Of a stretch of DNA of 46,087 bases, positions 1 to 46,087 are shown in pieces; the stretch's first letter is position 1; the number at the start of each line of letters is the position of its first letter. The DNA comes from an uncultured Clostridia bacterium (GTDB taxonomy: Bacteria; Bacillota; Clostridia; Christensenellales; UBA1242). Location of the stretch: positions 1-46,087 of the forward strand of contig CALVWC010000003.1 of the NCBI GenBank assembly GCA_944364445.1, written 5' to 3'. The notes under the pieces are model-generated. The model did no database searches. It was not told where the DNA came from and was given only the letters and a program-made list of their open reading frames with translations. The position numbers and the translations under genes were made by a program.

Positions 1-903
<903 letters not shown>

Positions 904-917
904 TTTTTAATCAATAA

Positions 918-945
918 AAAAACGCTTTAAATCTAAAGCGTTTTT
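918..945. terminator. Bidirectional intrinsic terminator between the collagen gene and rpsT
   Basis: AAAAACGCTTTA-aatc-TAAAGCGTTTTT perfect hairpin between convergent stop codons. Confidence 0.85.
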
Positions 946-946
946 C

Positions 947-1216
947 TTATTTTGTTTTCTTTGCGTTGTCAAGCAATTTTGCAAAGTGTGCTTTCTTACG
1001 ATTTGCAGAGTTTTGATGAATTACATTCTCTCTTGCAGCACTATCAACCAAAGAAGTGAGTTCTTTATAAATTTCTGTGGCTTTTTCAACATCAGTTGCA
1101 AGCGCGTCTTTAAATCTTCTTATGCAGGTTTTGATTTCAGACTTAACAGAATTGTTAACAACTCTTCTTTCTTTTTCAATTAACACTCTTTTTTTTGCTG
1201 ATTTAATGTTTGCCAT
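947..1216 (-). CDS. rpsT: 30S ribosomal protein S20
   Basis: MANIKSAKKR...IHQNSANRKKA; AAGGAG SD before ATG at 1216; divergent from gpr as is usual in Bacillota. Confidence 0.97.
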   Translation of the reverse strand: MANIKSAKKRVLIEKERRVVNNSVKSEIKTCIRRFKDALATDVEKATEIYKELTSLVDSAARENVIHQNSANRKKAHFAKLLDNAKKTK

Positions 1217-1309
1217 GTCTTTCTCCTTAAAAAATTTCATAGAGATTATAACATATTAAAAAGAAAAAATCAACTTATTTTTTACATTTTTTTGGACAAT
1301 ATTATCTTT

Positions 1310-2071
1310 ATGATAGATTTATTAGATGAATGTGGCAAGGATTTAGCGAATTGCGGGTATGAAACAGAAAAACTTGGGAAGTATGAAATCACTTCTTCCA
1401 AACTTTTTATCGACTCCGATGGCAAAGCAAAAAAACTTGGTTTCGATAAGGGACATTATTTTATTCTTAACGCTCCACTTCTTCTTGGGCTGAAAGAAGA
1501 ACATTATAAAATTTTGAAAAATGAGATAAAAGCAAGAGTCAGCGAACTTTTTAAAATTAATAAAGTTAGAAAACAAAGTAAAATTCTTCTTGTTGGAATT
1601 GGAAATCCTGATATAATATCCGATAGTTTCGGCGACGCTGTGATTAAGAAAATTGATATAAAGCCATTTAAGGAAGATAATCATATTTATAAAATTTCGC
1701 CAAACACCTTTTCAAACACTGGTATAAATGCTTATGAAATTATTAGGCTTCTTGTGGAGGCGTTTGACATCTCTTTGGTTATTCTTTTCGATTCGCTTGC
1801 CACAACAAACATTGTAAGGCTTGGCACAAGTGTTCAGTTTAATGACGCAGGGCTGACTCCGGGAAGTGCGATTAATAAATTTGGCATAGCAATAAATTAT
1901 GACAGCTTAAGCGTGCCTTGTTTATCTATTGGTGTGCCTTTTATGATTTCTGCTGGAGATATTTCAAAACATGAGTCGAAGGATTTAATTTTGACAGAAA
2001 AAGACGTGGGTGAGAAAGTGGAGTTTATGTCGGAGGTTGTGGCTGAAGTGTTTAATGATTTGTTGAAGTAG
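1310..2071 (+). CDS. gpr: Germination protease (GPR endopeptidase)
   Basis: ILLVGIGNPDIISDSFG, DSLA...RLGTSVQFNDAGLTPGS and VPCLSIGVP motifs; rpsT-divergent position. Start uncertain (ATG 1310 or TTG 1292). Confidence 0.85.
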   Translation: MIDLLDECGKDLANCGYETEKLGKYEITSSKLFIDSDGKAKKLGFDKGHYFILNAPLLLGLKEEHYKILKNEIKARVSELFKINKVRKQSKILLVGIGNPDIISDSFGDAVIKKIDIKPFKEDNHIYKISPNTFSNTGINAYEIIRLLVEAFDISLVILFDSLATTNIVRLGTSVQFNDAGLTPGSAINKFGIAINYDSLSVPCLSIGVPFMISAGDISKHESKDLILTEKDVGEKVEFMSEVVAEVFNDLLK

Positions 2072-2181
2072 GCGGGCGAAAGTGGCTTTTTGCATGAAAT
2101 TTATGTGCAAGTTAAAAAACTTTTGAAGCAAAAAGCCAGCGTGCGAAGCACGCCCATGCCTTGCATGGACTTTCGCCCGCC
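2071..2181. repeat. GC-rich multi-hairpin (four-way junction) intergenic element, REP/MITE-like or structured RNA
   Basis: 13-bp terminal inverted repeat GGCGGGCGAAAGT/ACTTTCGCCCGCC enclosing three stems: TGGCTTTTTGC/GCAAAAAGCCA, GCGTGC-gaa-GCACGC and CCATGC-ctt-GCATGG. Confidence 0.7.
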
Positions 2182-2226
2182 AGCAAAGTTGTGTTTTAAA
2201 ACAAAATTTAATCATATATAAAACAT

Positions 2227-2940
2227 ATGAAAAAAGTGCTTTTAATAGACAGTGGCTCAGGCGGAGTAAACATATTAAAAGAATGTGTAAAAATTTGCCC
2301 TTATGCTGATTATCTTCTTTTTTGCGACACAAAAAATCTTCCTTATGGCAGTAAAAGTAAAGAAGAGTTAATTGAAATCACCTTTAAAAATTTGGACGAA
2401 ATTTACACGTTTTTTCCTTACGAAATTGTGATTTTTGCTTGCAACACAATAACCAGCACAGTTATTGAAGAAGCAAGAGCAAAATATTTAAATATCATTT
2501 TTATTGGAACAGTGCCTGCAATTAAACCTGCACTATTAACATATCCACCAAACGAAATTCTTCTTATTGCCACAGAGGCGACAATCAATAACAACAAATT
2601 AATTTCAAAATATCGTGACAGCGGAATAAAATTTTTACCTTTAAACTCTCTTGCTCCACTTATAGATGAAAATTTGGATAATTTACAGGTGTTAAGCGAC
2701 TATGTTAAACAAAACATAACCGGCAAGTTTAAAGCCTTGGTGCTTGGTTGCACACACTATCAAGCACTTGCAAATGTATTTAAATCAAATTTCAAAGATG
2801 TGGAAATTTTTGATAGTGCAAATGGCGTGGCAAGGAGATTGCTTTCGTTCATAAAAAAAGGCGAAGGCTATCAAGTGCAAATTATGTGCAATGATTTTTT
2901 CCTTCGCGATAGGTTTTTGTGGTATTTTTTTAAAAATTAA
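2227..2940 (+). CDS. murI: Glutamate racemase
   Basis: DSGSGG, PYGSK, ACNT and LGCTHY motifs (both catalytic Cys present). Confidence 0.93.
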   Translation: MKKVLLIDSGSGGVNILKECVKICPYADYLLFCDTKNLPYGSKSKEELIEITFKNLDEIYTFFPYEIVIFACNTITSTVIEEARAKYLNIIFIGTVPAIKPALLTYPPNEILLIATEATINNNKLISKYRDSGIKFLPLNSLAPLIDENLDNLQVLSDYVKQNITGKFKALVLGCTHYQALANVFKSNFKDVEIFDSANGVARRLLSFIKKGEGYQVQIMCNDFFLRDRFLWYFFKN

Positions 2941-4454
2941 TCATCAAATAGATTTGTTGATAAAAACACTGGGTCACAGGTGATATTTATGCCAAGTTTT
3001 TTAAGGGTGTTTTCCTCGCTGGATGGCAAAATGTAGGTGCAATGTGCTTCGCAGTTTTTGAGGTTTGGAAGCTCATCGATTGCTTTCTTAGCCTTAGGAT
3101 TTTTTGCCGAACAAATGGAGAGTGCCACTAAAATATCATCGATTGTTAAAAGGGTGGAGTGAGATTTCAAGATGTTTGTGCGATATTCCACGATTGGCAA
3201 AAGGATGTCGTCAGTTATCACATCAAAATCATCGCCAAGGTCAGCAAGTGTTCTTAAGGCGTTCAAAACGACAGCGCCACTTGCGGTGATGATTTTCTTA
3301 GATTTCCCTGTCACAATTTCGCCGTCATTTAGTTCCAGTGCCACGGTTGGATAGCCACTGTCTTTTGCGGTGTCGCGAGAAACAGAGATGACTTTTAAAA
3401 GGTCGTCGGTGATGTTCACTTCGCTGACAAGTGATTTGTTTCTTTCCAAAGTGTCAAAAGTTGCAAGACCACGCTTAAAGTCACATTCAGCGCGATAATA
3501 ACGCCTTAAAATTTCTTTCTTAGCAGAAACTACTGCAAGTTTATCATCGATTATGGCATCAGCAATCATATTGACACCCATATCAGTTGGCGACTTATAA
3601 ATATCTTTGTTTGTGATTTTGTGAAGGATGTTTTGAAGAATTGGAAAAACGGCGATATCGCGATTATAATTTATGGCAAGTTTGCCGTAAGCATTGAAGT
3701 GAAAAGGGTCGATTTGATTGACATCTTGTAGGTCTGCCGTTGCTGCTTCATAAGCGATGTTCACTGGGTGTTTGAGTGGCAAATTCCACACTGGGAAGGT
3801 TTCAAATTTTGCATATCCTGCTTTAACACCTTTTTTATATTCATGATATAACTGTGAAAGGCATGTTGCAAGTTTTCCGCTTGATGGACCCGGTGCTGTC
3901 ACAACAACGAGTGGGCGAGTGGTTTCAATATATGGATTTTTACCATATCCCTCCTCGGAAACTATGGTTTCAACATCGTTTGGATAGCCTTTTGTGTAGC
4001 GATGTATGTAAACTTTTTCTCCGCGTTGCTCCAATTTTTGCTGGAATTTCATGGCGCTCGTTTGACCTTTGAAAAGAGTGATAACAAAGGCGGAAACATA
4101 AAGTCCAAGGGCACGAAGATTATCAACAAGTCGCAAAACCTCGTCGGCATAGTTCAAGCCAAGGTCTGCACGAATTTTGTTTTTTTCAATGTCGTTGGCA
4201 CTGACGCAAAAAACTATTTCTGTTTTATTCTTCATCTTTTGAAGAAGTTTAATTTTGATGTTAGGGTCAAATCCCGGAAGAACGCGAGAGGCGTGCAAAT
4301 CATCAAAAATTTTTCCACCGAATTCAAGGTATAGTTTGTTGTTGAATTTTTTAATTCTTTTGTTGATGTTTTCGCTTTGAAGTTTTAAGTAAAGTTCGTT
4401 GTCAAAGCAAATATTTTTGTTTTTAACATTTTTTGTTTTCTTTGTGTTTTTCAT
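2937..4454 (-). CDS. DUF1846 (UPF0371) family protein
   Basis: KLYLEFGGKIFDDLHASRVLPGF, VTAPGPSSGKLATCLSQLYHE, YAKFETFPVWNLPLKHPVN; GGAG SD 6-7 nt before ATG 4454. Confidence 0.88.
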   Translation of the reverse strand: MKNTKKTKNVKNKNICFDNELYLKLQSENINKRIKKFNNKLYLEFGGKIFDDLHASRVLPGFDPNIKIKLLQKMKNKTEIVFCVSANDIEKNKIRADLGLNYADEVLRLVDNLRALGLYVSAFVITLFKGQTSAMKFQQKLEQRGEKVYIHRYTKGYPNDVETIVSEEGYGKNPYIETTRPLVVVTAPGPSSGKLATCLSQLYHEYKKGVKAGYAKFETFPVWNLPLKHPVNIAYEAATADLQDVNQIDPFHFNAYGKLAINYNRDIAVFPILQNILHKITNKDIYKSPTDMGVNMIADAIIDDKLAVVSAKKEILRRYYRAECDFKRGLATFDTLERNKSLVSEVNITDDLLKVISVSRDTAKDSGYPTVALELNDGEIVTGKSKKIITASGAVVLNALRTLADLGDDFDVITDDILLPIVEYRTNILKSHSTLLTIDDILVALSICSAKNPKAKKAIDELPNLKNCEAHCTYILPSSEENTLKKLGINITCDPVFLSTNLFDD

Positions 4455-4546
4455 ATCCAATCTCCTAAAAGTAATTATAACCCATCTTGCGAAAAAATCA
4501 TAACAATTTGAGGTATTTTTATTTTTTTGTGGTGCAAATTATATCT

Positions 4547-5101
4547 ATGGATATAAAAACATCCCTTCTTCTTATCATTCCAGCGGTTGTTATCATTCTT
4601 CTTGTCTTCCCAATTTTTGTGGAAGTAAAGCTTTCTTTTAATCCAATTTTAAACCGCGGGGTTGTTGCACTTTTTATTTTCAAAAAGAAAATTATTTATT
4701 ATTATGTTGAGTTTCATGGAAAATACATCACTTTAAAAAATGACACAGAAACAAGGCAAGAGGAAATAGAGTTTGCAAGTCCTCAGTTTGCAATCATTGA
4801 AGAGTTTATTAGGCAGGTGAAAGATAAGATTAGGCTTAAACACCTTTTTATTTATTATAATATTGGACTTGGCGATGCGTTCAGGTCAGCAATGGTTTGC
4901 TCGGCATTTAACCAATTAATCAATTTTTTCTTTATAAATTTAAAGAGTAGAAAACCCACGGCTTCGCTTTGTTTATATGACACAGTGTCTTATAATCGCG
5001 AAATTTTTGAGGTGGCAGGGCGTATGAAAATTTCAATTTCTTTGTTTGATTTGGTATATTCTTTCATTTATTCAACCATAATAGTTAAAAGCAAAAACTA
5101 A
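4547..5101 (+). CDS. YtfI-like / DUF2953 membrane-anchored sporulation protein
   Basis: N-terminal TM helix, IGLGDAFRSAM motif (GxxDAxxTA-like), directly upstream of ytfJ. Confidence 0.6.
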   Translation: MDIKTSLLLIIPAVVIILLVFPIFVEVKLSFNPILNRGVVALFIFKKKIIYYYVEFHGKYITLKNDTETRQEEIEFASPQFAIIEEFIRQVKDKIRLKHLFIYYNIGLGDAFRSAMVCSAFNQLINFFFINLKSRKPTASLCLYDTVSYNREIFEVAGRMKISISLFDLVYSFIYSTIIVKSKN

Positions 5102-5154
5102 ACTATATATTGTGTAATATGCAAGCAAAAACACAATTTGTGGTGTGGTATGCA
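5100..5154. promoter_or_regulatory. Tandem NrdR-box-like sites (31-bp period), each followed by RRTATGCA
   Basis: AAACTATATATTGTGT (5100-5115) and ACACAATTTGTGGTGT (5131-5146) versus consensus acaCwAtATaTwGtgt. Confidence 0.45.
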
Positions 5155-5164
5155 GGGAGGATTT

Positions 5165-5563
5165 ATGAAAAATTTTTCAGAAGACAGAACGGTTAACGAC
5201 CTTATTTCTAACGCTTTCGACAAAATTAAAACCATTGTTGACACACAAACAATCGTGGGTGAAAGATTGGATTTAAGCGACGGAACTGTGATTATTCCTA
5301 TATCAAAAGTGACGGTTGGCTATGTGGTTGGCGGTGGAGAATATGCCGATTTGTCTGCAAGACGCGTGGCTAATCATTATCCACTTTCTGGCGGTAGCGG
5401 TGGCGGTATGAGTGTGACGCCAGTTGGTTTTTTAATTGAAAAAGACGGAGATGTCACATTTGTTAATGTGGAAAACAAAACTCTTTACCAAACTGTTTTA
5501 AATATGTTTAACACCTTTTTAAATGCCATGCAAAAGGAAACGGAGGAAAAAGATGAAAAATAG
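5165..5563 (+). CDS. ytfJ: GerW/YtfJ family sporulation protein
   Basis: VDTQTIVGE...IIPISKVTVGYVVGGGEY...GGSGGGMSVTPVGFL; GGAGG SD. Confidence 0.9.
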   Translation: MKNFSEDRTVNDLISNAFDKIKTIVDTQTIVGERLDLSDGTVIIPISKVTVGYVVGGGEYADLSARRVANHYPLSGGSGGGMSVTPVGFLIEKDGDVTFVNVENKTLYQTVLNMFNTFLNAMQKETEEKDEK

Positions 5564-6701
5564 GAAAATCATCCTCTCTTTCGTTGCCTTTTTGCTTTTG
5601 GCAGGAATTTTATTCTCTTCTTTTTCCACTTTGTTTTTTGCTTTGAAAACAAGTGCGGAAAACTTATATACTTCTGCTGTGGGAGGATGCGTTATTGAGG
5701 CGGAAAGTGGCAGAGTTTTGTTTGAAAAAAACAAGGATAAAAAAGTTCCCATGGCAAGCACCACAAAAATTATGACGGCAATCACCGCAATCGAAAACTG
5801 CGAAAATCTTGATGAAAAATTTGAAATTTCTCCAAAAGCGGTGGGCGTGGAAGGCACTTCACTCTATTTAAGAAAGGGTGATGTTTATTCCACTCGTGAC
5901 CTACTGTTTGCTCTTATGCTTATCTCTGGAAATGACGCCTCGGTGGCTATTGCAGAACGCGTTGCTGGCTCGACAAGCGAGTTTGTCACGCTTATGAACG
6001 ACCTTGCAAAAAAGATTGGAGCAAATAACACCCATTTTGCCAACACTCACGGTTTGGATGCTGATGGGCATTACACCACAGCATATGACCTTGCAAAGAT
6101 TACCGAATACGCTTTAAACAACGACACCTTTCGTGAAATTGTTTCCACAAAAAACACAAAAATCACAAATGGAAATGGCGAAAATAGATATCTAAAAAAC
6201 AAAAACAAACTTTTGTTCACGCTTGATGGTTGTATCGGTGTGAAAACAGGCTTCACCAATGACGCGGGCAGGTGTTTGGTTTCGGCGGTTGAAAGAAATG
6301 GTATGCGTCTAGTTTGCGTGGTGTTAAATTGTGGACCTATGTTTGAAGAAAGTGCCACACTTTTAAACGAATGTGCAAATCGCTTTAAAAAAGTGGATAT
6401 AACCTCATTATATAACTACAATAATGAAGTGGAAGTTTTGGACGGACGCGAAAAAACAGCAAAAATCGGCACAAAGGAAAAGTTTTTCTACCCACTAACT
6501 GATAAGGAAATGGAAAGTTTGGAAATTAAATATTCTCTTCCAGAAAATTTGACCGCACCACTAAACAAGGATAGTGAGGTTGGAAAAATTGAAGTATTTT
6601 TGAATAAAGACTTGCTTTTCTCTGAAAAAGTTTATACAATAGATGATATAAAATCTAAAACACTTTGGCAAAGATTAAAGGAATTTGCAGGAAAGTGGTA
6701 A
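5553..6701 (+). CDS. dacB: D-alanyl-D-alanine carboxypeptidase (peptidase S11, DacB-type)
   Basis: Signal peptide, MASTTK (SxxK), SGNDA (SxN), KTG motifs; ytfJ-dacB synteny. Confidence 0.85.
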   Translation: MKNRKIILSFVAFLLLAGILFSSFSTLFFALKTSAENLYTSAVGGCVIEAESGRVLFEKNKDKKVPMASTTKIMTAITAIENCENLDEKFEISPKAVGVEGTSLYLRKGDVYSTRDLLFALMLISGNDASVAIAERVAGSTSEFVTLMNDLAKKIGANNTHFANTHGLDADGHYTTAYDLAKITEYALNNDTFREIVSTKNTKITNGNGENRYLKNKNKLLFTLDGCIGVKTGFTNDAGRCLVSAVERNGMRLVCVVLNCGPMFEESATLLNECANRFKKVDITSLYNYNNEVEVLDGREKTAKIGTKEKFFYPLTDKEMESLEIKYSLPENLTAPLNKDSEVGKIEVFLNKDLLFSEKVYTIDDIKSKTLWQRLKEFAGKW

Positions 6702-6713
6702 AAGGAACTTTTC

Positions 6714-7418
6714 ATGAGATTAAACAAATTTTTAAGCACAGCTGGCGTAGCCTCAAGAAGAAAATGTGATGAACTAATTAAAGACGGAAAAATCTATGTC
6801 AACGGCGAGGTGCAATCTAACCTCGGCATAGTTATAGACGAAAAGAAAGATGTTGTGGAATATTTAGGGGAAAGGGTAATTTTACCTTCCTCTTTTATCT
6901 ATCTAAAAATGAACAAGCCAAAGGGATATGCCTGCACAGCAAGTGACGAAAAGGGAAGAAAAACCATTTTCGACCTTTTGGAAGATAAAAGCGTGCGCTT
7001 ATTTAATGTTGGAAGGCTGGATTATGACACCGAAGGGCTTATCTTTCTAACCAACGACGGAGAATTTGCCAACGGCGTTATTCATCCAAAATTTCAAATT
7101 GAAAAGGAATATATTGTCACGGTTGAAGGCGCGATGAAGGAAAGTGAGTTTGCGGTTTTACGAAAAGGTGCAGTGATTAATGGCGAGCGTATGCCAAGTG
7201 CAAGAGTGAACCCAATTTCTTTCGACGGAAAAGTGACAAAACTTTCAGTGGTAATCACAGAAGGGCAAAATCACCAAGTGCGAAGAATGTTTGACGCGAT
7301 TGGAAGGGATATTAAACTTCTTAAACGCGTGCGAATTGGAAGCGTACATTTAGGAAATCTTTTTCGCGGAAAAACAAAACCTATGACAGCCGAAGAAGTT
7401 GAAAGTTTTTTAAAGTAG
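6714..7418 (+). CDS. rluB: rRNA pseudouridine synthase (RsuA/RluB family)
   Basis: N-terminal S4 domain MRLNKFLS..GVASRR, NKPKGY, VGRLDYDTEGL, EGQNHQVRRM. Confidence 0.9.
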   Translation: MRLNKFLSTAGVASRRKCDELIKDGKIYVNGEVQSNLGIVIDEKKDVVEYLGERVILPSSFIYLKMNKPKGYACTASDEKGRKTIFDLLEDKSVRLFNVGRLDYDTEGLIFLTNDGEFANGVIHPKFQIEKEYIVTVEGAMKESEFAVLRKGAVINGERMPSARVNPISFDGKVTKLSVVITEGQNHQVRRMFDAIGRDIKLLKRVRIGSVHLGNLFRGKTKPMTAEEVESFLK

Positions 7419-7428
7419 GAGGATATAC

Positions 7429-7986
7429 ATGAAATTATATCATGGTTCTCAAAATGGAGATTTAAAAGAACTTAAAACAAACTTTAAAACGGCTAGAGAG
7501 AATGAAGAGGGAAAAGTTTTTTTGACGGATAGTTATGCTTGTGCGTTTATGTATGGTGCTTGCAGTTCAAGATTTTATGGCTATGATAAAGAAAATGATG
7601 TTTTAGTTATTCAAGAAAAAGCGCCAAATGGGTTAAAGAAAATGTATTCTGGACATGGATGTTTTATTTATTCGGTGGATGTAAAAAATGCAGAGAAATA
7701 TGAAAACCATCCAATTAAAAACCATGTTTACACTCTCACAGAAAATGTGAAATTGGATAACAAAGAGAAGATTGATGATTGTTATCAAAAACTTTTGGAA
7801 TTAGAAAAGGAAAAGGCTCTTAAAATTGTTAGGTGGGAAGACTTAAGTGAAGAAGAGCAAAAAAGGTGTAAAAATAACTTTATCAACACTTTTAAACCAT
7901 ATATGAATATAGAAAAGCAAAATTTTCCAGAAGAGTATAATCTTCTTGTTTCGCTTTATAAAGAACTTGAAGTTGAGGACAATTAA
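7429..7986 (+). CDS. Hypothetical protein with putative ADP-ribosyltransferase-like fold
   Basis: LYHGS...VFLTDS...A..Y...FIYSV pattern resembles the ART-fold N-terminal motifs; AGGAGG SD. Function is inference. Confidence 0.55.
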   Translation: MKLYHGSQNGDLKELKTNFKTARENEEGKVFLTDSYACAFMYGACSSRFYGYDKENDVLVIQEKAPNGLKKMYSGHGCFIYSVDVKNAEKYENHPIKNHVYTLTENVKLDNKEKIDDCYQKLLELEKEKALKIVRWEDLSEEEQKRCKNNFINTFKPYMNIEKQNFPEEYNLLVSLYKELEVEDN

Positions 7987-7987
7987 T

Positions 7988-9184
7988 ATGAAAATTGGAA
8001 TTGTGGGTGCGGGTGCATCAGGGCTTATGCTGGCTGGACTTTTGAAGAAAAAGGGCTTTGATGTTTATGTTTTTGATAAAAATGAAAAATGCGGAAAAAA
8101 GTTATACATAACTGGCAAAGGGCGATGTAATTTGACCAATCTTTGCTTGCCAGATGAATTTTTGAAGAATGTGGTGCGAGGTGAAAAGTTTTTGCGAAGT
8201 GCCATATACAATTTTCCGCCAAGTGAGTGTGTGAGATTTTTTAATGATTTAGGCTTGGAAACAAAAGTGGAAAGAGGAAACAGAGTTTTTCCAAAAAGCG
8301 ATAAATCAAGCGATGTTATCAAAACTCTTACAAAATTTTGCGAGGGTGTTAAGTTTAAGTTTTGTGAAGATGTGAAAAGTGTCACTTTCAACGGCGATTT
8401 TTGTTTAAAAACGCAAAAAGAGGAATATCATTTTGATAAGGTTGTAATTGCCACAGGAGGTGCAAGTTATTCTTCCACTGGCAGTGATGGAAGCGGATAT
8501 AAACTAGCAAAAAGTTTTGGACATAGTGTGGAGGAAATTAAACCAGCACTTTGTCCGATAAAGTTAAATGACGATGTTTCGTCTTTGCAAGGAGTGTCAC
8601 TTAAAAATGTTGCCATAAATGCGGAGGCAGACAAGAAAAAAAATCACCTTTTTGGTGAGATGATGTTCACAGATGTTGGAATAACTGGACCTATTGTTTT
8701 AAGTTTGTCAAGTTTAATCAATCGTGCTTCAAATGTGAAAATTTCCTTGGATTTAAAACCAGCGCTTGATGAAAAAACACTTGATGCAAGGCTACTTCGC
8801 GACTTTGATGCAAATAAAAACAAAAATTTTCTCTTCGTTTTAAAAGGACTTATGCCTCAGACACTTTGTAAATTTTTTGCTGAGAAGTGTGAAGTTTTTG
8901 TGGATAAAAAGGTGCATGACATAACAAAAGAAGAGAGGGTAAGGGTGGTTAAAACTTTAAAAAATCTTCCTCTTTCATATAATGGACTTTATCCTCTTGA
9001 AACGGGCATAATCACAAGTGGAGGGGTTAAGTTGGCGGAAGTCAATCCAAAAACTTTTGAAAGCAAACTTCAAAGTGGCTTATATTTTGTGGGCGAAGTT
9101 TTGGACCTTGACGCGTTAACAGGGGGATTTAATCTTCAAATTGCTTTTGCCACAAGTTATTTGTGTGCATTAAATTTGAATTAG
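7988..9184 (+). CDS. HI0933/BaiN/YhiN-family NAD(P)/FAD-dependent oxidoreductase
   Basis: GAGASG, GKKLYITGKGRCNLTN, ATGG.SY..TGSDGSGY, TSGGV, GEVLDLDALTGGFNLQIAF. Confidence 0.92.
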   Translation: MKIGIVGAGASGLMLAGLLKKKGFDVYVFDKNEKCGKKLYITGKGRCNLTNLCLPDEFLKNVVRGEKFLRSAIYNFPPSECVRFFNDLGLETKVERGNRVFPKSDKSSDVIKTLTKFCEGVKFKFCEDVKSVTFNGDFCLKTQKEEYHFDKVVIATGGASYSSTGSDGSGYKLAKSFGHSVEEIKPALCPIKLNDDVSSLQGVSLKNVAINAEADKKKNHLFGEMMFTDVGITGPIVLSLSSLINRASNVKISLDLKPALDEKTLDARLLRDFDANKNKNFLFVLKGLMPQTLCKFFAEKCEVFVDKKVHDITKEERVRVVKTLKNLPLSYNGLYPLETGIITSGGVKLAEVNPKTFESKLQSGLYFVGEVLDLDALTGGFNLQIAFATSYLCALNLN

Positions 9185-9252
9185 CAATATTTGTTTGACA
9201 AACAACATAGAAATGATATATAAAAGATAGAGAATTAAATTTAGGAGGCGTT

Positions 9253-9870
9253 ATGCTACTTTGGCTGGCGAGAATATTGCTTTGGATACCACTTTCCATT
9301 ATGCATCCAACATATATTTATGGAAGAAAAAATAGACCAAAAGGCAAGGCGATACTTTGTTCCAATCATCGCTCTAATTGGGATATTGTCAACTATCTTC
9401 TTCACACCAAGGAAAAAGTTGTGATTTTGGCAAAAAAAGAACTTACAAAAAATAAGTTTTTTGGTTTTATCTTAAAACATTTGGGAGCAATTTTTATCGA
9501 CCGTGAGGGCAATGATATCAACGCGATTAAAGAATGTATGAAAGCATTAAAAGCGGATAAGAAATTGTTTATTTTTCCAGAAGGCACACGCCTTAAAGAT
9601 GAAAGTGCGATTATGGGCGAAATTAAAAGTGGGCTTGCACTCATTGCTATTAAAACAAAAACTCCTATTGTGCCTATGTGGGTGGTGCAAAAGCCAAGAT
9701 TGTTTAGAAAATCACAATGTATTATTGGCAAGCCGTTTGAACTTAGCGAATTTTATGGCAAAAAACTGGACGAAGAAACTTTGAACGAAGCAAATAATAT
9801 TGTTCGTGATAAAATGTTGGAACTTTATTATAATCAAGAAGAACTTCTTGGTAAAAAGAAAAAAAAGTGA
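9253..9870 (+). CDS. plsC: 1-acyl-sn-glycerol-3-phosphate acyltransferase
   Basis: NHRSNWD (HX4D), FIDR and FPEGTR motifs; AGGAGG SD; TTGACA promoter near 9195. Confidence 0.9.
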   Translation: MLLWLARILLWIPLSIMHPTYIYGRKNRPKGKAILCSNHRSNWDIVNYLLHTKEKVVILAKKELTKNKFFGFILKHLGAIFIDREGNDINAIKECMKALKADKKLFIFPEGTRLKDESAIMGEIKSGLALIAIKTKTPIVPMWVVQKPRLFRKSQCIIGKPFELSEFYGKKLDEETLNEANNIVRDKMLELYYNQEELLGKKKKK

Positions 9871-9888
9871 TTTTTATGCTGTTTTTAT

Positions 9889-9921
9889 TGCATACCACCA
9901 CAAGATGTTGTGTAGTATGCA
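9889..9921. repeat. 33-bp palindromic element with NrdR-box-like core (copy 1)
   Basis: TGCATACCACCACAAGATGTTGTGTAGTATGCA; 30/33 identical to the reverse complement of 32976..33008. Confidence 0.75.
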
Positions 9922-10039
9922 ATTTTTTTGTTGTTTGTGTGGTATATCAAAAAATTTTCGAATATATTTAATTTTCTTTGACTTTTTTCCTTTTATTTGG
10001 TATATTATAACAAATGATAAACAAGACAAGAGGGCAAAA

Positions 10040-11080
10040 ATGAGCGAAGAATTTAATTTAGATTTAATTGACAAAACTTTCACTTCCTATAAGAAAGGTC
10101 AAATTTTTGACGGAGTTGTGGTTTTAAAAAGAGAGGACGGCGTTATTTTTAATATCGGTGGAAAAAACGATGCGTTCATTCCTGCAAGCGATTTTGACGA
10201 CTATGAAAAAACTAAGATTGGCGACAGATTTTCTGTTATCATAACCAAGCAAAAAAATGAAGAGGGGTTGATTGAGGCGTCTATGCGTCTTGCGCGTGAC
10301 ATCAAAATTGCCAATCAAAATGCACAAAGTTTGAGGCTGGGAAGCAAATTTACTTTTGTTGTGACAAGTGTAAACAATAGTGGACTTTTGTCTAAAATGG
10401 GCGATTATTCCGTTTTTGTGCCAGCAAGCGAAGCGTCACTAAAGTATGTGAAAGATTTAAAGAGTTTTGTTGGAAAACAGCTTGAAGTTGTTGTGACGGA
10501 AATTGACCACGAAAACAAAAACATTATCGCCAGTGCCAAACTTTTGCAAGAGCAAATTAAAGTGGCAATGGAAAATAATTTTTGGAACAGCATTTTCATA
10601 AATAAAGTTGTTCAAGGAAAAGTTAAAAAAATTATGCCATATGGTGCGTTTGTGGATGTGGATGGCGTGGATTGCTTTTTGCATATCTCACAAGTTTCCT
10701 ATGACAAAATTGAAAATGTTGCAGAAGTTTTAAGCGAGGGTGAAACATATAAGTTTAAAGTTATCAAACTTGACCGCGAAAACAAAAAGGTGGAACTTTC
10801 CTATAAAGCGTTATTAGAAGACCCAAAAATTACGCGTGTCAAAGAACTTTCAGTTGGTGACAGAATGACCGCCAAAGTGGTTAAACTTTTAAGGTTTGGT
10901 GCGATTGTGAAAGCACCAAATGGTGCAACAGGACTTTTGCATATTCAAAACTGCACTGAAAATCGCACAAAGAACATCTACGAACTTGTGAAAGTTGACG
11001 ACGAAGTTGAAGTGGAAGTTATTGATAAAAATGAAGAAGAAGGTAAAGTTTCCTTTAAACTTGTGAATATGATAGCGTGA
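10040..11080 (+). CDS. rpsA: S1 RNA-binding domain protein (ribosomal protein S1, about four S1 repeats)
   Basis: Repeated S1 motifs (YGAFVDVDGVDCFLHISQVS; FGAIV...GLLHI); position after plsC. Likely start is ATG 10040, not 9800. Confidence 0.85.
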   Translation: MSEEFNLDLIDKTFTSYKKGQIFDGVVVLKREDGVIFNIGGKNDAFIPASDFDDYEKTKIGDRFSVIITKQKNEEGLIEASMRLARDIKIANQNAQSLRLGSKFTFVVTSVNNSGLLSKMGDYSVFVPASEASLKYVKDLKSFVGKQLEVVVTEIDHENKNIIASAKLLQEQIKVAMENNFWNSIFINKVVQGKVKKIMPYGAFVDVDGVDCFLHISQVSYDKIENVAEVLSEGETYKFKVIKLDRENKKVELSYKALLEDPKITRVKELSVGDRMTAKVVKLLRFGAIVKAPNGATGLLHIQNCTENRTKNIYELVKVDDEVEVEVIDKNEEEGKVSFKLVNMIA

Positions 11081-11138
11081 AATTTGATAAATGTTTGAAA
11101 ATTATGTGACAAAATTGTTTTGATATGATATAATGTTA

Positions 11139-11230
11139 ATATCCATGAAGAGTGTGCGAGGGACAGCCCCTTTGACCACACAGCAACCTAGTTCTTGACC
11201 AAGGTGCTAATGGCTGAGTCGATGGGTAAG
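11139..11230 (+). ncRNA. SAM riboswitch, SAM-I/IV-type (no P4)
   Basis: P1 ccat/atgg, AAGAG, kink-turn P2 (tgtgcGAGGGAcagCCC..TGAccaca), P3 cagCAACC...GGTGCTAAtggctg; upstream of metK; sigmaA promoter GTGACA-17-TATAAT at 11106-11134. Confidence 0.88.
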
Positions 11231-11241
11231 AATGGAATTTT

Positions 11242-11276
11242 AACCCATCAAGTCGATGGGTTTTCTTGTTTTCTTT
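11242..11276 (+). terminator. Riboswitch expression-platform hairpin / terminator
   Basis: AACCCATC-aagtc-GATGGGTT followed by a T-rich tract; its 5' arm can alternatively pair with the P1 3' strand GATGGG. Confidence 0.7.
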
Positions 11277-11303
11277 ATGGACTTTTTTAAATAAGGAGGA
11301 AAT

Positions 11304-12389
11304 ATGTTAAGAACAATTACAAGCGAAAGTGTGAACATTGGGCATCCAGACAAAACTTGCGACACCATTGCAGATGCCTTTTTGGATGAGGCGTTAAGGC
11401 AGGATAAGGACAGCCAAATGGCAGTGGAGTGTGCCATTAAAAATGATAAACTTTTCATTTATGGCGAGGCGACAACAAGGGCTAAGATTGATTATGACAA
11501 AATTGCAAAAGAAATTTTAAGAGATATTGGCTATCAAAACGATTTTAAGATAATTAAGGAGATAAGCAAGCAAAGCCCAGATATTGCACAGGCTGTGAAA
11601 AAGAAAAAATTGTGCGCTAATGACCAGGGGATGATGTTTGGATATGCCACAAATGAAACAAAAGAGTTTATGCCTCTGCCAATTTTGATTGCTCACAAAT
11701 TAATGAAAAAATACGACGACTTTAGGCGAATGGGCGATATGTTTTTTGCTGATGCAAAATGTCAGGTGAGTGTGGAGTATGACGATTGGAAGCCTATAAG
11801 AATTTCCACGGTGCTTATAAGCGTTTCTCACTCTGAAAAAATATCCAATGAAGATATTTGTAAGGAAATTTTGGAAAATGTTGTGCTTAATGTTTTGGCA
11901 GAATATGAAAGTTTAACGGATGACAATCTGAAAATCTTAATTAATCCAAGTGGCAGGTTTACCATTTGGGGAAGTTTCGGCGACAGCGGTTGCGTGGGCA
12001 GAAAAATTATTGTTGACACCTATGGCGGAGTTGGCCGAGTGGGTGGAGGTTGTTTCAGCTCCAAAAACGCCACAAAGGTGGATAGGTCAGGTGCATATTA
12101 CGCGCGATATGTTGTCAAAAATGTGGTGGCACACGGCTATGCGGATATTTGCGAAATTGAAGTGGCTTATGCGATTGGACTTGATGAGCCTGTGACTGTT
12201 AACATTGAAACCTTTGGAACAAACAAGGTAAAATTAGAGGAAATTGAAAATTATGTTAAAAAGAACTTTGATTTTTCGCTTTCCAACATCATTAAGGAAC
12301 TTGACCTGTTGAAACCAATCTATAAACAGACCGCTTGCTATGGGCATTTTGGCAGAGAGGAGTTTTCTTGGGAAAAAATTAAAAAATGA
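11304..12389 (+). CDS. metK: S-adenosylmethionine synthetase
   Basis: TSESVNIGHPDK.CD.IAD, DQGMMFGYA, GRKIIVDTYGG, KVDRSGAY, TACYGHFGR. Confidence 0.96.
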   Translation: MLRTITSESVNIGHPDKTCDTIADAFLDEALRQDKDSQMAVECAIKNDKLFIYGEATTRAKIDYDKIAKEILRDIGYQNDFKIIKEISKQSPDIAQAVKKKKLCANDQGMMFGYATNETKEFMPLPILIAHKLMKKYDDFRRMGDMFFADAKCQVSVEYDDWKPIRISTVLISVSHSEKISNEDICKEILENVVLNVLAEYESLTDDNLKILINPSGRFTIWGSFGDSGCVGRKIIVDTYGGVGRVGGGCFSSKNATKVDRSGAYYARYVVKNVVAHGYADICEIEVAYAIGLDEPVTVNIETFGTNKVKLEEIENYVKKNFDFSLSNIIKELDLLKPIYKQTACYGHFGREEFSWEKIKK

Positions 12390-12456
12390 TGAATTTAATA
12401 TTGATAAATTAATTTTTTTGTGTTATACTGTAAAGCGTAATAAGTGAGGTGTGATT

Positions 12457-13380
12457 ATGGGATCGGTTAATCCATTAAAAAATAGATATAAAAATCCTAC
12501 TGACAGCAGTCAGTATGTTGGCGATGAAAGACAAAGAACAGATGCAATTGTAGCGGAACTTGCAGAAAATGAGCGTAGAAAAGTAGAAACATTTAAAAAG
12601 CTTGCAGAAGATCCGAGGCACATAGCGAAAAGAAAAGCGTATGCAGAGGAAAAGAACGCTAAACTTGAAAGGCGAAAAGAATTGCGTGCAGAACGTGACG
12701 CTGAGTTAGCCCAAAAAAGAACACAAGCGGCAATAAAGAAAGCGGTTATGGAGGCAAGTAAGGCAGAAAAAATTGCAAATGAAAAAGCGGAGCAAGAGGA
12801 GTTTATCGAACTTAGCAAAAAAACTGATTTAGATAGTCTTGTGCTTGCATATTATAAGCATCTTCAAAATCCAAAGTTCTTAGATTTTGCCATTTCCACT
12901 GTTCCTCAAATTCTTCCACATTTAGACGAAAATCTTTCACTAAATTGTTATGGTGAAACTTTCTTTAAGCATGAAAAGGCGTATATGGACAATATGCCAA
13001 AGTTGGTGGAAAAGTTTGGCTATAACAAGGTGGCGTCGCTTTTATACCGCGCATATCTACACAGCGACATAAAGTATAACAACCTTTTAAGTGAAACCGA
13101 GGATGGAAAACAACAAGCCTTGCTTATTTGGGGTAAGATTTTTGATAATAACTATGGATTAATCAAGGTTTCGGAATTTTCCAAACTTGACGAGGACGAA
13201 AAGGTGGCACTTTTTAAAGGTCTAGGTAAGGAGTTTGTTGAAGAAAATAAATCTAGGCTCATTTTTAGGTATAAAGCATTTATAAAAGCACTTCCTAAAG
13301 AATTTAAAAATTGCACATCAATTTTAAAGCTTCAAGAAGAAGCACAAAACGTAAATAAAGAGCGTTTTAGTAATAGATAA
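12457..13380 (+). CDS. Hypothetical protein with N-terminal charged coiled coil
   Basis: Long ORF with GAGGTG SD, upstream TTGATA/TATACT promoter and downstream terminator; no recognised family. Confidence 0.75.
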   Translation: MGSVNPLKNRYKNPTDSSQYVGDERQRTDAIVAELAENERRKVETFKKLAEDPRHIAKRKAYAEEKNAKLERRKELRAERDAELAQKRTQAAIKKAVMEASKAEKIANEKAEQEEFIELSKKTDLDSLVLAYYKHLQNPKFLDFAISTVPQILPHLDENLSLNCYGETFFKHEKAYMDNMPKLVEKFGYNKVASLLYRAYLHSDIKYNNLLSETEDGKQQALLIWGKIFDNNYGLIKVSEFSKLDEDEKVALFKGLGKEFVEENKSRLIFRYKAFIKALPKEFKNCTSILKLQEEAQNVNKERFSNR

Positions 13381-13383
13381 AAG

Positions 13384-13410
13384 TAATCGCAAAAATGCGG
13401 TTATTTTTTT
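13384..13410 (+). terminator. Intrinsic terminator
   Basis: TAATCGCA-aaaa-TGCGGTTA + T7. Confidence 0.7.
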
Positions 13411-13621
13411 ATAAAGCGAGGCAAACTAATCTTTAAGGAGGTAAATTATTTATTATTTAATTTTTGTTTTTAAAAACGAAAAAAATTTTCCATAAAATAT
13501 CTTAAAAGTTTTAAATTTATTTGACAAATAATTTTAGTTATTTTAAAATTAATAATGTATAGTAAGTTATACAAGATTAAAATCACACAACCATTTGGTT
13601 GATAACATATTGAGGTTTCTT

Positions 13622-14941
13622 ATGATAAATATTTATAATATCGCGAACATAGTTTTCTATGCGCTTCTTGGAATTTCTTTTCTTCTTCTTTTGCCAAGGA
13701 TTGTTATGTGCTTTATGGGTTGCGGAAAAGCAAAACAATTTAAAGAGGCAAAAAAGGAACATAAATATGCCATTCTTGTGCCAGCAAGGAATGAATCAAA
13801 AGTGATTAGGCAGATTTTGGATAGCATAAAAAATCAAACATATAATAAGGATAAACTTGAAACTTTTGTGATTGTGGAAAGTTTGGACGACCCAACTTGC
13901 GAAATCTGCAAAGAATATCAAAATGTGCATGTTTTTTGCAGGCAACACCTTGAAAACAAAGGGAAGGGTTATGCGCTTGATGAGTGCTTTTCATATATTT
14001 TAAATAACCAAAAAGGCATGAAAGAAGAGGACAAGTTTGAGGCGTTTTTCATTATGGATGCTGACAACGTGATGGCTAAGGACTATGTTTATGAAATGAA
14101 CAAAGTTTTTGATGCTGGCTTTGATGTTGGAACGGGTTATCGCGCAAATAAGAATTTTAACGACTCTTGGGTTAGTGCTTGCAGTGGGCTTTATTTCAAC
14201 TTTCTCTCCACTTTCAAAAACAAGCCAAAAGCAAAATTAGGGCTTGGAGTGCAGGTGACTGGAACTGGGTTTTATGTTTCCCGAAAAATTATTGAACAAC
14301 TTGACGGCTGGAAATTTAACACCTTAACCGAGGATTATGAATTTTCACTTTGTGCTGTTTTGCATAACTATTCAAGTTCATATAATGAAAAAGCGGTGTT
14401 TTATGACGAGCAACCATCTTCACTTAAAGTTTCTTGGAAGCAGAGAGTTAGGTGGTGCAAGGGTTTCATGCAAGCAAATAAAATTTTTCGAAAATCACTT
14501 TTTAAAAAGCGAATTGACACAAGTGGTAAAAGAAAATATGACCTTGTGGAAAACGCCACTTCACTTGCTCCAATCGTGTTTTCGCTTGTCAGTGTGGCAC
14601 TATACGCCGTTGTTAATCTTGTGCTTTTCATAATTTCAGTTATCACGCATAATCCTCTTTGGTATTATCCTCTTACATCCTTTGTGGGAGTCCTTCTTGG
14701 TTTTTATCTTCTCATGGTGCTTTACTCAGGGTTTATTGTTATTGTGGAGAGAAAAAGACTTAACGCTAAACCGCTTAATGCCTTTGTGGCATGCTTGACA
14801 AATCCTTGGTTTATGATTTTGTATGCACCAATTTTCTTCCAAGCACTTTTCACCAAAAATGTTGAATGGACGCCGATTGCACACACTTCAATCATTGATG
14901 TTGAGTCGGTTGGAGAAGAAGAAAAACAAGTTAAAATTTAA
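13622..14941 (+). CDS. Family 2 processive glycosyltransferase (cellulose synthase/IcaA-like membrane GT2)
   Basis: LVPARNE, KG.ALD, DADN (DxD), TED and QRVRW (QxxRW) motifs; N- and C-terminal TM helices. Confidence 0.9.
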   Translation: MINIYNIANIVFYALLGISFLLLLPRIVMCFMGCGKAKQFKEAKKEHKYAILVPARNESKVIRQILDSIKNQTYNKDKLETFVIVESLDDPTCEICKEYQNVHVFCRQHLENKGKGYALDECFSYILNNQKGMKEEDKFEAFFIMDADNVMAKDYVYEMNKVFDAGFDVGTGYRANKNFNDSWVSACSGLYFNFLSTFKNKPKAKLGLGVQVTGTGFYVSRKIIEQLDGWKFNTLTEDYEFSLCAVLHNYSSSYNEKAVFYDEQPSSLKVSWKQRVRWCKGFMQANKIFRKSLFKKRIDTSGKRKYDLVENATSLAPIVFSLVSVALYAVVNLVLFIISVITHNPLWYYPLTSFVGVLLGFYLLMVLYSGFIVIVERKRLNAKPLNAFVACLTNPWFMILYAPIFFQALFTKNVEWTPIAHTSIIDVESVGEEEKQVKI

Positions 14942-14969
14942 ATTCAAGTTTTCACGCTTGAATTTTTTT
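14940..14969 (+). terminator. Intrinsic terminator
   Basis: AAATTCAAG-N8-CTTGAATTT + T tract. Confidence 0.65.
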
Positions 14970-15140
14970 ATTTTTTGCTGAAACCTTTGATATTTCCGAA
15001 AGTGTGGCGATTTTAGTTAAAATATTTTAACTAATATTTTTTCTAAAAAAGTTATTAAAAATTTTTAATTACCATATAAATTTGTTTGGAAAATAAAAAT
15101 TTTTATTGTATAATAGACATGGTCAAAAGGAGATAACATT

Positions 15141-16013
15141 ATGAAAAAAATTGCTATTGTTGTTGACAGCAACAGCGGTATAACGCCAAAAGAAGGAAAA
15201 CATCTTGGCATCAGCGTTGTGCCAATGCCGTTCATTATCGGCGAGGATGTTTTGTTTGAAGAAGTTGATTTGAAGCAAGAGGAGTTTTATCGTTTGCAAC
15301 GCGAGGGCGTGAAGATAACAACCTCTCAGCCAAACATAAATGAAATTGTGGAACTTTGGGAAAAATTATTAAAAACTCACGACCAAGTTTTGCACTTTAC
15401 AATGTCAAGTGCATTAAGTCAATCTTGCGAAACGGCGAAAAAGTTTGCCGAGGAAAATTTTCCAAACAAGGTTTTTGTGGTGGATAATAAAAGAATTTCC
15501 ATCACACTTAAAGCTTCTGTGTTCGACGCAATGAAACTTATTGAGCAAGGCTTGGATGCAAAAGAAATTAAGGAATATCTTGACAAGGACGCATTAAATT
15601 CCTCTATCTATCTTGTTGTTGACACATTAAAATATCTTAAGCAAGGCGGACGTGTCACACCAGCTGCGGCTGCAATTGGAACAGTTTTAAACATCAAACC
15701 TATTCTCACAATTCAAGGCGGAAAACTTGATAAATTTGCCATGGTGACAAACATTAAGTCGGCAAAAAAGAAGATGATTAACGCAATTAAAAAAGACATT
15801 GAAACACGATTTGCAAATTTTGTTAAAAATGGAGAGTTTGCTTTGGCGATAGCACACACAACCAACGATGAAAATGCGGAAATATTCAAACAAGAACTAA
15901 TGAAAGAATTTCCAAACATACCTTTCACTTATGTTGACCCTCTTTCTCTTAGCATTGCCACTCACACAGGTCCAAGAGTTTTGGCTGTTGGAGGATATCA
16001 CTTTGTGAAATAG
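15141..16013 (+). CDS. DegV family fatty-acid-binding protein (FakB-like)
   Basis: IVVDSNS, TTSQP, SSALS.S, L..L.QGGR, LNIKPIL, HTGP. Confidence 0.93.
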   Translation: MKKIAIVVDSNSGITPKEGKHLGISVVPMPFIIGEDVLFEEVDLKQEEFYRLQREGVKITTSQPNINEIVELWEKLLKTHDQVLHFTMSSALSQSCETAKKFAEENFPNKVFVVDNKRISITLKASVFDAMKLIEQGLDAKEIKEYLDKDALNSSIYLVVDTLKYLKQGGRVTPAAAAIGTVLNIKPILTIQGGKLDKFAMVTNIKSAKKKMINAIKKDIETRFANFVKNGEFALAIAHTTNDENAEIFKQELMKEFPNIPFTYVDPLSLSIATHTGPRVLAVGGYHFVK

Positions 16014-16021
16014 AAATTTAA

Positions 16022-16074
16022 GCGAGCAAATGCTCGTTTTTTCTTTGACAAATTTTATTATGTATTGCTATAAT
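16022..16074 (+). promoter_or_regulatory. DegV terminator followed by sigmaA promoter of the HIT-RNase HI gene
   Basis: GCGAGCA/TGCTCGT + T tract; TTGACA (16045) -18- TG-c-TATAAT (16069). Confidence 0.7.
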
Positions 16075-16089
16075 TATGAAGAGGTTAAT

Positions 16090-16965
16090 ATGAAAGATTG
16101 TTTGTTTTGTAAAATCGTGAAAGGTGAAATTCCTTCTTATAAAATTTATGAAGATGAAAATGTTTATGCTTTTTTAGACATCGCAAACGATGTTTTTGGG
16201 CATGCTTTGGTGGTTTCCAAAAAGCATTTCGAAAATGTTATGGATTGCTCTGAACGCACGCTTGGAAAAATTATTGCCAGTGTAAAAAAAATCGGTGACC
16301 ACTTTGTGAAAGATTGTGGATTTTCTGGCTATAACATTTTGAACAACAGCGGAAAGAGTGCAGAACAATCAGTTATGCATTTGCATTTTCACATTCTGCC
16401 ACGAAAAGAGGGAGATGATTTCAAACTTTGGCGTGATTTTGGCGAAAGTGGAAAGACCTTGGAAGAAGTGCAAAAAGAACTTGTTATGCAAGACGAACAA
16501 AAAAATGTTTTGGATTATTCCTCTTTTAAGGAAGATTGCACGGTGCTTTACACCGACGGCGCTTGCTCGGGTAATCCAGGAATTGGCGGATATGGCGCGG
16601 TGCTTATAAAAACTGACGGCACGGCAGAAGAAATTTCGGGTGGCGAAAAACTTACCACAAATAACCGCATGGAACTCACGGCAGTAATTGAAGGGCTGAA
16701 ACTCGCAGGCGAGGGCGAAAAAGTGAAAGTTTATTCCGACAGTGCCTATGTTGTGAACGCCTTTAACCAAGGCTGGATTGATAATTGGAAAAGAAACGGC
16801 TGGCACTCTTCTGGCGGTGGAGAGGTTTTAAACTCTGACCTATGGCAAACATTAGCCTCTTTGGTTGATGCAAGACGAGTGGAATTTATTAAAGTTAAAG
16901 GTCACAGCGACAACGCGATGAACAACCGTTGCGACGCCCTTGCAACAAGTTTTTATAAAGATTAA
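16090..16965 (+). CDS. rnhA: HIT-family nucleotide hydrolase / ribonuclease HI fusion protein
   Basis: N-half DCLFCKI...GHALV...Q.VMHLHFHILPR (histidine triad); C-half YTDGACSGNPG, TTNNRMEL, SDSAYV, KVKGHSDN..NNRCDALA; one uninterrupted frame. Confidence 0.9.
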   Translation: MKDCLFCKIVKGEIPSYKIYEDENVYAFLDIANDVFGHALVVSKKHFENVMDCSERTLGKIIASVKKIGDHFVKDCGFSGYNILNNSGKSAEQSVMHLHFHILPRKEGDDFKLWRDFGESGKTLEEVQKELVMQDEQKNVLDYSSFKEDCTVLYTDGACSGNPGIGGYGAVLIKTDGTAEEISGGEKLTTNNRMELTAVIEGLKLAGEGEKVKVYSDSAYVVNAFNQGWIDNWKRNGWHSSGGGEVLNSDLWQTLASLVDARRVEFIKVKGHSDNAMNNRCDALATSFYKD

Positions 16966-17182
16966 GATTTTAACATCATATATTTTATAGATAAAAATCT
17001 TTTGAACCAGAATAATGAACAACACTACAACTTCAAAAGTTAATGTGTTGTTTTTTCTTTACTGCAAATTTAACTGTCAAAACAACACTTTGCACAGCCT
17101 AAAAAATTATAAATCAAATAAATTTTATTAGTTTGTCATAGTTTTGTCCATTTTAATGTGTTATAATATAAATGGAGGTAAT

Positions 17183-17419
17183 ATGAAAAAATCTATCGCA
17201 AAGAAAACAATAATTTTATATGTCCTGAAAATGTTACAAGATGGTTCTTCAAAAGAACATCCAATAACGCAAACTAACATGGCAAAAGTTCTTAACTCTA
17301 TGGATATTCCATGTGATAGAAGAACAATAGGAAGAAATATTAACTATTTGATTGATTTTGGTTATAACATCAAAAAAATTAAAGGTGGAGGTTATTATAT
17401 AAGTCATGATGAGGAATAA
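17183..17419 (+). CDS. Small stand-alone winged-HTH protein resembling the N-terminus of WYL-type regulators
   Basis: ILYVLKML...SKEHPIT...L...DIPCDRRTIGRNI..LIDFGYNI...GGGYY; GGAGG SD. Confidence 0.7.
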   Translation: MKKSIAKKTIILYVLKMLQDGSSKEHPITQTNMAKVLNSMDIPCDRRTIGRNINYLIDFGYNIKKIKGGGYYISHDEE

Positions 17420-17484
17420 ATGAATTTATTGAAAGGAAAATCTAAATAACACTGATTATTACAAAAAATTTAAAGGGGAAAAAT

Positions 17485-18012
17485 ATGGATAAGAAATTAA
17501 TAACATTTGAAATTGACGAAGCGGAATATGATTTATATAAAAACATAGTTGAAAGTGCAGGGCGAACAATTAATCAAACATTTATGATGTTAATTGAAAA
17601 AACACTGAAAGAAACAAATATTAACTGGTTGTTTTCAGCAGTTCAGGGAGAAGTTAGAGCGAAAAACAGCAAGAAAGAAAAATCTATTGCAATGTTTAAC
17701 AAATTAGGATATAAATGTTCTTTGCGCAACACAACATTTGCCACAAAAACATCAAATTGTGCAACATATTGGATGAATCCAGATAAAAAACATTTGACTG
17801 AAGATTGGTATATTATTTTAGATGATAATATAAATAATAATTTGCATTTGCTTTTTGTTCCTAAAAATTCAATAACAAATTTAAAAATGAGAAATGATAA
17901 AATTTGTAATGTGGCAATAGCATATGACGATCAACAATTTAATGAAATATATACTAACACAAAATTTGGTAAATTTTTCAAGCAAACAATTAAATATAAC
18001 TCGTTGGTTTAG
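17485..18012 (+). CDS. Hypothetical protein, N-terminal RelB/DinJ-like RHH plus unknown C-terminal domain
   Basis: LITFEIDE...V..AGRTINQTFMMLI pattern; AGGGG SD. Domain call is inference. Confidence 0.6.
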   Translation: MDKKLITFEIDEAEYDLYKNIVESAGRTINQTFMMLIEKTLKETNINWLFSAVQGEVRAKNSKKEKSIAMFNKLGYKCSLRNTTFATKTSNCATYWMNPDKKHLTEDWYIILDDNINNNLHLLFVPKNSITNLKMRNDKICNVAIAYDDQQFNEIYTNTKFGKFFKQTIKYNSLV

Positions 18013-18038
18013 TATTAAAATTAATCAAGGAGGATATT

Positions 18039-18701
18039 TTGACTGAATATATTCGCACAAGGCAGAAATGCGTTATTTGCGGTCATATAAATTTTGTTAG
18101 ATTGTTGGCAAGTTCGCATATTGGAGAAACTAATGTCAGTTTAGATTCAAGAATTGGAAGAGAACTTTCGGCTTTTAATGAAGAATTGAATATGTGTGAA
18201 AAATGCCATTATGTAAACTTCAATTTGAACGAGCTTATTCCAAATTTAAATAAGGATATTGTTCTTTCAAGTTTTTACAAAGAAATATATAAAATTTTTA
18301 ATGAAAACGGGCTTTTATGTGAGTTGTTTTTAGCGGGCAATTTGTATCAAATAGCAGGCAACAACATGGAAGCGGGTTTATTTTACTTAGGCTGTGCGTG
18401 GGTTTGCGATGATGGTAAAGATTTTGAAAGTGCAAATTTTTTTAGGAATTATTGCTCTATTTGTTTAAATGAATATTTAAAGAAAGTAAACGACTTAGAA
18501 ATTTCAATAATTTTAATAGACACATATAGAAGAATGGGGAATTTTAAAAAATCAAAAAAGTTGGCAAGTAAAATTTTAGATAAATTAGATAAAAATGAAA
18601 GCGAGAATGTCAAAGAAATAATTACATATGAAATAAAATTATGTGAGGCATCTGATAAAGAAATTCATTTTGTGGATGAGGTAAAAAATAGAAAAGATTA
18701 A
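18039..18701 (+). CDS. DUF2225-like zinc-ribbon/TPR protein
   Basis: CVIC...CEKC pairs, YL.CAWVCDD, LID.YRR.G.F; AGGAGG SD before TTG. Confidence 0.7.
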   Translation: MTEYIRTRQKCVICGHINFVRLLASSHIGETNVSLDSRIGRELSAFNEELNMCEKCHYVNFNLNELIPNLNKDIVLSSFYKEIYKIFNENGLLCELFLAGNLYQIAGNNMEAGLFYLGCAWVCDDGKDFESANFFRNYCSICLNEYLKKVNDLEISIILIDTYRRMGNFKKSKKLASKILDKLDKNESENVKEIITYEIKLCEASDKEIHFVDEVKNRKD

Positions 18702-18748
18702 CAATTTTTTTGCTGTTTAAAACATAAAGGAAAATTGCCAATTTTTTA

Positions 18749-19684
18749 TTATAGGAAGATAAAAACTAGGGCGAGAGTGATTAGCGCGCTGATGATGCCG
18801 TGAGTTAGTTTTTGTAAGGCAAAAAGGCGAACTGGCATTTTAACTTTGTTTAAAAGCGTTATGGATTGAAGTAAGGTGCTTATACCTCCAAAACTTATCA
18901 CAAAACTTGCTAGTATAACGCCAAGTTTAACGTTGCTTAAGGTGGATAAACTTAAACAGCCCTTTGTGATTTCAATAATTCCCTGTAAAAAGAAGGAAAT
19001 ATTATCTGGCAATAAGGAAAATATTGGAGAAAAACATTCAATTATAACAAAAAATATGGCTATGATTGCACCAACTGAAAGAATGGAAAGCGTGGAAGAA
19101 AGAACGATGTCGGACAGATTAAATTTCTTCTCTTCCACTTCTTTTTCATTGTTAATTTCCTTTTCTTTCACTTTGATATTTTTGTAAATAATTCCGTTTA
19201 TAAAGGCAGAAAGAACATGAGAGATGAAAAGAATATATCCAATTTGCGCGCTATGGAACATCCCCACACCAACTGCACCAATAATAAACATTGGCCCACT
19301 TGTTGAACAAAATGAACTCATGCGGAAGGCATCCTCTTTTGTTATCTTTCCCATTTCATAGTTATCGGCAATCATTTTTGAGCCAACTGGATAGCCAGAT
19401 AGTATTGCCATAAGAAAGGTGTAGAAGGAAATTGATGGTGTGCCAAAAACTTTTCTTGTGAACTTGCCAAAGGGTAGTTTTTCTATTTGACCTAAACTTG
19501 AAAGCACGCGTGTGAAAAACATAAAAGGCAGAACGCTTGGCAAAACATTAAACGCCCAAGCAGAAATTCCATTTAAGCCAACTTGAATAAATTTCGCTGG
19601 AAAGATAATCATATTCACAAGAAAAAAGAGAACTAAGATGGTAAATATGGTTTGCGAAAAGTTTTCCTTTAAAAGTTTTTTCAA
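18749..19684 (-). CDS. ylbJ: Sporulation integral membrane protein YlbJ
   Basis: W..NVLPS.LPF, LSGYPVGSK, SGPMFIIGAVG, G.IEITKG, ISFGGIS...Q; AAGGAG SD before TTG 19684; divergent from pta. Confidence 0.88.
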   Translation of the reverse strand: MKKLLKENFSQTIFTILVLFFLVNMIIFPAKFIQVGLNGISAWAFNVLPSVLPFMFFTRVLSSLGQIEKLPFGKFTRKVFGTPSISFYTFLMAILSGYPVGSKMIADNYEMGKITKEDAFRMSSFCSTSGPMFIIGAVGVGMFHSAQIGYILFISHVLSAFINGIIYKNIKVKEKEINNEKEVEEKKFNLSDIVLSSTLSILSVGAIIAIFFVIIECFSPIFSLLPDNISFFLQGIIEITKGCLSLSTLSNVKLGVILASFVISFGGISTLLQSITLLNKVKMPVRLFALQKLTHGIISALITLALVFIFL

Positions 19685-19817
19685 AATAACTCCTTTTTTA
19701 TTTGACAAAATTTTTATGTGTGGTTATAATTTAAATTAAGTTGGATTTGTCCAAAATTTTTCTTATATGTGCAATATATTTTATTTTGCGAATGAAGAAA
19801 AAAGAAGTGGAGAAGAT

Positions 19818-20816
19818 ATGTTTAAAATTAAAGATTTGATTAAAGAATCGAAAAGGCTTCAAAAAACCATCGTTTTTCCAGAAGTTAGTTTTTCAGACAG
19901 AACTTTGGAAGCGGTTAAATATCTTCAAAAAAAGAAGATTTGTAAGGTGCTTTTGGTGGGCGACGCCAGCGCGTTAATTCTTCGCGATAAGGATTTGGAA
20001 AAATTTGAAATCGTCAGCCCTATCACTTTTCCAGACAGAAAAAAACTTGTGAAAACTCTTTATGAAAAGCGTAAGGATAAAGGTATGACTTTGGAAGAGG
20101 CAGATGAACTTGAAAAAGACCCTTACTATTTTGCCACTCTTTTGGTGGAATGTGGATATGCAGACGGCATGGTGGCAGGTGCTGAGGCATCAACCGCAAC
20201 AACAGTTAGACCAGCACTTCAAATCATCAAATCAAAAAACAAAAAGCCAGTTTCAAGTTGCTTTTTAGTGTATGGCGACAACAAGTTTTTAAAGGGCAAA
20301 GCATTAATTCTTTCGGATTGCGGTGTGATTGAAAAACCAGACAGCGACACACTTTGTGCTATTGCAGAAGCAAGTGTTAAAAGTGCCAAACAGTTTAAAA
20401 TTGGAACGCCAAAAGTTGCCTTTCTTTCTTACTCCACAAAGGGTAGTGCCAAAAGTGACGATGTCACAAAAGTTCGCGAGGCTTACGAAAAATTTCACAA
20501 AAAAAATAAGGATGTTTTGTGCGACGGCGAACTTCAATTTGATGCTGCAATGGTGCCAAGCGTCAGTGAACATAAAGCACCAAAAAGCGAAATTAAAGGC
20601 GACGCCAACATTTTGATTTTTCCAGATATAAACGCAGGAAATATATGTTATAAGACCACACAATACATCGGCGGATTAACAGCGATTGGACCAATTCTTC
20701 AAAATCTTAAAAAACCTGTTAACGACCTATCTCGTGGGTGCAATGTTAATGATATTGTGATACTTAGTGTGATAACATCTTTGCAATGTGAAGATGAAAA
20801 TAAAAAAGGAGAATAA
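19818..20816 (+). CDS. pta: Phosphate acetyltransferase
   Basis: IVFPE, RPALQII, LSYSTKGS, DGELQFDAA, GNI.YK, PVNDLSRGC. Confidence 0.95.
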   Translation: MFKIKDLIKESKRLQKTIVFPEVSFSDRTLEAVKYLQKKKICKVLLVGDASALILRDKDLEKFEIVSPITFPDRKKLVKTLYEKRKDKGMTLEEADELEKDPYYFATLLVECGYADGMVAGAEASTATTVRPALQIIKSKNKKPVSSCFLVYGDNKFLKGKALILSDCGVIEKPDSDTLCAIAEASVKSAKQFKIGTPKVAFLSYSTKGSAKSDDVTKVREAYEKFHKKNKDVLCDGELQFDAAMVPSVSEHKAPKSEIKGDANILIFPDINAGNICYKTTQYIGGLTAIGPILQNLKKPVNDLSRGCNVNDIVILSVITSLQCEDENKKGE

Positions 20817-20817
20817 T

Positions 20818-22029
20818 ATGAAAATTTTAGTTATTAATGCAGGAAGTTCATCGTTGAAATATCAACTTCTTGACATGGAAAAGGAAAAACTTATTGCCAA
20901 AGGTAATTGCGAAATGATTGGGCTTGCTGGTTCCGTGATTTCATATAAGCATGATGGCAAAGAGGAAAAATTTAAAGGCGCACAAAACCATGAAGAAGCA
21001 ATCAAGAAAGTTTTAGATATTTTGGTGGACAAAGATAAAGGTGTGATTTCTTCTTTTAAGGAAATTGACGCCATCGCTCATCGCGTGGTTATGGGTGGCT
21101 ATATTTTTGACAAAAGCGTGCTTATCACTGAAAAGGTTATCAAGGATATTGAAAAACTTTCATCCATGGCGCCACTCCACAATCCAGCAAACGCAATGGG
21201 AATGAGAGCGTGCAAAAAAGTTATGCCAAAAACACCTCAAGTTGCAGTGTTTGACACAGCGTTCCATTCCACTATGCCAGAAAAAGCATATATGTATGGT
21301 ATTAAATTTGAGGACTATAAAAAATTCCATTTAAGAAAATATGGCGCACATGGCACAAGTCACAAGTATGTTGTTGAACAACTTGCAAAGACCTTGAAAA
21401 AGGATGTTGGTGATGTTAAGGCGATAACTTGCCACCTTGGAAATGGTAGCAGTATAACCGCTATTGAAAACGGAAAGAGTGTGGACACATCCATGGGCTT
21501 AACTCCACTTCAAGGGCTTGTCATGGGCACTCGTTCGGGCGACATTGACCCAACTTTAGTGCAATTTTTGTGTAAAGATAAGAATATGACCGTTGACGAG
21601 GTTATCACATATCTCAATAAAGAATGCGGACTTCTTGGAATTTCTGGTAAGTCCAGTGATATGCGTGAAGTTGAGGCGTTTGCAGATAAGGGCGATGCAA
21701 GAAGCAAACTTGCACTTGATATGCTGACATATTCTGCAAAAAAATATATTGGAACATATCTTGCCGTTTTGAATGGTGCTGATGCCATTGTGTTCACAGG
21801 TGGAATTGGTGAAAATAGACCAGAGATGCGTGAGGCGATTGTAAGCAACATGGAAAATCTTGGAATTGTGCTTGATAAAAAGAAGAATGACAACTTTAAA
21901 CGCGGTCAAATTGAACTTATCTCTTCCAAAAAATCAAAAATCAAACTTTTCGTCATTCCAACTGATGAGGAACTCATGATGGCTCGCGAAACAGAAGAAA
22001 TTGTTAAAAATTCAAAAAAATCTAAATAA
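20818..22029 (+). CDS. ackA: Acetate kinase
   Basis: INAGSSSLKY, APLHNP, VFDTAFH, HLGNG.S, FTGGIGEN, PTDEE. Confidence 0.96.
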   Translation: MKILVINAGSSSLKYQLLDMEKEKLIAKGNCEMIGLAGSVISYKHDGKEEKFKGAQNHEEAIKKVLDILVDKDKGVISSFKEIDAIAHRVVMGGYIFDKSVLITEKVIKDIEKLSSMAPLHNPANAMGMRACKKVMPKTPQVAVFDTAFHSTMPEKAYMYGIKFEDYKKFHLRKYGAHGTSHKYVVEQLAKTLKKDVGDVKAITCHLGNGSSITAIENGKSVDTSMGLTPLQGLVMGTRSGDIDPTLVQFLCKDKNMTVDEVITYLNKECGLLGISGKSSDMREVEAFADKGDARSKLALDMLTYSAKKYIGTYLAVLNGADAIVFTGGIGENRPEMREAIVSNMENLGIVLDKKKNDNFKRGQIELISSKKSKIKLFVIPTDEELMMARETEEIVKNSKKSK

Positions 22030-22103
22030 AACTTGACAAATCAAATATTATGTTGTAAAATAATATGGCAAAATGAACGAAAATAACTAAAAGGAGAAAT
22101 AAA

Positions 22104-22298
22104 ATGGCTGTTCCAAAGGGGAAAGTTTCAAAACAGAGAAGAAATACAAGAAATTCCGCTAACTTTAAGGCAGAAAGCGTTTCGCTTGTTGAGTGTCCAA
22201 AGTGCCACGAACTTAAAGCACCTCACAAAGTTTGCAAAAAGTGCGGAACTTATAAGAATGAAACTGTTGTTGAAGATAAGAAAAAGAAGAAAAACTAA
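22104..22298 (+). CDS. rpmF: 50S ribosomal protein L32
   Basis: MAVPKGKVSKQRR...CPKC...PHKVCKKCG.Y. Confidence 0.96.
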   Translation: MAVPKGKVSKQRRNTRNSANFKAESVSLVECPKCHELKAPHKVCKKCGTYKNETVVEDKKKKKN

Positions 22299-22317
22299 TC
22301 TATTGATTTTTCAATGG

Positions 22318-22347
22318 TCCTATCATCTTGATAGGATTTTTCTTTTT
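22318..22347 (+). terminator. Intrinsic terminator after rpmF
   Basis: TCCTATCA-tct-TGATAGGA + T tract. Confidence 0.75.
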
Positions 22348-22417
22348 ATATATCTTTAAGTAGAAAATTATAAACAAAAATTTGATTTATTTTCATAATA
22401 AATGGTATAATATGAAT

Positions 22418-25400
22418 ATGAGTAATAAGTTATCAAAATTGAGTTGTTTTTTTATTTCATTTATGGCAGGCATAATTTGCCTTTTTTCTTTTAATTTTTC
22501 AAATTTCACGCAAGCAGAAACCTATGATATGGGAACTTATGAAGAGTTTAATAAAGGTCTAACGAGTTTGGTTAATGAATTTGGCTTATATCACGAAGGC
22601 GAGGAATATACTCTTTCTTCCGATTTAACAAGTGAAATTGATGGAGAAAGATATGTTTCAGCAAGTGCATTAAATCTTGAGGGTGAAGAGGTGGCTTTGT
22701 CGTCGCTAGACGAAAACTTCTATGAAGTTGAAAGCAAGGAAGATGAAATTGTTGTTAATGAGAAAAAATACACAAATCGCATAATCGTTTATTATGAAGG
22801 TAATCTTGAACCATATAACACCAAAAATTATGTTGAGGGTTTAGGCTACCATATCTATCAATATACCTCTCGAGAAGACACAATTGACGCATATAACTAT
22901 TATTCCAGCCTTGACTATGTTGAAAGTGTTGGGTATGACGATGTGGTGACCGCTTCCGAAATAGCTTTCACTGAAAGTTCTTCAGAATACTATTCTTGGG
23001 GTGCAGAAGTTATTGGAGTGCCTGATTTTATGGCTTACTTAAAATACACTGTGGATGATTTTCCCACCGTTTACATTGCAGTTTTAGACAGTGGAATTAA
23101 CTCTCAGCATTTTCTTTTTGAAAATCGAATTGCAAGTGAGTATGGCAGAAATTTCACAGGTGGCGCACAAGATGATTTTGAGGACGATTTTAGACATGGT
23201 TCGCATGTTTCTGGAATTATTGCAAATTTAACATTAGATAATGTGAAAATTATTCCTCTTAAAGTTTTAGATGACACTGGAAATGGCACAGTTGCCATGA
23301 TTCTTGACGCCATTGAATATGTGGAAAATTTAAACTCAAAAGAAAAACTTAACATAAGATTTATGAATATGAGTTTGGGTGTTGAAGATGAAAATGGTGG
23401 AGTTTATAATAACTATACCTTGGAAAGATGTGTAAGCCGTGTTTATAACAACGGAAATGGCATAACAAGTGTGGTTGCTGCTGGAAATAAGTCCAGTGAC
23501 ACAAACACCTCTTCACCTGCAAATATCAGCGACTCTTTCGTGGTTTCGGCTTTGGATGAAGATTTAACGCTGGCGTCATACTCTAATCACGGTTCAACGG
23601 TGGATGTTTCTGCACCGGGGACAAAAATAAATTCTGCTAGTAATGTGGGCGATTTAATGCGAGATGACAGCGGAACAAGTATGGCAACGCCTCATGTGAC
23701 GGCAGTTTTTGCTCTTCTTTTATCAAGTCCAACTTATGCCTCTTACAGCAACTTGCAACTGGAAGAACTTGTGAAAGATTACGCGATTGACCTTGGTGAT
23801 GAGGGGACTGACAAATATTATGGTGCTGGCTGTGTGAGTGTGGCAGATATCGGCGTTTCAACTGTTGGCGAGGTGGAATTTATTGAAGATAATTCCAATG
23901 AGGGATACAGCATTATAACTCTTTCCTATCCTGACGCTACCGATTATAAAATTTATTACACTGTTGATGAGTCATTACCAAACTCATCTTCCACTTTATA
24001 CACTGACCCAATCGTTGTTTCCAAAACCACAAAAGTGACAGCGATTGCGTATGTTGTCAGCGAAGGTGTTGTTTTGCAAAAAAGTGCCTTGTCGTCAAAA
24101 ACTTTCTATTTTAACAACGAGGACCTTGATAGTGCGTTCAAAGTTTCTGGAACGCTTCATAGCGGAACTTTGGAAGAATACACTGGCAGTTTAACGAATT
24201 TAAAGATAAATTCATATATTAATGGCTATTATATCACATCAATTTCTTCCTTTGCATTCAGTGGAGTGGAACTTGAAAGCATCACTTTGCCAATTTCCTG
24301 CACAACAATTTCCAATCATGCGTTCTATGGTCAAGCAAAATTAAAAGAAATCACAGGTTCATATGTTGAAAGTGTTGGCGAATATGCTTTTTCAAACTGC
24401 ACAGACCTTGAGATTGCAAACTTATCTAGGGTGGAAATTATTTCCGATTATGCCTTTAAAGATTGCACATCGCTTGTTGGTTTTAATGCTGGTTCGTCAA
24501 TTACGCAAATCGGCGACTATGCTTTTCAAGGATGTTTGAGTTTAAAAGAATTAGATATTCCTGATGTGCAAATTGTTGGAGAAAATGCTTTTGACAATGT
24601 GACACTTGACACTCTTACAATGGGCGGAAATGTTAGTTCTTTCGGCAATATGAAAAATTTTCATGCGGGAACAATTTATGCTTATCTCAATTCAAGTTTC
24701 GACGATTTATATTATGAATATGCCGACAATGTTGTTGATTTAAGTATGCGTTTTTTGACCACTTTGCCAGATAGAATGGTTATTAAAACCAACAGCGACG
24801 CATCATTTACCATAGATTATTATGGTGCATATATATCTTATAATCAATCAAATTTTCCTTTTTTTCAAACTGGCACATATTACACTTTCACCACTAAAGA
24901 CGGCTCACAGAGTTATGATTTATCAAACCAATTTTCAGAAATAAATGAAAACACCTATCGAGCCACTTTCTCTTTAAGTGGTCTTAAAGCAAATAGTTAT
25001 GTTTTCAGCATGACTCTTGTTGATGACTATGGCAATACGCTTGTTTCAGAGTCTATGGATGTTTTAGTCATCAATAGTGAGATTGAGGAACACACCTTAA
25101 ACTTTGTTGCTGGAAGGTATCAAGTTTATATTGATGGGCAACTTGCCACCAATTCTTACACTTTGTTTAATGGAATTGAATATAATGTGGAAGTTGTTGC
25201 ATATGACGGCTATGAAATCACCTTGGTTTCTGCAAATGGTGAAGAAAAAAGCGAGAACTTTTCCATTTTAGTTAAAGAGGATCTAACTCTTGACATTCAA
25301 GTTGAAGAAAAAAAGCAATTTAATGTTTCATTCACATTTGACGAAGGAGCAAATGTGCTTGTGGGTGGTAAGCAGTCAAGTGAAATAGTTATAGACCGCG

Positions 25401-25915
25401 GAGAAGATGTGGAGTTTACAATCGAATTAGAAGACGGCTTTAAATTAACTTCTGTCACAATTAATGGTAAGGAACAAGATTTAAACACCAATTTCACGCT
25501 AACAGACATTATGACAGACTATGTTGTGGAAATTACAACCACAAAAGAAGAATATGAGGTTTTTGTGAATTATGGTAATGGTGGCAAGGTGTCGTCGCTT
25601 GGTTCTATGCAAACCGTTTCTTATGGTGACTCGGTTGAACTTGTCATAACGCCAGATGATGGGTATGAGATTTCACGCGTGCTGGTGAATGGCGAAGAAG
25701 TGGTGGTTTCTGATAATATTCTCACACTTTCCAACATAACCTCTAATCAAAACGTGGTTGTCGAATTTAAGGCTTTAAATGATGAGGACAATTTAAAAAA
25801 TTCTGTGCTTATTTGGTTTGGCGTGATTGCAGGAATTTTTGTTGTGCTGGCTGTTTGCTTGATTATTTTGAATGTTTCAAATAAAAAACAAAAGAATTAT
25901 AAAAATCATGTGTAA
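22418..25915 (+). CDS. Cell-surface S8 (subtilisin-like) serine peptidase with FN3-associated, BspA-type LRR and InlB-B-like repeats and a C-terminal TM anchor
   Basis: Signal peptide; VLDSG, HGSHVSG and GTSMATPHV triad; IYYT.D.S.P...S.LY..PI; IG.YAF..C..L repeats; PDDGYEI..V.VNG repeats; C-terminal TM and basic tail. Start 22412 or 22418. Confidence 0.9.
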   Translation: MSNKLSKLSCFFISFMAGIICLFSFNFSNFTQAETYDMGTYEEFNKGLTSLVNEFGLYHEGEEYTLSSDLTSEIDGERYVSASALNLEGEEVALSSLDENFYEVESKEDEIVVNEKKYTNRIIVYYEGNLEPYNTKNYVEGLGYHIYQYTSREDTIDAYNYYSSLDYVESVGYDDVVTASEIAFTESSSEYYSWGAEVIGVPDFMAYLKYTVDDFPTVYIAVLDSGINSQHFLFENRIASEYGRNFTGGAQDDFEDDFRHGSHVSGIIANLTLDNVKIIPLKVLDDTGNGTVAMILDAIEYVENLNSKEKLNIRFMNMSLGVEDENGGVYNNYTLERCVSRVYNNGNGITSVVAAGNKSSDTNTSSPANISDSFVVSALDEDLTLASYSNHGSTVDVSAPGTKINSASNVGDLMRDDSGTSMATPHVTAVFALLLSSPTYASYSNLQLEELVKDYAIDLGDEGTDKYYGAGCVSVADIGVSTVGEVEFIEDNSNEGYSIITLSYPDATDYKIYYTVDESLPNSSSTLYTDPIVVSKTTKVTAIAYVVSEGVVLQKSALSSKTFYFNNEDLDSAFKVSGTLHSGTLEEYTGSLTNLKINSYINGYYITSISSFAFSGVELESITLPISCTTISNHAFYGQAKLKEITGSYVESVGEYAFSNCTDLEIANLSRVEIISDYAFKDCTSLVGFNAGSSITQIGDYAFQGCLSLKELDIPDVQIVGENAFDNVTLDTLTMGGNVSSFGNMKNFHAGTIYAYLNSSFDDLYYEYADNVVDLSMRFLTTLPDRMVIKTNSDASFTIDYYGAYISYNQSNFPFFQTGTYYTFTTKDGSQSYDLSNQFSEINENTYRATFSLSGLKANSYVFSMTLVDDYGNTLVSESMDVLVINSEIEEHTLNFVAGRYQVYIDGQLATNSYTLFNGIEYNVEVVAYDGYEITLVSANGEEKSENFSILVKEDLTLDIQVEEKKQFNVSFTFDEGANVLVGGKQSSEIVIDRGEDVEFTIELEDGFKLTSVTINGKEQDLNTNFTLTDIMTDYVVEITTTKEEYEVFVNYGNGGKVSSLGSMQTVSYGDSVELVITPDDGYEISRVLVNGEEVVVSDNILTLSNITSNQNVVVEFKALNDEDNLKNSVLIWFGVIAGIFVVLAVCLIILNVSNKKQKNYKNHV

Positions 25916-25967
25916 AATAGTTTTATTTCTTGCACAAGGTGTGATATAATAAATTTAGGAGGGGAAA

Positions 25968-26546
25968 ATGAGCACTGGCACTATTGTTGCGATTGTGATT
26001 GTGGCAGTTGTTGTGCTTTTGGCAATTATTTTGATTGCATGGATTGTTGCAACTTACAACAGTTTCGTGAAAATGAGAAATAATGTCGATGAAGCATATT
26101 CCACAATGGATGTCTATATGAAAAAAAGATATGACTTGATTCCAAACCTTGTGGAAACTGTTAAAGGATACGCAACGCACGAAGAAAAAACTTTGGAAGG
26201 GGTTATGGCAGCAAGATATTCTTGCATGAACGCTAACACTCCTCAGGAAAAGGCAGAAGCAGAAAATATGCTCACTGGCACATTGAAATCGCTTTTTGCT
26301 GTTTCCGAAAACTATCCAAACTTGAAAGCTGACCAAAACTTTATGGATTTGCAACAATCTTTAAAGACTTTGGAAGAGGAAATTGCAACTTCAAGAAAAT
26401 ACTATAACGGCTGTGTTAAAACTTACAATGTTAAAAGAGAAACATTTCCAAGCAACATCATTGCAAAATGGTTCAAGTTTGAAAAACGCGTGCTTTTTGA
26501 AATTGCAAACGAAGAAGAAAGAAACGCTCCAAAAGTTCAATTCTAA
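25968..26546 (+). CDS. lemA: LemA family protein
   Basis: N-terminal TM, YN......N.V..A, KRYDLIPNLVETVKGYA.HE, E.YP.LKA..NF, FPSNIIA. Confidence 0.95.
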   Translation: MSTGTIVAIVIVAVVVLLAIILIAWIVATYNSFVKMRNNVDEAYSTMDVYMKKRYDLIPNLVETVKGYATHEEKTLEGVMAARYSCMNANTPQEKAEAENMLTGTLKSLFAVSENYPNLKADQNFMDLQQSLKTLEEEIATSRKYYNGCVKTYNVKRETFPSNIIAKWFKFEKRVLFEIANEEERNAPKVQF

Positions 26547-26550
26547 GAAG

Positions 26551-26575
26551 ATAAGGCTTATGCCTTATTTTTTTT
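26551..26575 (+). terminator. Intrinsic terminator after lemA
   Basis: ATAAGGC-ttat-GCCTTAT + T tract. Confidence 0.8.
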
Positions 26576-26684
26576 ATAAATTATTGTCAAATTGTGTTTT
26601 TTGTTAATTTCTTTGACTTATTTTCTATATTTTGTTATCATAATTATGCATAGTGTATGCAAATATTTTTTGTTGAGGTATGAT

Positions 26685-27701
26685 ATGAAAGTTGTTGTGG
26701 ATGCTTTTGGCGGAGATAACGCACCACTTGAAGTTGTGGAAGGTGCGGTGAACGCTGTTAAAGCAAATAAAGATTTGACAGTTATCTTGTGCGGTGATGA
26801 AGCGAAAATCAAAGAAATTTTGAATGGCAGAACGGAGAGAATTGAAATTGTTCATGCCAGCGAAGTCATCACAAATGACGATGCACCAACTGTTGCGATT
26901 AGGCAGAAAAAAGACTCCTCTCTTGTGCGCGCGTTTGACATTTTGAAGGAAGATGAAAGTGTTATTGGCTTGGTTTCGGCAGGAAGCACAGGGGCGATTT
27001 TATCTGGTGCTATTATGAAAATTGGCAGAATTAAGGGAATTTCTCGTCCTGCTCTTGCACCAATTCTTCCAACAAAAAAGGGGAGCGATGTTATAATCAT
27101 CGACAGCGGAGCGAATGTTGATTGCAAAAGCATCAATCTTCTTCATTTCGCCATTATGGGCAGTGCTTATTACTCTATTGTTGAAAATGTTAAATCGCCA
27201 AAAGTGGCACTTTTAAATAATGGTAGCGAGGAGCATAAAGGCAACGAACTTGTGAAAGAAACCTATCCTCTTATGAAAAAACTTCCAATCAATTTTGTGG
27301 GAAATTGCGAGGGTAAGGAAGTTATGTCTGGCGATGTGGATGTGATTGTGACGGACGGATTTGCTGGAAATGTGCTTTTAAAGGGCGTGGAAGGCACAGC
27401 AAGCGCCATTCTTTCTGTGCTTAAGCAGGAGATTAAATCAAGACCAATGTCGATGATAGGTGCACTTTTTATGAAAAAGACCTTTAAAAATATCAAGAAA
27501 AAGTTGGATGCAAATAAGCATGGAGGCGCGCCATTCTTGGGTTGCAAAAAACTTGTGGTTAAAAATCATGGCTCATGTGGCAGAGATAACATCACAGCAT
27601 CCATTAACCAAGTCATTAAACTTCATGAAAATAATTTGATTTATAAAATTGAAAATATGATAAGCGAAATGACGGAAAAAGTTGAGGCTTCAAATGATTG
27701 A
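26685..27701 (+). CDS. plsX: Phosphate acyltransferase PlsX
   Basis: VDAFGGDNAP, SAGSTGA, RPAL, DSGANVD, DGFAGNV.LK, GGAPFLG, K.HGS. Confidence 0.95.
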   Translation: MKVVVDAFGGDNAPLEVVEGAVNAVKANKDLTVILCGDEAKIKEILNGRTERIEIVHASEVITNDDAPTVAIRQKKDSSLVRAFDILKEDESVIGLVSAGSTGAILSGAIMKIGRIKGISRPALAPILPTKKGSDVIIIDSGANVDCKSINLLHFAIMGSAYYSIVENVKSPKVALLNNGSEEHKGNELVKETYPLMKKLPINFVGNCEGKEVMSGDVDVIVTDGFAGNVLLKGVEGTASAILSVLKQEIKSRPMSMIGALFMKKTFKNIKKKLDANKHGGAPFLGCKKLVVKNHGSCGRDNITASINQVIKLHENNLIYKIENMISEMTEKVEASND

Positions 27702-28314
27702 TGAGAAATTAAAAATTAAATTTAGGGATAGAAAATTAATTAACAGAGCGTTAACCCATCCGTCAAAAAGCAAGGATAACTATCAGCGTTTAGAATTTTT
27801 GGGTGACAGCATATTAGATTTTATAGTGGGTGAATATCTGTTTAAAAATTCCAATTTCGATGAAGGAAAATTAACTGTTCTACGCGCTCATTATGTGTCG
27901 GAAGAAAATTTGGCAGAGTGTTTCAATAAACTTAACATTGAAGATGAACTTATTTTAGGTAAAAGTTTGCAAAACAAAGTGTCAAAAGCAATCAAAGCGG
28001 ATGTTATGGAGGCTGTTATTGCGGTTATATATCTTGAAAATGGGCTGGATTTTGTGCGTGATTTTCTTGTTAATGTTTTGGAACTTGACGGATTTAAAAG
28101 CGTTGAAAACACCAACTATAAATCGCAACTTCAAGAACTTGTGCAAGCAAATTTTAAATGCACAATGCAATATGTGACTGTTAAAGAGGGCGACATCTTC
28201 ACTTCACAATTTTATATGGACGAGGACCTTGTGGCAACGGGTTATGGAAATGACAAGATGAGTGCAGAACAAAATTGTGCATATGTTGCCATAAATAAGT
28301 TGTTTAGTGATTAA
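27694..28314 (+). CDS. rnc: Ribonuclease III
   Basis: ALTHPS, RLEFLGDSIL, ADVMEA, C-terminal dsRBD NYKSQLQE...AEQ. Confidence 0.93.
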   Translation: MIDEKLKIKFRDRKLINRALTHPSKSKDNYQRLEFLGDSILDFIVGEYLFKNSNFDEGKLTVLRAHYVSEENLAECFNKLNIEDELILGKSLQNKVSKAIKADVMEAVIAVIYLENGLDFVRDFLVNVLELDGFKSVENTNYKSQLQELVQANFKCTMQYVTVKEGDIFTSQFYMDEDLVATGYGNDKMSAEQNCAYVAINKLFSD

Positions 28315-28393
28315 AATTCTTGTATTTTGTTTTTAAATTTTTTCAAAATATGCTAGAATATTGTAAAGGTTTACATCATTAAAGGAAAAAGTT

Positions 28394-31300
28394 ATGTATT
28401 TTAAAAAAATTGAAATGATTGGATTTAAGTCGTTTGCAGACAAAACCACCATCGAATTTAATGGCGGTTTTACTGCTATCGTTGGACCTAACGGTTGCGG
28501 AAAAAGTAATGTTTCTGATGCTATTCGTTGGGTGCTTGGTGAGCAGAGCGCAAAAAGTTTGCGTGGTGACAATATGCAAGATGTCATCTTCAAAGGCACG
28601 GAAAAAAGAAGAAGTTTGTCGTATTGCGAAGTGACACTCACTTTTGATAATACCGACAGATTTTTCAATATCTCATACGATGAACTTTCCATCACAAGAA
28701 AGTTGTATCGTTCGGGCGAAAGCGAATATCAAATCAACAAAAACACTTGCAGACTTAAAGATATCATTGACCTTCTTTTCGACAGCGGTATCGGTAAAAA
28801 CGGCTATTCTGTTATTGGTCAGGGTAAGGTCAGCGAAATTGTGGATGAAAAACCAGAAGAACGCCGTGCTATGTTTGAAGAGGCAGCAGGAATGGCAAAA
28901 TTTAAAAGCAGAAAGGATGAGGCGGAAAGAAAACTGGCTCGCACAAGAGAGAACTTGGTGCGTATTGATGACATTGTTGCAGAAATTGAACGCCAAATGG
29001 GACCTTTAAAAAAGCAAGCGGAGGACGCAAAGAAGTATTTGGAATATAAAGGGCAGTTAAAAGATTTGGAAGTCAACGCCTACGTCTATCAATATGAAAA
29101 TGCACATAATGTCAAAGCGGAAATCAATCAAAGGCTTGCGGGTTATGCTGAGGAGTTAACTAATCGTCAGCACGATTTGGAAGAAACTTCTAATAAATAT
29201 GATGAAGAACTTAAAAAAATGTCAGAGTTTGACAAGGAAATATCCGCGCTTAATGAAGAACTTTTGCGTGTGACTGTGGAACTTGAAAAACAAGAGGGCG
29301 AGGTTAGAGTTGTTCGCGAAAAGATTAATTATACCCAGCGAGAAAATGACCGCTTGCATCTTGATTTAACCAACGCCAACACAATTTTGGAAAATTGCGA
29401 AAGTCAGCGCGAAGTTAAGAGCAAGGAACTTGAAGAACTATCGGACAGGTTGGAAACTTTAAAAAAGACCTATGCGGGACTTTCCAATAAACATCTTGAA
29501 ATTGTCGATGAAATGACGTTAAGCGAAAATGAAGCAGGGCTTTCTCAACAAAAATTTATTGATACCTTAGGCTCGCTTTCAGATGTTAAAAGCAATGCTT
29601 CGCGATATGAGGCGGAAAGAAATATCTTGAAAGAAAACCTTGAAAATTTGCAAAAAAATTTGGTGGAGGCTCAAAAAAAGGTTGATGAATTAAAGAAGTT
29701 TAACGAAGAAGCAAAGAAAAATGTGGAAATGCTTTCCGCTAGTTTTAACGACTTGAAAGATAGGTGCGGAGATGTTTCAAGTAAAAATTTCTTAGCAAAC
29801 AAAAGGATGAAGGAACTGGAAACAGAACATGCCAATCTGTTAACGCAGATAAAGGTGTTTGAAAACAGAAGAAAACTTCTAACCGAAATGCAAGCTGAAT
29901 TTGAAGGCTATGCCACAAGTGTTAAGCGAATTTTAAAGGAAAGCGAAAGAAATGCTGAAATTTCCAGCAAAATGGTGGGCGTTTTGGCATCGTTAATCAA
30001 AGTGCCTGCCAAATTTGAAACCGCGATTGAAGTTGCACTTGGCAATGCTGTTCAAAACATTGTTACCTTTAATGAAAACGGCGCAAAGGACTTAATTGCG
30101 TTTTTGAAGAAAAATGAATTTGGCCGAGCCACATTCCTTCCAATCACCTCAATGAAAAGGCGAGATTTAGACGAGCAAAGGGTGAGAGGTGTTGGTGGTG
30201 TTTTTGGAATTGCCAGCAAGTTGATTGAATATGATAAGCAAATCGACAATGTTATAAGCAATCTTCTTGGCGCAACCGTCATTGTTGACAACATGGAAAC
30301 GGCAGTTAACCTTGCAAACGCCAATCGTTTTTCTTTCAAAATTGTCACACTGGACGGCGATGTGGTCAGCACACAAGGTTCGCTCACAGGTGGAAGCAAG
30401 AAAAGTCAGGCGGTTAACCTTATCTCTCGTCAACGCGAAATTGAAACACTTGGCAGAGAAATTGAAAGATTGCAAACAGCAGAGAGAGGGGAGATTGCTG
30501 AGATTGAAAAACTTAAAAATGAGATATATGAACTTTCAAAATCTGAAACTGAGTTAAATTCGCAAAGAAGCGATTGCGAAATTAGATTAGTTAAGGAGCA
30601 GGAGAAGCTTGATTCCAACACTAAAGATTTGGAAGAGGCACTTGACGAAGCAAAGGTCTATGAAATGGAAAAGACCTCTGTGGAAAACAAGATTAAACTC
30701 ATCGACGGCGAACTTTCAGAAATCAATCTTGTTAAAAATGCTCTCAGTGGAAACAAGGAAGATGCTGACCTTTTAATTAAGCAAAAACAGGAAAAATCTA
30801 ACGCTTTAAGGCAGGAACGCGATGAGATTGTTAGCAAAATGACAACTATCAAAGTGGAAATTGCCTCTTGCGAAGAAAAGGTTAAAGGTGTTTCGGATGA
30901 AATTGACAGGCTTATTTCAGAAATTGATAAGCAAAATGCCAATGTTTCAAACACTAAAAAGGCGATTGCAGATAATGATGCTTTCATCGAGCAAGCAGAG
31001 AACATCATCAAGGTGCAAATTGAAAACGCTAAACCTTCAACGGCGAAAGATAACATGAATTCTATTCGCGAGCGTCGTGAGAAGTTGGAAAACGAAAAAG
31101 GTGATATGTCGTCAGTTTTGAAAAGATATGATGAACAAAAAACGCAAATTTTGGAGGAGATTTCCAGGCTTAACGACAGGAAATATCGCGAAGAGATGAA
31201 TCTATCAAAAGTGGACAGCGAACTTGAGGCTATGCAAGAGCGAATTTATGAGGAATACAGCCTCACATATAACACTTGCCTTGAACACAAGAGACCAGAT

Positions 31301-31981
31301 TTCGACATCAAAGAGGCATCCATACAAATTAACAAATTGAAAAAAGATATCTCGGCGCTTGGCTATGTTAATGTGCATGCGATTGAAGATGTTGCAACAC
31401 TTCTTGATAGATATAATGATATGTCAACTCAGTCTGCGGACCTTAAAAGAGCAGAAGAGGATTTGGTTAAAATCATCAAAGATTTATCTGGCGAAATGTT
31501 GACCAAATTTAATGAAGAGTTTGAAAAAATCAATAGTTCCTTTAAGGTTGTTTTCCGCGAATTGTTTGGTGGCGGAAATGCGAGGCTGGAACTTACAGAA
31601 AGTGAAGACCCACTTCTTGCAGGTGTGGAAATTATGGTGCAACTTCCAGGAAAGGCGGCAAACAAACTTTCCCTCCTCTCTGGTGGAGAAAAAACACTTA
31701 CGGCAATTGCGCTGTTGTTTTCAATTTTGCGTTTAAAACCACTTCCATTCTCGCTTCTCGACGAAATTGAGGCAGCGCTTGACGACGCAAACATTGAAAG
31801 GTTCGCACAATATCTTAAAAAATTGTCGCAAACCACACAGTTTATTGTCATCACTCACAGAAAGCCAACAATGGAACTTGCTGACAGTTTGTATGGTGTG
31901 ACAATGGAAGAAAAAGGCGTTTCAAAAATCGTTTCTGTTAAGCTTGCCGATGCAATCAAGCAGGCGGAGCAAGCAAATTAA
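28394..31981 (+). CDS. smc: Chromosome segregation protein SMC
   Basis: GFKSF, GPNGCGKSN, coiled coils, hinge GRATFLP, LSGGEK, LLDEIEAALD. Confidence 0.97.
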   Translation: MYFKKIEMIGFKSFADKTTIEFNGGFTAIVGPNGCGKSNVSDAIRWVLGEQSAKSLRGDNMQDVIFKGTEKRRSLSYCEVTLTFDNTDRFFNISYDELSITRKLYRSGESEYQINKNTCRLKDIIDLLFDSGIGKNGYSVIGQGKVSEIVDEKPEERRAMFEEAAGMAKFKSRKDEAERKLARTRENLVRIDDIVAEIERQMGPLKKQAEDAKKYLEYKGQLKDLEVNAYVYQYENAHNVKAEINQRLAGYAEELTNRQHDLEETSNKYDEELKKMSEFDKEISALNEELLRVTVELEKQEGEVRVVREKINYTQRENDRLHLDLTNANTILENCESQREVKSKELEELSDRLETLKKTYAGLSNKHLEIVDEMTLSENEAGLSQQKFIDTLGSLSDVKSNASRYEAERNILKENLENLQKNLVEAQKKVDELKKFNEEAKKNVEMLSASFNDLKDRCGDVSSKNFLANKRMKELETEHANLLTQIKVFENRRKLLTEMQAEFEGYATSVKRILKESERNAEISSKMVGVLASLIKVPAKFETAIEVALGNAVQNIVTFNENGAKDLIAFLKKNEFGRATFLPITSMKRRDLDEQRVRGVGGVFGIASKLIEYDKQIDNVISNLLGATVIVDNMETAVNLANANRFSFKIVTLDGDVVSTQGSLTGGSKKSQAVNLISRQREIETLGREIERLQTAERGEIAEIEKLKNEIYELSKSETELNSQRSDCEIRLVKEQEKLDSNTKDLEEALDEAKVYEMEKTSVENKIKLIDGELSEINLVKNALSGNKEDADLLIKQKQEKSNALRQERDEIVSKMTTIKVEIASCEEKVKGVSDEIDRLISEIDKQNANVSNTKKAIADNDAFIEQAENIIKVQIENAKPSTAKDNMNSIRERREKLENEKGDMSSVLKRYDEQKTQILEEISRLNDRKYREEMNLSKVDSELEAMQERIYEEYSLTYNTCLEHKRPDFDIKEASIQINKLKKDISALGYVNVHAIEDVATLLDRYNDMSTQSADLKRAEEDLVKIIKDLSGEMLTKFNEEFEKINSSFKVVFRELFGGGNARLELTESEDPLLAGVEIMVQLPGKAANKLSLLSGGEKTLTAIALLFSILRLKPLPFSLLDEIEAALDDANIERFAQYLKKLSQTTQFIVITHRKPTMELADSLYGVTMEEKGVSKIVSVKLADAIKQAEQAN

Positions 31982-31990
31982 GGAGAATAT

Positions 31991-32887
31991 ATGGGGCTTT
32001 TTAAGAAAATTGGTCAGGCACTTAGGAAAACTAAAGAGGCTTTAACAAGAAAAATCGATGAACTTTTAAGTCATGGTGAACTTAATGACGAGTTTTTTGA
32101 CGATTTAACTGATGTTTTAATATCTTGCGATGTTGGCGTGAAAAGTTCCATGGAAATTGTGGATGAACTTCGTGATGTTTGCCATGCAAAAAAGGTGAGA
32201 AACGGCGAGGGAGTTAAAAAGGTTTTAAAGGAAATCTTAAAGCAATACTTTATGGATGCGCCAAAAATTGAAATTGAATATCCTTGCATCATCACAATTG
32301 TTGGTGTGAATGGCGTTGGAAAAACAACAACAATTGGAAAGCTTGCAAATTATTTTAAGACTATGAAAAAAGATGTCACTCTTGTTGCGGGCGACACTTT
32401 CCGTGCAGCCGCGTCATCGCAATTAAATGAGTGGGCAGAACGAACAAAGACGAGAATAATTAAGCATGCAGAAGGAGCAGATGCGGCGGCTGTTGTTTTT
32501 GACGGAATTGCAAGTGCAAAAGCAAAAAAGACGGATGTTTTGATTGTGGACACAGCAGGCAGGCTTCACACAAAAACAAACCTCATGGAAGAACTTAAAA
32601 AAATTAATAAAATCATAAATCGAGAATATGCTGAGGCAAATAAATACACTTTTATTGTGCTGGATGCAACAACTGGTCAAAATGCCTTATCTCAAATCAA
32701 GGCGTTTGATGAGTTTGTGGATATTGATGGAATTGTGCTAACAAAACTTGACGGCACGGCAAAAGGTGGCGTGATTGTGGCAATCGAAAAAGAATATAAA
32801 CTCCCAGTTGTTTTTGTTGGCACTGGGGAAGGTGTGAGCGACCTTCAGCCATTTGATGCCGAAGAGTTTGTGGAAGAATTGTTTTAA
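31991..32887 (+). CDS. ftsY: Signal recognition particle receptor FtsY
   Basis: GVNGVGKTTTIGK, DTFRAAA, DTAGR, TKLDGTAKGG. Confidence 0.96.
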   Translation: MGLFKKIGQALRKTKEALTRKIDELLSHGELNDEFFDDLTDVLISCDVGVKSSMEIVDELRDVCHAKKVRNGEGVKKVLKEILKQYFMDAPKIEIEYPCIITIVGVNGVGKTTTIGKLANYFKTMKKDVTLVAGDTFRAAASSQLNEWAERTKTRIIKHAEGADAAAVVFDGIASAKAKKTDVLIVDTAGRLHTKTNLMEELKKINKIINREYAEANKYTFIVLDATTGQNALSQIKAFDEFVDIDGIVLTKLDGTAKGGVIVAIEKEYKLPVVFVGTGEGVSDLQPFDAEEFVEELF

Positions 32888-32975
32888 TTTGTTTTAATAA
32901 TTGATTTATTGGAATTAAAACGCCCATTAAAAATTCAAGAATATATTTAAAATCAACATTTTGTTGTGTTTAATT

Positions 32976-33008
32976 TGCATACTACACTAGATTTTGTGGT
33001 GGTATGCA
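32976..33008. repeat. 33-bp palindromic element with NrdR-box-like core (copy 2, inverted)
   Basis: TGCATACTACACTAGATTTTGTGGTGGTATGCA; a weaker box CAACATTTTGTTGTGT lies 30 bp upstream (32954-32969). Confidence 0.75.
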
Positions 33009-33147
33009 TTTTTTTATCATTTGCTTGGTTATTTTTTTTGTTTAAAGTTCGTAAATTTTATGAGCAAAATTTTTGTCATTTATAATTAATATATGAATAT
33101 TTAAATATATATTTTTAAAGATTGTCCAGATAAACTTATAAAATTTT

Positions 33148-33179
33148 TGTCAAAATTCGACAAGATTTCTCATATAAAT
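33148..33179 (+). promoter_or_regulatory. Spo0A boxes and sigmaE/K-type -10 upstream of sigK
   Basis: TTCGACA (33156-33162, perfect 0A box on the minus strand), TGTCAAA (33148-33154), CATATAAAT at 33171. Confidence 0.55.
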
Positions 33180-33196
33180 TTGTCATAGGAGTCTTT

Positions 33197-33916
33197 ATGA
33201 TTTTTGAAAGTTTTGTTTATTTTTTTAGCCGAATAAGTTTATTTACAAACTACATCAACACTGTGCAAGGTTTTCCTAAACCTTTGACACTGGAAGAAGA
33301 AAAACGCGAATTTAAAAAAATGCGAGCGGGAGATAAAAAAGCGCGTGAAAAACTTATCAGCCACAATTTGCGATTGGTGGCTCATGTTGTCAAAAAATAC
33401 ACCAACACACTAGAAGTTGACGATTTATTGTCTGTGGGAACAATTGGACTTATCAAAGCGATTGACACTTTTGATTATGATAAAAAGGTTCAACTTTCAA
33501 CCTATGCGGCAAGGTGCATAAACAATGAAATCTTGATGCTTATTAGGGCGAACAAAAAGCATAAAAATGTTGTTTCGCTCAACAGTTTAACAAGCAGTAA
33601 TGAAGAAGATAATGATTTGGAACTTGAAGATGTGCTATCGTCAGATGAAGATGAACTTTTTATTCAAGTTGATAACAATTTAACCATGCAAAAAATTGAA
33701 AAAATCATTTCCACTAAACTTGATGAGAGGGAGAGAGAAATTATCATTCTTAGATATGGTTTAAATAATAAGCGTGCTTTGACACAAAAAGAGGTTGCGG
33801 ATAAACTTGGAATTTCAAGGTCGTATATTTCTCGCATTGAAAACAAAGCACTTGAAGTTATAAAAGAAAATTTTGAAAAAGAGCAAACGATGAAAAAAAA
33901 TGGAGAAAATGATTAA
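33197..33916 (+). CDS. sigK: Sporulation sigma factor pro-SigK (uninterrupted)
   Basis: Hydrophobic pro-sequence then FPKPL..EEE, NLRLVAHVVKKY, TYAARCINNEILM, TQKEVADKLGISRSYISRIE. Confidence 0.92.
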   Translation: MIFESFVYFFSRISLFTNYINTVQGFPKPLTLEEEKREFKKMRAGDKKAREKLISHNLRLVAHVVKKYTNTLEVDDLLSVGTIGLIKAIDTFDYDKKVQLSTYAARCINNEILMLIRANKKHKNVVSLNSLTSSNEEDNDLELEDVLSSDEDELFIQVDNNLTMQKIEKIISTKLDEREREIIILRYGLNNKRALTQKEVADKLGISRSYISRIENKALEVIKENFEKEQTMKKNGEND

Positions 33917-34074
33917 AATTCATGTTTTTTTTGAAAAATTAAGCCATTTTTTATTAATTTTTGCAAACAAATTAAAATTTTTTAAAAATTTATTTTAAAA
34001 CGCTTGACAACACTTTTTTATTATATTATAAAATTAAAGTATAAATGATTATTTTGATTTTGAAGAGGTGACGT

Positions 34075-35433
34075 ATGGAAAAATCGCAATTTTATGATTT
34101 TGTTAACACTTTGATTGTCCCTCTTTTCACGGGTTCGTTTGTTGCTGGCGAAATTGAATCTTCATCAAGAGATTTGGAAGTTGCGCTTGGAAAAGGAAAT
34201 TCTGTTTTGTTGAAACCTACCAAACTTGATGAATATAGAATTGTTTTGAAACGAGGTCAGGCGTTTAAGTCTTTTGAAGTTAATCTTATAAGAAATATTC
34301 TTGAAGAGATGACAGAACTTTCTTCGCATGGTATTGACAATGCTATATACTTACAAAAACTGCAAAGTGTTGTGATTGAAAAAGCGCTTATTAATTCAAT
34401 CACTGATGTTGCATCCGACACGATCATTGGAATTATATCTATGCTGGAAAGGTGGTCGGCACGAACTTATGAAGGGGCAAATGTTGCTATGGGCGTGTTT
34501 GTGAATTTGGCGACATTGGCGGAAGAAAAGTCAACAGTTTCATATGCTGAAATTATGAATCACGATTTTTATGCAAGACTCACTGACGGAATGTCTTGTT
34601 TTGTGGAGTTTGATAGGCGTGGGCTTCTTTTGACTTACACAAATTTAAAAAACACCAAATCTGCGCCAACAATTTCTCCTTACATTTTCGACCGTGTGGC
34701 AAGAAGTTGCAATGATAAACGCGTGGGTATTGTGCTTACAGTGAGAGGTGACATTTTAATTTTCTATGCACGCCAACTTATGTTTGCGAAAAGGAACGGC
34801 AAGTGGTGTGTTTATTCGCATGACGAAATTATTAGGCTTCTTTACAACAATGTTTCCTATACCGCCAAGCAAATTCGTCGTGCAATTTATAATACAGCGC
34901 TCGATTGCTCGTTTGGATACATGGGTGCTTGCATTGTTTATTTAAATAAGGATAAAACACTGGATGCCTTAAAATTTATTGATGTTGCAGATATCATTTC
35001 GGAACCACATTTCGAAATGAAAAAGCAGTTGGAACTTGAGGAGGCGTCGAAACTTTATAATTTGCAAACAGCAAAAGCAATTCAAGAAAAGTTTAATTGT
35101 AATCATGAAGAATATATGTTTAAAAATAATTGCATTAAATCTAGGTCGATAAGAAAAATTGTTTCAGGTAAAAAACTTTATGAACTTGACAGAAAACTTT
35201 TAGAGGATTTGGTTTCGATTGATGGCGCAACAATTGTTGACTTCGACGGCACGATTATTGCAGTTGGTGCGATCATAAAAATTGAGGCTGGAAGTTTGGG
35301 TGGCGGTAGACTGGCAGCCACAAAAAGTATGGCAAAATATGGCGTTGGAATTAAGGTTTCGCAAGATGGAATTATGCTTGGATATAGTGCAGATAAGCAT
35401 GGAAAAGTTAAACAAATCTTTAATGTTGGATAA
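34075..35433 (+). CDS. Diadenylate-cyclase (DisA_N/DAC)-like domain protein, non-canonical
   Basis: C-terminal LVSIDGATIVDFDG.I.A.GAI...GGGRLAA...IKVSQDG; GAGGTG SD; TTGACA promoter near 34004. Confidence 0.7.
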   Translation: MEKSQFYDFVNTLIVPLFTGSFVAGEIESSSRDLEVALGKGNSVLLKPTKLDEYRIVLKRGQAFKSFEVNLIRNILEEMTELSSHGIDNAIYLQKLQSVVIEKALINSITDVASDTIIGIISMLERWSARTYEGANVAMGVFVNLATLAEEKSTVSYAEIMNHDFYARLTDGMSCFVEFDRRGLLLTYTNLKNTKSAPTISPYIFDRVARSCNDKRVGIVLTVRGDILIFYARQLMFAKRNGKWCVYSHDEIIRLLYNNVSYTAKQIRRAIYNTALDCSFGYMGACIVYLNKDKTLDALKFIDVADIISEPHFEMKKQLELEEASKLYNLQTAKAIQEKFNCNHEEYMFKNNCIKSRSIRKIVSGKKLYELDRKLLEDLVSIDGATIVDFDGTIIAVGAIIKIEAGSLGGGRLAATKSMAKYGVGIKVSQDGIMLGYSADKHGKVKQIFNVG

Positions 35434-35617
35434 AATTATCAATTTAAAAAATATATAAGAAAAATAAAAAATTTCAAAATTTAGGCTAAAATTTCATAAA
35501 AAACATGAAAAAAATGTGATTTTTTGAATTTTAGCCCTATTTTTTATATATTTACTATTTAAAAATCCGTTTTAAAATAGGGTTGATTTTTATGATGATA
35601 TGTGATATAATGTGGAT

Positions 35618-35959
35618 GTCAGTCAGACAAATGGTCGCGTGTTATCGACTACCGATGACACGAGGAAAGTCCGAGCATCAAAAGAACAGGGTGCTAGTTA
35701 ACGGCTAGTGAAGGCGACTTTAAGGATAGTGCAACAGAAATAGACTGCCAAGTTTTCTTGGTGATGGTGGAAAGGTAGGGTAAGAGCCTACCGAAAGTTT
35801 GGTGACAAACTTTGCTCTGTAAACCCCACCCGATGCAAGGTTAAGTTTAGGCGACGGCGTTCTTTCCTGCCTAACAAAAATACCGCTTGATTTTGTTGGT
35901 GACAGCAAAACTAGATAGATGACCATTTGAAACAGAACTCGGCTTATAGTCTGGCTGAT
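35618..35959 (+). ncRNA. rnpB: RNase P RNA (type A)
   Basis: GAGGAAAGTCC, AGTGCAACAGAAA, GGTAAGAGCC, ACAGAACTCGGCTTA; P1 gtcagtcagac/gtctggctgat; promoter TTGATT-17-TATAAT at 35583-35611. Confidence 0.96.
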
Positions 35960-35964
35960 AATTT

Positions 35965-35987
35965 AAGATGGGAAACCATCTTTTTTT
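35965..35987 (+). terminator. rnpB terminator
   Basis: AAGATGG-gaaa-CCATCTT + T tract. Confidence 0.8.
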
Positions 35988-36021
35988 GTTTAAAAATATT
36001 TTGTTGGGCAAAAATCATCTT

Positions 36022-37245
36022 ATGAGAAAGGAAGATGTATATAATTTTAAAACCACCATATTAAATCGCGTTAGGTTTCATGCACCGATATGTTTTGACT
36101 CTGAGATTGACAGGACAATTCTTTTTAACAATGGTGTAAATTTAAATTATCCTATTTTTGTTTATAGAAATACACTTTCAAAAGAGGTTTTAAAAGCGTT
36201 TTATGAGGCAAGTTTAGAGGCTGACTTTAATTTGTTAATACCTTTAACTAATGTTCAAAGTAAGCAGGAAAAGTTTTTGAAAAAAATTAATAATTGTGTG
36301 CTTTTTGGTGATAACGCACCTCTTTCTTTTATAACCATGATAAATAAACTCAACATTAATTATCCAGCAAGTTGCAACTATGATTTAACATATAAGGAAA
36401 AATTTTTTAAAGTTAATAATGAAATTTTAAACCCTGTTTATAAAGAGTTTTCCTTGCAAAGAGAAGTGGTTGTGGATGGCGTTAAAGTGGAGTATAAGGA
36501 ATTTCTTTTGAATGGAAATAATATTTATGTCAAACTCAAAAATAACGAAAAAAGAGAGAAAAAATTAAAAATTTCTTTAAATTTTCCGTTAAAAAGGGGA
36601 TATTTTCTCTTTAAACGATTAAATCGTTGTGTTAAAATTGAAAATTTGCAAAACGGAGAATTGATGTATTTTTCCTTTATTTGTCCTTGTGCGAAAATGA
36701 GTTTTTCGGCGGTTGATGGTTTGGAAAATTCTTCTTACTCCACCATTTATTTGGAATTTAACTTGACCATTAAACCTAATGAGAAAAAAAGTTTATTCTT
36801 TTTGATGTCGAATAAAAAATTCCCTCTTAAGACAGATAAAGAATTTGATGAGTTGTTTGAGATTGCTTTAAATAAAAGCAAAGAGATTTTTGATTTAAAA
36901 GTGAAAACTAAAGATGCTAAATTTGACCAATTTTTTAACAACACTTTACCTAAAAAAATTTGGCTTAATTGGAGTAATTTTTGCGAAGATGAAAGTTTAT
37001 TAAAAAAGTATGAAACACTTAGGAGGTTGTTTATCAAAGGTAAGGATAAAATTTGCTTTGTGCCATTTAAAGAAATTGGGCTTAAAGAACTTGGAATATT
37101 TAATGGCGAGTATTATAAAAAAATTTTAATAAGTTTTGGCGATGAAAGGTATTTGCAAGTTGGAAAGACAAAATTTTTTAATATATCAAATATAAATAAA
37201 AAATCACTTTCAAAACGAGATGCGATTTTTCTTTCATTCGCGTGA
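36022..37245 (+). CDS. Hypothetical Lys/Phe-rich protein, possibly a degenerate GH94-like sandwich domain
   Basis: Long ORF; LKVKTKDAKFDQFFNNTL resembles the GH94 linker (VkTPD..fD...N.WL); no catalytic barrel apparent. Confidence 0.6.
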   Translation: MRKEDVYNFKTTILNRVRFHAPICFDSEIDRTILFNNGVNLNYPIFVYRNTLSKEVLKAFYEASLEADFNLLIPLTNVQSKQEKFLKKINNCVLFGDNAPLSFITMINKLNINYPASCNYDLTYKEKFFKVNNEILNPVYKEFSLQREVVVDGVKVEYKEFLLNGNNIYVKLKNNEKREKKLKISLNFPLKRGYFLFKRLNRCVKIENLQNGELMYFSFICPCAKMSFSAVDGLENSSYSTIYLEFNLTIKPNEKKSLFFLMSNKKFPLKTDKEFDELFEIALNKSKEIFDLKVKTKDAKFDQFFNNTLPKKIWLNWSNFCEDESLLKKYETLRRLFIKGKDKICFVPFKEIGLKELGIFNGEYYKKILISFGDERYLQVGKTKFFNISNINKKSLSKRDAIFLSFA

Positions 37246-37518
37246 AAGATACTGGAAATGATTATTCATATATTTAAAAAATAAAAAATGTTAATTTTTG
37301 CATGAAAAACGCTTTTTTATTTGAAAAAAATGCGTTTTTTCTTCATTTTTTATAATTTTTTGTTTTTGCTTCAATTTTGCTATTAAAATTTTTTAGAATT
37401 AAAAGTTGAAAAACTGCAAAATAAAATAACTTTTTATACCCTTTAAGACTTTAAAATATTTTAATTAATTTGAATAATTTATTGTGTTTTGATTTTTATT
37501 TATGATATAATATGCAAG

Positions 37519-38808
37519 ATGGAAAGTAGGCAAAGAATTCCGCTTGCAGAAAGAATGCGAGCAAAATCTCTTGACGAATTTGTTGGACAAGAGCATATCG
37601 TGGGCAAAAACAAGATGCTGACACGCGCAATCGCAACAGGTAATGTTGGGAGTATGATTTTTTATGGTCCACCCGGAACAGGCAAAACAACTCTTGCCAA
37701 CATCATTGCCAAAATGATGGATGCAAACATTGAGAAGTTAAATGCGGTTTCCAGCGGTGTTGCTGATGCTAAAGCCATCATTGAAAGAGCGCGTTCAAAT
37801 AAAGCGATGTTCAATAAGGATACTTATCTTCTTTTGGATGAGTGCCACAGATGGAATAAGGCACAAAGCGATTGTGTGTTGCAGGCGATTGAAGAGGGAA
37901 GTATATATTTCATTGGCTCGACCACAGAAAATCCTTATACCAGCATGACGCGTGCGATTGTTTCAAGATGTTCCATTTTTGAATTTAAAAAGATTAGTGA
38001 AAAAGATGTTGTCAAAGTTTTAAAGCGTGCTTTAAGCGATAAGGAAAATGGGCTTGGGCTTATTGATATTGATATGAGTGAAGAGGCAATTAAATATTTG
38101 GCTTTTGCCTCTAACGGCGATGTTAGAACGGCACTTAACGCGTTGGAACTTGCGGTTAATTCCACCAAAATGGGAAAGGACAAGCGTTTGCATATTTCAA
38201 AAGAGGATATTTCTGAATGCTTGAACAGACGACCTTTATCTATTGATGAAAGTGGCTATTATGACTACCTTTCCGCATTTTGCAAAAGTTTGAGAGGTTC
38301 TGACACGGAGGCTGCGCTATACTATAGTCAGCGTTTAATTCAAGCAGGAGTTGACCCATTGATTATTGCAAGGCGTATGATTGCGCACGCATCTGAAGAT
38401 ATTGGAATGGCGGACTCAAACGCACTTTTAATGGCGTGCTGTGCCATGTTTGCAGTGGAAAAAATTGGACCGCCTGAGTGTTATTTGAATTTGTCGCACG
38501 CAATAATCTATTTATGTGAGGCCGAAAAATCGAACAGTGTTTACATGGCGATGAGTATGGCAGAAGAGGATGCCAAAAACGCAAGAGAGGACCAAGTGCC
38601 AAACCATTTGAAAAATCATCCAAGCACTAATGATGATGGTCATGGAAAATATAAATATCCACATAACTACGGCGGGTATGTCGCTCAGCAATATCTGCCT
38701 GACAGTTTGAAAGATAGGGTTTATTATAAGCCAAGCGCAAACGGAAAAGAGAAAAATTTGATAAGAAAGAAATTTAGTAAAAATATTTCTAAAAAGGGAG
38801 AGAATTAA
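37519..38808 (+). CDS. rarA: Replication-associated recombination protein A (RarA/MgsA)
   Basis: PLAERMR...LDEFVGQEH, GPPGTGKTT, DECHRWNKAQ.D, STTENP, KSLRGSD, ASEDIG.AD, YKYPH. Confidence 0.95.
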   Translation: MESRQRIPLAERMRAKSLDEFVGQEHIVGKNKMLTRAIATGNVGSMIFYGPPGTGKTTLANIIAKMMDANIEKLNAVSSGVADAKAIIERARSNKAMFNKDTYLLLDECHRWNKAQSDCVLQAIEEGSIYFIGSTTENPYTSMTRAIVSRCSIFEFKKISEKDVVKVLKRALSDKENGLGLIDIDMSEEAIKYLAFASNGDVRTALNALELAVNSTKMGKDKRLHISKEDISECLNRRPLSIDESGYYDYLSAFCKSLRGSDTEAALYYSQRLIQAGVDPLIIARRMIAHASEDIGMADSNALLMACCAMFAVEKIGPPECYLNLSHAIIYLCEAEKSNSVYMAMSMAEEDAKNAREDQVPNHLKNHPSTNDDGHGKYKYPHNYGGYVAQQYLPDSLKDRVYYKPSANGKEKNLIRKKFSKNISKKGEN

Positions 38809-39768
38809 ATGTTTGGACGAAGAGCAGACGGAAAGAGAGTTAAAGATTTGATGATTATTGAAAAGGCTTTGCCTTACTTCATGCCGATGAGAATTGATGG
38901 CGTGAATTTGTATAAGCAACAGGTGAAATGCAAAACCATTGACGATTTCATCTTAAAAGAAAGGCAGGAAACTGGTGTGCATTTCACTTACACCGAAATT
39001 TTGATTGCAGCGTGCGTTAGGATGCTTTATGAAAGACCTAAGGCAAACAGGTTTATTATGAATTGTCAAATTTACCAAAGAAATGAAATCACAGTTTCTA
39101 TGAGTATTAAACCAAAACTTATTGATGATTGCGATGAGGTGACACTTAAGTTTCACTTCACAGGAAGAGAAAATATTTATGAAGTTAAAAAGATTGTGGA
39201 TGATGAAATAAAAAGAAATGTGCAGTCGGCGAATGAAGCGCAAGAAACCACAAAAGCAGCGAAATTTCTTGGAAAACTTCCTTATTGGATGTTTAAGGTT
39301 GCCATGAAGTTTATAAGGTTTGCTGATAGGTATGGTCTTCTTCCAAAATCGCTTATTGATGTCAGCCCATTCCACACAAGCATCTTTATAACCGATCTGA
39401 AAAGTATTAAACTTGATAAAGTTTATCATCATTTATATAACTTTGGAACGACCACAATTTTCGGAGCGCTTGGAAAGGTAAAGTATGTGCCAGTCAGCGA
39501 TAGAAATGGCGATATTCACACTGAAAAAGTGGTGGATATTGGTTTGACTTTGGATGAAAGAGTGGCTGATGGGTTGTATTATGCAAATTGCGTTAAACTT
39601 TTGCTTAAATATCTTGAAAACCCAGAATGCTTGAAGCAAAGTTTGAGTGAAGCAGAAGTTATTGATAAAGCGAAGAAAAAGCAAGAGAAAAAAGAAAAAC
39701 GCTTAGCCAAGAAAAAGGCGAAGCAAGAAAAGAAAGATAAAATTGTGAAAATAAATGAAGTTGCTTAA
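38809..39768 (+). CDS. Stand-alone 2-oxoacid dehydrogenase E2-like / CAT-fold acyltransferase domain protein
   Basis: MFGRRADG N-terminus, P..NRF, YHHLYNFGT, TLDERVADG.Y; no lipoyl domain. Confidence 0.75.
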   Translation: MFGRRADGKRVKDLMIIEKALPYFMPMRIDGVNLYKQQVKCKTIDDFILKERQETGVHFTYTEILIAACVRMLYERPKANRFIMNCQIYQRNEITVSMSIKPKLIDDCDEVTLKFHFTGRENIYEVKKIVDDEIKRNVQSANEAQETTKAAKFLGKLPYWMFKVAMKFIRFADRYGLLPKSLIDVSPFHTSIFITDLKSIKLDKVYHHLYNFGTTTIFGALGKVKYVPVSDRNGDIHTEKVVDIGLTLDERVADGLYYANCVKLLLKYLENPECLKQSLSEAEVIDKAKKKQEKKEKRLAKKKAKQEKKDKIVKINEVA

Positions 39769-39773
39769 TTTTG

Positions 39774-39797
39774 TGCGAGAATTTTCTCGCATTTTTT
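39774..39797 (+). terminator. Intrinsic terminator
   Basis: TGCGAGAA/TTCTCGCA + T tract. Confidence 0.75.
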
Positions 39798-39895
39798 ATT
39801 TAAAGAGATTTAGAATAACAAATTACAAGTTTAAATTTTAGAAAATTTGTAAATCAATAAAAAAATGTTTTTATTTCGCGAATATAAGTAAATAT

Positions 39896-40030
39896 TGTCG
39901 AAAAAGTTGTTAATGAAGTCATTTTGACAGCAATTTGACGGCAGAAATAAATCTAATTGTAAAATATTGTAAAATAGCAGAAAATTAGTTGGCATAAAAT
40001 TTGACTATGTCAATTTTATTTCATTATAAT
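39896..40030 (+). promoter_or_regulatory. Spo0A-box cluster, palindromic operator and sigmaA promoter of the RinA/ArpU-like gene
   Basis: TGTCGAA 39896-39902 (perfect); TTTGACA 39923-39929 and TTTGACG 39934-39940 (reverse near-matches); inverted repeat ATAAAATTTGAC-tat-GTCAATTTTAT over TTGACT(40001)-18-TATAAT(40025). Confidence 0.55.
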
Positions 40031-40057
40031 TTCTCATGTTTTGCAAAGGAGTATATT

Positions 40058-40585
40058 ATGAAAGAAAATTGTTGGACAAAAACATTGCTTGGAACTTACA
40101 GGTATTTGGAAAATATTGCGGGTGCCATTGACAAGATGGTTATGAAAACTGCACTTAATTCTTATCACTTCTGTCGCGGGGAAAGCAATAATGTTTATAA
40201 TATTTCTAATAAAATTATTGACCTTGCGGATAGAAAAATCACCTTGATTAACCTTAAAGTGATCATAGATAAAGTGCTTATGGAAATTCCTGAAAGCGAT
40301 GCAAAACTTTTGATTGAAAGGTATGTTGAAAATGTCAAATGTCGCGTTATGGCAGAAAATTCAAAAGTAAGCATTAGAACACTTTTTAGAAAATTAACTT
40401 GTGCGGAAAACAATTTCACAAAGAAACTTGTTGCCAATGGCTATACAGATGCGAGGTTAAGCGAACTTCTTAAAAAAGAAAAGTGGATTTTAAATTTTTA
40501 TGACCAAGTGGCAAATAAGGGTGAAGAAAATTTAAATATGCAAAAAGACCTTGCTTATCAAACTAAAATTTTTGGTCTTGTTTAA
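40058..40585 (+). CDS. RinA/ArpU-like (sigma region-4-type HTH) transcriptional regulator
   Basis: N-terminal helical region then IDKVL.EI...DAKLLIERY....K...MAE...VSIRTLFRKL..A...F, the typical C-terminal pattern of phage late activators; AAGGAG SD. Confidence 0.6.
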   Translation: MKENCWTKTLLGTYRYLENIAGAIDKMVMKTALNSYHFCRGESNNVYNISNKIIDLADRKITLINLKVIIDKVLMEIPESDAKLLIERYVENVKCRVMAENSKVSIRTLFRKLTCAENNFTKKLVANGYTDARLSELLKKEKWILNFYDQVANKGEENLNMQKDLAYQTKIFGLV

Positions 40586-41346
40586 TTTAAATCGCTGTCA
40601 TCAAACTCAAAATAGTCACCATGCTGGATTTTTCTTATTGCTTTTTTCTCTGTTTTCCTTTTTTGTTTTGTTGGTTTTTTCACAAGGAAAAAGAGGATGA
40701 AAATGCTGGGAATGGTTATTGCTATTATTAAAAGCACTTTTGTGCCAGTGGATAGGTTGGAAAATGAGGTTGAAGAGCCTTCTAGTGCCTCCTCGCTTAC
40801 TTCTTCAAAAGTTTCGTTGTTGATTGTTGTTTCGGGAGGGGTGGATACCACTTCAGAATAGATATAGCCTCTGACTATCTCACCATTAAGGTTGGTGCTG
40901 GCGTAATACCATGTGTTTCCGCGACTTGAAACTTCTTCACCTTCCATTTCGCCATAGAAATTGAAAACTGTGTCCTCTTCAACATCGGCAAGGCTTGTGC
41001 TTGACGAGTTTGGATTTTCATATAGCGAATATGCCACATAGTTTGTGAAAGTGGAGTTTAAGTAAGGTGAGTTTGGAGTGCCTCGCATTAAAGTGACATC
41101 TTCTTTTTTAACAAAGCCGATTAAATCTTTGTAGGTCACTTGATAAAATTCTCCCTCCACCGATATCACACTGACGAAATAGGAATAAGGCAGTTTGAAA
41201 AGTCCGCTTGCCGAACTTAAAGAGGAGTAAAAATACGCATCGCTATCTTTTACTTTTCCATATATATTATCTTCCGCACTTGCAAAATTTATCTCTACAA
41301 AGGGAAGAAAAAGAAGGGTGAATAAAATTAAAAATATTTTTTTCAT
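40582..41346 (-). CDS. Secreted, membrane-anchored protein with two SH3b-like domains
   Basis: Signal peptide (..FASA/E), V.VISVEGEFYQVTY..LIGFVKKEDV and TWYY.....GEIVRGYIYSE, C-terminal TM and basic tail. Confidence 0.7.
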   Translation of the reverse strand: MKKIFLILFTLLFLPFVEINFASAEDNIYGKVKDSDAYFYSSLSSASGLFKLPYSYFVSVISVEGEFYQVTYKDLIGFVKKEDVTLMRGTPNSPYLNSTFTNYVAYSLYENPNSSSTSLADVEEDTVFNFYGEMEGEEVSSRGNTWYYASTNLNGEIVRGYIYSEVVSTPPETTINNETFEEVSEEALEGSSTSFSNLSTGTKVLLIIAITIPSIFILFFLVKKPTKQKRKTEKKAIRKIQHGDYFEFDDSDLN

Positions 41347-41438
41347 AGTTTAATTTTAAATCTCATTAAAGGAATTTACGGAAGAGAAATATGTCTATAT
41401 TTTTATTTTAGTAGATTTTTTTGTAAAAAGGAGGAAGG

Positions 41439-42854
41439 TTGGATAATTTAGTTTTAAATATCTTAAAAATTGAAGAAGAAATCAAAAATCGCAAAAAATT
41501 GCCATATTTTCGCTATAATAAAGGAAAAAAAGTGCATAAAAAGCAAATTTTGTTTCATAAATGTCAAAAACGAAACCGCTGGGTGTTTGGAGGAAACCGC
41601 TCTGGTAAAACCGAATGCGGAGCAATGGAAGTGGTGTTTTTGGCTCTTGGCACTCATCCATATAAAAAGAATAAGCAAACGGAGGGTTGGGTGGTTTCGC
41701 TTTCAAGGCAAGTTCAACGCGACGTTGCACAAAGAAAAATTTTGGAATATCTTCCGCCATATTCCATTGAAAAAGTTGTTATGTTGTCTGGCGGGCAAGG
41801 AAGTGCAGAAAGCGGAATTATTGATTTTATTTTGGTGAAGAACGAACTTGGCTCAATAAGCAAAATTGGCTTTAAATCGTGCGACCAAGGACGAGAGAAA
41901 TTTCAGGGTGCAAGTTTAGATTATGTTTGGTTCGACGAAGAACCGCCTTATGACATATACCTTGAATGTCGTATGCGAGTTTTAGATAGGTGTGGGGAAA
42001 TTTTTGGCACGATGACGCCGTTAAAAGGGCTTACTTGGGTTTATAACACAATTTATTTAAATGAGCATGATGACGAGGAAGTCTGGTATGAGCAAATAGA
42101 GTGGGCGGATAACCCATTTTTATCGCAAGACGAAGTTGACAGCATGACAAAGAGTATGTCAAGTGAAGAACTTGAAGCAAGGCGATATGGGAAATTTATT
42201 GCAACAAGCGGGCTTGTCTATTCCGAGTTTGACGAAAATGTGCATGTGATTGAACCCTTTGACATTCCAAGTGAGTGGCAGGATAATATCTCCATTGACC
42301 CCGGACTTCACAATCCACTTTCCGCTCATTTTTACGCGGTCGATTTTGATGATAATGTTTATGTGGTGGCTGAACATTTTGAGGCGGAAAAGGATGTTTC
42401 CTATCATGCAAACAAAATTAAAGAAATTGCAGACAGGCTAAATTGGAAAAGAACCTCCTCTGGCAAACTTTCTGCGCTCATTGACCCTGCTGCCAGTCAG
42501 CGAACGCTTTCCAGTGAAAAAACTGTGGTCGAGCTTTTTAATGAAAATGGAATTTTGGTTAACACAAAAGTGAATAAGGATATGTTTTCAGGTATTGCAA
42601 CCGTTAAATCTTACTTAAAATCGGCAGACGGCAGGGTTAAACTTTATATTTTTAAAAATTGCGTCAATTTGATTCGAGAATTTAAGTCGTATTGGTGGGG
42701 TGATGGGGATAATCCAGTGAAGAAGGACGACCACGCTCTTGATGAACTTCGATATTATCTTATGACAAAACCAAGAAACACTTATAAACCGAAAAAGTCA
42801 GAAATACAAAAGGATAAGGAGCGATTAGCAAGAAAATTGAGATTTTTAAAGTAA
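41439..42854 (+). CDS. Phage terminase large subunit (TerL), orphan
   Basis: Q-motif HKKQ..FH, Walker A GGNRSGKT, FQG..LDYVWFDEE (Walker B), coupling motif TMTP, nuclease IDPG and DDHALDELRY; AAGGAGG SD before TTG. Confidence 0.92.
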   Translation: MDNLVLNILKIEEEIKNRKKLPYFRYNKGKKVHKKQILFHKCQKRNRWVFGGNRSGKTECGAMEVVFLALGTHPYKKNKQTEGWVVSLSRQVQRDVAQRKILEYLPPYSIEKVVMLSGGQGSAESGIIDFILVKNELGSISKIGFKSCDQGREKFQGASLDYVWFDEEPPYDIYLECRMRVLDRCGEIFGTMTPLKGLTWVYNTIYLNEHDDEEVWYEQIEWADNPFLSQDEVDSMTKSMSSEELEARRYGKFIATSGLVYSEFDENVHVIEPFDIPSEWQDNISIDPGLHNPLSAHFYAVDFDDNVYVVAEHFEAEKDVSYHANKIKEIADRLNWKRTSSGKLSALIDPAASQRTLSSEKTVVELFNENGILVNTKVNKDMFSGIATVKSYLKSADGRVKLYIFKNCVNLIREFKSYWWGDGDNPVKKDDHALDELRYYLMTKPRNTYKPKKSEIQKDKERLARKLRFLK

Positions 42855-42934
42855 TATTTTATTTTTTTAAATAATTTATAAATCTATTTGGAAAAATAAA
42901 GGTAAGTGTGGTAAAACTATATAGAGAGGGAAAA

Positions 42935-45391
42935 ATGAAAAAATCTATATCCATTTTTATCAGTTTACTTCTTTGCCTTCCACTTCTTTTATGTGGTGCT
43001 TTTTTTGTGTTTAACATTAACTTTGCTAAAGCAGAGGAAGTAGAGGGGAGAGTTATTTATTTAACTAGTGACAATTTTTTACAAGTAATAAATGAATATA
43101 TTAGAGTACCTGAGACTAATCCGATCTCTACTTACATTTTGCAAGAAGATATTGATGTCTCTAATGCGAAAAAAGATTTATATGATGATATAGAAGGTTT
43201 GTTTGGAACGGCAAGTCTCCCTTTTGCTGGAACATTTGATGGTAATGGTCACACAATTTCCAATTTGCATGTGAATTTGACGGGTGACTCTTATGCAAAT
43301 TCTTCCACCATATATGCAGGGCTTTTTGGGTATACAGATGGTGCAACAATCAAAAACTTACATATTTCAGGCACATACAATGTGGAAGTGCTTGAGTCAG
43401 ACGAACTTGTGATAGGCGGGCTTGTTGGACAGGCTAATAACACCACAATCGAAAATTGCTACATAACTTCTTCCATGTTTGTTGATGTTATTAAAGGATT
43501 TAATGAGGATAATGAGGCGGTTGCTGGTAATTTTAATATGTTGACATATGGTGGATTGGTTGGAGAAATGAAATATTCTACTTTAAAAAACTCAATTGTG
43601 CGTCCAACAAGTGCAGCTAATTTTCAGCTTTCGAATGTCTATCGAACAACTTCCGTTATTGGCGGTGTTGTTGGTAATCTTAATTCTTCAAGCGTTCGTT
43701 TTGTGCTTGGCGCTCAAAGTTTGAATGTCAATATTGATGAAAATTATAATGGAAGCACATATATTGGCGGAATTGCTGGATATATAAGCCAAGGCGAAGC
43801 ACAAATCATCAACTCAATTTATGACGGCGTTATAACGGTGGAGGACGGAAGCGGAAATGCTTCGATCGGTTATGTGGGAGGTTATATTTCCTCGCCAGCA
43901 CCAAGAGCCTATAACTTAAGTTATGATTATTATTATCGACCTCAAAACAGCACCTATACCGCGTTTGGCGATTATGGAAACTATGCGTTAAGAGATAATG
44001 AAGCATATATTATTTCTCAAAGCGTAAGAGCAAATTCCTCCAACTATTTTGAAAGCAAAGAATGGAATGACCTTTATGGCGATTGGGACTTTACAGACGA
44101 TTTCATAATCAGGAACAACGTTATTTATCTTCAAGCATTTGAAGACAATTTCACTCTTCGCACTGAAGTTGACGAGTTTATTTCCATAACAAAAGAAATT
44201 GAAAGTGGTCTTAGATATGGCGACACGGCTTCTTTTAGTTTTAAATTTTCTAACATCGAGGCTGGAGTTTCTGATGAAACATTTTCAAATTATTATGAAC
44301 TGACAAACATCACGCTTGACAAGCAAGACGGCAGTCAAACGGTGGTGACCTTTTTTAAGCAGGAAAATGATAATGATGAAACACATCTCGAGCCAAGAGT
44401 TAAAAGCGAATTTCCAAACATAACCGCAGAATATAACGAGGAAACTGAAGAATATACCATAACAATAAACGGCATAACTATGAATTATGCTGGCACCTAC
44501 TCGGTGAATATTGAACCAGTTCGTTTCACAGGCAATTTTGAGTATCGCCTGTTTGATGAAGAGGGGCAACTTGATAATGAAAGTGATGAAATGAAAACAG
44601 AATGTTATGTGTATTACACCAATGGCGAAAATAGGAATGACCCAACCATTCAAATCAAAGATATGGTTTATGGAAATCGTTATTCCATTTCCACATCCGC
44701 TCGAACAAACTCTCTATATTCATTCACTGGTTGGTGTATTGTGCAATATGATGACGAAGGAAATGAGATTTCCTCCGAGGAAATTACAGGGGCAACAAAC
44801 AGAGATTTATCTTTCACCTTTGGTCAAGGCGTTTTCACAGATAATTTCACAGTTTATGCAAGATATGACTATAATGCTTGCAATTTTAACTTCATTTTGG
44901 GCGACGGAATTGAGCAGATTGTGCTTTCAAATCGCAGTGAGCCTATCACCACCACCGACACAACTGTTCCACTTTTAAAACAATTAACAAGCATAACCAT
45001 GGATGTTTATGTTAAAGCAAATGCTAGTTTTGATGTTCAAAGATTTATGGATAGTGTGAACACCTTTGATTTGGAAAATCCAGAGGCGGGTTTTTGCGTA
45101 CTTGTGGATAATTATCCAATTACTTTGGAAGACGGCACCACACAATATCAATTTACTTTAAACCTGAACAATTTAAGCACCGATAATGAAGATAGTTTTA
45201 CATTAACTTTCAACACCGAGGAGGTTCACATAACAAATTGGACGCTTGTTTGGACTCTCGTCGGCTCAATCGGTGGAGGACTTCTTCTTATCGGCGGAAT
45301 AATTTTAATTGTTTTCTTGGTTAAACGCCGTGGCGGAAGAGGTGGCGGTGGCTCACTCAAAAAATCCTCCTATAAAAATATGTATTATTAA
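42935..45391 (+). CDS. Large surface protein with GLUG-type/beta-solenoid repeats and a C-terminal TM anchor
   Basis: Signal peptide, Y.L..DID, FAGTFDGNGHTISNL, GLFGY..GATIKNL, repeated IGGLVG/IGGIAG, C-terminal TM then KRRGGRGGGG. Confidence 0.8.
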   Translation: MKKSISIFISLLLCLPLLLCGAFFVFNINFAKAEEVEGRVIYLTSDNFLQVINEYIRVPETNPISTYILQEDIDVSNAKKDLYDDIEGLFGTASLPFAGTFDGNGHTISNLHVNLTGDSYANSSTIYAGLFGYTDGATIKNLHISGTYNVEVLESDELVIGGLVGQANNTTIENCYITSSMFVDVIKGFNEDNEAVAGNFNMLTYGGLVGEMKYSTLKNSIVRPTSAANFQLSNVYRTTSVIGGVVGNLNSSSVRFVLGAQSLNVNIDENYNGSTYIGGIAGYISQGEAQIINSIYDGVITVEDGSGNASIGYVGGYISSPAPRAYNLSYDYYYRPQNSTYTAFGDYGNYALRDNEAYIISQSVRANSSNYFESKEWNDLYGDWDFTDDFIIRNNVIYLQAFEDNFTLRTEVDEFISITKEIESGLRYGDTASFSFKFSNIEAGVSDETFSNYYELTNITLDKQDGSQTVVTFFKQENDNDETHLEPRVKSEFPNITAEYNEETEEYTITINGITMNYAGTYSVNIEPVRFTGNFEYRLFDEEGQLDNESDEMKTECYVYYTNGENRNDPTIQIKDMVYGNRYSISTSARTNSLYSFTGWCIVQYDDEGNEISSEEITGATNRDLSFTFGQGVFTDNFTVYARYDYNACNFNFILGDGIEQIVLSNRSEPITTTDTTVPLLKQLTSITMDVYVKANASFDVQRFMDSVNTFDLENPEAGFCVLVDNYPITLEDGTTQYQFTLNLNNLSTDNEDSFTLTFNTEEVHITNWTLVWTLVGSIGGGLLLIGGIILIVFLVKRRGGRGGGGSLKKSSYKNMYY

Positions 45392-45418
45392 TAAAAATTA
45401 TTTTGAAGTATAACAATG

Positions 45419-45447
45419 GGATGATGTTTCGGCATTATCCTTTTTTT
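45419..45447 (+). terminator. Intrinsic terminator with UUCG loop
   Basis: GGATGATGT-ttcg-GCATTATCC + T7. Confidence 0.8.
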
Positions 45448-45540
45448 GTGTTGTGAAGGGTATAATTTGGAAAAAATTTGGCGAATTTTTGGTAAAACCG
45501 AAAAAAAGTTGAAAAAAGATAAATTTTTTTTGAAAAACTG

Positions 45541-45570
45541 TTGACAAAGGTGAAGAGGATATAGTAAAAT
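45541..45570 (+). promoter_or_regulatory. rRNA operon sigmaA promoter
   Basis: TTGACA-18-TAAAAT with A/T-tract UP-like region; boxA-like GAACAATGACAATTAA near 45600. Confidence 0.7.
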
Positions 45571-45734
45571 AAGAGTGCTGACAAACATTAGGGTCAGCTG
45601 AACAATGACAATTAAATAGTTGAATTTAAACAACTTTTACGCAAGTAAAAAGTCAATGTAAGTTATCGAGCAAGGATTAAACGCACTAGTGTAGGTGCAA
45701 AATAAATTAACTCAAACAAACTTAAAATATTTTT

Positions 45735-46087
45735 TAACGTTAGAGTTTGATCCTGGCTCAGGACGAACGCTGGCGGCGTGCTTAAAACATGCAAGTCGAA
45801 CGAATAAATTGTTAGCACAAAGATGTCTAGAGAAAATTCCATTACACACATAAAACAATTTTTAATTTTGCGAGGGGAAGGGCTTAGCCCGGCGAGCACA
45901 AATTAAAAATCACACACGTGGAAGAGGATTGGGAAGAGAAACCGACGAAGTAGCGGTTAGGATATGAAAATATCCGTGTCCGCCTAAAGCGAAGTTGGTG
46001 TCTGTCCCAGATAGGCGTTTTTGTGCTGACAATTTGTTAGTGGCGGACGGGTGAGTAACGCGTGAACAATCTGGCTAACACAGGGGG
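45735..46087 (+). rRNA. rrs: 16S rRNA gene, 5' part (runs off the window)
   Basis: AGAGTTTGATCCTGGCTCAG at 45742, GACGAACGCTGGCGGCGTG, CATGCAAGTCGAACG, then AGTGGCGGACGGGTGAGTAACGCGTG. Confidence 0.97.
45803..46038 (+). other. Intervening sequence / large expansion in 16S helix 6 (V1)
   Basis: 236 nt between GTCGAACG and AGTGGCGGACGG, closed by a ~26-bp stem AATAAATTGTTAGCACAAAGATGTCTA / TAGGCGTTTTTGTGCTGACAATTTGTT. Confidence 0.9.

What the first reader, a model, noticed from the sequence alone, without database searches (positions are those of the whole stretch)
39896..42854. Orphan intact terminase plus RinA/ArpU-like activator under Spo0A boxes: candidate domesticated, sporulation-linked DNA-packaging (GTA-like) module
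Seen: a full-length TerL with all ATPase and nuclease motifs intact and a strong SD sits among host genes (rarA, acyltransferase, surface protein, rrn). No TerS, portal, capsid, integrase or att repeat is visible in 46 kb, and there is no obvious compositional break or decayed neighbour. A gene with a RinA/ArpU-like HTH lies about 0.85 kb upstream, separated only by an SH3b membrane protein that is divergent from terL. Established: RinA/ArpU proteins activate late/packaging operons beginning at the terminase in Firmicutes phages, and gene transfer agents are domesticated phage modules whose genes can be dispersed and host-regulated. Inference: these genes are part of a vertically inherited packaging system scattered over the chromosome and wired to the sporulation/stationary-phase regulon, making GTA-like particles or using TerL as a DNA motor or nuclease in development.
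Basis: partly seen in the sequence, partly recalled or inferred. Interest (0 to 1): 0.85.

Follow-up and report, generated by a model that had tools for sequence, protein, structure and literature searches.

The report
Domesticated, split phage head-packaging module
The "lone" terminase gene is one piece of a small, anciently inherited phage-derived gene set (packaging motor, capsid, short tail, lysis genes) that many gut Christensenellales keep under selection, most likely to make gene-transfer-agent-like particles.

Summary
The TerL gene (41439-42854) is real, intact and flanked by host genes. It is an orphan only because the contig ends. The same genome encodes a TerS-like protein, P22-like portal, scaffold, major capsid, adaptor, podovirus tail nozzle and two holins on contigs C39 and C7. 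These probably lie about 9 kb downstream, beyond a surface-protein gene, a 16S gene and six host-like genes.

The trio of sigma-region-4 regulator, SH3b membrane protein and TerL, together with the head operon, occurs in about half of the order's genomes (TerL 142 of 301, capsid 138 of 301). TerL identity tracks RarA identity (r 0.93). dN/dS is 0.02-0.14 in the four close pairs. The TerLs form one clade apart from phage-like contigs. No integrase or replication genes are present. Within this genus the two parts lie 11 to 104 kb apart.

This fits a domesticated, GTA-like element. It resembles the FpGTA reported in 2026, whose authors also saw GTA-like packaging in Christensenellaceae without naming genes.

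The Spo0A idea gains support. TGTCGAA is the most enriched 7-mer of its composition upstream of the regulator (23 of 61 loci), and Spo0A and SpoIVA are present.

Particle production, DNA content and regulation remain untested.

The parts
39896..39902 (+). Perfect Spo0A-box core TGTCGAA, about 100 nt upstream of the regulator's -35 element
   Evidence: One search gives the position; within the window the count is not above chance. A perfect box occurs within 300 nt upstream of the regulator in 23 of 61 loci and ranks first of 630 same-composition 7-mers. This box lies at -179, inside the forward cluster at -179 to -204. The core motif is as given in PMC3485338 (passages read).
39923..39976 (+). 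Two direct repeats TTTGAC(A/G)GCA (39923-32, 39934-43) and two ATTGTAAAAT (39957-66, 39967-76): candidate operator sites
   Evidence: Read. The same repeats are visible in the upstream regions of relatives printed. Function unknown.
39990..40030 (+). Regulator promoter: TGGCAT (39990-95), -35 TTGACT (40001-06), 18-nt spacer, -10 TATAAT (40025-30)
   Evidence: This is the best sigma-70-type match in 39700-43000, at 11 of 12 positions. The arrangement is conserved in the relatives printed. A terminator-like hairpin lies at 39773-39792 just upstream.
40058..40585 (+). Sigma-70 region-4 / Ltr-like regulator ('orf194'). The likely start is ATG 40058 (175 aa, AAGGAG at 40046-51); the TTG at 40001 listed as start lies inside the -35 element.
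   Evidence: A profile of 53 homologues hits sigma region 4 in PDB (SigF 8jzt, E 8e-4). The AF2 model has pLDDT 89.8. Foldseek matches SigmaE region 4 (2h27, TMt 0.70-0.72) and phage DUF1492 / sigma70_r4 / ECF-sigma proteins (TM up to 0.62 on the query, 0.75 on the target). No NCBIfam family and no Pfam family above cut-off were found. The gene is present with the SH3 gene in 59 of 69 loci that have enough upstream DNA.
40582..41346 (-). SH3b membrane protein: N-terminal signal-like segment, SH3_3 domain, C-terminal TM, basic tail ending in GDYFEFDD. It is divergent from terL and convergent with the regulator.
   Evidence: SH3_3 E 3.7e-7. A C-terminal TM is found in 73 of 73 homologues. The gene is conserved next to TerL in 62 of 69 loci. 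dN/dS is 0.05-0.08 in the two closest pairs. Role unknown.
41385..41400 (+). Conserved element upstream of terL (consensus aAa.AgATtTTTGTC), with TGTC at 41392-95, 47 nt before the start codon
   Evidence: TGTC lies at -75 to -25 in 50 of 89 loci, with a peak at -50 to -41. TTTGTC occurs at -60 to -35 in 21 of 78 loci against 2 of 78 in the -200 to -100 control. No sigma-70-type promoter scoring 9 of 12 or better lies on the + strand between the SH3 gene and terL.
41439..42854 (+). Large terminase subunit (ATPase plus nuclease), intact
   Evidence: Identity is 68-75% in 22 of 24 genus genomes. A match is found in 142 of 301 order genomes.
42908..45391 (+). 827-aa surface protein (signal peptide, weak GLUG motif, C-terminal TM). 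This host-type gene sits where more distant relatives have the head operon.
   Evidence: A homologue is inserted after TerL in 24 of 56 loci, while 23 of 56 loci have the portal and capsid genes directly after TerL.
45735..46087 (+). 5' part of 16S rRNA at the contig end: the assembly break that hides the rest of the module
   Evidence: Rfam SSU match, cut at the 3' side. The reverse complement of C39 starts with the 16S 3' end and runs on to the c7-c20-portal genes. C39 and C7 overlap by 77 exact bases.

Best explanation
terL is the first structural gene of a roughly 10-gene, phage-derived head, packaging, short-tail and lysis module. An ancestor within Christensenellales domesticated it from a P22/SU10-like podovirus, and it has been inherited vertically since.

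In more distant relatives the module is one block: regulator(+), SH3b membrane protein(-), TerL, a roughly 95-aa TerS-like protein, a roughly 70-aa ORF, portal, scaffold, major capsid, small ORF, adaptor, tail nozzle, holins. In this small-genome genus host genes have been inserted between TerL and the rest. Both parts stay intact.

Proposed working (inferred):
1. A signal at entry into stationary phase or sporulation, possibly Spo0A~P acting at the 0A boxes, switches on the sigma-region-4 / Ltr-like regulator from its sigma-A-type promoter.
2. The regulator activates the non-canonical terL promoter and the head-operon promoter.
3. Procapsids assemble.
4. TerL, with a TerS-like partner in which no DNA-binding domain was detected, fills the capsids with DNA, presumably host DNA.
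5. Adaptor and nozzle close the particle.
6. The holins help release it.

Shown here: gene content, conservation, selection, the split arrangement and motif enrichment. Inferred: regulation, particle formation, what is packaged, and transfer.
For: Gene content
- In L063, TerL is followed by a TerS-like ORF (phrog_309, E 4e-5), a P22-type portal (PF16510 E 6.7e-12; phrog_156 E 5e-27) and a major head protein (phrog_14242 E 1.9e-51).
- In the own genome a tblastn search places these genes on C39 and C7. The capsid gene matches phrog_14242 at E 3e-47. A BhlA holin (PF10960 E 5e-17) and a second holin (phrog_297 E 1e-11) come next, followed by polA and ruvX.
- The 502-aa ORF folds as a podovirus tail nozzle (model pLDDT 85.9; Foldseek 9nwi_Y E 2.9e-19, TM 0.69; SU10, P22 gp10 and T7 gp12 also match).
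- The head operon is intact in 11 of 11 same-genus genomes fetched.

Not a prophage
- In L074 the block of about 8.7 kb lies between gyrA / deacetylase / ssb and ispG.
- No recombinase lies on C3, C39 or C7.
- The genes inserted between the two parts are an ABC transporter, a permease, a glycosyltransferase and three ORFs with no family match.

Vertical inheritance
- TerL was found in 22 of 24 genus genomes. The two without it still have the capsid gene.
- In the order, TerL was found in 142 of 301 genomes and the capsid gene in 138 of 301. The counts are identical in 27 of the 30 families listed.
- Across 24 genomes TerL and RarA identities correlate at r 0.93. In other families TerL averages 60% against 55% for RarA.
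- The 32 module TerLs form one clade (SH-aLRT 84). Two phage-like IMG/VR contigs and other-order TerLs fall outside it.
- The best GenBank phage TerLs are 27-31% identical.

Selection
- dN/dS for L041/L044: TerL 0.02, regulator 0.04, SH3 0.05, portal 0.02, capsid 0.03.
- For L013/L015: 0.04, 0.07 and 0.08. For L060/L076: 0.11-0.30. For L038/L042: 0.07-0.09.

Dispersal
- TerL and the capsid gene lie 11 kb (G056), 39-55 kb (7 genomes) or 104 kb apart on opposite strands (G308). They are 3-4 kb apart in sister genera.

TerS-like partner
- ipSAE 0.62 against a best control of 0.00. This mark was reached by 58 of 80 solved complexes and 2 of 110 mismatched pairs.
- The runs share at least 52% of contacts and the partner's pLDDT is at least 69.
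- The C-terminal helix of c7 sits on TerL residues 1-18. TerS-TerL complexes are known, so this pass may reflect likeness to solved structures.

Regulator.

0A boxes. Spo0A and SpoIVA are each present in 5 of 5 genus genomes.

Literature: PMC12946183 (section 9 and passages read) reports GTA-like packaging in Christensenellaceae, 3 of 25 events, with no gene cluster named there.
Against: - No particles, packaged DNA or transcripts were observed.
- No endolysin, tail fibre or receptor-binding protein was identified. Two small ORFs (c20, c10) and the SH3b protein have no assigned role.
- The join from the window to C39 rests on the two halves of a 16S gene plus synteny with L019, L022 and L023. 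It does not rest on a spanning read.
- The module is not universal. It was not found in many families of the order, including SpoIVA-bearing ones. It is patchy in f4 (10 of 14), f26 (5 of 14) and f23 (4 of 6). In genus g8, 3 of 6 genomes have only an N-terminal TerL piece and no capsid match.
- The clade support for the TerL tree is 84, from a quick search, and is not starred.
- dS is saturated for nearly all pairs: only 27 of 3828 TerL pairs had dS below 1.5, so dN/dS rests on four close pairs.
- IMG/VR lists such loci as viral fragments.
- The TerS call is weak (E 4e-5).
- The 0A-box enrichment comes from related sequences (15 of 34 TerL-80% clusters). Binding was not tested.
Confidence: 0.6

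Rival explanations
1. The module makes phage-like particles or capsids whose benefit is not gene transfer. Possibilities are a PBSX-like killing or lysis agent, DNA release for biofilm or nutrition, or a capsid used as a compartment. The genes and the selection on them are as in the best explanation; only the purpose differs.
For: The data show only a conserved capsid, packaging, nozzle and holin set. No receptor-binding protein was identified. PMC12946183 (discussion passage) raises the same doubt for FpGTA.
Against: The ATPase and nuclease residues of TerL are invariant, and a TerS-like partner is kept, so DNA packaging itself seems to be selected. No contractile tail or other killing device was seen.
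Confidence: 0.2
2. It is a phage satellite (a capsid-forming PICI-like island) or a defective prophage remnant. It persists as a parasite, or by chance, and needs a helper phage.
For: The gene set (activator, terminases, capsid genes, holin) resembles what a 2026 preprint likens to capsid-forming satellites (10.64898/2026.07.08.737213, passage read). IMG/VR holds 38 such loci as viral fragments. The module was lost or decayed in some lineages.
Against: No integrase or replication gene lies near it. It sits in shared chromosomal contexts: the deacetylase and/or ssb gene clusters lie upstream in 10 loci, and they were annotated on L074. TerL identity tracks RarA identity. dN/dS is 0.02-0.14 in the four close pairs. 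The two parts lie 11-104 kb apart yet are both kept in genomes of 0.8-1.2 Mb.
Confidence: 0.1
3. TerL works on its own as a DNA motor or nuclease in sporulation or another cell process.
For: In this genus terL is transcriptionally separate from the head operon and lies next to a regulator with 0A boxes. Outside the order, one genus has a related TerL with no module-type portal or capsid gene beside it.
Against: TerL and the capsid gene have the same family distribution in 27 of the 30 families listed. Families f22, f25 and f28 have SpoIVA (12 of 14, 11 of 12, 13 of 14) but no module. The N-terminus of TerL is predicted to bind the TerS-like protein of the head operon.
Confidence: 0.04
4. It is an active temperate phage.
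For: It has phage structural genes. Phage-like IMG/VR contigs L148 and L150 carry a TerL that is 53-56% identical.
Against: The block is about 9-10 kb, with no replication, lysogeny or integration genes, and it is flanked by housekeeping genes. It is split by host genes in this genus.
Confidence: 0.02

Closest known systems
FpGTA of Faecalibacterium (Borodovich et al., Nat Commun 2026, PMC12946183; section 9 and passages read)
   Same: It is a roughly 10-kb, roughly ten-ORF chromosomal cluster in gut Clostridia with a TerS lacking an obvious DNA-binding domain, TerL, portal, scaffold, major capsid and short-tailed-phage proteins. It has no replication genes, is near-ubiquitous in its host clade, and keeps some genes at a second locus. 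The same paper saw GTA-like packaging in Christensenellaceae.
   Different: Sequence homology could not be tested because no FpGTA sequences were at hand. At E<=1e-40, TerL relatives occur in only 3 families outside the order among 400 class genomes, so the relationship is probably not close. Here the TerS-like gene follows TerL. A sigma-r4 regulator and an SH3b membrane protein are conserved upstream. 0A boxes are enriched. No endolysin or fibre locus was found. Supplementary tables that may list the Christensenellaceae events were closed.
RcGTA and other alphaproteobacterial GTAs (recalled; summarised in the introduction of PMC12946183)
   Same: These are domesticated phage head-tail genes, vertically inherited, spread over several loci, and controlled by a host master response regulator through a dedicated activator. 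The CtrA/GafA scheme is recalled, not from a call.
   Different: They have siphovirus-type tails and an HK97-type lineage, and they occur in another phylum. Here the particle would be podovirus-like, and the candidate master regulator is Spo0A.
PBSX of Bacillus subtilis (recalled; mentioned in PMC12946183)
   Same: It is a Firmicute defective phage that packages host DNA. Its late genes are driven by a small sigma-like factor (Xpf, recalled).
   Different: PBSX is a roughly 28-kb contiguous myovirus-like element, is SOS-induced, and acts as a killing particle.
Ltr late activators: RinA/ArpU, LtrA (sigma70_r4), LtrB (DUF1492) (PMC3753634; abstract and passages read)
   Same: They are small proteins encoded just upstream of the terminase and late operon. 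They have a region-4-like HTH and activate a non-canonical promoter before the packaging genes.
   Different: No sequence model of RinA or ArpU matches the regulator here. The likeness is by fold and by a profile hit to sigma region 4. Here the gene is host-resident, has its own sigma-A-type promoter and carries 0A boxes.
Capsid-forming PICIs (recalled; cited in 10.64898/2026.07.08.737213)
   Same: They are a compact set of terminase, portal and capsid genes without a full tail.
   Different: cf-PICIs carry an integrase and replication genes, are mobile, and use helper-phage tails. None of these features was seen here.

Membership tests
Large terminase (Pfam Terminase_6N + Terminase_6C) | ATPase and RNaseH-like nuclease domains score above the curated cut-offs | tested here: met
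   68.4 bits against a cut-off of 22, and 24.5 bits against 22.6. phrog_2 E 2e-32. PDB TerL 5oe8 E 6e-10.
Large terminase (Pfam Terminase_6N + Terminase_6C) | Walker A, Walker B and nuclease acidic residues are kept | tested here: met
   They are invariant in 30 of 30 aligned sequences. The assignment of residues to motifs is recalled.
Gene transfer agent | Phage-derived packaging, capsid and tail genes in the host chromosome | tested here: met
Gene transfer agent | No replication, integration or lysogeny genes, so the element cannot propagate itself | tested here: met
   Flanks of L063 and L074, own contigs. Only these loci were annotated.
Gene transfer agent | Vertical inheritance under purifying selection | tested here: met
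   No genome tree was built.
Gene transfer agent | Genes spread over more than one locus | tested here: met
   TerL and the capsid gene lie 11-104 kb apart in 9 genus genomes. In the own genome they are on different contigs.
Gene transfer agent | Particles carry random host DNA of a fixed, small size | not testable with these tools
   This needs VLP long-read data. PMC12946183 reports such events in Christensenellaceae, but they were not linked to these genes.
Gene transfer agent | Delivery of DNA to recipient cells | not testable with these tools
   No receptor-binding protein was identified.
FpGTA | Sequence homology of TerL, portal and capsid to the FpGTA I proteins | not tested
   No FpGTA sequence was available in any tool used.
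FpGTA | Cluster make-up: TerS, TerL, portal, scaffold, capsid, podovirus-type proteins | tested here: inconclusive
   The parts are the same, but the TerS-like gene lies after TerL and extra upstream genes are conserved.
RinA / ArpU families | Match to the family sequence models | tested here: not met
   No NCBIfam family matched. In Pfam only Phage_antitermQ matched, at E 0.008 and below its cut-off.
Ltr superfamily (sigma70_r4 / DUF1492 type) | Small protein with a region-4-like HTH, encoded upstream of the terminase | tested here: met
   Position.
Ltr superfamily (sigma70_r4 / DUF1492 type) | Binds upstream of the packaging genes and activates them | not testable with these tools
   Only a conserved upstream element was found.
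Spo0A regulon | Spo0A is encoded and a 0A box lies upstream of the gene | tested here: met
   Spo0A scores above its cut-off in 5 of 5 genus genomes. The box is at 39896. Boxes occur in 23 of 61 loci and rank first of 630 control 7-mers.
Spo0A regulon | Spo0A binds and changes transcription | not testable with these tools
   This needs an EMSA or a reporter assay.
Phage satellite (cf-PICI) | Integrase, att sites, replication module, patchy distribution | tested here: not met
   att repeats were not searched for.

The most novel reading that the evidence does not exclude
This would be a developmentally timed GTA. Spo0A~P at entry into sporulation switches on the Ltr-like activator. Particles filled with chromosomal DNA are then made in cells that are about to lyse anyway, such as mother cells. 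Gene exchange would cost no extra cell deaths. That would explain why spore-formers with genomes of about 0.9 Mb keep all ten genes even after the cluster was broken up.
Probability: 0.15. Interest if true: 0.85.

Novelty: new member of a known kind. Interest (0 to 1): 0.7.

Why it matters
GTA-like elements of gut Clostridia were first described in 2026. The same study saw GTA-like packaging in Christensenellaceae but named no genes for it.

This locus gives a concrete, testable candidate gene set for a whole order of common gut bacteria. It shows that the set is old, selected, and kept even in genomes of about 0.9 Mb. It also points to a regulatory route (0A boxes, then a sigma-r4 activator, then the terL and head promoters) that can be tested by EMSA and reporter assays.

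There is also a practical warning. Virus-prediction pipelines file these loci as viral fragments, and a contig break can make a terminase look orphan.

Tried and rejected
- Own-genome searches with Pfam Phage_portal, SPP1_portal and Phage_capsid found nothing, because the module's portal and capsid genes belong to other families.
- PF17236 (SU10_MCP) was suggested by the ESM Atlas search. It matched 9 of 400 class genomes and none in the own genome or order, so the SU10 link of the capsid rests on the Atlas hint alone.
- The NCBIfam PBSX terminase model scored 29.7 bits against a cut-off of 105.
- Literature: 'terminase, domesticated, sporulation, conserved' gave nothing specific. 'gene transfer agent' plus 'Christensenellales' gave PMC12946183. 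A four-term search added no further relevant paper. I found no paper describing this cluster in those searches.
- Expression: the look-up of sequencing runs gave chicken-gut runs. Read laying on X17-X20 used Logan contigs only. X17 and X18 are probably DNA. The metatranscriptome contigs of X19 and X20 cover bits of the SH3 gene and terL at about 90-99% likeness. They cannot show transcription, so there is no conclusion on expression.
- dN/dS across all pairs was abandoned because dS is saturated.
- A sigma-54 reading of TGGCAC-N5-TTGAA upstream of c7 was dropped. The -12 GC is missing, and TTGAAT with TAAAAT-like hexamers fits a sigma-A promoter.
- Whether the TGTC element before terL is a weak 0A box or the activator's site is left open.
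- TerLs of other orders (f96, f68) were checked for the module, and only TerL is shared.
It was re-sent with that field added.

Full report
**What is in the window**

The window is contig C3 of a 967-kb, 53-contig genome that is 87% complete. Record titles of close relatives name uncultured Clostridia, Christensenellaceae, 'Christensenella sp.' and Candidatus Borkfalkia. NCBI places Borkfalkia in Christensenellales. Near-identical DNA is held in chicken-gut metagenome runs.

- At 41439-42854 lies a 471-aa TerL. Its ATPase and nuclease residues are invariant in 30 of 30 aligned relatives.
- Upstream lie a 254-aa SH3b membrane protein on the other strand and a regulator ORF. The regulator's likely start is ATG 40058, because the listed TTG at 40001 is the -35 hexamer of its own promoter.
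- The other neighbours are rarA, an acyltransferase, an 827-aa surface protein and the first 353 nt of 16S rRNA at the contig end.
- Base composition is flat across the region.

**TerL is not an orphan**

I fetched 80 related genome loci and clustered their ORFs. In more distant relatives TerL is followed directly by a conserved block. Annotated on L063, the block holds:
- a roughly 100-aa ORF with a weak TerS match (phrog_309, E 4e-5);
- a roughly 70-aa ORF;
- a P22-type portal (PF16510 E 6.7e-12; phrog_156 E 5e-27);
- a scaffold-sized ORF;
- a major head protein (phrog_14242 E 1.9e-51);
- a small ORF;
- an ORF with a weak SU10-adaptor match;
- a roughly 490-aa ORF.

A tblastn search of the own genome places these genes on C39 and C7.
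- The two contigs overlap by 77 exact bases across the portal gene.
- The reverse complement of C39 begins with the 3' end of 16S, while the window ends in the 5' end of 16S.
- The probable order is therefore: regulator, SH3(-), TerL, surface protein, 16S, six host-like genes, TerS-like c7, c20, portal, scaffold, capsid, c10, adaptor-like c8, c9, BhlA holin, second holin, ORF100, polA, ruvX.
- The six host-like genes include an ABC ATPase, a permease and a glycosyltransferase.
- This order matches L019, L022 and L023 apart from the 16S gene and two of the six host-like genes, but no read spans the join.
- c9 models well (pLDDT 85.9) and matches podovirus tail nozzles (Pa223 tail 9nwi_Y E 2.9e-19, TM 0.69; also VP1, GP4, SU10, P22 gp10, T7 gp12).

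**It is not a prophage**

In L074 the whole block, from the regulator to the last unassigned ORF, spans about 8.7 kb. It lies between gyrA, a deacetylase and ssb on one side and ispG on the other. No tyrosine recombinase lies on C3, C39 or C7; the six matches in the genome are elsewhere.

**Distribution and inheritance**

- TerL is found in 22 of 24 same-genus genomes at 68-75% identity. The two without it still have an intact capsid gene.
- In a sample of 301 genomes of the order, TerL is found in 142 and the capsid gene in 138. The counts are equal in 27 of the 30 families listed.
- Many families have none, for example f5, f9, f22, f27 and f28, each 0 of 14. Some are patchy (f4 10 of 14, f26 5 of 14). 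In genus g8 three of six genomes have only a TerL fragment and no capsid match.
- In 400 genomes of the class, 24 match at E<=1e-40. Eleven of these lie outside the order, in three families. In the four loci I fetched, only TerL is shared there, not the portal or capsid.
- Across 24 genomes the identity of TerL to the window's copy correlates with that of RarA (Pearson 0.93). Between families TerL is the better conserved of the two (mean 60% against 55%).
- In a TerL tree rooted on two GenBank podovirus TerLs, the 32 module TerLs form one group (SH-aLRT 84, quick search). Two phage-like IMG/VR contigs and the other-order TerLs lie outside it.
- The best GenBank phage TerLs are 27-31% identical.
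- Of 40 IMG/VR loci, 38 are this same module, mostly on short contigs. L148 and L150 (53-56% identical) look like real phages with another portal.

**Selection**

Synonymous sites are saturated for nearly all pairs: 27 of 3828 TerL pairs had dS between 0.05 and 1.5. In the four close pairs dN/dS is low for every module gene:
- L041/L044: TerL 0.02, regulator 0.04, SH3 0.05, portal 0.02, capsid 0.03.
- L013/L015: 0.04, 0.07 and 0.08.
- L060/L076: 0.11-0.30.
- L038/L042: 0.07-0.09.

**Split architecture**

Of 56 loci with at least 6 kb downstream of TerL:
- 23 have the portal and capsid genes directly after TerL;
- 24 have a homologue of the surface-protein gene inserted there;
- 9 have other genes.

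Within the genus, TerL and the capsid gene lie 11 kb apart (G056), 39-55 kb apart (seven genomes) or 104 kb apart on opposite strands (G308). In two sister genera they are 3-4 kb apart. The head operon itself is intact in 11 of 11 genus genomes fetched.

A set of phage genes that has been pulled apart yet kept whole, in genomes of 0.8-1.2 Mb, is what a domesticated, GTA-like element looks like. It is not what a decaying prophage or a mobile satellite looks like.

**The TerS-like protein**

c7 has a conserved core (ALG...E.VEEY...KKKVTKK..PPD) and a C-terminal helix. Its L063 homologue has no Pfam match. Its PHROG match covers only profile positions 197-242 of 319.

The complex test supports binding to TerL:
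- ipSAE is 0.62 against a best control of 0.00. This mark was reached by 58 of 80 solved complexes and 2 of 110 mismatched pairs.
- The runs share at least 52% of contacts, and the partner's pLDDT is at least 69.
- c7 residues 62-88 sit on TerL residues 1-18, 108-109 and 134-138.
- TerS-TerL pairs are known, so this pass may reflect likeness to solved structures.

A small TerS without a detected DNA-binding domain parallels what is reported for FpGTA (PMC12946183).

**The regulator**

- A profile of 53 homologues hits sigma region 4 in PDB (SigF 8jzt, E 8e-4).
- The model (pLDDT 89.8) overlays SigmaE region 4 (2h27, TMt 0.70-0.72).
- Among viral models it overlays DUF1492, sigma70_r4 and ECF-sigma proteins (TM up to 0.62 on the query, 0.75 on the target; E from 1.7e-3).
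- These are two of the four Ltr families that activate the terminase and late operon in Gram-positive phages (PMC3753634, abstract and passages).
- No RinA or ArpU model matches.

So 'works like RinA/ArpU' is plausible, while 'is a RinA/ArpU' is not shown.

**Promoters and 0A boxes**

- The regulator has a near-consensus promoter, TTGACT-18-TATAAT. It is preceded by TGGCAT, two ATTGTAAAAT repeats and two TTTGAC(A/G)GCA repeats.
- The window holds one perfect 0A box in this region, which on its own is no more than chance.
- Across relatives, however, TGTCGAA or its complement lies within 300 nt upstream of the regulator in 23 of 61 loci (28 boxes).
- It is the commonest of all 630 7-mers of the same composition. 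The next is an overlapping word at 12, and the median is 0.
- Mononucleotide shuffles gave a mean of 1.3 and a maximum of 4 loci with a box.
- The boxes occur in 15 of 34 TerL-80% clusters.
- terL has no sigma-70-type promoter. It has a conserved element ending in TTTGTC about 47 nt before the start codon. In 12 of 78 loci this element reads TGTC[GA]AA.
- A related TG(G/T)CAY word precedes the -35-like hexamer of the head operon in the genus. Which protein reads these words is unknown.

**Sporulation**

Spo0A and SpoIVA score above their curated cut-offs in 5 of 5 genus genomes. In the order, SpoIVA is found in 253 of 301 genomes. In the families listed, those with the module also have SpoIVA in all or nearly all of their genomes. 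Families f22, f25 and f28 have SpoIVA without the module. The module is therefore not needed for sporulation, but a Spo0A input to it remains possible.

**Comparison with what is known**

The nearest described thing is FpGTA (PMC12946183, section 9 read).
- It is a 10.5-kb, ten-ORF operon holding a TerS without an obvious DNA-binding domain, TerL, portal, scaffold, capsid and podovirus-type proteins, with a second locus elsewhere.
- It makes 40-nm particles carrying about 9 kb of host DNA.
- That paper also counted 3 of 25 GTA-like packaging events in Christensenellaceae (HGM11616, QANA01) without naming genes for them.
- A 2026 preprint reports further candidate clusters in other Clostridia.
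- I could not compare sequences with FpGTA, and its supplementary tables were closed.

**Verdict**

The GTA-like, vertically inherited, scattered-module reading is well supported at the level of genes and evolution. Particle production, cargo, transfer and Spo0A control are inferred. I rate it a new member of a recently recognised kind, with a possibly new regulatory link.

Noticed in passing
G000:C4:44107-44793 (Spo0A); G000:C5:8861-10336 (SpoIVA): Genomes of only 0.8-1.2 Mb in this genus carry Spo0A and SpoIVA above the curated cut-offs (5 of 5 each). They may be endospore formers with unusually small genomes.
   Followed up: partly
G000:C20:8657-9040(-), G000:C15:15571-15915(+); G308:C2:110-134 kb: Each genus genome holds two to four extra ORFs of about 130-180 aa that match only the C-terminal DNA-binding part of Spo0A. 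One lies 2 kb from a tyrosine recombinase gene on C15. They could also read 0A boxes.
   Followed up: no
L156, L158, L159 (another family of the class, genus code g227): A TerL that is 54-57% identical occurs in several genomes of one genus outside the order, with no module-type portal or capsid gene beside it in the three of its loci fetched (L156, L158, L159). This is a second conserved TerL of unknown context.
   Followed up: partly
window 45735-46087 and start of the reverse complement of G000:C39: The 16S 3' end on C39 runs straight into protein-coding genes rather than a spacer and 23S. The 16S gene therefore seems unlinked from 23S here.
   Followed up: no
G153, G198, G284 (genus code g8): Three of six genomes have only an N-terminal TerL piece of about 275 aa and no capsid match, while two others keep both genes. 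The module appears to be decaying in that lineage.
   Followed up: no
G033:C1 (0.99 Mb and 2.22 Mb); G209:C2:8035-10370: One genome has two TerL-plus-capsid pairs. Another has two capsid genes in tandem, as do several loci such as L061, L062 and L067.
   Followed up: no
window 42908-45391; L063:3716-6271(-); L074:3794-6289(-): Large surface proteins of about 800-850 aa sit right beside the module in many genomes, upstream or inserted after TerL. Here the protein has a weak GLUG motif; in L063 it has SH3_3 plus a weak, sub-threshold NHL match. Whether this is coincidence or a functional link, for example a receptor, is unknown.
   Followed up: no
window 35968-37245: A 425-aa ORF directly after the RNase P RNA gene has no Pfam or NCBIfam match. 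It is conserved at 45-52% identity in four relatives.
   Followed up: no
window 11140-11228: A SAM riboswitch lies upstream of the ORF at 11304-12389.
   Followed up: no

Follow-up and report, generated by a model that had tools for sequence, protein, structure and literature searches.

The intact terminase large subunit (TerL) encoded in the window, which is the whole 46,087-nucleotide stretch of DNA that we analyzed, is probably a component of a domesticated, podovirus-derived gene set resembling a gene transfer agent (GTA) and vertically inherited in gut Clostridia of this order. Gene content and synteny of this element are conserved, its genes are intact, its descent is vertical and it is under purifying selection. 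The particle set is probably retained in these small-genome bacteria of the chicken gut as a means of producing particles loaded with host DNA.

TerL is a 471-residue protein with a predicted N-terminal ATPase (Pfam Terminase_6N, PF03237, 8.8e-19) and a predicted C-terminal nuclease (Terminase_6C, PF17289, 2.9e-5), the two domains that define its family, and it matches phrog_2 at 2.2e-32. Across 105 TerL sequences, 147 of the 471 positions are at least 98% conserved, including the Walker A motif (G51-G52-N53-R54-x-G56-K57), the Walker B motif (W164-F165-D166-E167-E168), the coupling motif (T191-M192-T193) and the nuclease residues D287, D349 and D431/D435, the acidic triad of the RNase H-like nuclease having been placed by alignment to the D6E TerL (5oe8). 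An earlier note on this DNA had described an intact terminase preceded by a strong Shine-Dalgarno sequence, and both descriptions hold, with complete motifs and a GGAGGA directly ahead of a TTG start (Table 1). As the note also said, the gene sits among host genes, namely rarA, an acyltransferase gene and a 16S rRNA gene starting at 45735, and there is no compositional break, GC content staying at 0.32-0.37 over 39-46 kb. An NCBIfam scan of 33 large ORFs in the window found no phage-like gene. The divergent gene upstream of TerL does encode, as had been proposed, an SH3b membrane protein, with an SH3_3 domain and, in keeping with the hydrophobic segments at its two ends, a signal-peptide-like N terminus and a membrane helix at the C terminus, and it is kept between TerL and a small regulator gene, REG, in 66 of 80 related loci. 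The surface protein SURF827 comes next after TerL in 28 of the 80 loci and evolves fast (23-43% identity between species); such fast-evolving surface proteins always adjoin the REG-SH3b-TerL module.

Table 1. Features around the terminase gene, in window positions
Feature	Position	Strand	Remarks
Spo0A-box heptamer TGTCGAA, perfect	39896..39902	+	~156 nt upstream of the REG ATG
REG, 175 aa, sigma-70 region-4-like	40058..40585	+	first gene of the element; best start ATG 40058; candidate Ltr-type late activator
SH3b protein, 254 aa, bitopic	40582..41346	-	SH3_3 3.7e-7; divergent from TerL
Conserved TerL-upstream element	41380..41396	+	GGAAGAGAAATATGTCT here; genus consensus about GCAAAGAA-N-TTTGTC
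Shine-Dalgarno GGAGGA	41430..41435	+	read from sequence; precedes TTG start of TerL
TerL (terminase large subunit, ATPase and nuclease), intact	41439..42854	+	family and motif matches; single copy in genome
SURF827, 827-aa surface protein	42908..45391	+	signal peptide, C-terminal membrane anchor; after TerL genus-wide

TerL seems to be an orphan because the window is one whole contig. The earlier note was right that it stands alone within these 46 kb, but not genome-wide, since the search for isolated portal, capsid, TerS and tail genes that the note had proposed recovered the partners elsewhere in this ~1 Mb genome, on the two contigs C39 and C7, the block running from TerS to the holins lying beside polA. 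Alongside a TerS-like protein, the set has the components of a head (portal of the P22/SU10 type, scaffold protein and major capsid protein), a tail nozzle of podovirus type and two holins. The portal matches PF16510 (3.2e-22) and phrog_156 (1.5e-30), as well as P22_portal and SU10_portal; the capsid protein matches phrog_14242 (3.3e-47) and NF033394 capsid_maj_Podo (1.4e-70), and its nearest ESM Atlas clusters are exclusively virus clusters of the SU10_MCP type. Internal TAA codons in capsid matches turned out to be natural stop codons. The TerS-like protein (~95-108 aa) matches phrog_309 at 2.9e-5, an alignment confined to positions 193-242 of that 319-position profile. One holin matches phrog_297 (1.4e-11) and the other, a BhlA holin, PF10960 (1.7e-16). 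The protein p502 has the predicted fold of a podovirus tail nozzle (pLDDT 87; 9nwi_Y at E 1.3e-20, TM 0.72), and its model also matches SU10, T7 gp12 and P22 gp10.

The synteny comparison that had been suggested shows how these loci belong together. In sister families, all these parts lie together in a ~12 kb cluster with housekeeping genes on either side, in the order REG > SH3b < TerL > TerS-like > small Cys-rich > portal > scaffold > major capsid > p106 > p193 > nozzle > holins, the flanking genes in relatives being gyrB/gyrA, SSB, dUTPase, TrmB, Era or RecO, and within clades the chromosomal position of the cluster is conserved, beside polA or rarA. In the genus of the window, the cluster is split after TerL, and 9-147 kb separate TerL from the capsid gene in the six genomes of the genus that have both on one contig; the module of REG, SH3b, TerL and surface protein holds together while the head block moves. 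SURF827 is found between TerL and TerS in two intermediate loci (L132 and L136). The claim of a system scattered over the chromosome is thus borne out for this genus, which has at least two loci. Neither the 16 conserved flank families nor 32 further ORFs from eight loci contain integrase, replication or repressor domains, so that, as in GTAs, phage-derived structural and packaging genes are present here without genes for replication, integration or lysogeny, and the cluster has none of the integrase, alpA, replication module and att sites of capsid-forming PICIs. The genus yielded no tail fiber, receptor-binding protein, needle or endolysin, which makes DNA delivery doubtful; c18, c34/DUF7934 and the 185-474-aa ORFs, which other lineages have behind the nozzle, gave no tblastn match in the 86.9%-complete genome.

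The element is nearly universal in the genus, where the capsid gene occurs in 24 of 24 genomes and TerL in 22, and the TerS-to-holin block is whole in the genus loci examined. In two of the 24 genomes (94% and 89% complete), neither TerL nor REG was found beside intact head clusters, owing to either loss or an assembly gap. Genomes of the genus measure 0.8-1.3 Mb, of which the single-copy element takes up ~1.2%. Beyond the genus, 16 other families were sampled, and the six in which TerL was found are also the six with the capsid gene. At least 449 stretches with a TerL relative occur in a one-genome-per-species collection, and the capsid family counts 778 representatives at 50% clustering (E 1e-30 or better), the best 150 all below E 1e-68.

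Several lines of evidence indicate vertical inheritance, as the earlier note had supposed. Trees of TerL, portal and capsid give the same groups as PolA, our single host marker, in what were "quick" tree searches: G000 is basal to G003/G008/G019/G018, (G006,G011) joins G023, and (G001,G018) and (G016,G021) are also recovered in those trees that hold both members. TerL identity falls from 72-75% within the clade to 68-71% across the genus (68-75% in 22 of 24 genomes) and 56-65% in other families, and PolA identity falls over the same steps from 62-66% to 54-60% and 41-47%. The dN/dS check that had been proposed reveals purifying selection. TerL dN is 0.11-0.20 with saturated dS, omega is 0.056-0.062 where computable, and TerL changes no faster than RarA (dN 0.16-0.18); all ORFs of the element are intact across species with saturated synonymous sites. 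The element therefore combines, as GTAs do, descent congruent with the host (PolA only) and purifying selection. From phages it is distant. The nearest TerL of a cultured phage is ~31% identical and the best capsid ~26%, and two real phages with 53-56% identical TerL fall outside the 43-row clade of elements (SH-aLRT 99). The deep TerL tree does not separate the elements of two families (G027 and G033) from these two real phages, and G033 carries two TerL copies (the tree row for the second, at 26% identity and branch length 10, represents the wrong ORF and is disregarded), so some lineages may still be phage-like. In the capsid tree, part of the genus sits on a long stem of length 0.86.

As for REG, which adjoins TerL in the same 66 of 80 loci, the earlier note had called it RinA/ArpU-like. 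This label is not supported because REG matches no NCBIfam model (E up to 0.01), a collection that presumably contains RinA and ArpU models, and none of 32 family members has a RinA or ArpU match in Pfam. The family profile instead matches sigma region 4 (SigF, 8jzt, at 1.8e-5), and 12 of the 32 members match Sigma70_r4_2 and 7 match DUF1492; the window's own REG protein, taken alone, gives matches under the family cut-offs. The predicted structure (pLDDT 89.7) superposes residues ~65-130 on sigma region-4 domains with target-normalized TM of 0.70-0.81, and adds two long extra N-terminal helices. REG is better labeled a putative late activator of the Ltr type with a sigma-70 region 4. The Ltr superfamily comprises RinA, ArpU, LtrA/Sigma70_r4, LtrB/DUF1492 and LtrC, and its members activate the terS late promoter (PMC3753634). 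REG has both the LtrA- or LtrB-type domain and the position of these activators, being small and having its gene a short way ahead of the terminase gene. It differs from them in its N-terminal helices, in having no RinA/ArpU match and in preceding not terS but terL, from which a divergent membrane-protein gene separates it; its promoter activation is a prediction.

A possible target lies upstream of TerL, where we infer that a conserved element (Table 1) is a regulator binding site. Counted with a start-anchored regular expression against control windows, its core WWNTG[TG]C occurs at -52..-44 relative to the start of TerL in 16 of the 21 genomes of the genus and in 4 of 467 control upstream windows, and a similar T-rich motif, TG(T/G)C, upstream of TerS (10 of 14) is a hint of co-regulation. 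A motif obtained by expectation maximization was dropped, being the reverse complement of the start codon region of the divergent gene. Inspection by eye revealed no convincing SigE, SigK, SigF/G, SigH or sigma-54 promoter upstream of TerL. The Spo0A boxes that the earlier note had invoked fare unevenly: seven perfect heptamers in the window against 5.4 expected are not above chance (31 of 100 shuffles reach seven), but perfect boxes are about four-fold enriched upstream of REG (19 of 63 relatives versus 89 of 1141 other genes), in a count of the 7-mer only over related, non-independent genomes. A tie of the element to Spo0A or sporulation control is only suggestive. In one chicken-gut metatranscriptomic library, contigs of ~95% identity cover 41466-41666, 42156-42260 and 42552-42856, which is no proof of transcription. 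The two metatranscriptomic runs consist of Logan contigs and so carry no strand, level or transcript ends, and uncovered stretches in them are meaningless. Runs X17 and X18 were rejected as RNA, being probably DNA.

Outside the Alphaproteobacteria, only a few gene transfer agents are known. The first podovirus-like one, FpGTA of Faecalibacterium, was reported only in 2026 (PMC12946183, Nat Commun 2026), its TerL, portal, capsid and nozzle genes forming one operon and a further operon lying at a distance of 125 kb. As reported, FpGTA resembles the present element in its gut Clostridia hosts, podovirus-type parts, second distant locus and near-universal presence in the genus, and in an operon of ~10 kb encoding TerS, TerL, portal, a gene in the scaffold position, capsid and a P22 gp10-like nozzle; for FpGTA, too, no replication or integration genes are reported. 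The likeness to the FpGTA counterparts (capsid RCH50849, portal RCH50851, TerL RCH50852) is one of description, and the named capsid families differ, being "N4-gp56 family" there and NF033394 capsid_maj_Podo here. In contrast to our element, for which no such genes were found, FpGTA is described as having a fiber/RBP/endolysin operon, and its particles with ~8.5-9 kb of DNA have been demonstrated, whereas the element described here is known from its genes alone. The capsid profile, run over 401 genomes of the class, revealed no genus of ~3 Mb genomes and no candidate Faecalibacterium genus. The alphaproteobacterial RcGTA and CcGTA likewise consist of a vertically inherited, phage-derived head and packaging cluster with extra genes at other loci, theirs under the control of host regulators (in part after PMC12946183), but they are siphovirus-like, are built from other protein families and are regulated by CtrA and GafA rather than by a sigma-r4 Ltr-type protein. 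Podoviruses of the P22/SU10 type share the portal, the SU10_MCP-type capsid clusters and the nozzle fold, and differ in having early genes, fibers and tailspike. Capsid-forming PICIs bring their own TerS, TerL, portal and capsid but few tail genes; they also carry an integrase, alpA and replication genes, and spread horizontally. The element has none of these last genes and descends vertically. We found no earlier description of the element in the full-text literature outside subscription-only papers, and on that basis it is not in print.

A domesticated element could also make particles for something other than gene transfer, either PBSX-like killing or programmed lysis and DNA release in stationary phase or at the onset of sporulation, the packaged DNA being a by-product. 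The conservation of two holins as the last genes of the cluster would suit this, as would the failure to find fiber or receptor-binding genes in the genus; the adjoining fast-evolving surface proteins could mark self and non-self, and the FpGTA study leaves the option open for its own particles, citing PBSX (PMC12946183). We nonetheless consider it unlikely, because the strict conservation of the TerL nuclease and ATPase motifs, of the portal and of the TerS-like protein argues that DNA filling is itself selected. Furthermore, we know of no killing mechanism of the contractile-tail kind for a podovirus-like nozzle. It is also conceivable that TerL, alone or with REG and SH3b, has been co-opted in sporulation as a capsid-independent DNA motor or nuclease. 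The cohesion of the REG-SH3b-TerL-surface module and the Spo0A boxes upstream of REG would agree with this, as would the retention of Spo0A, SigK, GPR, GerW/YtfJ and YlbJ in a ~1 Mb genome. However, every one of the 24 genus genomes has a whole head block, which goes together with TerL across families, the two genomes with a head block in which no TerL was found are the opposite of what co-option predicts, and we know of no precedent for such a role, all of which makes it very improbable.

We give equally little credence to an active mobile element, that is, a small temperate phage or capsid-forming satellite spread by infection and not by descent. IMG/VR does list 40 contigs with TerL relatives, the real phages with 53-56% identical TerL have a phrog_36 regulator ahead of it, and G033 has its two copies. 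Yet the seven further IMG/VR contigs whose gene order was examined all show the same chromosomal cluster, two of them within 65-68 kb contigs, and single copies in the genus, trees that track PolA, positions conserved beside polA or rarA, the physical split and the lack of integrase and replication genes all speak against infection. Least credible, to the point of being hardly tenable, is a functionless, decaying prophage remnant, despite the missing fiber and endolysin genes, the split cluster and the two of 24 genomes in which TerL was not found. Such a remnant would be expected to show frameshifts or stops in most lineages or an omega near 1, neither of which is seen; the ORFs are intact despite saturated synonymous sites, TerL omega is about 0.06, the catalytic motifs are invariant and the element is kept in reduced genomes of 0.8-1.3 Mb.

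The domesticated, GTA-like gene set that we favor would have had the single ~12 kb cluster, from REG through the holins, as its ancestral form; in the genus, a surface-protein gene would have been inserted after TerL, and later rearrangements would have shifted the TerS-to-holin block. We infer that particles are produced, and under what control, as follows. A signal of stationary phase or sporulation onset, possibly Spo0A~P acting at the boxes upstream of REG, would turn on REG, which would activate the TerL promoter and a separate promoter for TerS, portal and capsid. Procapsids would assemble on the portal, and TerL and the short TerS-like protein would fill them by headful, most probably with host DNA, which would make the element GTA-like. 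The nozzle would then close a short tail, and the two holins would release the particles.

More boldly, and as a rather doubtful proposition, this would be an order-wide, vertically inherited podovirus-derived GTA, tied to Spo0A through a private sigma-region-4 activator and kept even in reduced genomes of ~1 Mb for being their main route of DNA exchange or repair, with the fast-evolving surface protein as recipient receptor or self-marker; it would also be the cluster behind the GTA-type packaging of gut bacteria labeled Christensenellaceae. Such packaging has been reported for scaffolds with that label, in a study that names no gene cluster and makes no tie to the present one (PMC12946183). 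The cluster is a concrete candidate for the genes behind GTA-type packaging in these gut bacteria. Should it prove active, it would be one of the major routes by which genes move between uncultured Clostridia in the guts of poultry, ruminants and humans. It would also exemplify a particle-gene operon that has been split yet is still under selection.

The terminase large subunit (TerL) matches Terminase_6N (8.8e-19), Terminase_6C (2.9e-5) and phrog_2 (2.2e-32), can be aligned with the solved D6E terminase, and displays a full set of ATPase and nuclease motifs, at least 98% conserved in 105 homologues. The element region is bordered by host genes, that is, sigK, RNase P RNA, rarA, an acyltransferase gene and the start of a 16S rRNA gene; there is no GC break in the window, and none of the 33 large window ORFs scanned is phage-like. 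Therefore, the earlier note, which described an intact TerL in host surroundings of steady composition, was essentially right about the sequence. The window is the whole of contig C3 from a 967-kb genome (53 contigs, 86.9% complete), and a metagenome search finds this stretch in chicken-gut metagenomes.

That terL is an orphan, as the note put it, is true of these 46 kb, in which no TerS, portal or capsid gene is seen, but not of the genome. The nearest TerL relatives in sister families within the order (56-65% identity) have proteins of ~620, ~220 and ~390 aa immediately downstream, and tblastn places homologues of these on contigs C39 and C7 of the window's own genome. The search for portal, capsid, TerS and tail genes proposed in the note thus uncovered a head block, nozzle included, whose gene order runs along the minus strand of C39 into the plus strand of C7. 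Its p502 protein, modeled from an alignment of 30 relatives (pLDDT 87, pTM 0.88), best matches the Pa223 tail (E 1.3e-20, TM 0.72), followed by VP1, GP4, SU10, T7 gp12 and P22 gp10, and is by its predicted fold a podovirus tail nozzle.

Features of the window, of the head block and of related loci (C, contigs of the window's genome G000 unless another genome is named; L, related loci)
Feature	Location	Strand	Support or remark
GPR endopeptidase	window 1292-2071
GerW/YtfJ	window 5138-5563
SAM riboswitch	window 11140-11228		before metK
YlbJ	window 18749-19708
Subtilisin-like protease, 1177 aa	window 22382-25915		distant matches to mycosin, PrtP
SigK	window 33197-33916
RNase P RNA, class A	window 35619-35962		279 bits
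REG, regulator	window, ORF from 40001, best start ATG 40058, to 40585	+
SH3b protein, 254 aa	window 40582-41346	-
TerL, 471 aa	window 41439-42854	+
SURF827, 827 aa	window 42908-45391	+	signal peptide + C-terminal membrane anchor
TerS-upstream region	C39:788-900
TerS-like, 108 aa	C39:461-787	-	phrog_309 2.9e-5
Cys-rich protein, 70 aa	C39:262-471	-	no family support
Portal	C39:3-335 joined to C7:1-1659	C39 -, C7 +	P22_portal 3.2e-22; phrog_156 1.5e-30
Scaffold-position protein	C7:1661-2320	+	no family support
Major capsid protein	C7:2336-3562	+	phrog_14242 3.3e-47; NF033394 capsid_maj_Podo 1.4e-70
p106	C7:3576-3896	+	no family support
p193	C7:3865-4446	+	no family support
p502	C7:4437-5945	+	tail nozzle by structure model
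BhlA-type holin	C7:6069-6257	+	PF10960 1.7e-16 (family)
Second holin	C7:6223-6612	+	phrog_297 1.4e-11
polA	next after head-block cluster
Spo0A DNA-binding domain alone	C20:8669-8977 (L029:1459-1911)	- (L029)
Spo0A DNA-binding domain alone	C15:15610-15906 (L030:1453-1857)	+ (L030)
Large surface protein, further examples	L084:5760-8189; L092:6393-8198; L078:5548-8178
Tandem capsid genes	L129:14707-17074; L135; L139; L140; L141; G386:C2:8035-10370

Synteny across relatives, another comparison that the note had called for, reveals how this arrangement arose. ORFs were called and clustered in 80 related loci taken from one-genome-per-species records; since contig ends truncate many loci, all locus counts are lower bounds. 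TerL is present in at least 78 loci, at least 66 share the placement of REG (the upstream regulator) and the SH3b gene, and at least 38 have the portal gene directly downstream. Complete loci span ~12 kb in the order REG > SH3b < TerL > TerS > c16 > portal > scaffold > capsid > p106 > p193 > nozzle > one or two unknown ORFs > holins, amid housekeeping genes (gyrB/gyrA, polysaccharide deacetylase, SSB, dUTPase, TrmB, Era, RecO, YqfD, ribosomal protein L17). No integrase, replication or repressor domain was found among 16 conserved flank families and 32 further ORFs of eight loci. SURF827, the large surface protein, follows TerL in at least 28 of the 80 loci; two of the loci (L132, L136) have it between TerL and TerS, the rest of the cluster still being contiguous. 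In the window's genus, further genes now separate TerL from the head block, the distance from TerL to the capsid gene being 9 kb in G003, 35 in G005, 44 in G023, 52 in G011, 53 in G006 and 147 in G008. The scattered architecture proposed in the note thus exists, and the steps that led to it can be followed.

Next to the module, each lineage encodes one large protein (540-920 aa) that carries a signal peptide and is anchored in the membrane at its C-terminus; it is located after TerL in the window's genus and upstream of REG elsewhere, evolves fast and has no Pfam or PHROG family. In some lineages, two full-length capsid genes with 41-45% mutual identity lie in tandem, which may reflect a hexamer/pentamer division of labor.

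The genes are inherited with their hosts. The capsid gene occurs as one copy in each of the 24 genus genomes and TerL in 22, and of 16 other families sampled, the same 6 have both; the head-block genes found are intact in every genus locus fetched. In the two genomes lacking TerL (94% and 89% complete), no Terminase_6N member and no true REG could be found and the head block is intact, which reflects either loss or an assembly gap. Maximum-likelihood trees (quick search, LG+G4) of TerL, portal, capsid and, as host marker, PolA recover the same groups, namely the clade of the window's genome (G000) with G003, G008, G019 and G018, and (G006,G011) with G023; (G001,G018) and (G016,G021) also appear in trees holding both members. 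G000 is basal within its clade in all four trees. Its capsid is only 43-49% identical to those of its clade-mates vs 52-60% to the rest of the genus. The low identity is due not to a replacement but to the long stem (0.86 changes per site) leading to the capsids of G003, G008, G019, G001, G018, G004 and G020 (loci L200-L206); portal, TerL and PolA trees have no such stem, pointing to episodic fast evolution of the capsid alone in that sub-clade. TerL is under purifying selection, and at each depth compared its sequence is better conserved than that of PolA. Synonymous sites are saturated even against the closest species, for which TerL dN is 0.11-0.15 and omega, where computable, ~0.06. At equal divergence, dN is 0.16-0.18 for RarA and 0.18-0.20 for TerL; evolution is faster in REG, the SH3b protein and SURF827 (omega 0.14-0.44).

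The best cultured-phage homologues are only ~31% (TerL; podoviruses of Rhizobium, Xylella and Pelagibacter) and ~26% (capsid) identical. IMG/VR lists 40 contigs with TerL relatives, and of the nine whose gene order we examined, seven contain the chromosomal cluster described above. The remaining two, L179 and L180 (a 45-kb contig), are genuine phages of higher GC (47-48%), with a replication initiator, DnaB helicase, methyltransferase, other capsid types and a phrog_36 regulator immediately ahead of TerL. With 53-56% identity to ours, their TerL falls outside the 43-row element clade (SH-aLRT 99), so the window's TerL does not nest among active phages; at the deepest level, where their branch is not separated from elements of families G027 and G033, the line between element and phage is not sharp. 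L179 and L180 are probably extant relatives of the ancestor of the element.

The note had called REG RinA/ArpU-like, which the family does not bear out. REG has no NCBIfam match and, alone, only sub-threshold matches (antitermination Q, phrog_79, phrog_36). A 32-member family profile hits sigma region 4 in the PDB (SigF at 1.8e-5), and members display Sigma70_r4_2 (12/32), DUF1492 (7/32) or antitermination Q (6/32) domains. The all-helical model (pLDDT 89.7) superposes residues ~65-130 on sigma region-4 domains with target-normalized TM of 0.70-0.81, at weak Foldseek E-values of 0.5-1. Two families with demonstrated activation of the terS late promoter, in phages of Gram-positive bacteria, are Sigma70_r4 (LtrA) and DUF1492 (LtrB) (PMC3753634). 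REG is thus a candidate Ltr-type regulator rather than a RinA or ArpU member.

As for sporulation control, the heptamer at 39896 (TGTCGAA, the Spo0A-box consensus) is one perfect box, which is not above chance frequency in the window. Across relatives, by contrast, such a box lies upstream of REG (-300 to +90) in 19 of 63 cases vs 89 of 1,141 for all the other genes of these loci, an association that is only suggestive because related genomes are not independent samples. The genome encodes Spo0A, and sigK, gpr, gerW/ytfJ and ylbJ lie in the window; sporulation genes have thus been retained in a strongly reduced gut genome of ~1 Mb. Besides full-length Spo0A on C4, there are two proteins of ~130-150 aa consisting of its C-terminal DNA-binding domain alone, which could bind 0A-type boxes without phosphorylation. 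Between -52 and -44 relative to the start of TerL, 16 of 21 genomes of the genus have a conserved element, approximately GCAAAGAA-N-TTTGTC, vs 4 of 467 control windows; ahead of the relocated TerS operon, 10 of 14 show a related T-rich TG(T/G)C motif, a pattern that would fit common control of the two loci. The TTTGTC core resembles the 5' half of a Spo0A box, and the element is a perfect TGTCGAA in G014 (L017) and G024 (L010). In front of the TerS-like gene, genomes of the genus (e.g., L186, L187, L191, L201) share a promoter-like layout, TGTGAC ... TTTTTG(T/G/A)CA-N7-8-TTGAAA-N17-TATAAT.

The closest parallel is FpGTA, the podovirus-like gene transfer agent (GTA) of Faecalibacterium (FpGTA I, RCH50844-RCH50852), reported to have TerS, TerL, portal, capsid and a P22 gp10-like nozzle in one operon, another operon at a distance of 125 kb, and ~40-nm particles with ~8.5-9 kb of host DNA (PMC12946183, Nat Commun 2026). 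The same study reports GTA-type packaging for Christensenellaceae-labelled scaffolds, for which it names no gene cluster, and for QANA01 sp019420265 packaging with read lengths that peak at ~6.3 kb. By its genes, our element belongs with FpGTA in kind, though in a different order of bacteria, and differs by family name in its capsid (capsid_maj_Podo, in contrast to N4-gp56). The element's capsid profile matches 28 of 401 class genomes, none from a plausible Faecalibacterium genus, and full-text literature searches turned up no description of the element. Sporulation control is only suggestive, and a GTA function, predicted from the genes, is plausible but unproven; the interpretation of domestication and dispersal is right.

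What the first reader, a model, noticed from the sequence alone, without database searches (positions are those of the whole stretch)
39896..42854. Orphan intact terminase plus RinA/ArpU-like activator under Spo0A boxes: candidate domesticated, sporulation-linked DNA-packaging (GTA-like) module
Seen: a full-length TerL with all ATPase and nuclease motifs intact and a strong SD sits among host genes (rarA, acyltransferase, surface protein, rrn). No TerS, portal, capsid, integrase or att repeat is visible in 46 kb, and there is no obvious compositional break or decayed neighbour. A gene with a RinA/ArpU-like HTH lies about 0.85 kb upstream, separated only by an SH3b membrane protein that is divergent from terL. 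Established: RinA/ArpU proteins activate late/packaging operons beginning at the terminase in Firmicutes phages, and gene transfer agents are domesticated phage modules whose genes can be dispersed and host-regulated. Inference: these genes are part of a vertically inherited packaging system scattered over the chromosome and wired to the sporulation/stationary-phase regulon, making GTA-like particles or using TerL as a DNA motor or nuclease in development.
Basis: partly seen in the sequence, partly recalled or inferred. Interest (0 to 1): 0.85.

Follow-up and report, generated by a model that had tools for sequence, protein, structure and literature searches.

The report
Split gene-transfer-agent-like phage module
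The lone-looking phage DNA-packaging gene belongs to an old, inherited set of phage head, packaging and lysis genes that host genes have cut in two, which makes it a strong candidate gene transfer agent of a group of gut bacteria.

Summary
terL (41439-42854) is real, intact and under strong purifying selection. It is not orphan. The rest of a podovirus-like module lies on two other contigs of the same ~1 Mb chicken-gut genome: truncated TerS, portal, scaffold, SU10-like capsid protein, three structural genes and two holins. Synteny with relatives suggests this second locus sits about 13-14 kb downstream, beyond the rRNA operon that ends the window.

In other Christensenellales the same genes form one ~12 kb block with no integrase or replication genes. 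In this genus terL was found in 34 of 36 genomes, and capsid and portal in 36 of 36, always at fixed host positions. TerL changes as slowly as RarA and more slowly than PolA. The nearest true phages fall outside the clade.

The upstream regulator is a sigma-70 region-4/DUF1492 (Ltr-type) late activator. It does not match the RinA or ArpU models.

The TerS homologue lacks the N-terminal DNA-binding part. This fits unspecific, GTA-like packaging.

The Spo0A link is not supported: there is one exact box, at chance level.

Closest precedent: FpGTA of Faecalibacterium (2026). That paper also saw GTA-like packaging in Christensenellaceae without naming genes.

Verdict: new member of a known kind; function inferred, not shown.

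The parts
39896..39902 (+). Single exact TGTCGAA ('0A box') upstream of the regulator gene. It lies inside a T-rich TTGTCG motif.
   Evidence: 7 matches in the window against 5.41 expected, so not above chance. The matrix hit at 39884 ranks 41st of 135 in the genome.
40001..40030 (+). Sigma-70-like promoter (TTGACT-18-TATAAT, 11 of 12) 28 nt before the regulator's ATG.
   Evidence: The total number of promoter-like sites in the region is not above shuffles (24 against 20.6), so this is a pattern match only.
40058..40585 (+). Regulator, 175 aa from the ATG at 40058 (the ORF opens at TTG 40001). It has a sigma-70 region-4-type HTH and is an Ltr-like putative late activator.
   Evidence: Family of 72 sequences (A1): Sigma70_r4_2 in 49 of 72, DUF1492 in 26 of 72, Phage_antitermQ in 24 of 72. 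The profile hits SigF region 4 at E 1.4e-4. AF2 pLDDT is 88.5 and the best fold matches are sigma region 4, not significant. The gene is conserved upstream of terL in the genus and in other families.
40582..41346 (-). SH3b protein with a signal/anchor and a C-terminal membrane helix, divergent from terL. Role unknown. It is kept at this position throughout the module's range.
   Evidence: PF08239 at 30.7 bits. Homologues sit in the same place and orientation in genus loci and in most contiguous modules.
41380..41401 (+). Conserved T-rich TGTC box about 47 nt before the terL start. A second TTTTTGTA box follows about 30 nt downstream.
   Evidence: 26 of 37 unique genus upstream regions carry TGTC 35-62 nt before the start, in the context AGAtTTTTGTC. 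The matrix hit scores 15.0 bits and ranks 18th of 135. No sigma-70-like promoter was found on this strand in 41347-41438.
41439..42854 (+). terL, large terminase (T4-type ATPase plus RNaseH-like nuclease), intact.
   Evidence: Orthologues at 65-81% identity in 34 of 36 genus genomes. dN 0.11-0.20, the same as rarA.
42908..45391 (+). Surface-anchored 827-aa protein with a weak GLUG motif. It is a host gene lying where the ancestral operon ran on from terL into the TerS-like gene.
   Evidence: It follows terL in the genus. In L141 and L145 it is the only insert matched by our queries between terL and the TerS-like gene. It evolves fast, dN 0.57-0.78.
45735..46087 (+). Start of 16S rRNA at the contig end. 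This is probably the reason the rest of the module is not in the window.
   Evidence: Synteny of contig C39 with five relatives places 203-358-ABC-TerS-like beyond it.

Best explanation
terL is the packaging motor of a domesticated podovirus-derived head, packaging and lysis module. The module is a candidate gene transfer agent (viriform) inherited vertically in Christensenellales.

Shown:
- The ancestral form is one block of about 12 kb: Ltr-type regulator, divergent SH3b membrane protein, terL, truncated terS, a small protein, P22/SU10-like portal, scaffold, SU10-like capsid protein, three structural proteins, a variable gene and two holins.
- The block has no integrase, replication or lysogeny genes.
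- In this genus, host genes were inserted between terL and the truncated terS. They are a surface protein, here also an rRNA operon, and an ABC transporter. The module now sits in two loci, and both are kept.

Inferred mechanism:
- The sigma-region-4-type activator switches on the promoterless terL locus and, in trans, the second locus.
- Procapsids assemble from portal, scaffold and capsid protein.
- TerL works with a TerS that has lost its N-terminal DNA-recognition domain. It therefore fills heads with chromosomal DNA without sequence preference.
- The two holins release the particles by lysing a fraction of the cells.

Not shown: particle formation, the content of the particles, delivery to other cells, and the signal that triggers production.
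For: The rest of the module is in the same genome.
- Contigs C39 and C7 overlap exactly by 77 nt and give an open 638-codon portal frame.
- Their genes are annotated: P22_portal 1.2e-21, capsid phrog_14242 3.3e-47, BhlA holin 5e-17, holin phrog_297 1.4e-11.

Distribution and position.
- The contiguous form occurs in other families, flanked by host genes.
- Presence among 60 relatives: terL orthologue in 34 of 36 genus genomes and 9 of 24 other families. Capsid and portal are in 36 of 36 and in the same 9 of 24.
- The second locus has the same ABC-transporter flank in 20 of 20 genus genomes examined.
- The terL-to-capsid distance is 10-148 kb in the genus and about 3 kb elsewhere.

Selection and descent.
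- dN of TerL is 0.11-0.20, against 0.12-0.17 for RarA and 0.35-0.78 for the neighbouring genes. Omega is about 0.05 where dS is defined.
- 28% of TerL columns are at least 98% invariant, and these include all catalytic motifs.
- Identity to the window's genome tracks PolA: rho 0.81 for TerL and 0.94 for portal over 33 genomes.
- Portal, p502 and host ABC trees share their major clades.
- In the TerL tree, 117 module rows form one clade (support 100) and the genus forms one clade of 46 (support 98). The true phages L068 and L069, which carry integrase, replication genes and a full TerS, fall outside.
- The nearest TerL among 50,697 phage records is 31% identical, and the nearest capsid protein 26%.

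The TerS-like protein.
- Its family aligns to residues 57-122 of the canonical 150-aa TerS of the basal variant (hhalign 97.5%, E 7e-12).
- The best fold matches among 48,161 chains are the SF6 small-terminase oligomerisation core, at a weak Z of 4.4 and 4.0.

The regulator family.

Literature.
- A podovirus-like GTA with a DBD-less TerS and a second lysis locus is known in Faecalibacterium.
- GTA-like packaging of 4-7 kb fragments was seen for Christensenellaceae MAGs with no genes assigned (PMC12946183: passages and section 9; supplement file 3).
Against: - No particle, packaged DNA or transfer has been observed for this organism.
- Capsid capacity is unknown, so 'too small to package itself' is untested.
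- In this genus no endolysin was recognised. The variable gene (a DUF7934-type protein in some) that lies between p502 and the holins in contiguous modules, and that could be a receptor-binding protein, is missing.
- One genus genome, G016 (89% complete), has rarA-acylT joined directly to p100-polA and no terL was found, although it keeps portal and capsid.
- The capsid gene is discordant or fast-evolving in the sister clade.
- Evidence for the TerS assignment other than hhalign is weak.
- It was not tested whether the MAGs in the cited paper carry this module.
- The shared upstream T-rich boxes are of low information.
- Expression evidence is only short contigs, 90-97% alike, in two metatranscriptome runs of one study, and these may hold DNA.
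Confidence: 0.6

Rival explanations
1. The module makes particles for a purpose other than gene transfer. Examples are killing of related strains (as PBSX does), programmed lysis that releases DNA or nutrients, or a role tied to stationary phase or sporulation under Spo0A control.
For: - Holins are conserved at the end of the module.
- No receptor-binding gene was recognised in this genus.
- The genome has Spo0A, two extra Spo0A_C-only ORFs, SpoIVA and SpoIIID.
- A TGTC-containing motif is conserved upstream of terL in 26 of 37 regions, and the log-odds consensus of the training sites (chosen for holding TGTC) reads TTTTTGTCGAA.
- The cited paper leaves open whether FpGTA delivers DNA (PMC12946183, discussion passage).
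Against: - An intact, highly conserved TerL with both ATPase and nuclease motifs, plus a portal, argues that DNA is packaged.
- The exact Spo0A box is at chance level.
- The motif matrix is not specific. The terL site ranks 18th, and the genes beside the top intergenic hits are mostly housekeeping: RNase Y, MurE, HrcA and the like.
Confidence: 0.2
2. It is a resident mobile element that only looks fixed: a very small temperate phage or a capsid-forming satellite (cf-PICI-like) relying on a helper.
For: - IMG/VR lists 38 fragments that carry it as viral (40 loci, less the two true phages and one 28% match).
- One genome, G045, holds two copies.
- TerL of the same clade occurs in true phages L068 and L069 at 53-56% identity.
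- The size, about 12 kb, and the head-only content resemble capsid-forming satellites (recalled, not tested).
Against: - No integrase, excisionase or replication gene is in or beside the block.
- No exact flanking direct repeats were found in two contiguous copies.
- Host flanks are identical across 20 of 20 genus genomes.
- The block is broken by host genes, yet both halves stay intact.
- Module trees are congruent with host genes.
- Most IMG/VR hits are short fragments of 4-15 kb with the same host-type architecture.
Confidence: 0.1
3. It is a decaying prophage remnant with no present function. terL survives by chance or serves a moonlighting role as a lone motor or nuclease.
For: - terL stands apart from the head genes in this genus.
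- terL was not found in G016.
- The capsid gene of G056 is in two pieces, and that of G048 has one TGA.
Against: - All module genes are open and full-length in 20 of 20 genus loci examined.
- dN of terL equals that of rarA.
- Catalytic motifs are invariant in 121 orthologues.
- The module is kept in genomes of only 0.8-1.3 Mb.
Confidence: 0.05

Closest known systems
FpGTA of Faecalibacterium (Nat Commun 2026, PMC12946183; read: passages, section 9, supplement file 3)
   Same: - Gut Clostridia host.
- A cluster of about 10-12 kb with a TerS lacking a DNA-binding domain, TerL, portal, scaffold, capsid protein and short-tail-type structural genes.
- No replication genes.
- Lysis genes included, genes spread over two loci, and near-ubiquitous in its genus.
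   Different: - Sequence homology to FpGTA could not be tested, because its proteins could not be fetched.
- In a sample of 300 Clostridia genomes, only one genus outside the order (g105) had terL (E 1e-30 or better) or the capsid (E 1e-5 or better) in all its sampled genomes. Whether Faecalibacterium was in that sample is unknown.
- Here TerS lies after terL, an Ltr-type activator and an SH3b protein precede terL, and the split falls inside the head operon.
- Particles and packaging are shown for FpGTA, not here.
RcGTA-type gene transfer agents of Alphaproteobacteria (recalled, and as summarised in PMC12946183)
   Same: Domesticated head and packaging genes, vertical inheritance, slow evolution, dispersed loci, a TerS without a DNA-binding domain, and release by lysis.
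   Different: RcGTA has a siphovirus-like design with a tail and is controlled by CtrA and quorum sensing. There is no sequence relation. Here the design is podovirus-like and a phage-type Ltr activator is retained.
Ltr superfamily of late activators: RinA, ArpU, LtrA (Sigma70_r4), LtrB (DUF1492), LtrC (PMC3753634; passages read)
   Same: A small protein with a sigma region-4-like HTH, encoded just upstream of the terminase genes. Family matches are Sigma70_r4_2 in 49 of 72 and DUF1492 in 26 of 72. A related regulator (phrog_36/248) sits upstream of terS in the true phages L068 and L069.
   Different: There is no match to the RinA or ArpU models. A divergent SH3b gene lies between it and terL. 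The operon starts with terL, not terS. Activation has not been tested.
PBSX of Bacillus subtilis (recalled, and as cited in PMC12946183)
   Same: A Firmicute defective phage-like element that packages short random host DNA and is released by lysis.
   Different: PBSX is a contiguous, myovirus-like, SOS-induced element that kills rather than transfers. The TerL match to the PBSX family model is far below cut-off (29.7 against 105 bits).
Podoviruses with P22/SU10-type portal and capsid, for example EBPR podovirus 1
   Same: Gene order of terL, small gene, portal, scaffold, coat. TerL identity is 28-31%.
   Different: Those are full genomes of 35-45 kb with replication genes and a TerS in front of terL.

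Membership tests
Large terminase, T4-type (Terminase_6N / Terminase_6C) | Both domain models above the Pfam gathering score | tested here: met
   68.4 bits (cut-off 22) and 24.5 bits (cut-off 22.6). phrog_2 at 2.2e-32.
Large terminase, T4-type (Terminase_6N / Terminase_6C) | Walker A, Walker B and coupling motif, plus acidic nuclease residues, present and conserved | tested here: met
   GGNRSGKT, WFDEEP, GTMTP, IDPG, DPAA and DDH..DE.RY are at least 98% invariant in 121 unique orthologues. They are invariant columns in A3. The motif names are recalled.
Gene transfer agent (viriform) | Phage-derived head and packaging genes in the chromosome, without replication, integration or lysogeny genes | tested here: met
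   By contrast, the true phages L068 and L069 have them.
Gene transfer agent (viriform) | Vertical inheritance with purifying selection, congruent with the host | tested here: met
   dS is saturated, so omega is rough.
Gene transfer agent (viriform) | Genes dispersed over more than one locus | tested here: met
   Two loci in this genus, 10-148 kb apart. The module is contiguous in most other Christensenellales.
Gene transfer agent (viriform) | Particles package random host DNA in pieces shorter than the gene set | not testable with these tools
   Only indirect evidence: Christensenellaceae MAGs in PMC12946183 show GTA-type reads with peaks at 4.07 and 7.07 kb (supplement file 3). Whether those MAGs hold this module was not checked.
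Gene transfer agent (viriform) | Control by host regulators | tested here: inconclusive
   A phage-type activator is retained. The Spo0A box is at chance level. The conserved TGTC motif is not specific.
RinA / ArpU families | Match to the family models (NCBIfam carries the TIGRFAM models for RinA and ArpU; that it does is recalled) | tested here: not met
   0 NCBIfam families at E 0.01 or better for the window's protein.
Ltr superfamily (LtrA Sigma70_r4 / LtrB DUF1492) | Sigma-70 region-4-like HTH or DUF1492, encoded just upstream of the terminase genes | tested here: met
   49 of 72 and 26 of 72 family members. PDB profile hit to SigF region 4 at 1.4e-4. Position. The window's own protein alone is below threshold.
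Ltr superfamily (LtrA Sigma70_r4 / LtrB DUF1492) | Activates the late promoter | not testable with these tools
No sigma-70-like promoter lies before terL, which is compatible with the idea but weak.
Small terminase (TerS) | Homology to a recognised TerS | tested here: met
   hhalign of A2 against the 150-aa TerS of L015 (phrog_309 at 5.3e-32): probability 97.5%, E 7.3e-12. The window genome's own protein hits phrog_309 at 2.9e-5.
Small terminase (TerS) | N-terminal DNA-binding HTH domain | tested here: not met
   The alignment starts at TerS residue 57. The protein has 108 aa, and the model has no HTH before the beta-hairpin. The fold match covers SF6 TerS residues 62-120 only (weak).
FpGTA (Faecalibacterium) | Sequence homology of capsid, portal and TerL | not testable with these tools
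   The accessions are given in the paper, but no tool fetches them.
Integrated prophage or capsid-forming satellite | Integrase, replication genes and att repeats | tested here: not met
   None. There are no exact flanking repeats in L107 or L087.

The most novel reading that the evidence does not exclude
This module is the unnamed gene set behind the GTA-type packaging of whole Christensenellaceae genomes seen in gut virus-like particles. It would be an order-wide viriform that arose once from a temperate podovirus, when TerS lost its DNA-recognition domain. It is kept even in spore-forming genomes of about 1 Mb, as their main route of recombination. A retained Ltr activator would switch it on at entry into stationary phase or sporulation, reading, together with a Spo0A-type factor, the conserved TTTTTGTC boxes before terL and the TerS-like gene.
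Probability: 0.2. Interest if true: 0.8.

Novelty: new member of a known kind. Interest (0 to 1): 0.64.

Why it matters
Very few gene transfer agents have a known gene set, and only two Gram-positive examples, PBSX and FpGTA, are named in the literature read here.

This element gives a concrete, order-wide candidate for Christensenellales, a heritable and health-associated gut group (that description is recalled, not checked here). GTA-type DNA packaging has just been seen in this group without any genes being assigned.

The module shows domestication step by step:
- The basal form has a full TerS in front of terL.
- The main form has a truncated TerS behind terL.
- In this genus, host genes, here including an rRNA operon, split the operon.

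Keeping about 10 kb of phage-derived genes in genomes of about 1 Mb implies a real benefit to the host.

The finding can be tested directly with particle DNA sequencing and proteomics.

Tried and rejected
- Complex prediction for TerL with the TerS-like protein never ran. Binding is therefore untested.
- Spo0A regulon test. A matrix from 23 relatives' terL-upstream sites was scanned over the own genome. It gave 135 hits above 11 bits, and 21 of the top 60 are intergenic. The genes beside the top intergenic hits are mostly housekeeping: 20 ORFs were scanned, and only SpoIIID and a Spo0A_C-only ORF relate to sporulation. This gives no usable regulon signal.
- TerS-like family. The Pfam scan (77 members) and the PDB sequence profile gave nothing meaningful. 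Foldseek gave nothing at E 0.001 or better. hhalign against the L068 TerS gave only 27.8% probability.
- Regulator fold. Foldseek gave nothing at E 0.001 or better.
- The protein-atlas search on the capsid protein only confirmed SU10-type capsid clusters.
- The IQ-TREE-type run of treekit did not finish. FastTree was used instead.
- Sequencing runs. All are kept as contigs. Two runs labelled RNA (X17, X18) are probably DNA. Two metatranscriptome runs (X19, X20, one study) hold pieces of terL, of the start of the GLUG gene and, in X20 only, of the SH3b gene, at 90-97% likeness. Parts without cover mean nothing.
- dS is saturated in all pairs, so omega is only indicative.
- Homology to FpGTA could not be tested.
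- Outside the order, genus g105 has terL without module neighbours and a capsid locus elsewhere. This was not followed to the end.


Full report
**1. What is at the coordinates**

The window is contig C3 of a 967,392-base, 53-contig genome that is 86.85% complete.

| Coordinates | Strand | Gene | Evidence |
|---|---|---|---|
| 37489-38808 | + | rarA/mgsA | MgsA_C 3.4e-56 |
| 38809-39768 | + | acyltransferase-like | 2-oxoacid_dh 2.1e-8 |
| 40058-40585 | + | small HTH protein, ATG start | ORF opens at TTG 40001; sigma-70-like promoter TTGACT-18-TATAAT at 40001-40030 |
| 40582-41346 | - | SH3b membrane protein | SH3_3 30.7 bits |
| 41439-42854 | + | terL, 471 aa | Terminase_6N 8.8e-19, Terminase_6C 2.9e-5, both above cut-off; phrog_2 2.2e-32 |
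| 42908-45391 | + | 827-aa anchored surface protein | GLUG match below cut-off |
| 45735-46087 | + | start of 16S rRNA, at the contig end | |

GC is flat at 0.31-0.39 over 36-46 kb. The genome is tiny but encodes Spo0A, two further Spo0A_C-only ORFs, SpoIVA and SpoIIID. Sequencing runs that hold the stretch are mostly from chicken gut.

**2. terL is not orphan**

terL orthologues were found in relatives as follows:

| Group | terL result |
|---|---|
| Genus, 36 genomes | orthologue in 34 (65-81% identity, no internal stops) |
| Other families of the order, 24 | orthologue (56-65% identity, E below 1e-160) in 9 |
| Other families, remainder | only weak 25-31% matches in 11; nothing in 4 |

In those nine families terL heads a compact block. 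In order, the block holds:
- a regulator (phrog_248, 7.7e-8);
- a divergent gene of about 257 aa;
- terL;
- a 95-aa protein (phrog_309, TerS, 1.9e-6);
- a 73-aa protein;
- a portal (P22_portal 5.3e-21);
- a scaffold;
- the capsid protein (phrog_14242, 9.7e-54; SU10_MCP);
- three further structural proteins;
- a DUF7934 protein.

The block is flanked by host genes such as an M20 peptidase, DAP dehydrogenase and GroES.

tblastn of 34 proteins of three such blocks against the window's own genome hit C3 only at the regulator and terL. Everything else hit contigs C39 and C7. C39 (reverse complement) and C7 overlap exactly by 77 nt and give an open 638-codon portal frame.

The second locus reads, in order:
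- host ABC transporter, divergent;
- TerS-like protein, 108 aa;
- a 74-aa protein;
- portal;
- scaffold, 219 aa;
- capsid protein, 408 aa;
- p106, p193 and p502;
- BhlA holin;
- a second holin;
- then host p100, polA and ruvX.

No integrase or replication gene is present.

**3. Inheritance**

- Capsid and portal are in 36 of 36 genus genomes, and in exactly the same 9 of 24 other families that have the terL orthologue.
- In 11 genus loci the order regulator, SH3b (minus strand), terL, GLUG is kept where the stretch reaches far enough. All four genes were matched in 8 of 11, and the other three loci end early.
- In 20 of 20 genus genomes examined, the second locus has the same gene order and the same ABC-transporter flank.
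- terL and the capsid gene lie 10-148 kb apart in the genus, against about 3 kb elsewhere.

Intermediate forms exist:
- In L141 and L145 the GLUG gene is the only insert our queries matched between terL and the TerS-like gene.
- In G003 and G036, GLUG, two further genes and the ABC transporter separate them by about 6.5 kb.
- The own contig C39 carries the same genes in the same order. The window therefore probably continues through the rRNA operon into C39, a gap of roughly 13-14 kb. This is an inference from synteny.

Selection:

| Gene | dN against the window |
|---|---|
| TerL | 0.11-0.20 |
| RarA | 0.12-0.17 |
| regulator and SH3b | 0.35-0.57 |
| GLUG | 0.57-0.78 (one pair failed at 2.17) |

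dS is saturated. Where it is defined, omega is about 0.05 for terL.

The alignment used 127 complete TerL ORFs from the 173 loci then held. Partial hits and ORFs running off a locus were dropped. The 121 unique sequences have 28% of columns at least 98% invariant, including every catalytic motif.

Identity to the window's genome follows PolA (33 genomes with full-length matches in all four searches; partial or missing rows dropped; related genomes are not independent):

| Protein | rho, all 33 genomes | rho, genus only (26) |
|---|---|---|
| TerL | 0.81 | 0.63 |
| Portal | 0.94 | 0.90 |
| Capsid | 0.15 | -0.21 |

TerL is more conserved than PolA: mean identity 70% against 59% in the genus, and 61% against 44% in other families. 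FastTree trees of portal, p502 and the flanking host ABC ATPase share their major clades.

The two genus genomes without terL:
- In G013 the contig ends just after the acyltransferase gene, so this is an assembly gap.
- In G016 (89% complete), rarA and the acyltransferase gene are joined directly to p100 and polA. The block is not at that site and terL was not found. p100 is therefore a host gene, not part of the module.

**4. Relation to phages**

- Among 50,697 phage records the best TerL match is 31% identical (podoviruses of Rhizobium, EBPR podovirus 1, Xfas53, a Pelagibacter phage). The best capsid match is 26%.
- IMG/VR holds 40 loci. Most are 4-15 kb fragments with the host-type architecture.
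- Two of them, L068 and L069 (TerL 53-56% identical), are true phages. They carry a replication initiator, integrase, RusA, DnaB, a methyltransferase, a phrog_36/248 regulator, a full-length TerS in front of terL, and other capsid families.
- The TerL tree has 124 rows and was rooted by midpoint, which placed EBPR podovirus 1 and a Megaira phage on one side. All module sequences except those of G039 and G045 form one clade of 117 rows (support 100). The two phages fall outside it (support 98). The genus forms one clade of 46 rows (support 98).
- No exact att-like repeats flank two contiguous copies.
The best 80 are all uncultured gut Clostridia MAGs, some named Christensenella, Christensenellaceae, Catabacter or Candidatus Scatosoma.

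**5. The small terminase**

- The basal variant in G039 has a canonical 150-aa TerS in front of terL (phrog_309, 5.3e-32; weak HTH match in residues 3-46). It has no small gene after terL.
- The profile of the TerS-like family has 77 rows. Of 94 sequences found, 9 were dropped for length and 8 after a coordinate slip. It aligns to residues 57-122 of that TerS with 97.5% probability and E 7.3e-12.
- The AF2 model (pLDDT 86.5) is a helix, a long beta-hairpin and further helices, with no HTH.
- Its two best matches among 48,161 chains are the oligomerisation core of the SF6 small terminase, residues 62-120, at a weak Z of 4.4 and 4.0.
- In the main clade, therefore, TerS has lost its N-terminal DNA-recognition part and moved behind terL.

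**6. The regulator**

- Of 72 family members, 49 match Sigma70_r4_2 (best 3e-10), 26 DUF1492, 24 Phage_antitermQ and 23 Sigma70_ECF.
- The profile hits region 4 of SigF, SigL and SigW.
- The model (pLDDT 88.5) is all-helical. Its best fold matches are region 4 of sigma factors, not significant.
- Sigma70_r4 (LtrA) and DUF1492 (LtrB) are two families of the Ltr superfamily of late activators, which also holds RinA and ArpU (PMC3753634, passages).
- The RinA and ArpU models themselves do not match.

**7. Cis elements and Spo0A**

- The exact box TGTCGAA occurs once near the module, at 39896. The window total is at chance level.
- A real conserved element exists before terL. In 26 of 37 unique genus upstream regions, TGTC lies 35-62 nt before the start, in the context AGAtTTTTGTC. 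A second TTTTTGTA box lies about 30 nt downstream.
- The TerS-like gene has similar TTTTG boxes before it.
- A matrix trained on relatives only ranks the terL site 18th and the regulator site 41st of 135 genome hits. The genes beside the top intergenic hits are mostly housekeeping.
- Which factor reads these boxes is open.

**8. Expression**

Only contigs were available. Two metatranscriptome runs of one study hold short pieces, 90-97% alike, of terL, of the start of the GLUG gene and, in one run, of the SH3b gene. DNA carry-over cannot be excluded.

**9. Comparison with what is known**

- PMC12946183 (passages, section 9 and supplement file 3 read) describes FpGTA of Faecalibacterium. It has a 10.5 kb operon with a TerS lacking a DNA-binding domain, TerL, portal, scaffold and capsid protein. 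A second locus holds lysis genes. Heads are about 40 nm and carry 8.4-8.9 kb DNA.
- The same paper reports GTA-type packaging for Christensenellaceae MAGs (HGM11616 with peaks at 4.07 and 7.07 kb; QANA01) without naming genes.
- A 2026 preprint proposes GTA clusters in Coprocola (10.64898/2026.07.08.737213, passages).
- Four full-text searches found no description of this Christensenellales module.
- Homology to FpGTA could not be tested.

**10. Verdict**

terL belongs to a domesticated, vertically inherited, split podovirus-like module that fits the genomic definition of a gene transfer agent. Packaging of host DNA is inferred, at a confidence of about 0.6. The Spo0A or sporulation link is unsupported but not excluded.

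Noticed in passing
G000 contigs: L030 (C4:44476-44784), L031 (C20:8669-8977), L032/L184 (C15:15562-15966), L033 (C5:8861-9571), L191 (C6:23148-23432): A genome of about 1 Mb (87% complete) carries Spo0A, SpoIVA and SpoIIID. It also has two short ORFs (152 and 134-138 aa) that are little more than a Spo0A_C DNA-binding domain. This may be a minimal spore-former with extra stand-alone Spo0A-type DNA binders.
   Followed up: partly
L155-L158 (G036, G008, G003, G034), capsid gene, e.g. L157:12418-13575: In the clade closest to the window's pair, portal, p106, p193 and p502 are the most similar, as expected. The capsid protein is the least similar (45-49%, against 51-60% in more distant genus members) and sits on a long branch (0.68). 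This points to fast evolution or replacement of the capsid gene alone.
   Followed up: partly
L200, L202 (terL) and L209, L210 (capsid locus) of genus g105, in another order of Clostridia: All 6 sampled genomes of a genus outside Christensenellales have a terL of this clade (54-56%) and a capsid homologue (43-45%). The two genes lie on different contigs in all six. The capsid locus examined in two of them has scaffold, capsid and a p106-like gene but no portal beside them. This would be a second, perhaps more dispersed, version of the system.
   Followed up: partly
L195 (G016:C6:44847-49115): In one genus genome, rarA and the acyltransferase gene are joined directly to p100 and polA. terL was not found, although portal and capsid are kept elsewhere. 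This could be a natural terL-less variant ('cheater') or an assembly loss.
   Followed up: partly
L016:8321-10162 (minus strand) and L017 (G045, 2.4 Mb complete genome): One genome holds two copies of the module. In one copy terL has an N-terminal extension (614 aa) and the portal has 707 aa.
   Followed up: no
L179 (G000:C17:11232-13280) and L176 (G000:C9:23912-26581): The genome encodes ComEC (Competence 4.5e-49), a possible uptake route for particle-borne DNA. It also encodes an 889-aa TraG/VirD4-like P-loop protein, which hints at a conjugative element.
   Followed up: no
L087:18080-19880, L107:18008-19511, L101:17862-19283, L034:11975-12529: In contiguous modules, the gene or genes between p502 and the holins differ in size and family from genome to genome (185-474 aa; DUF7934 in some). 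That is the pattern expected of receptor-binding proteins. The window's genus has no gene there.
   Followed up: no
window 35968-37245: A 425-aa ORF directly after the RNase P RNA (35619-35962) has no Pfam or NCBIfam match and the lowest GC of the region (0.27).
   Followed up: no
window 11140-11228: A SAM riboswitch (56.3 bits) lies before the ORF at 11304-12389.
   Followed up: no
window 41380-41430; L026:790-870 (minus strand): Both module loci carry paired T-rich boxes (aTTTTTGTC/TTTTTGTA before terL; aTTTTGTGAAT and TTTTGGCA before the TerS-like gene). The second terL box lies only 10-20 nt before the ribosome-binding site, which is odd for a promoter element.
   Followed up: partly
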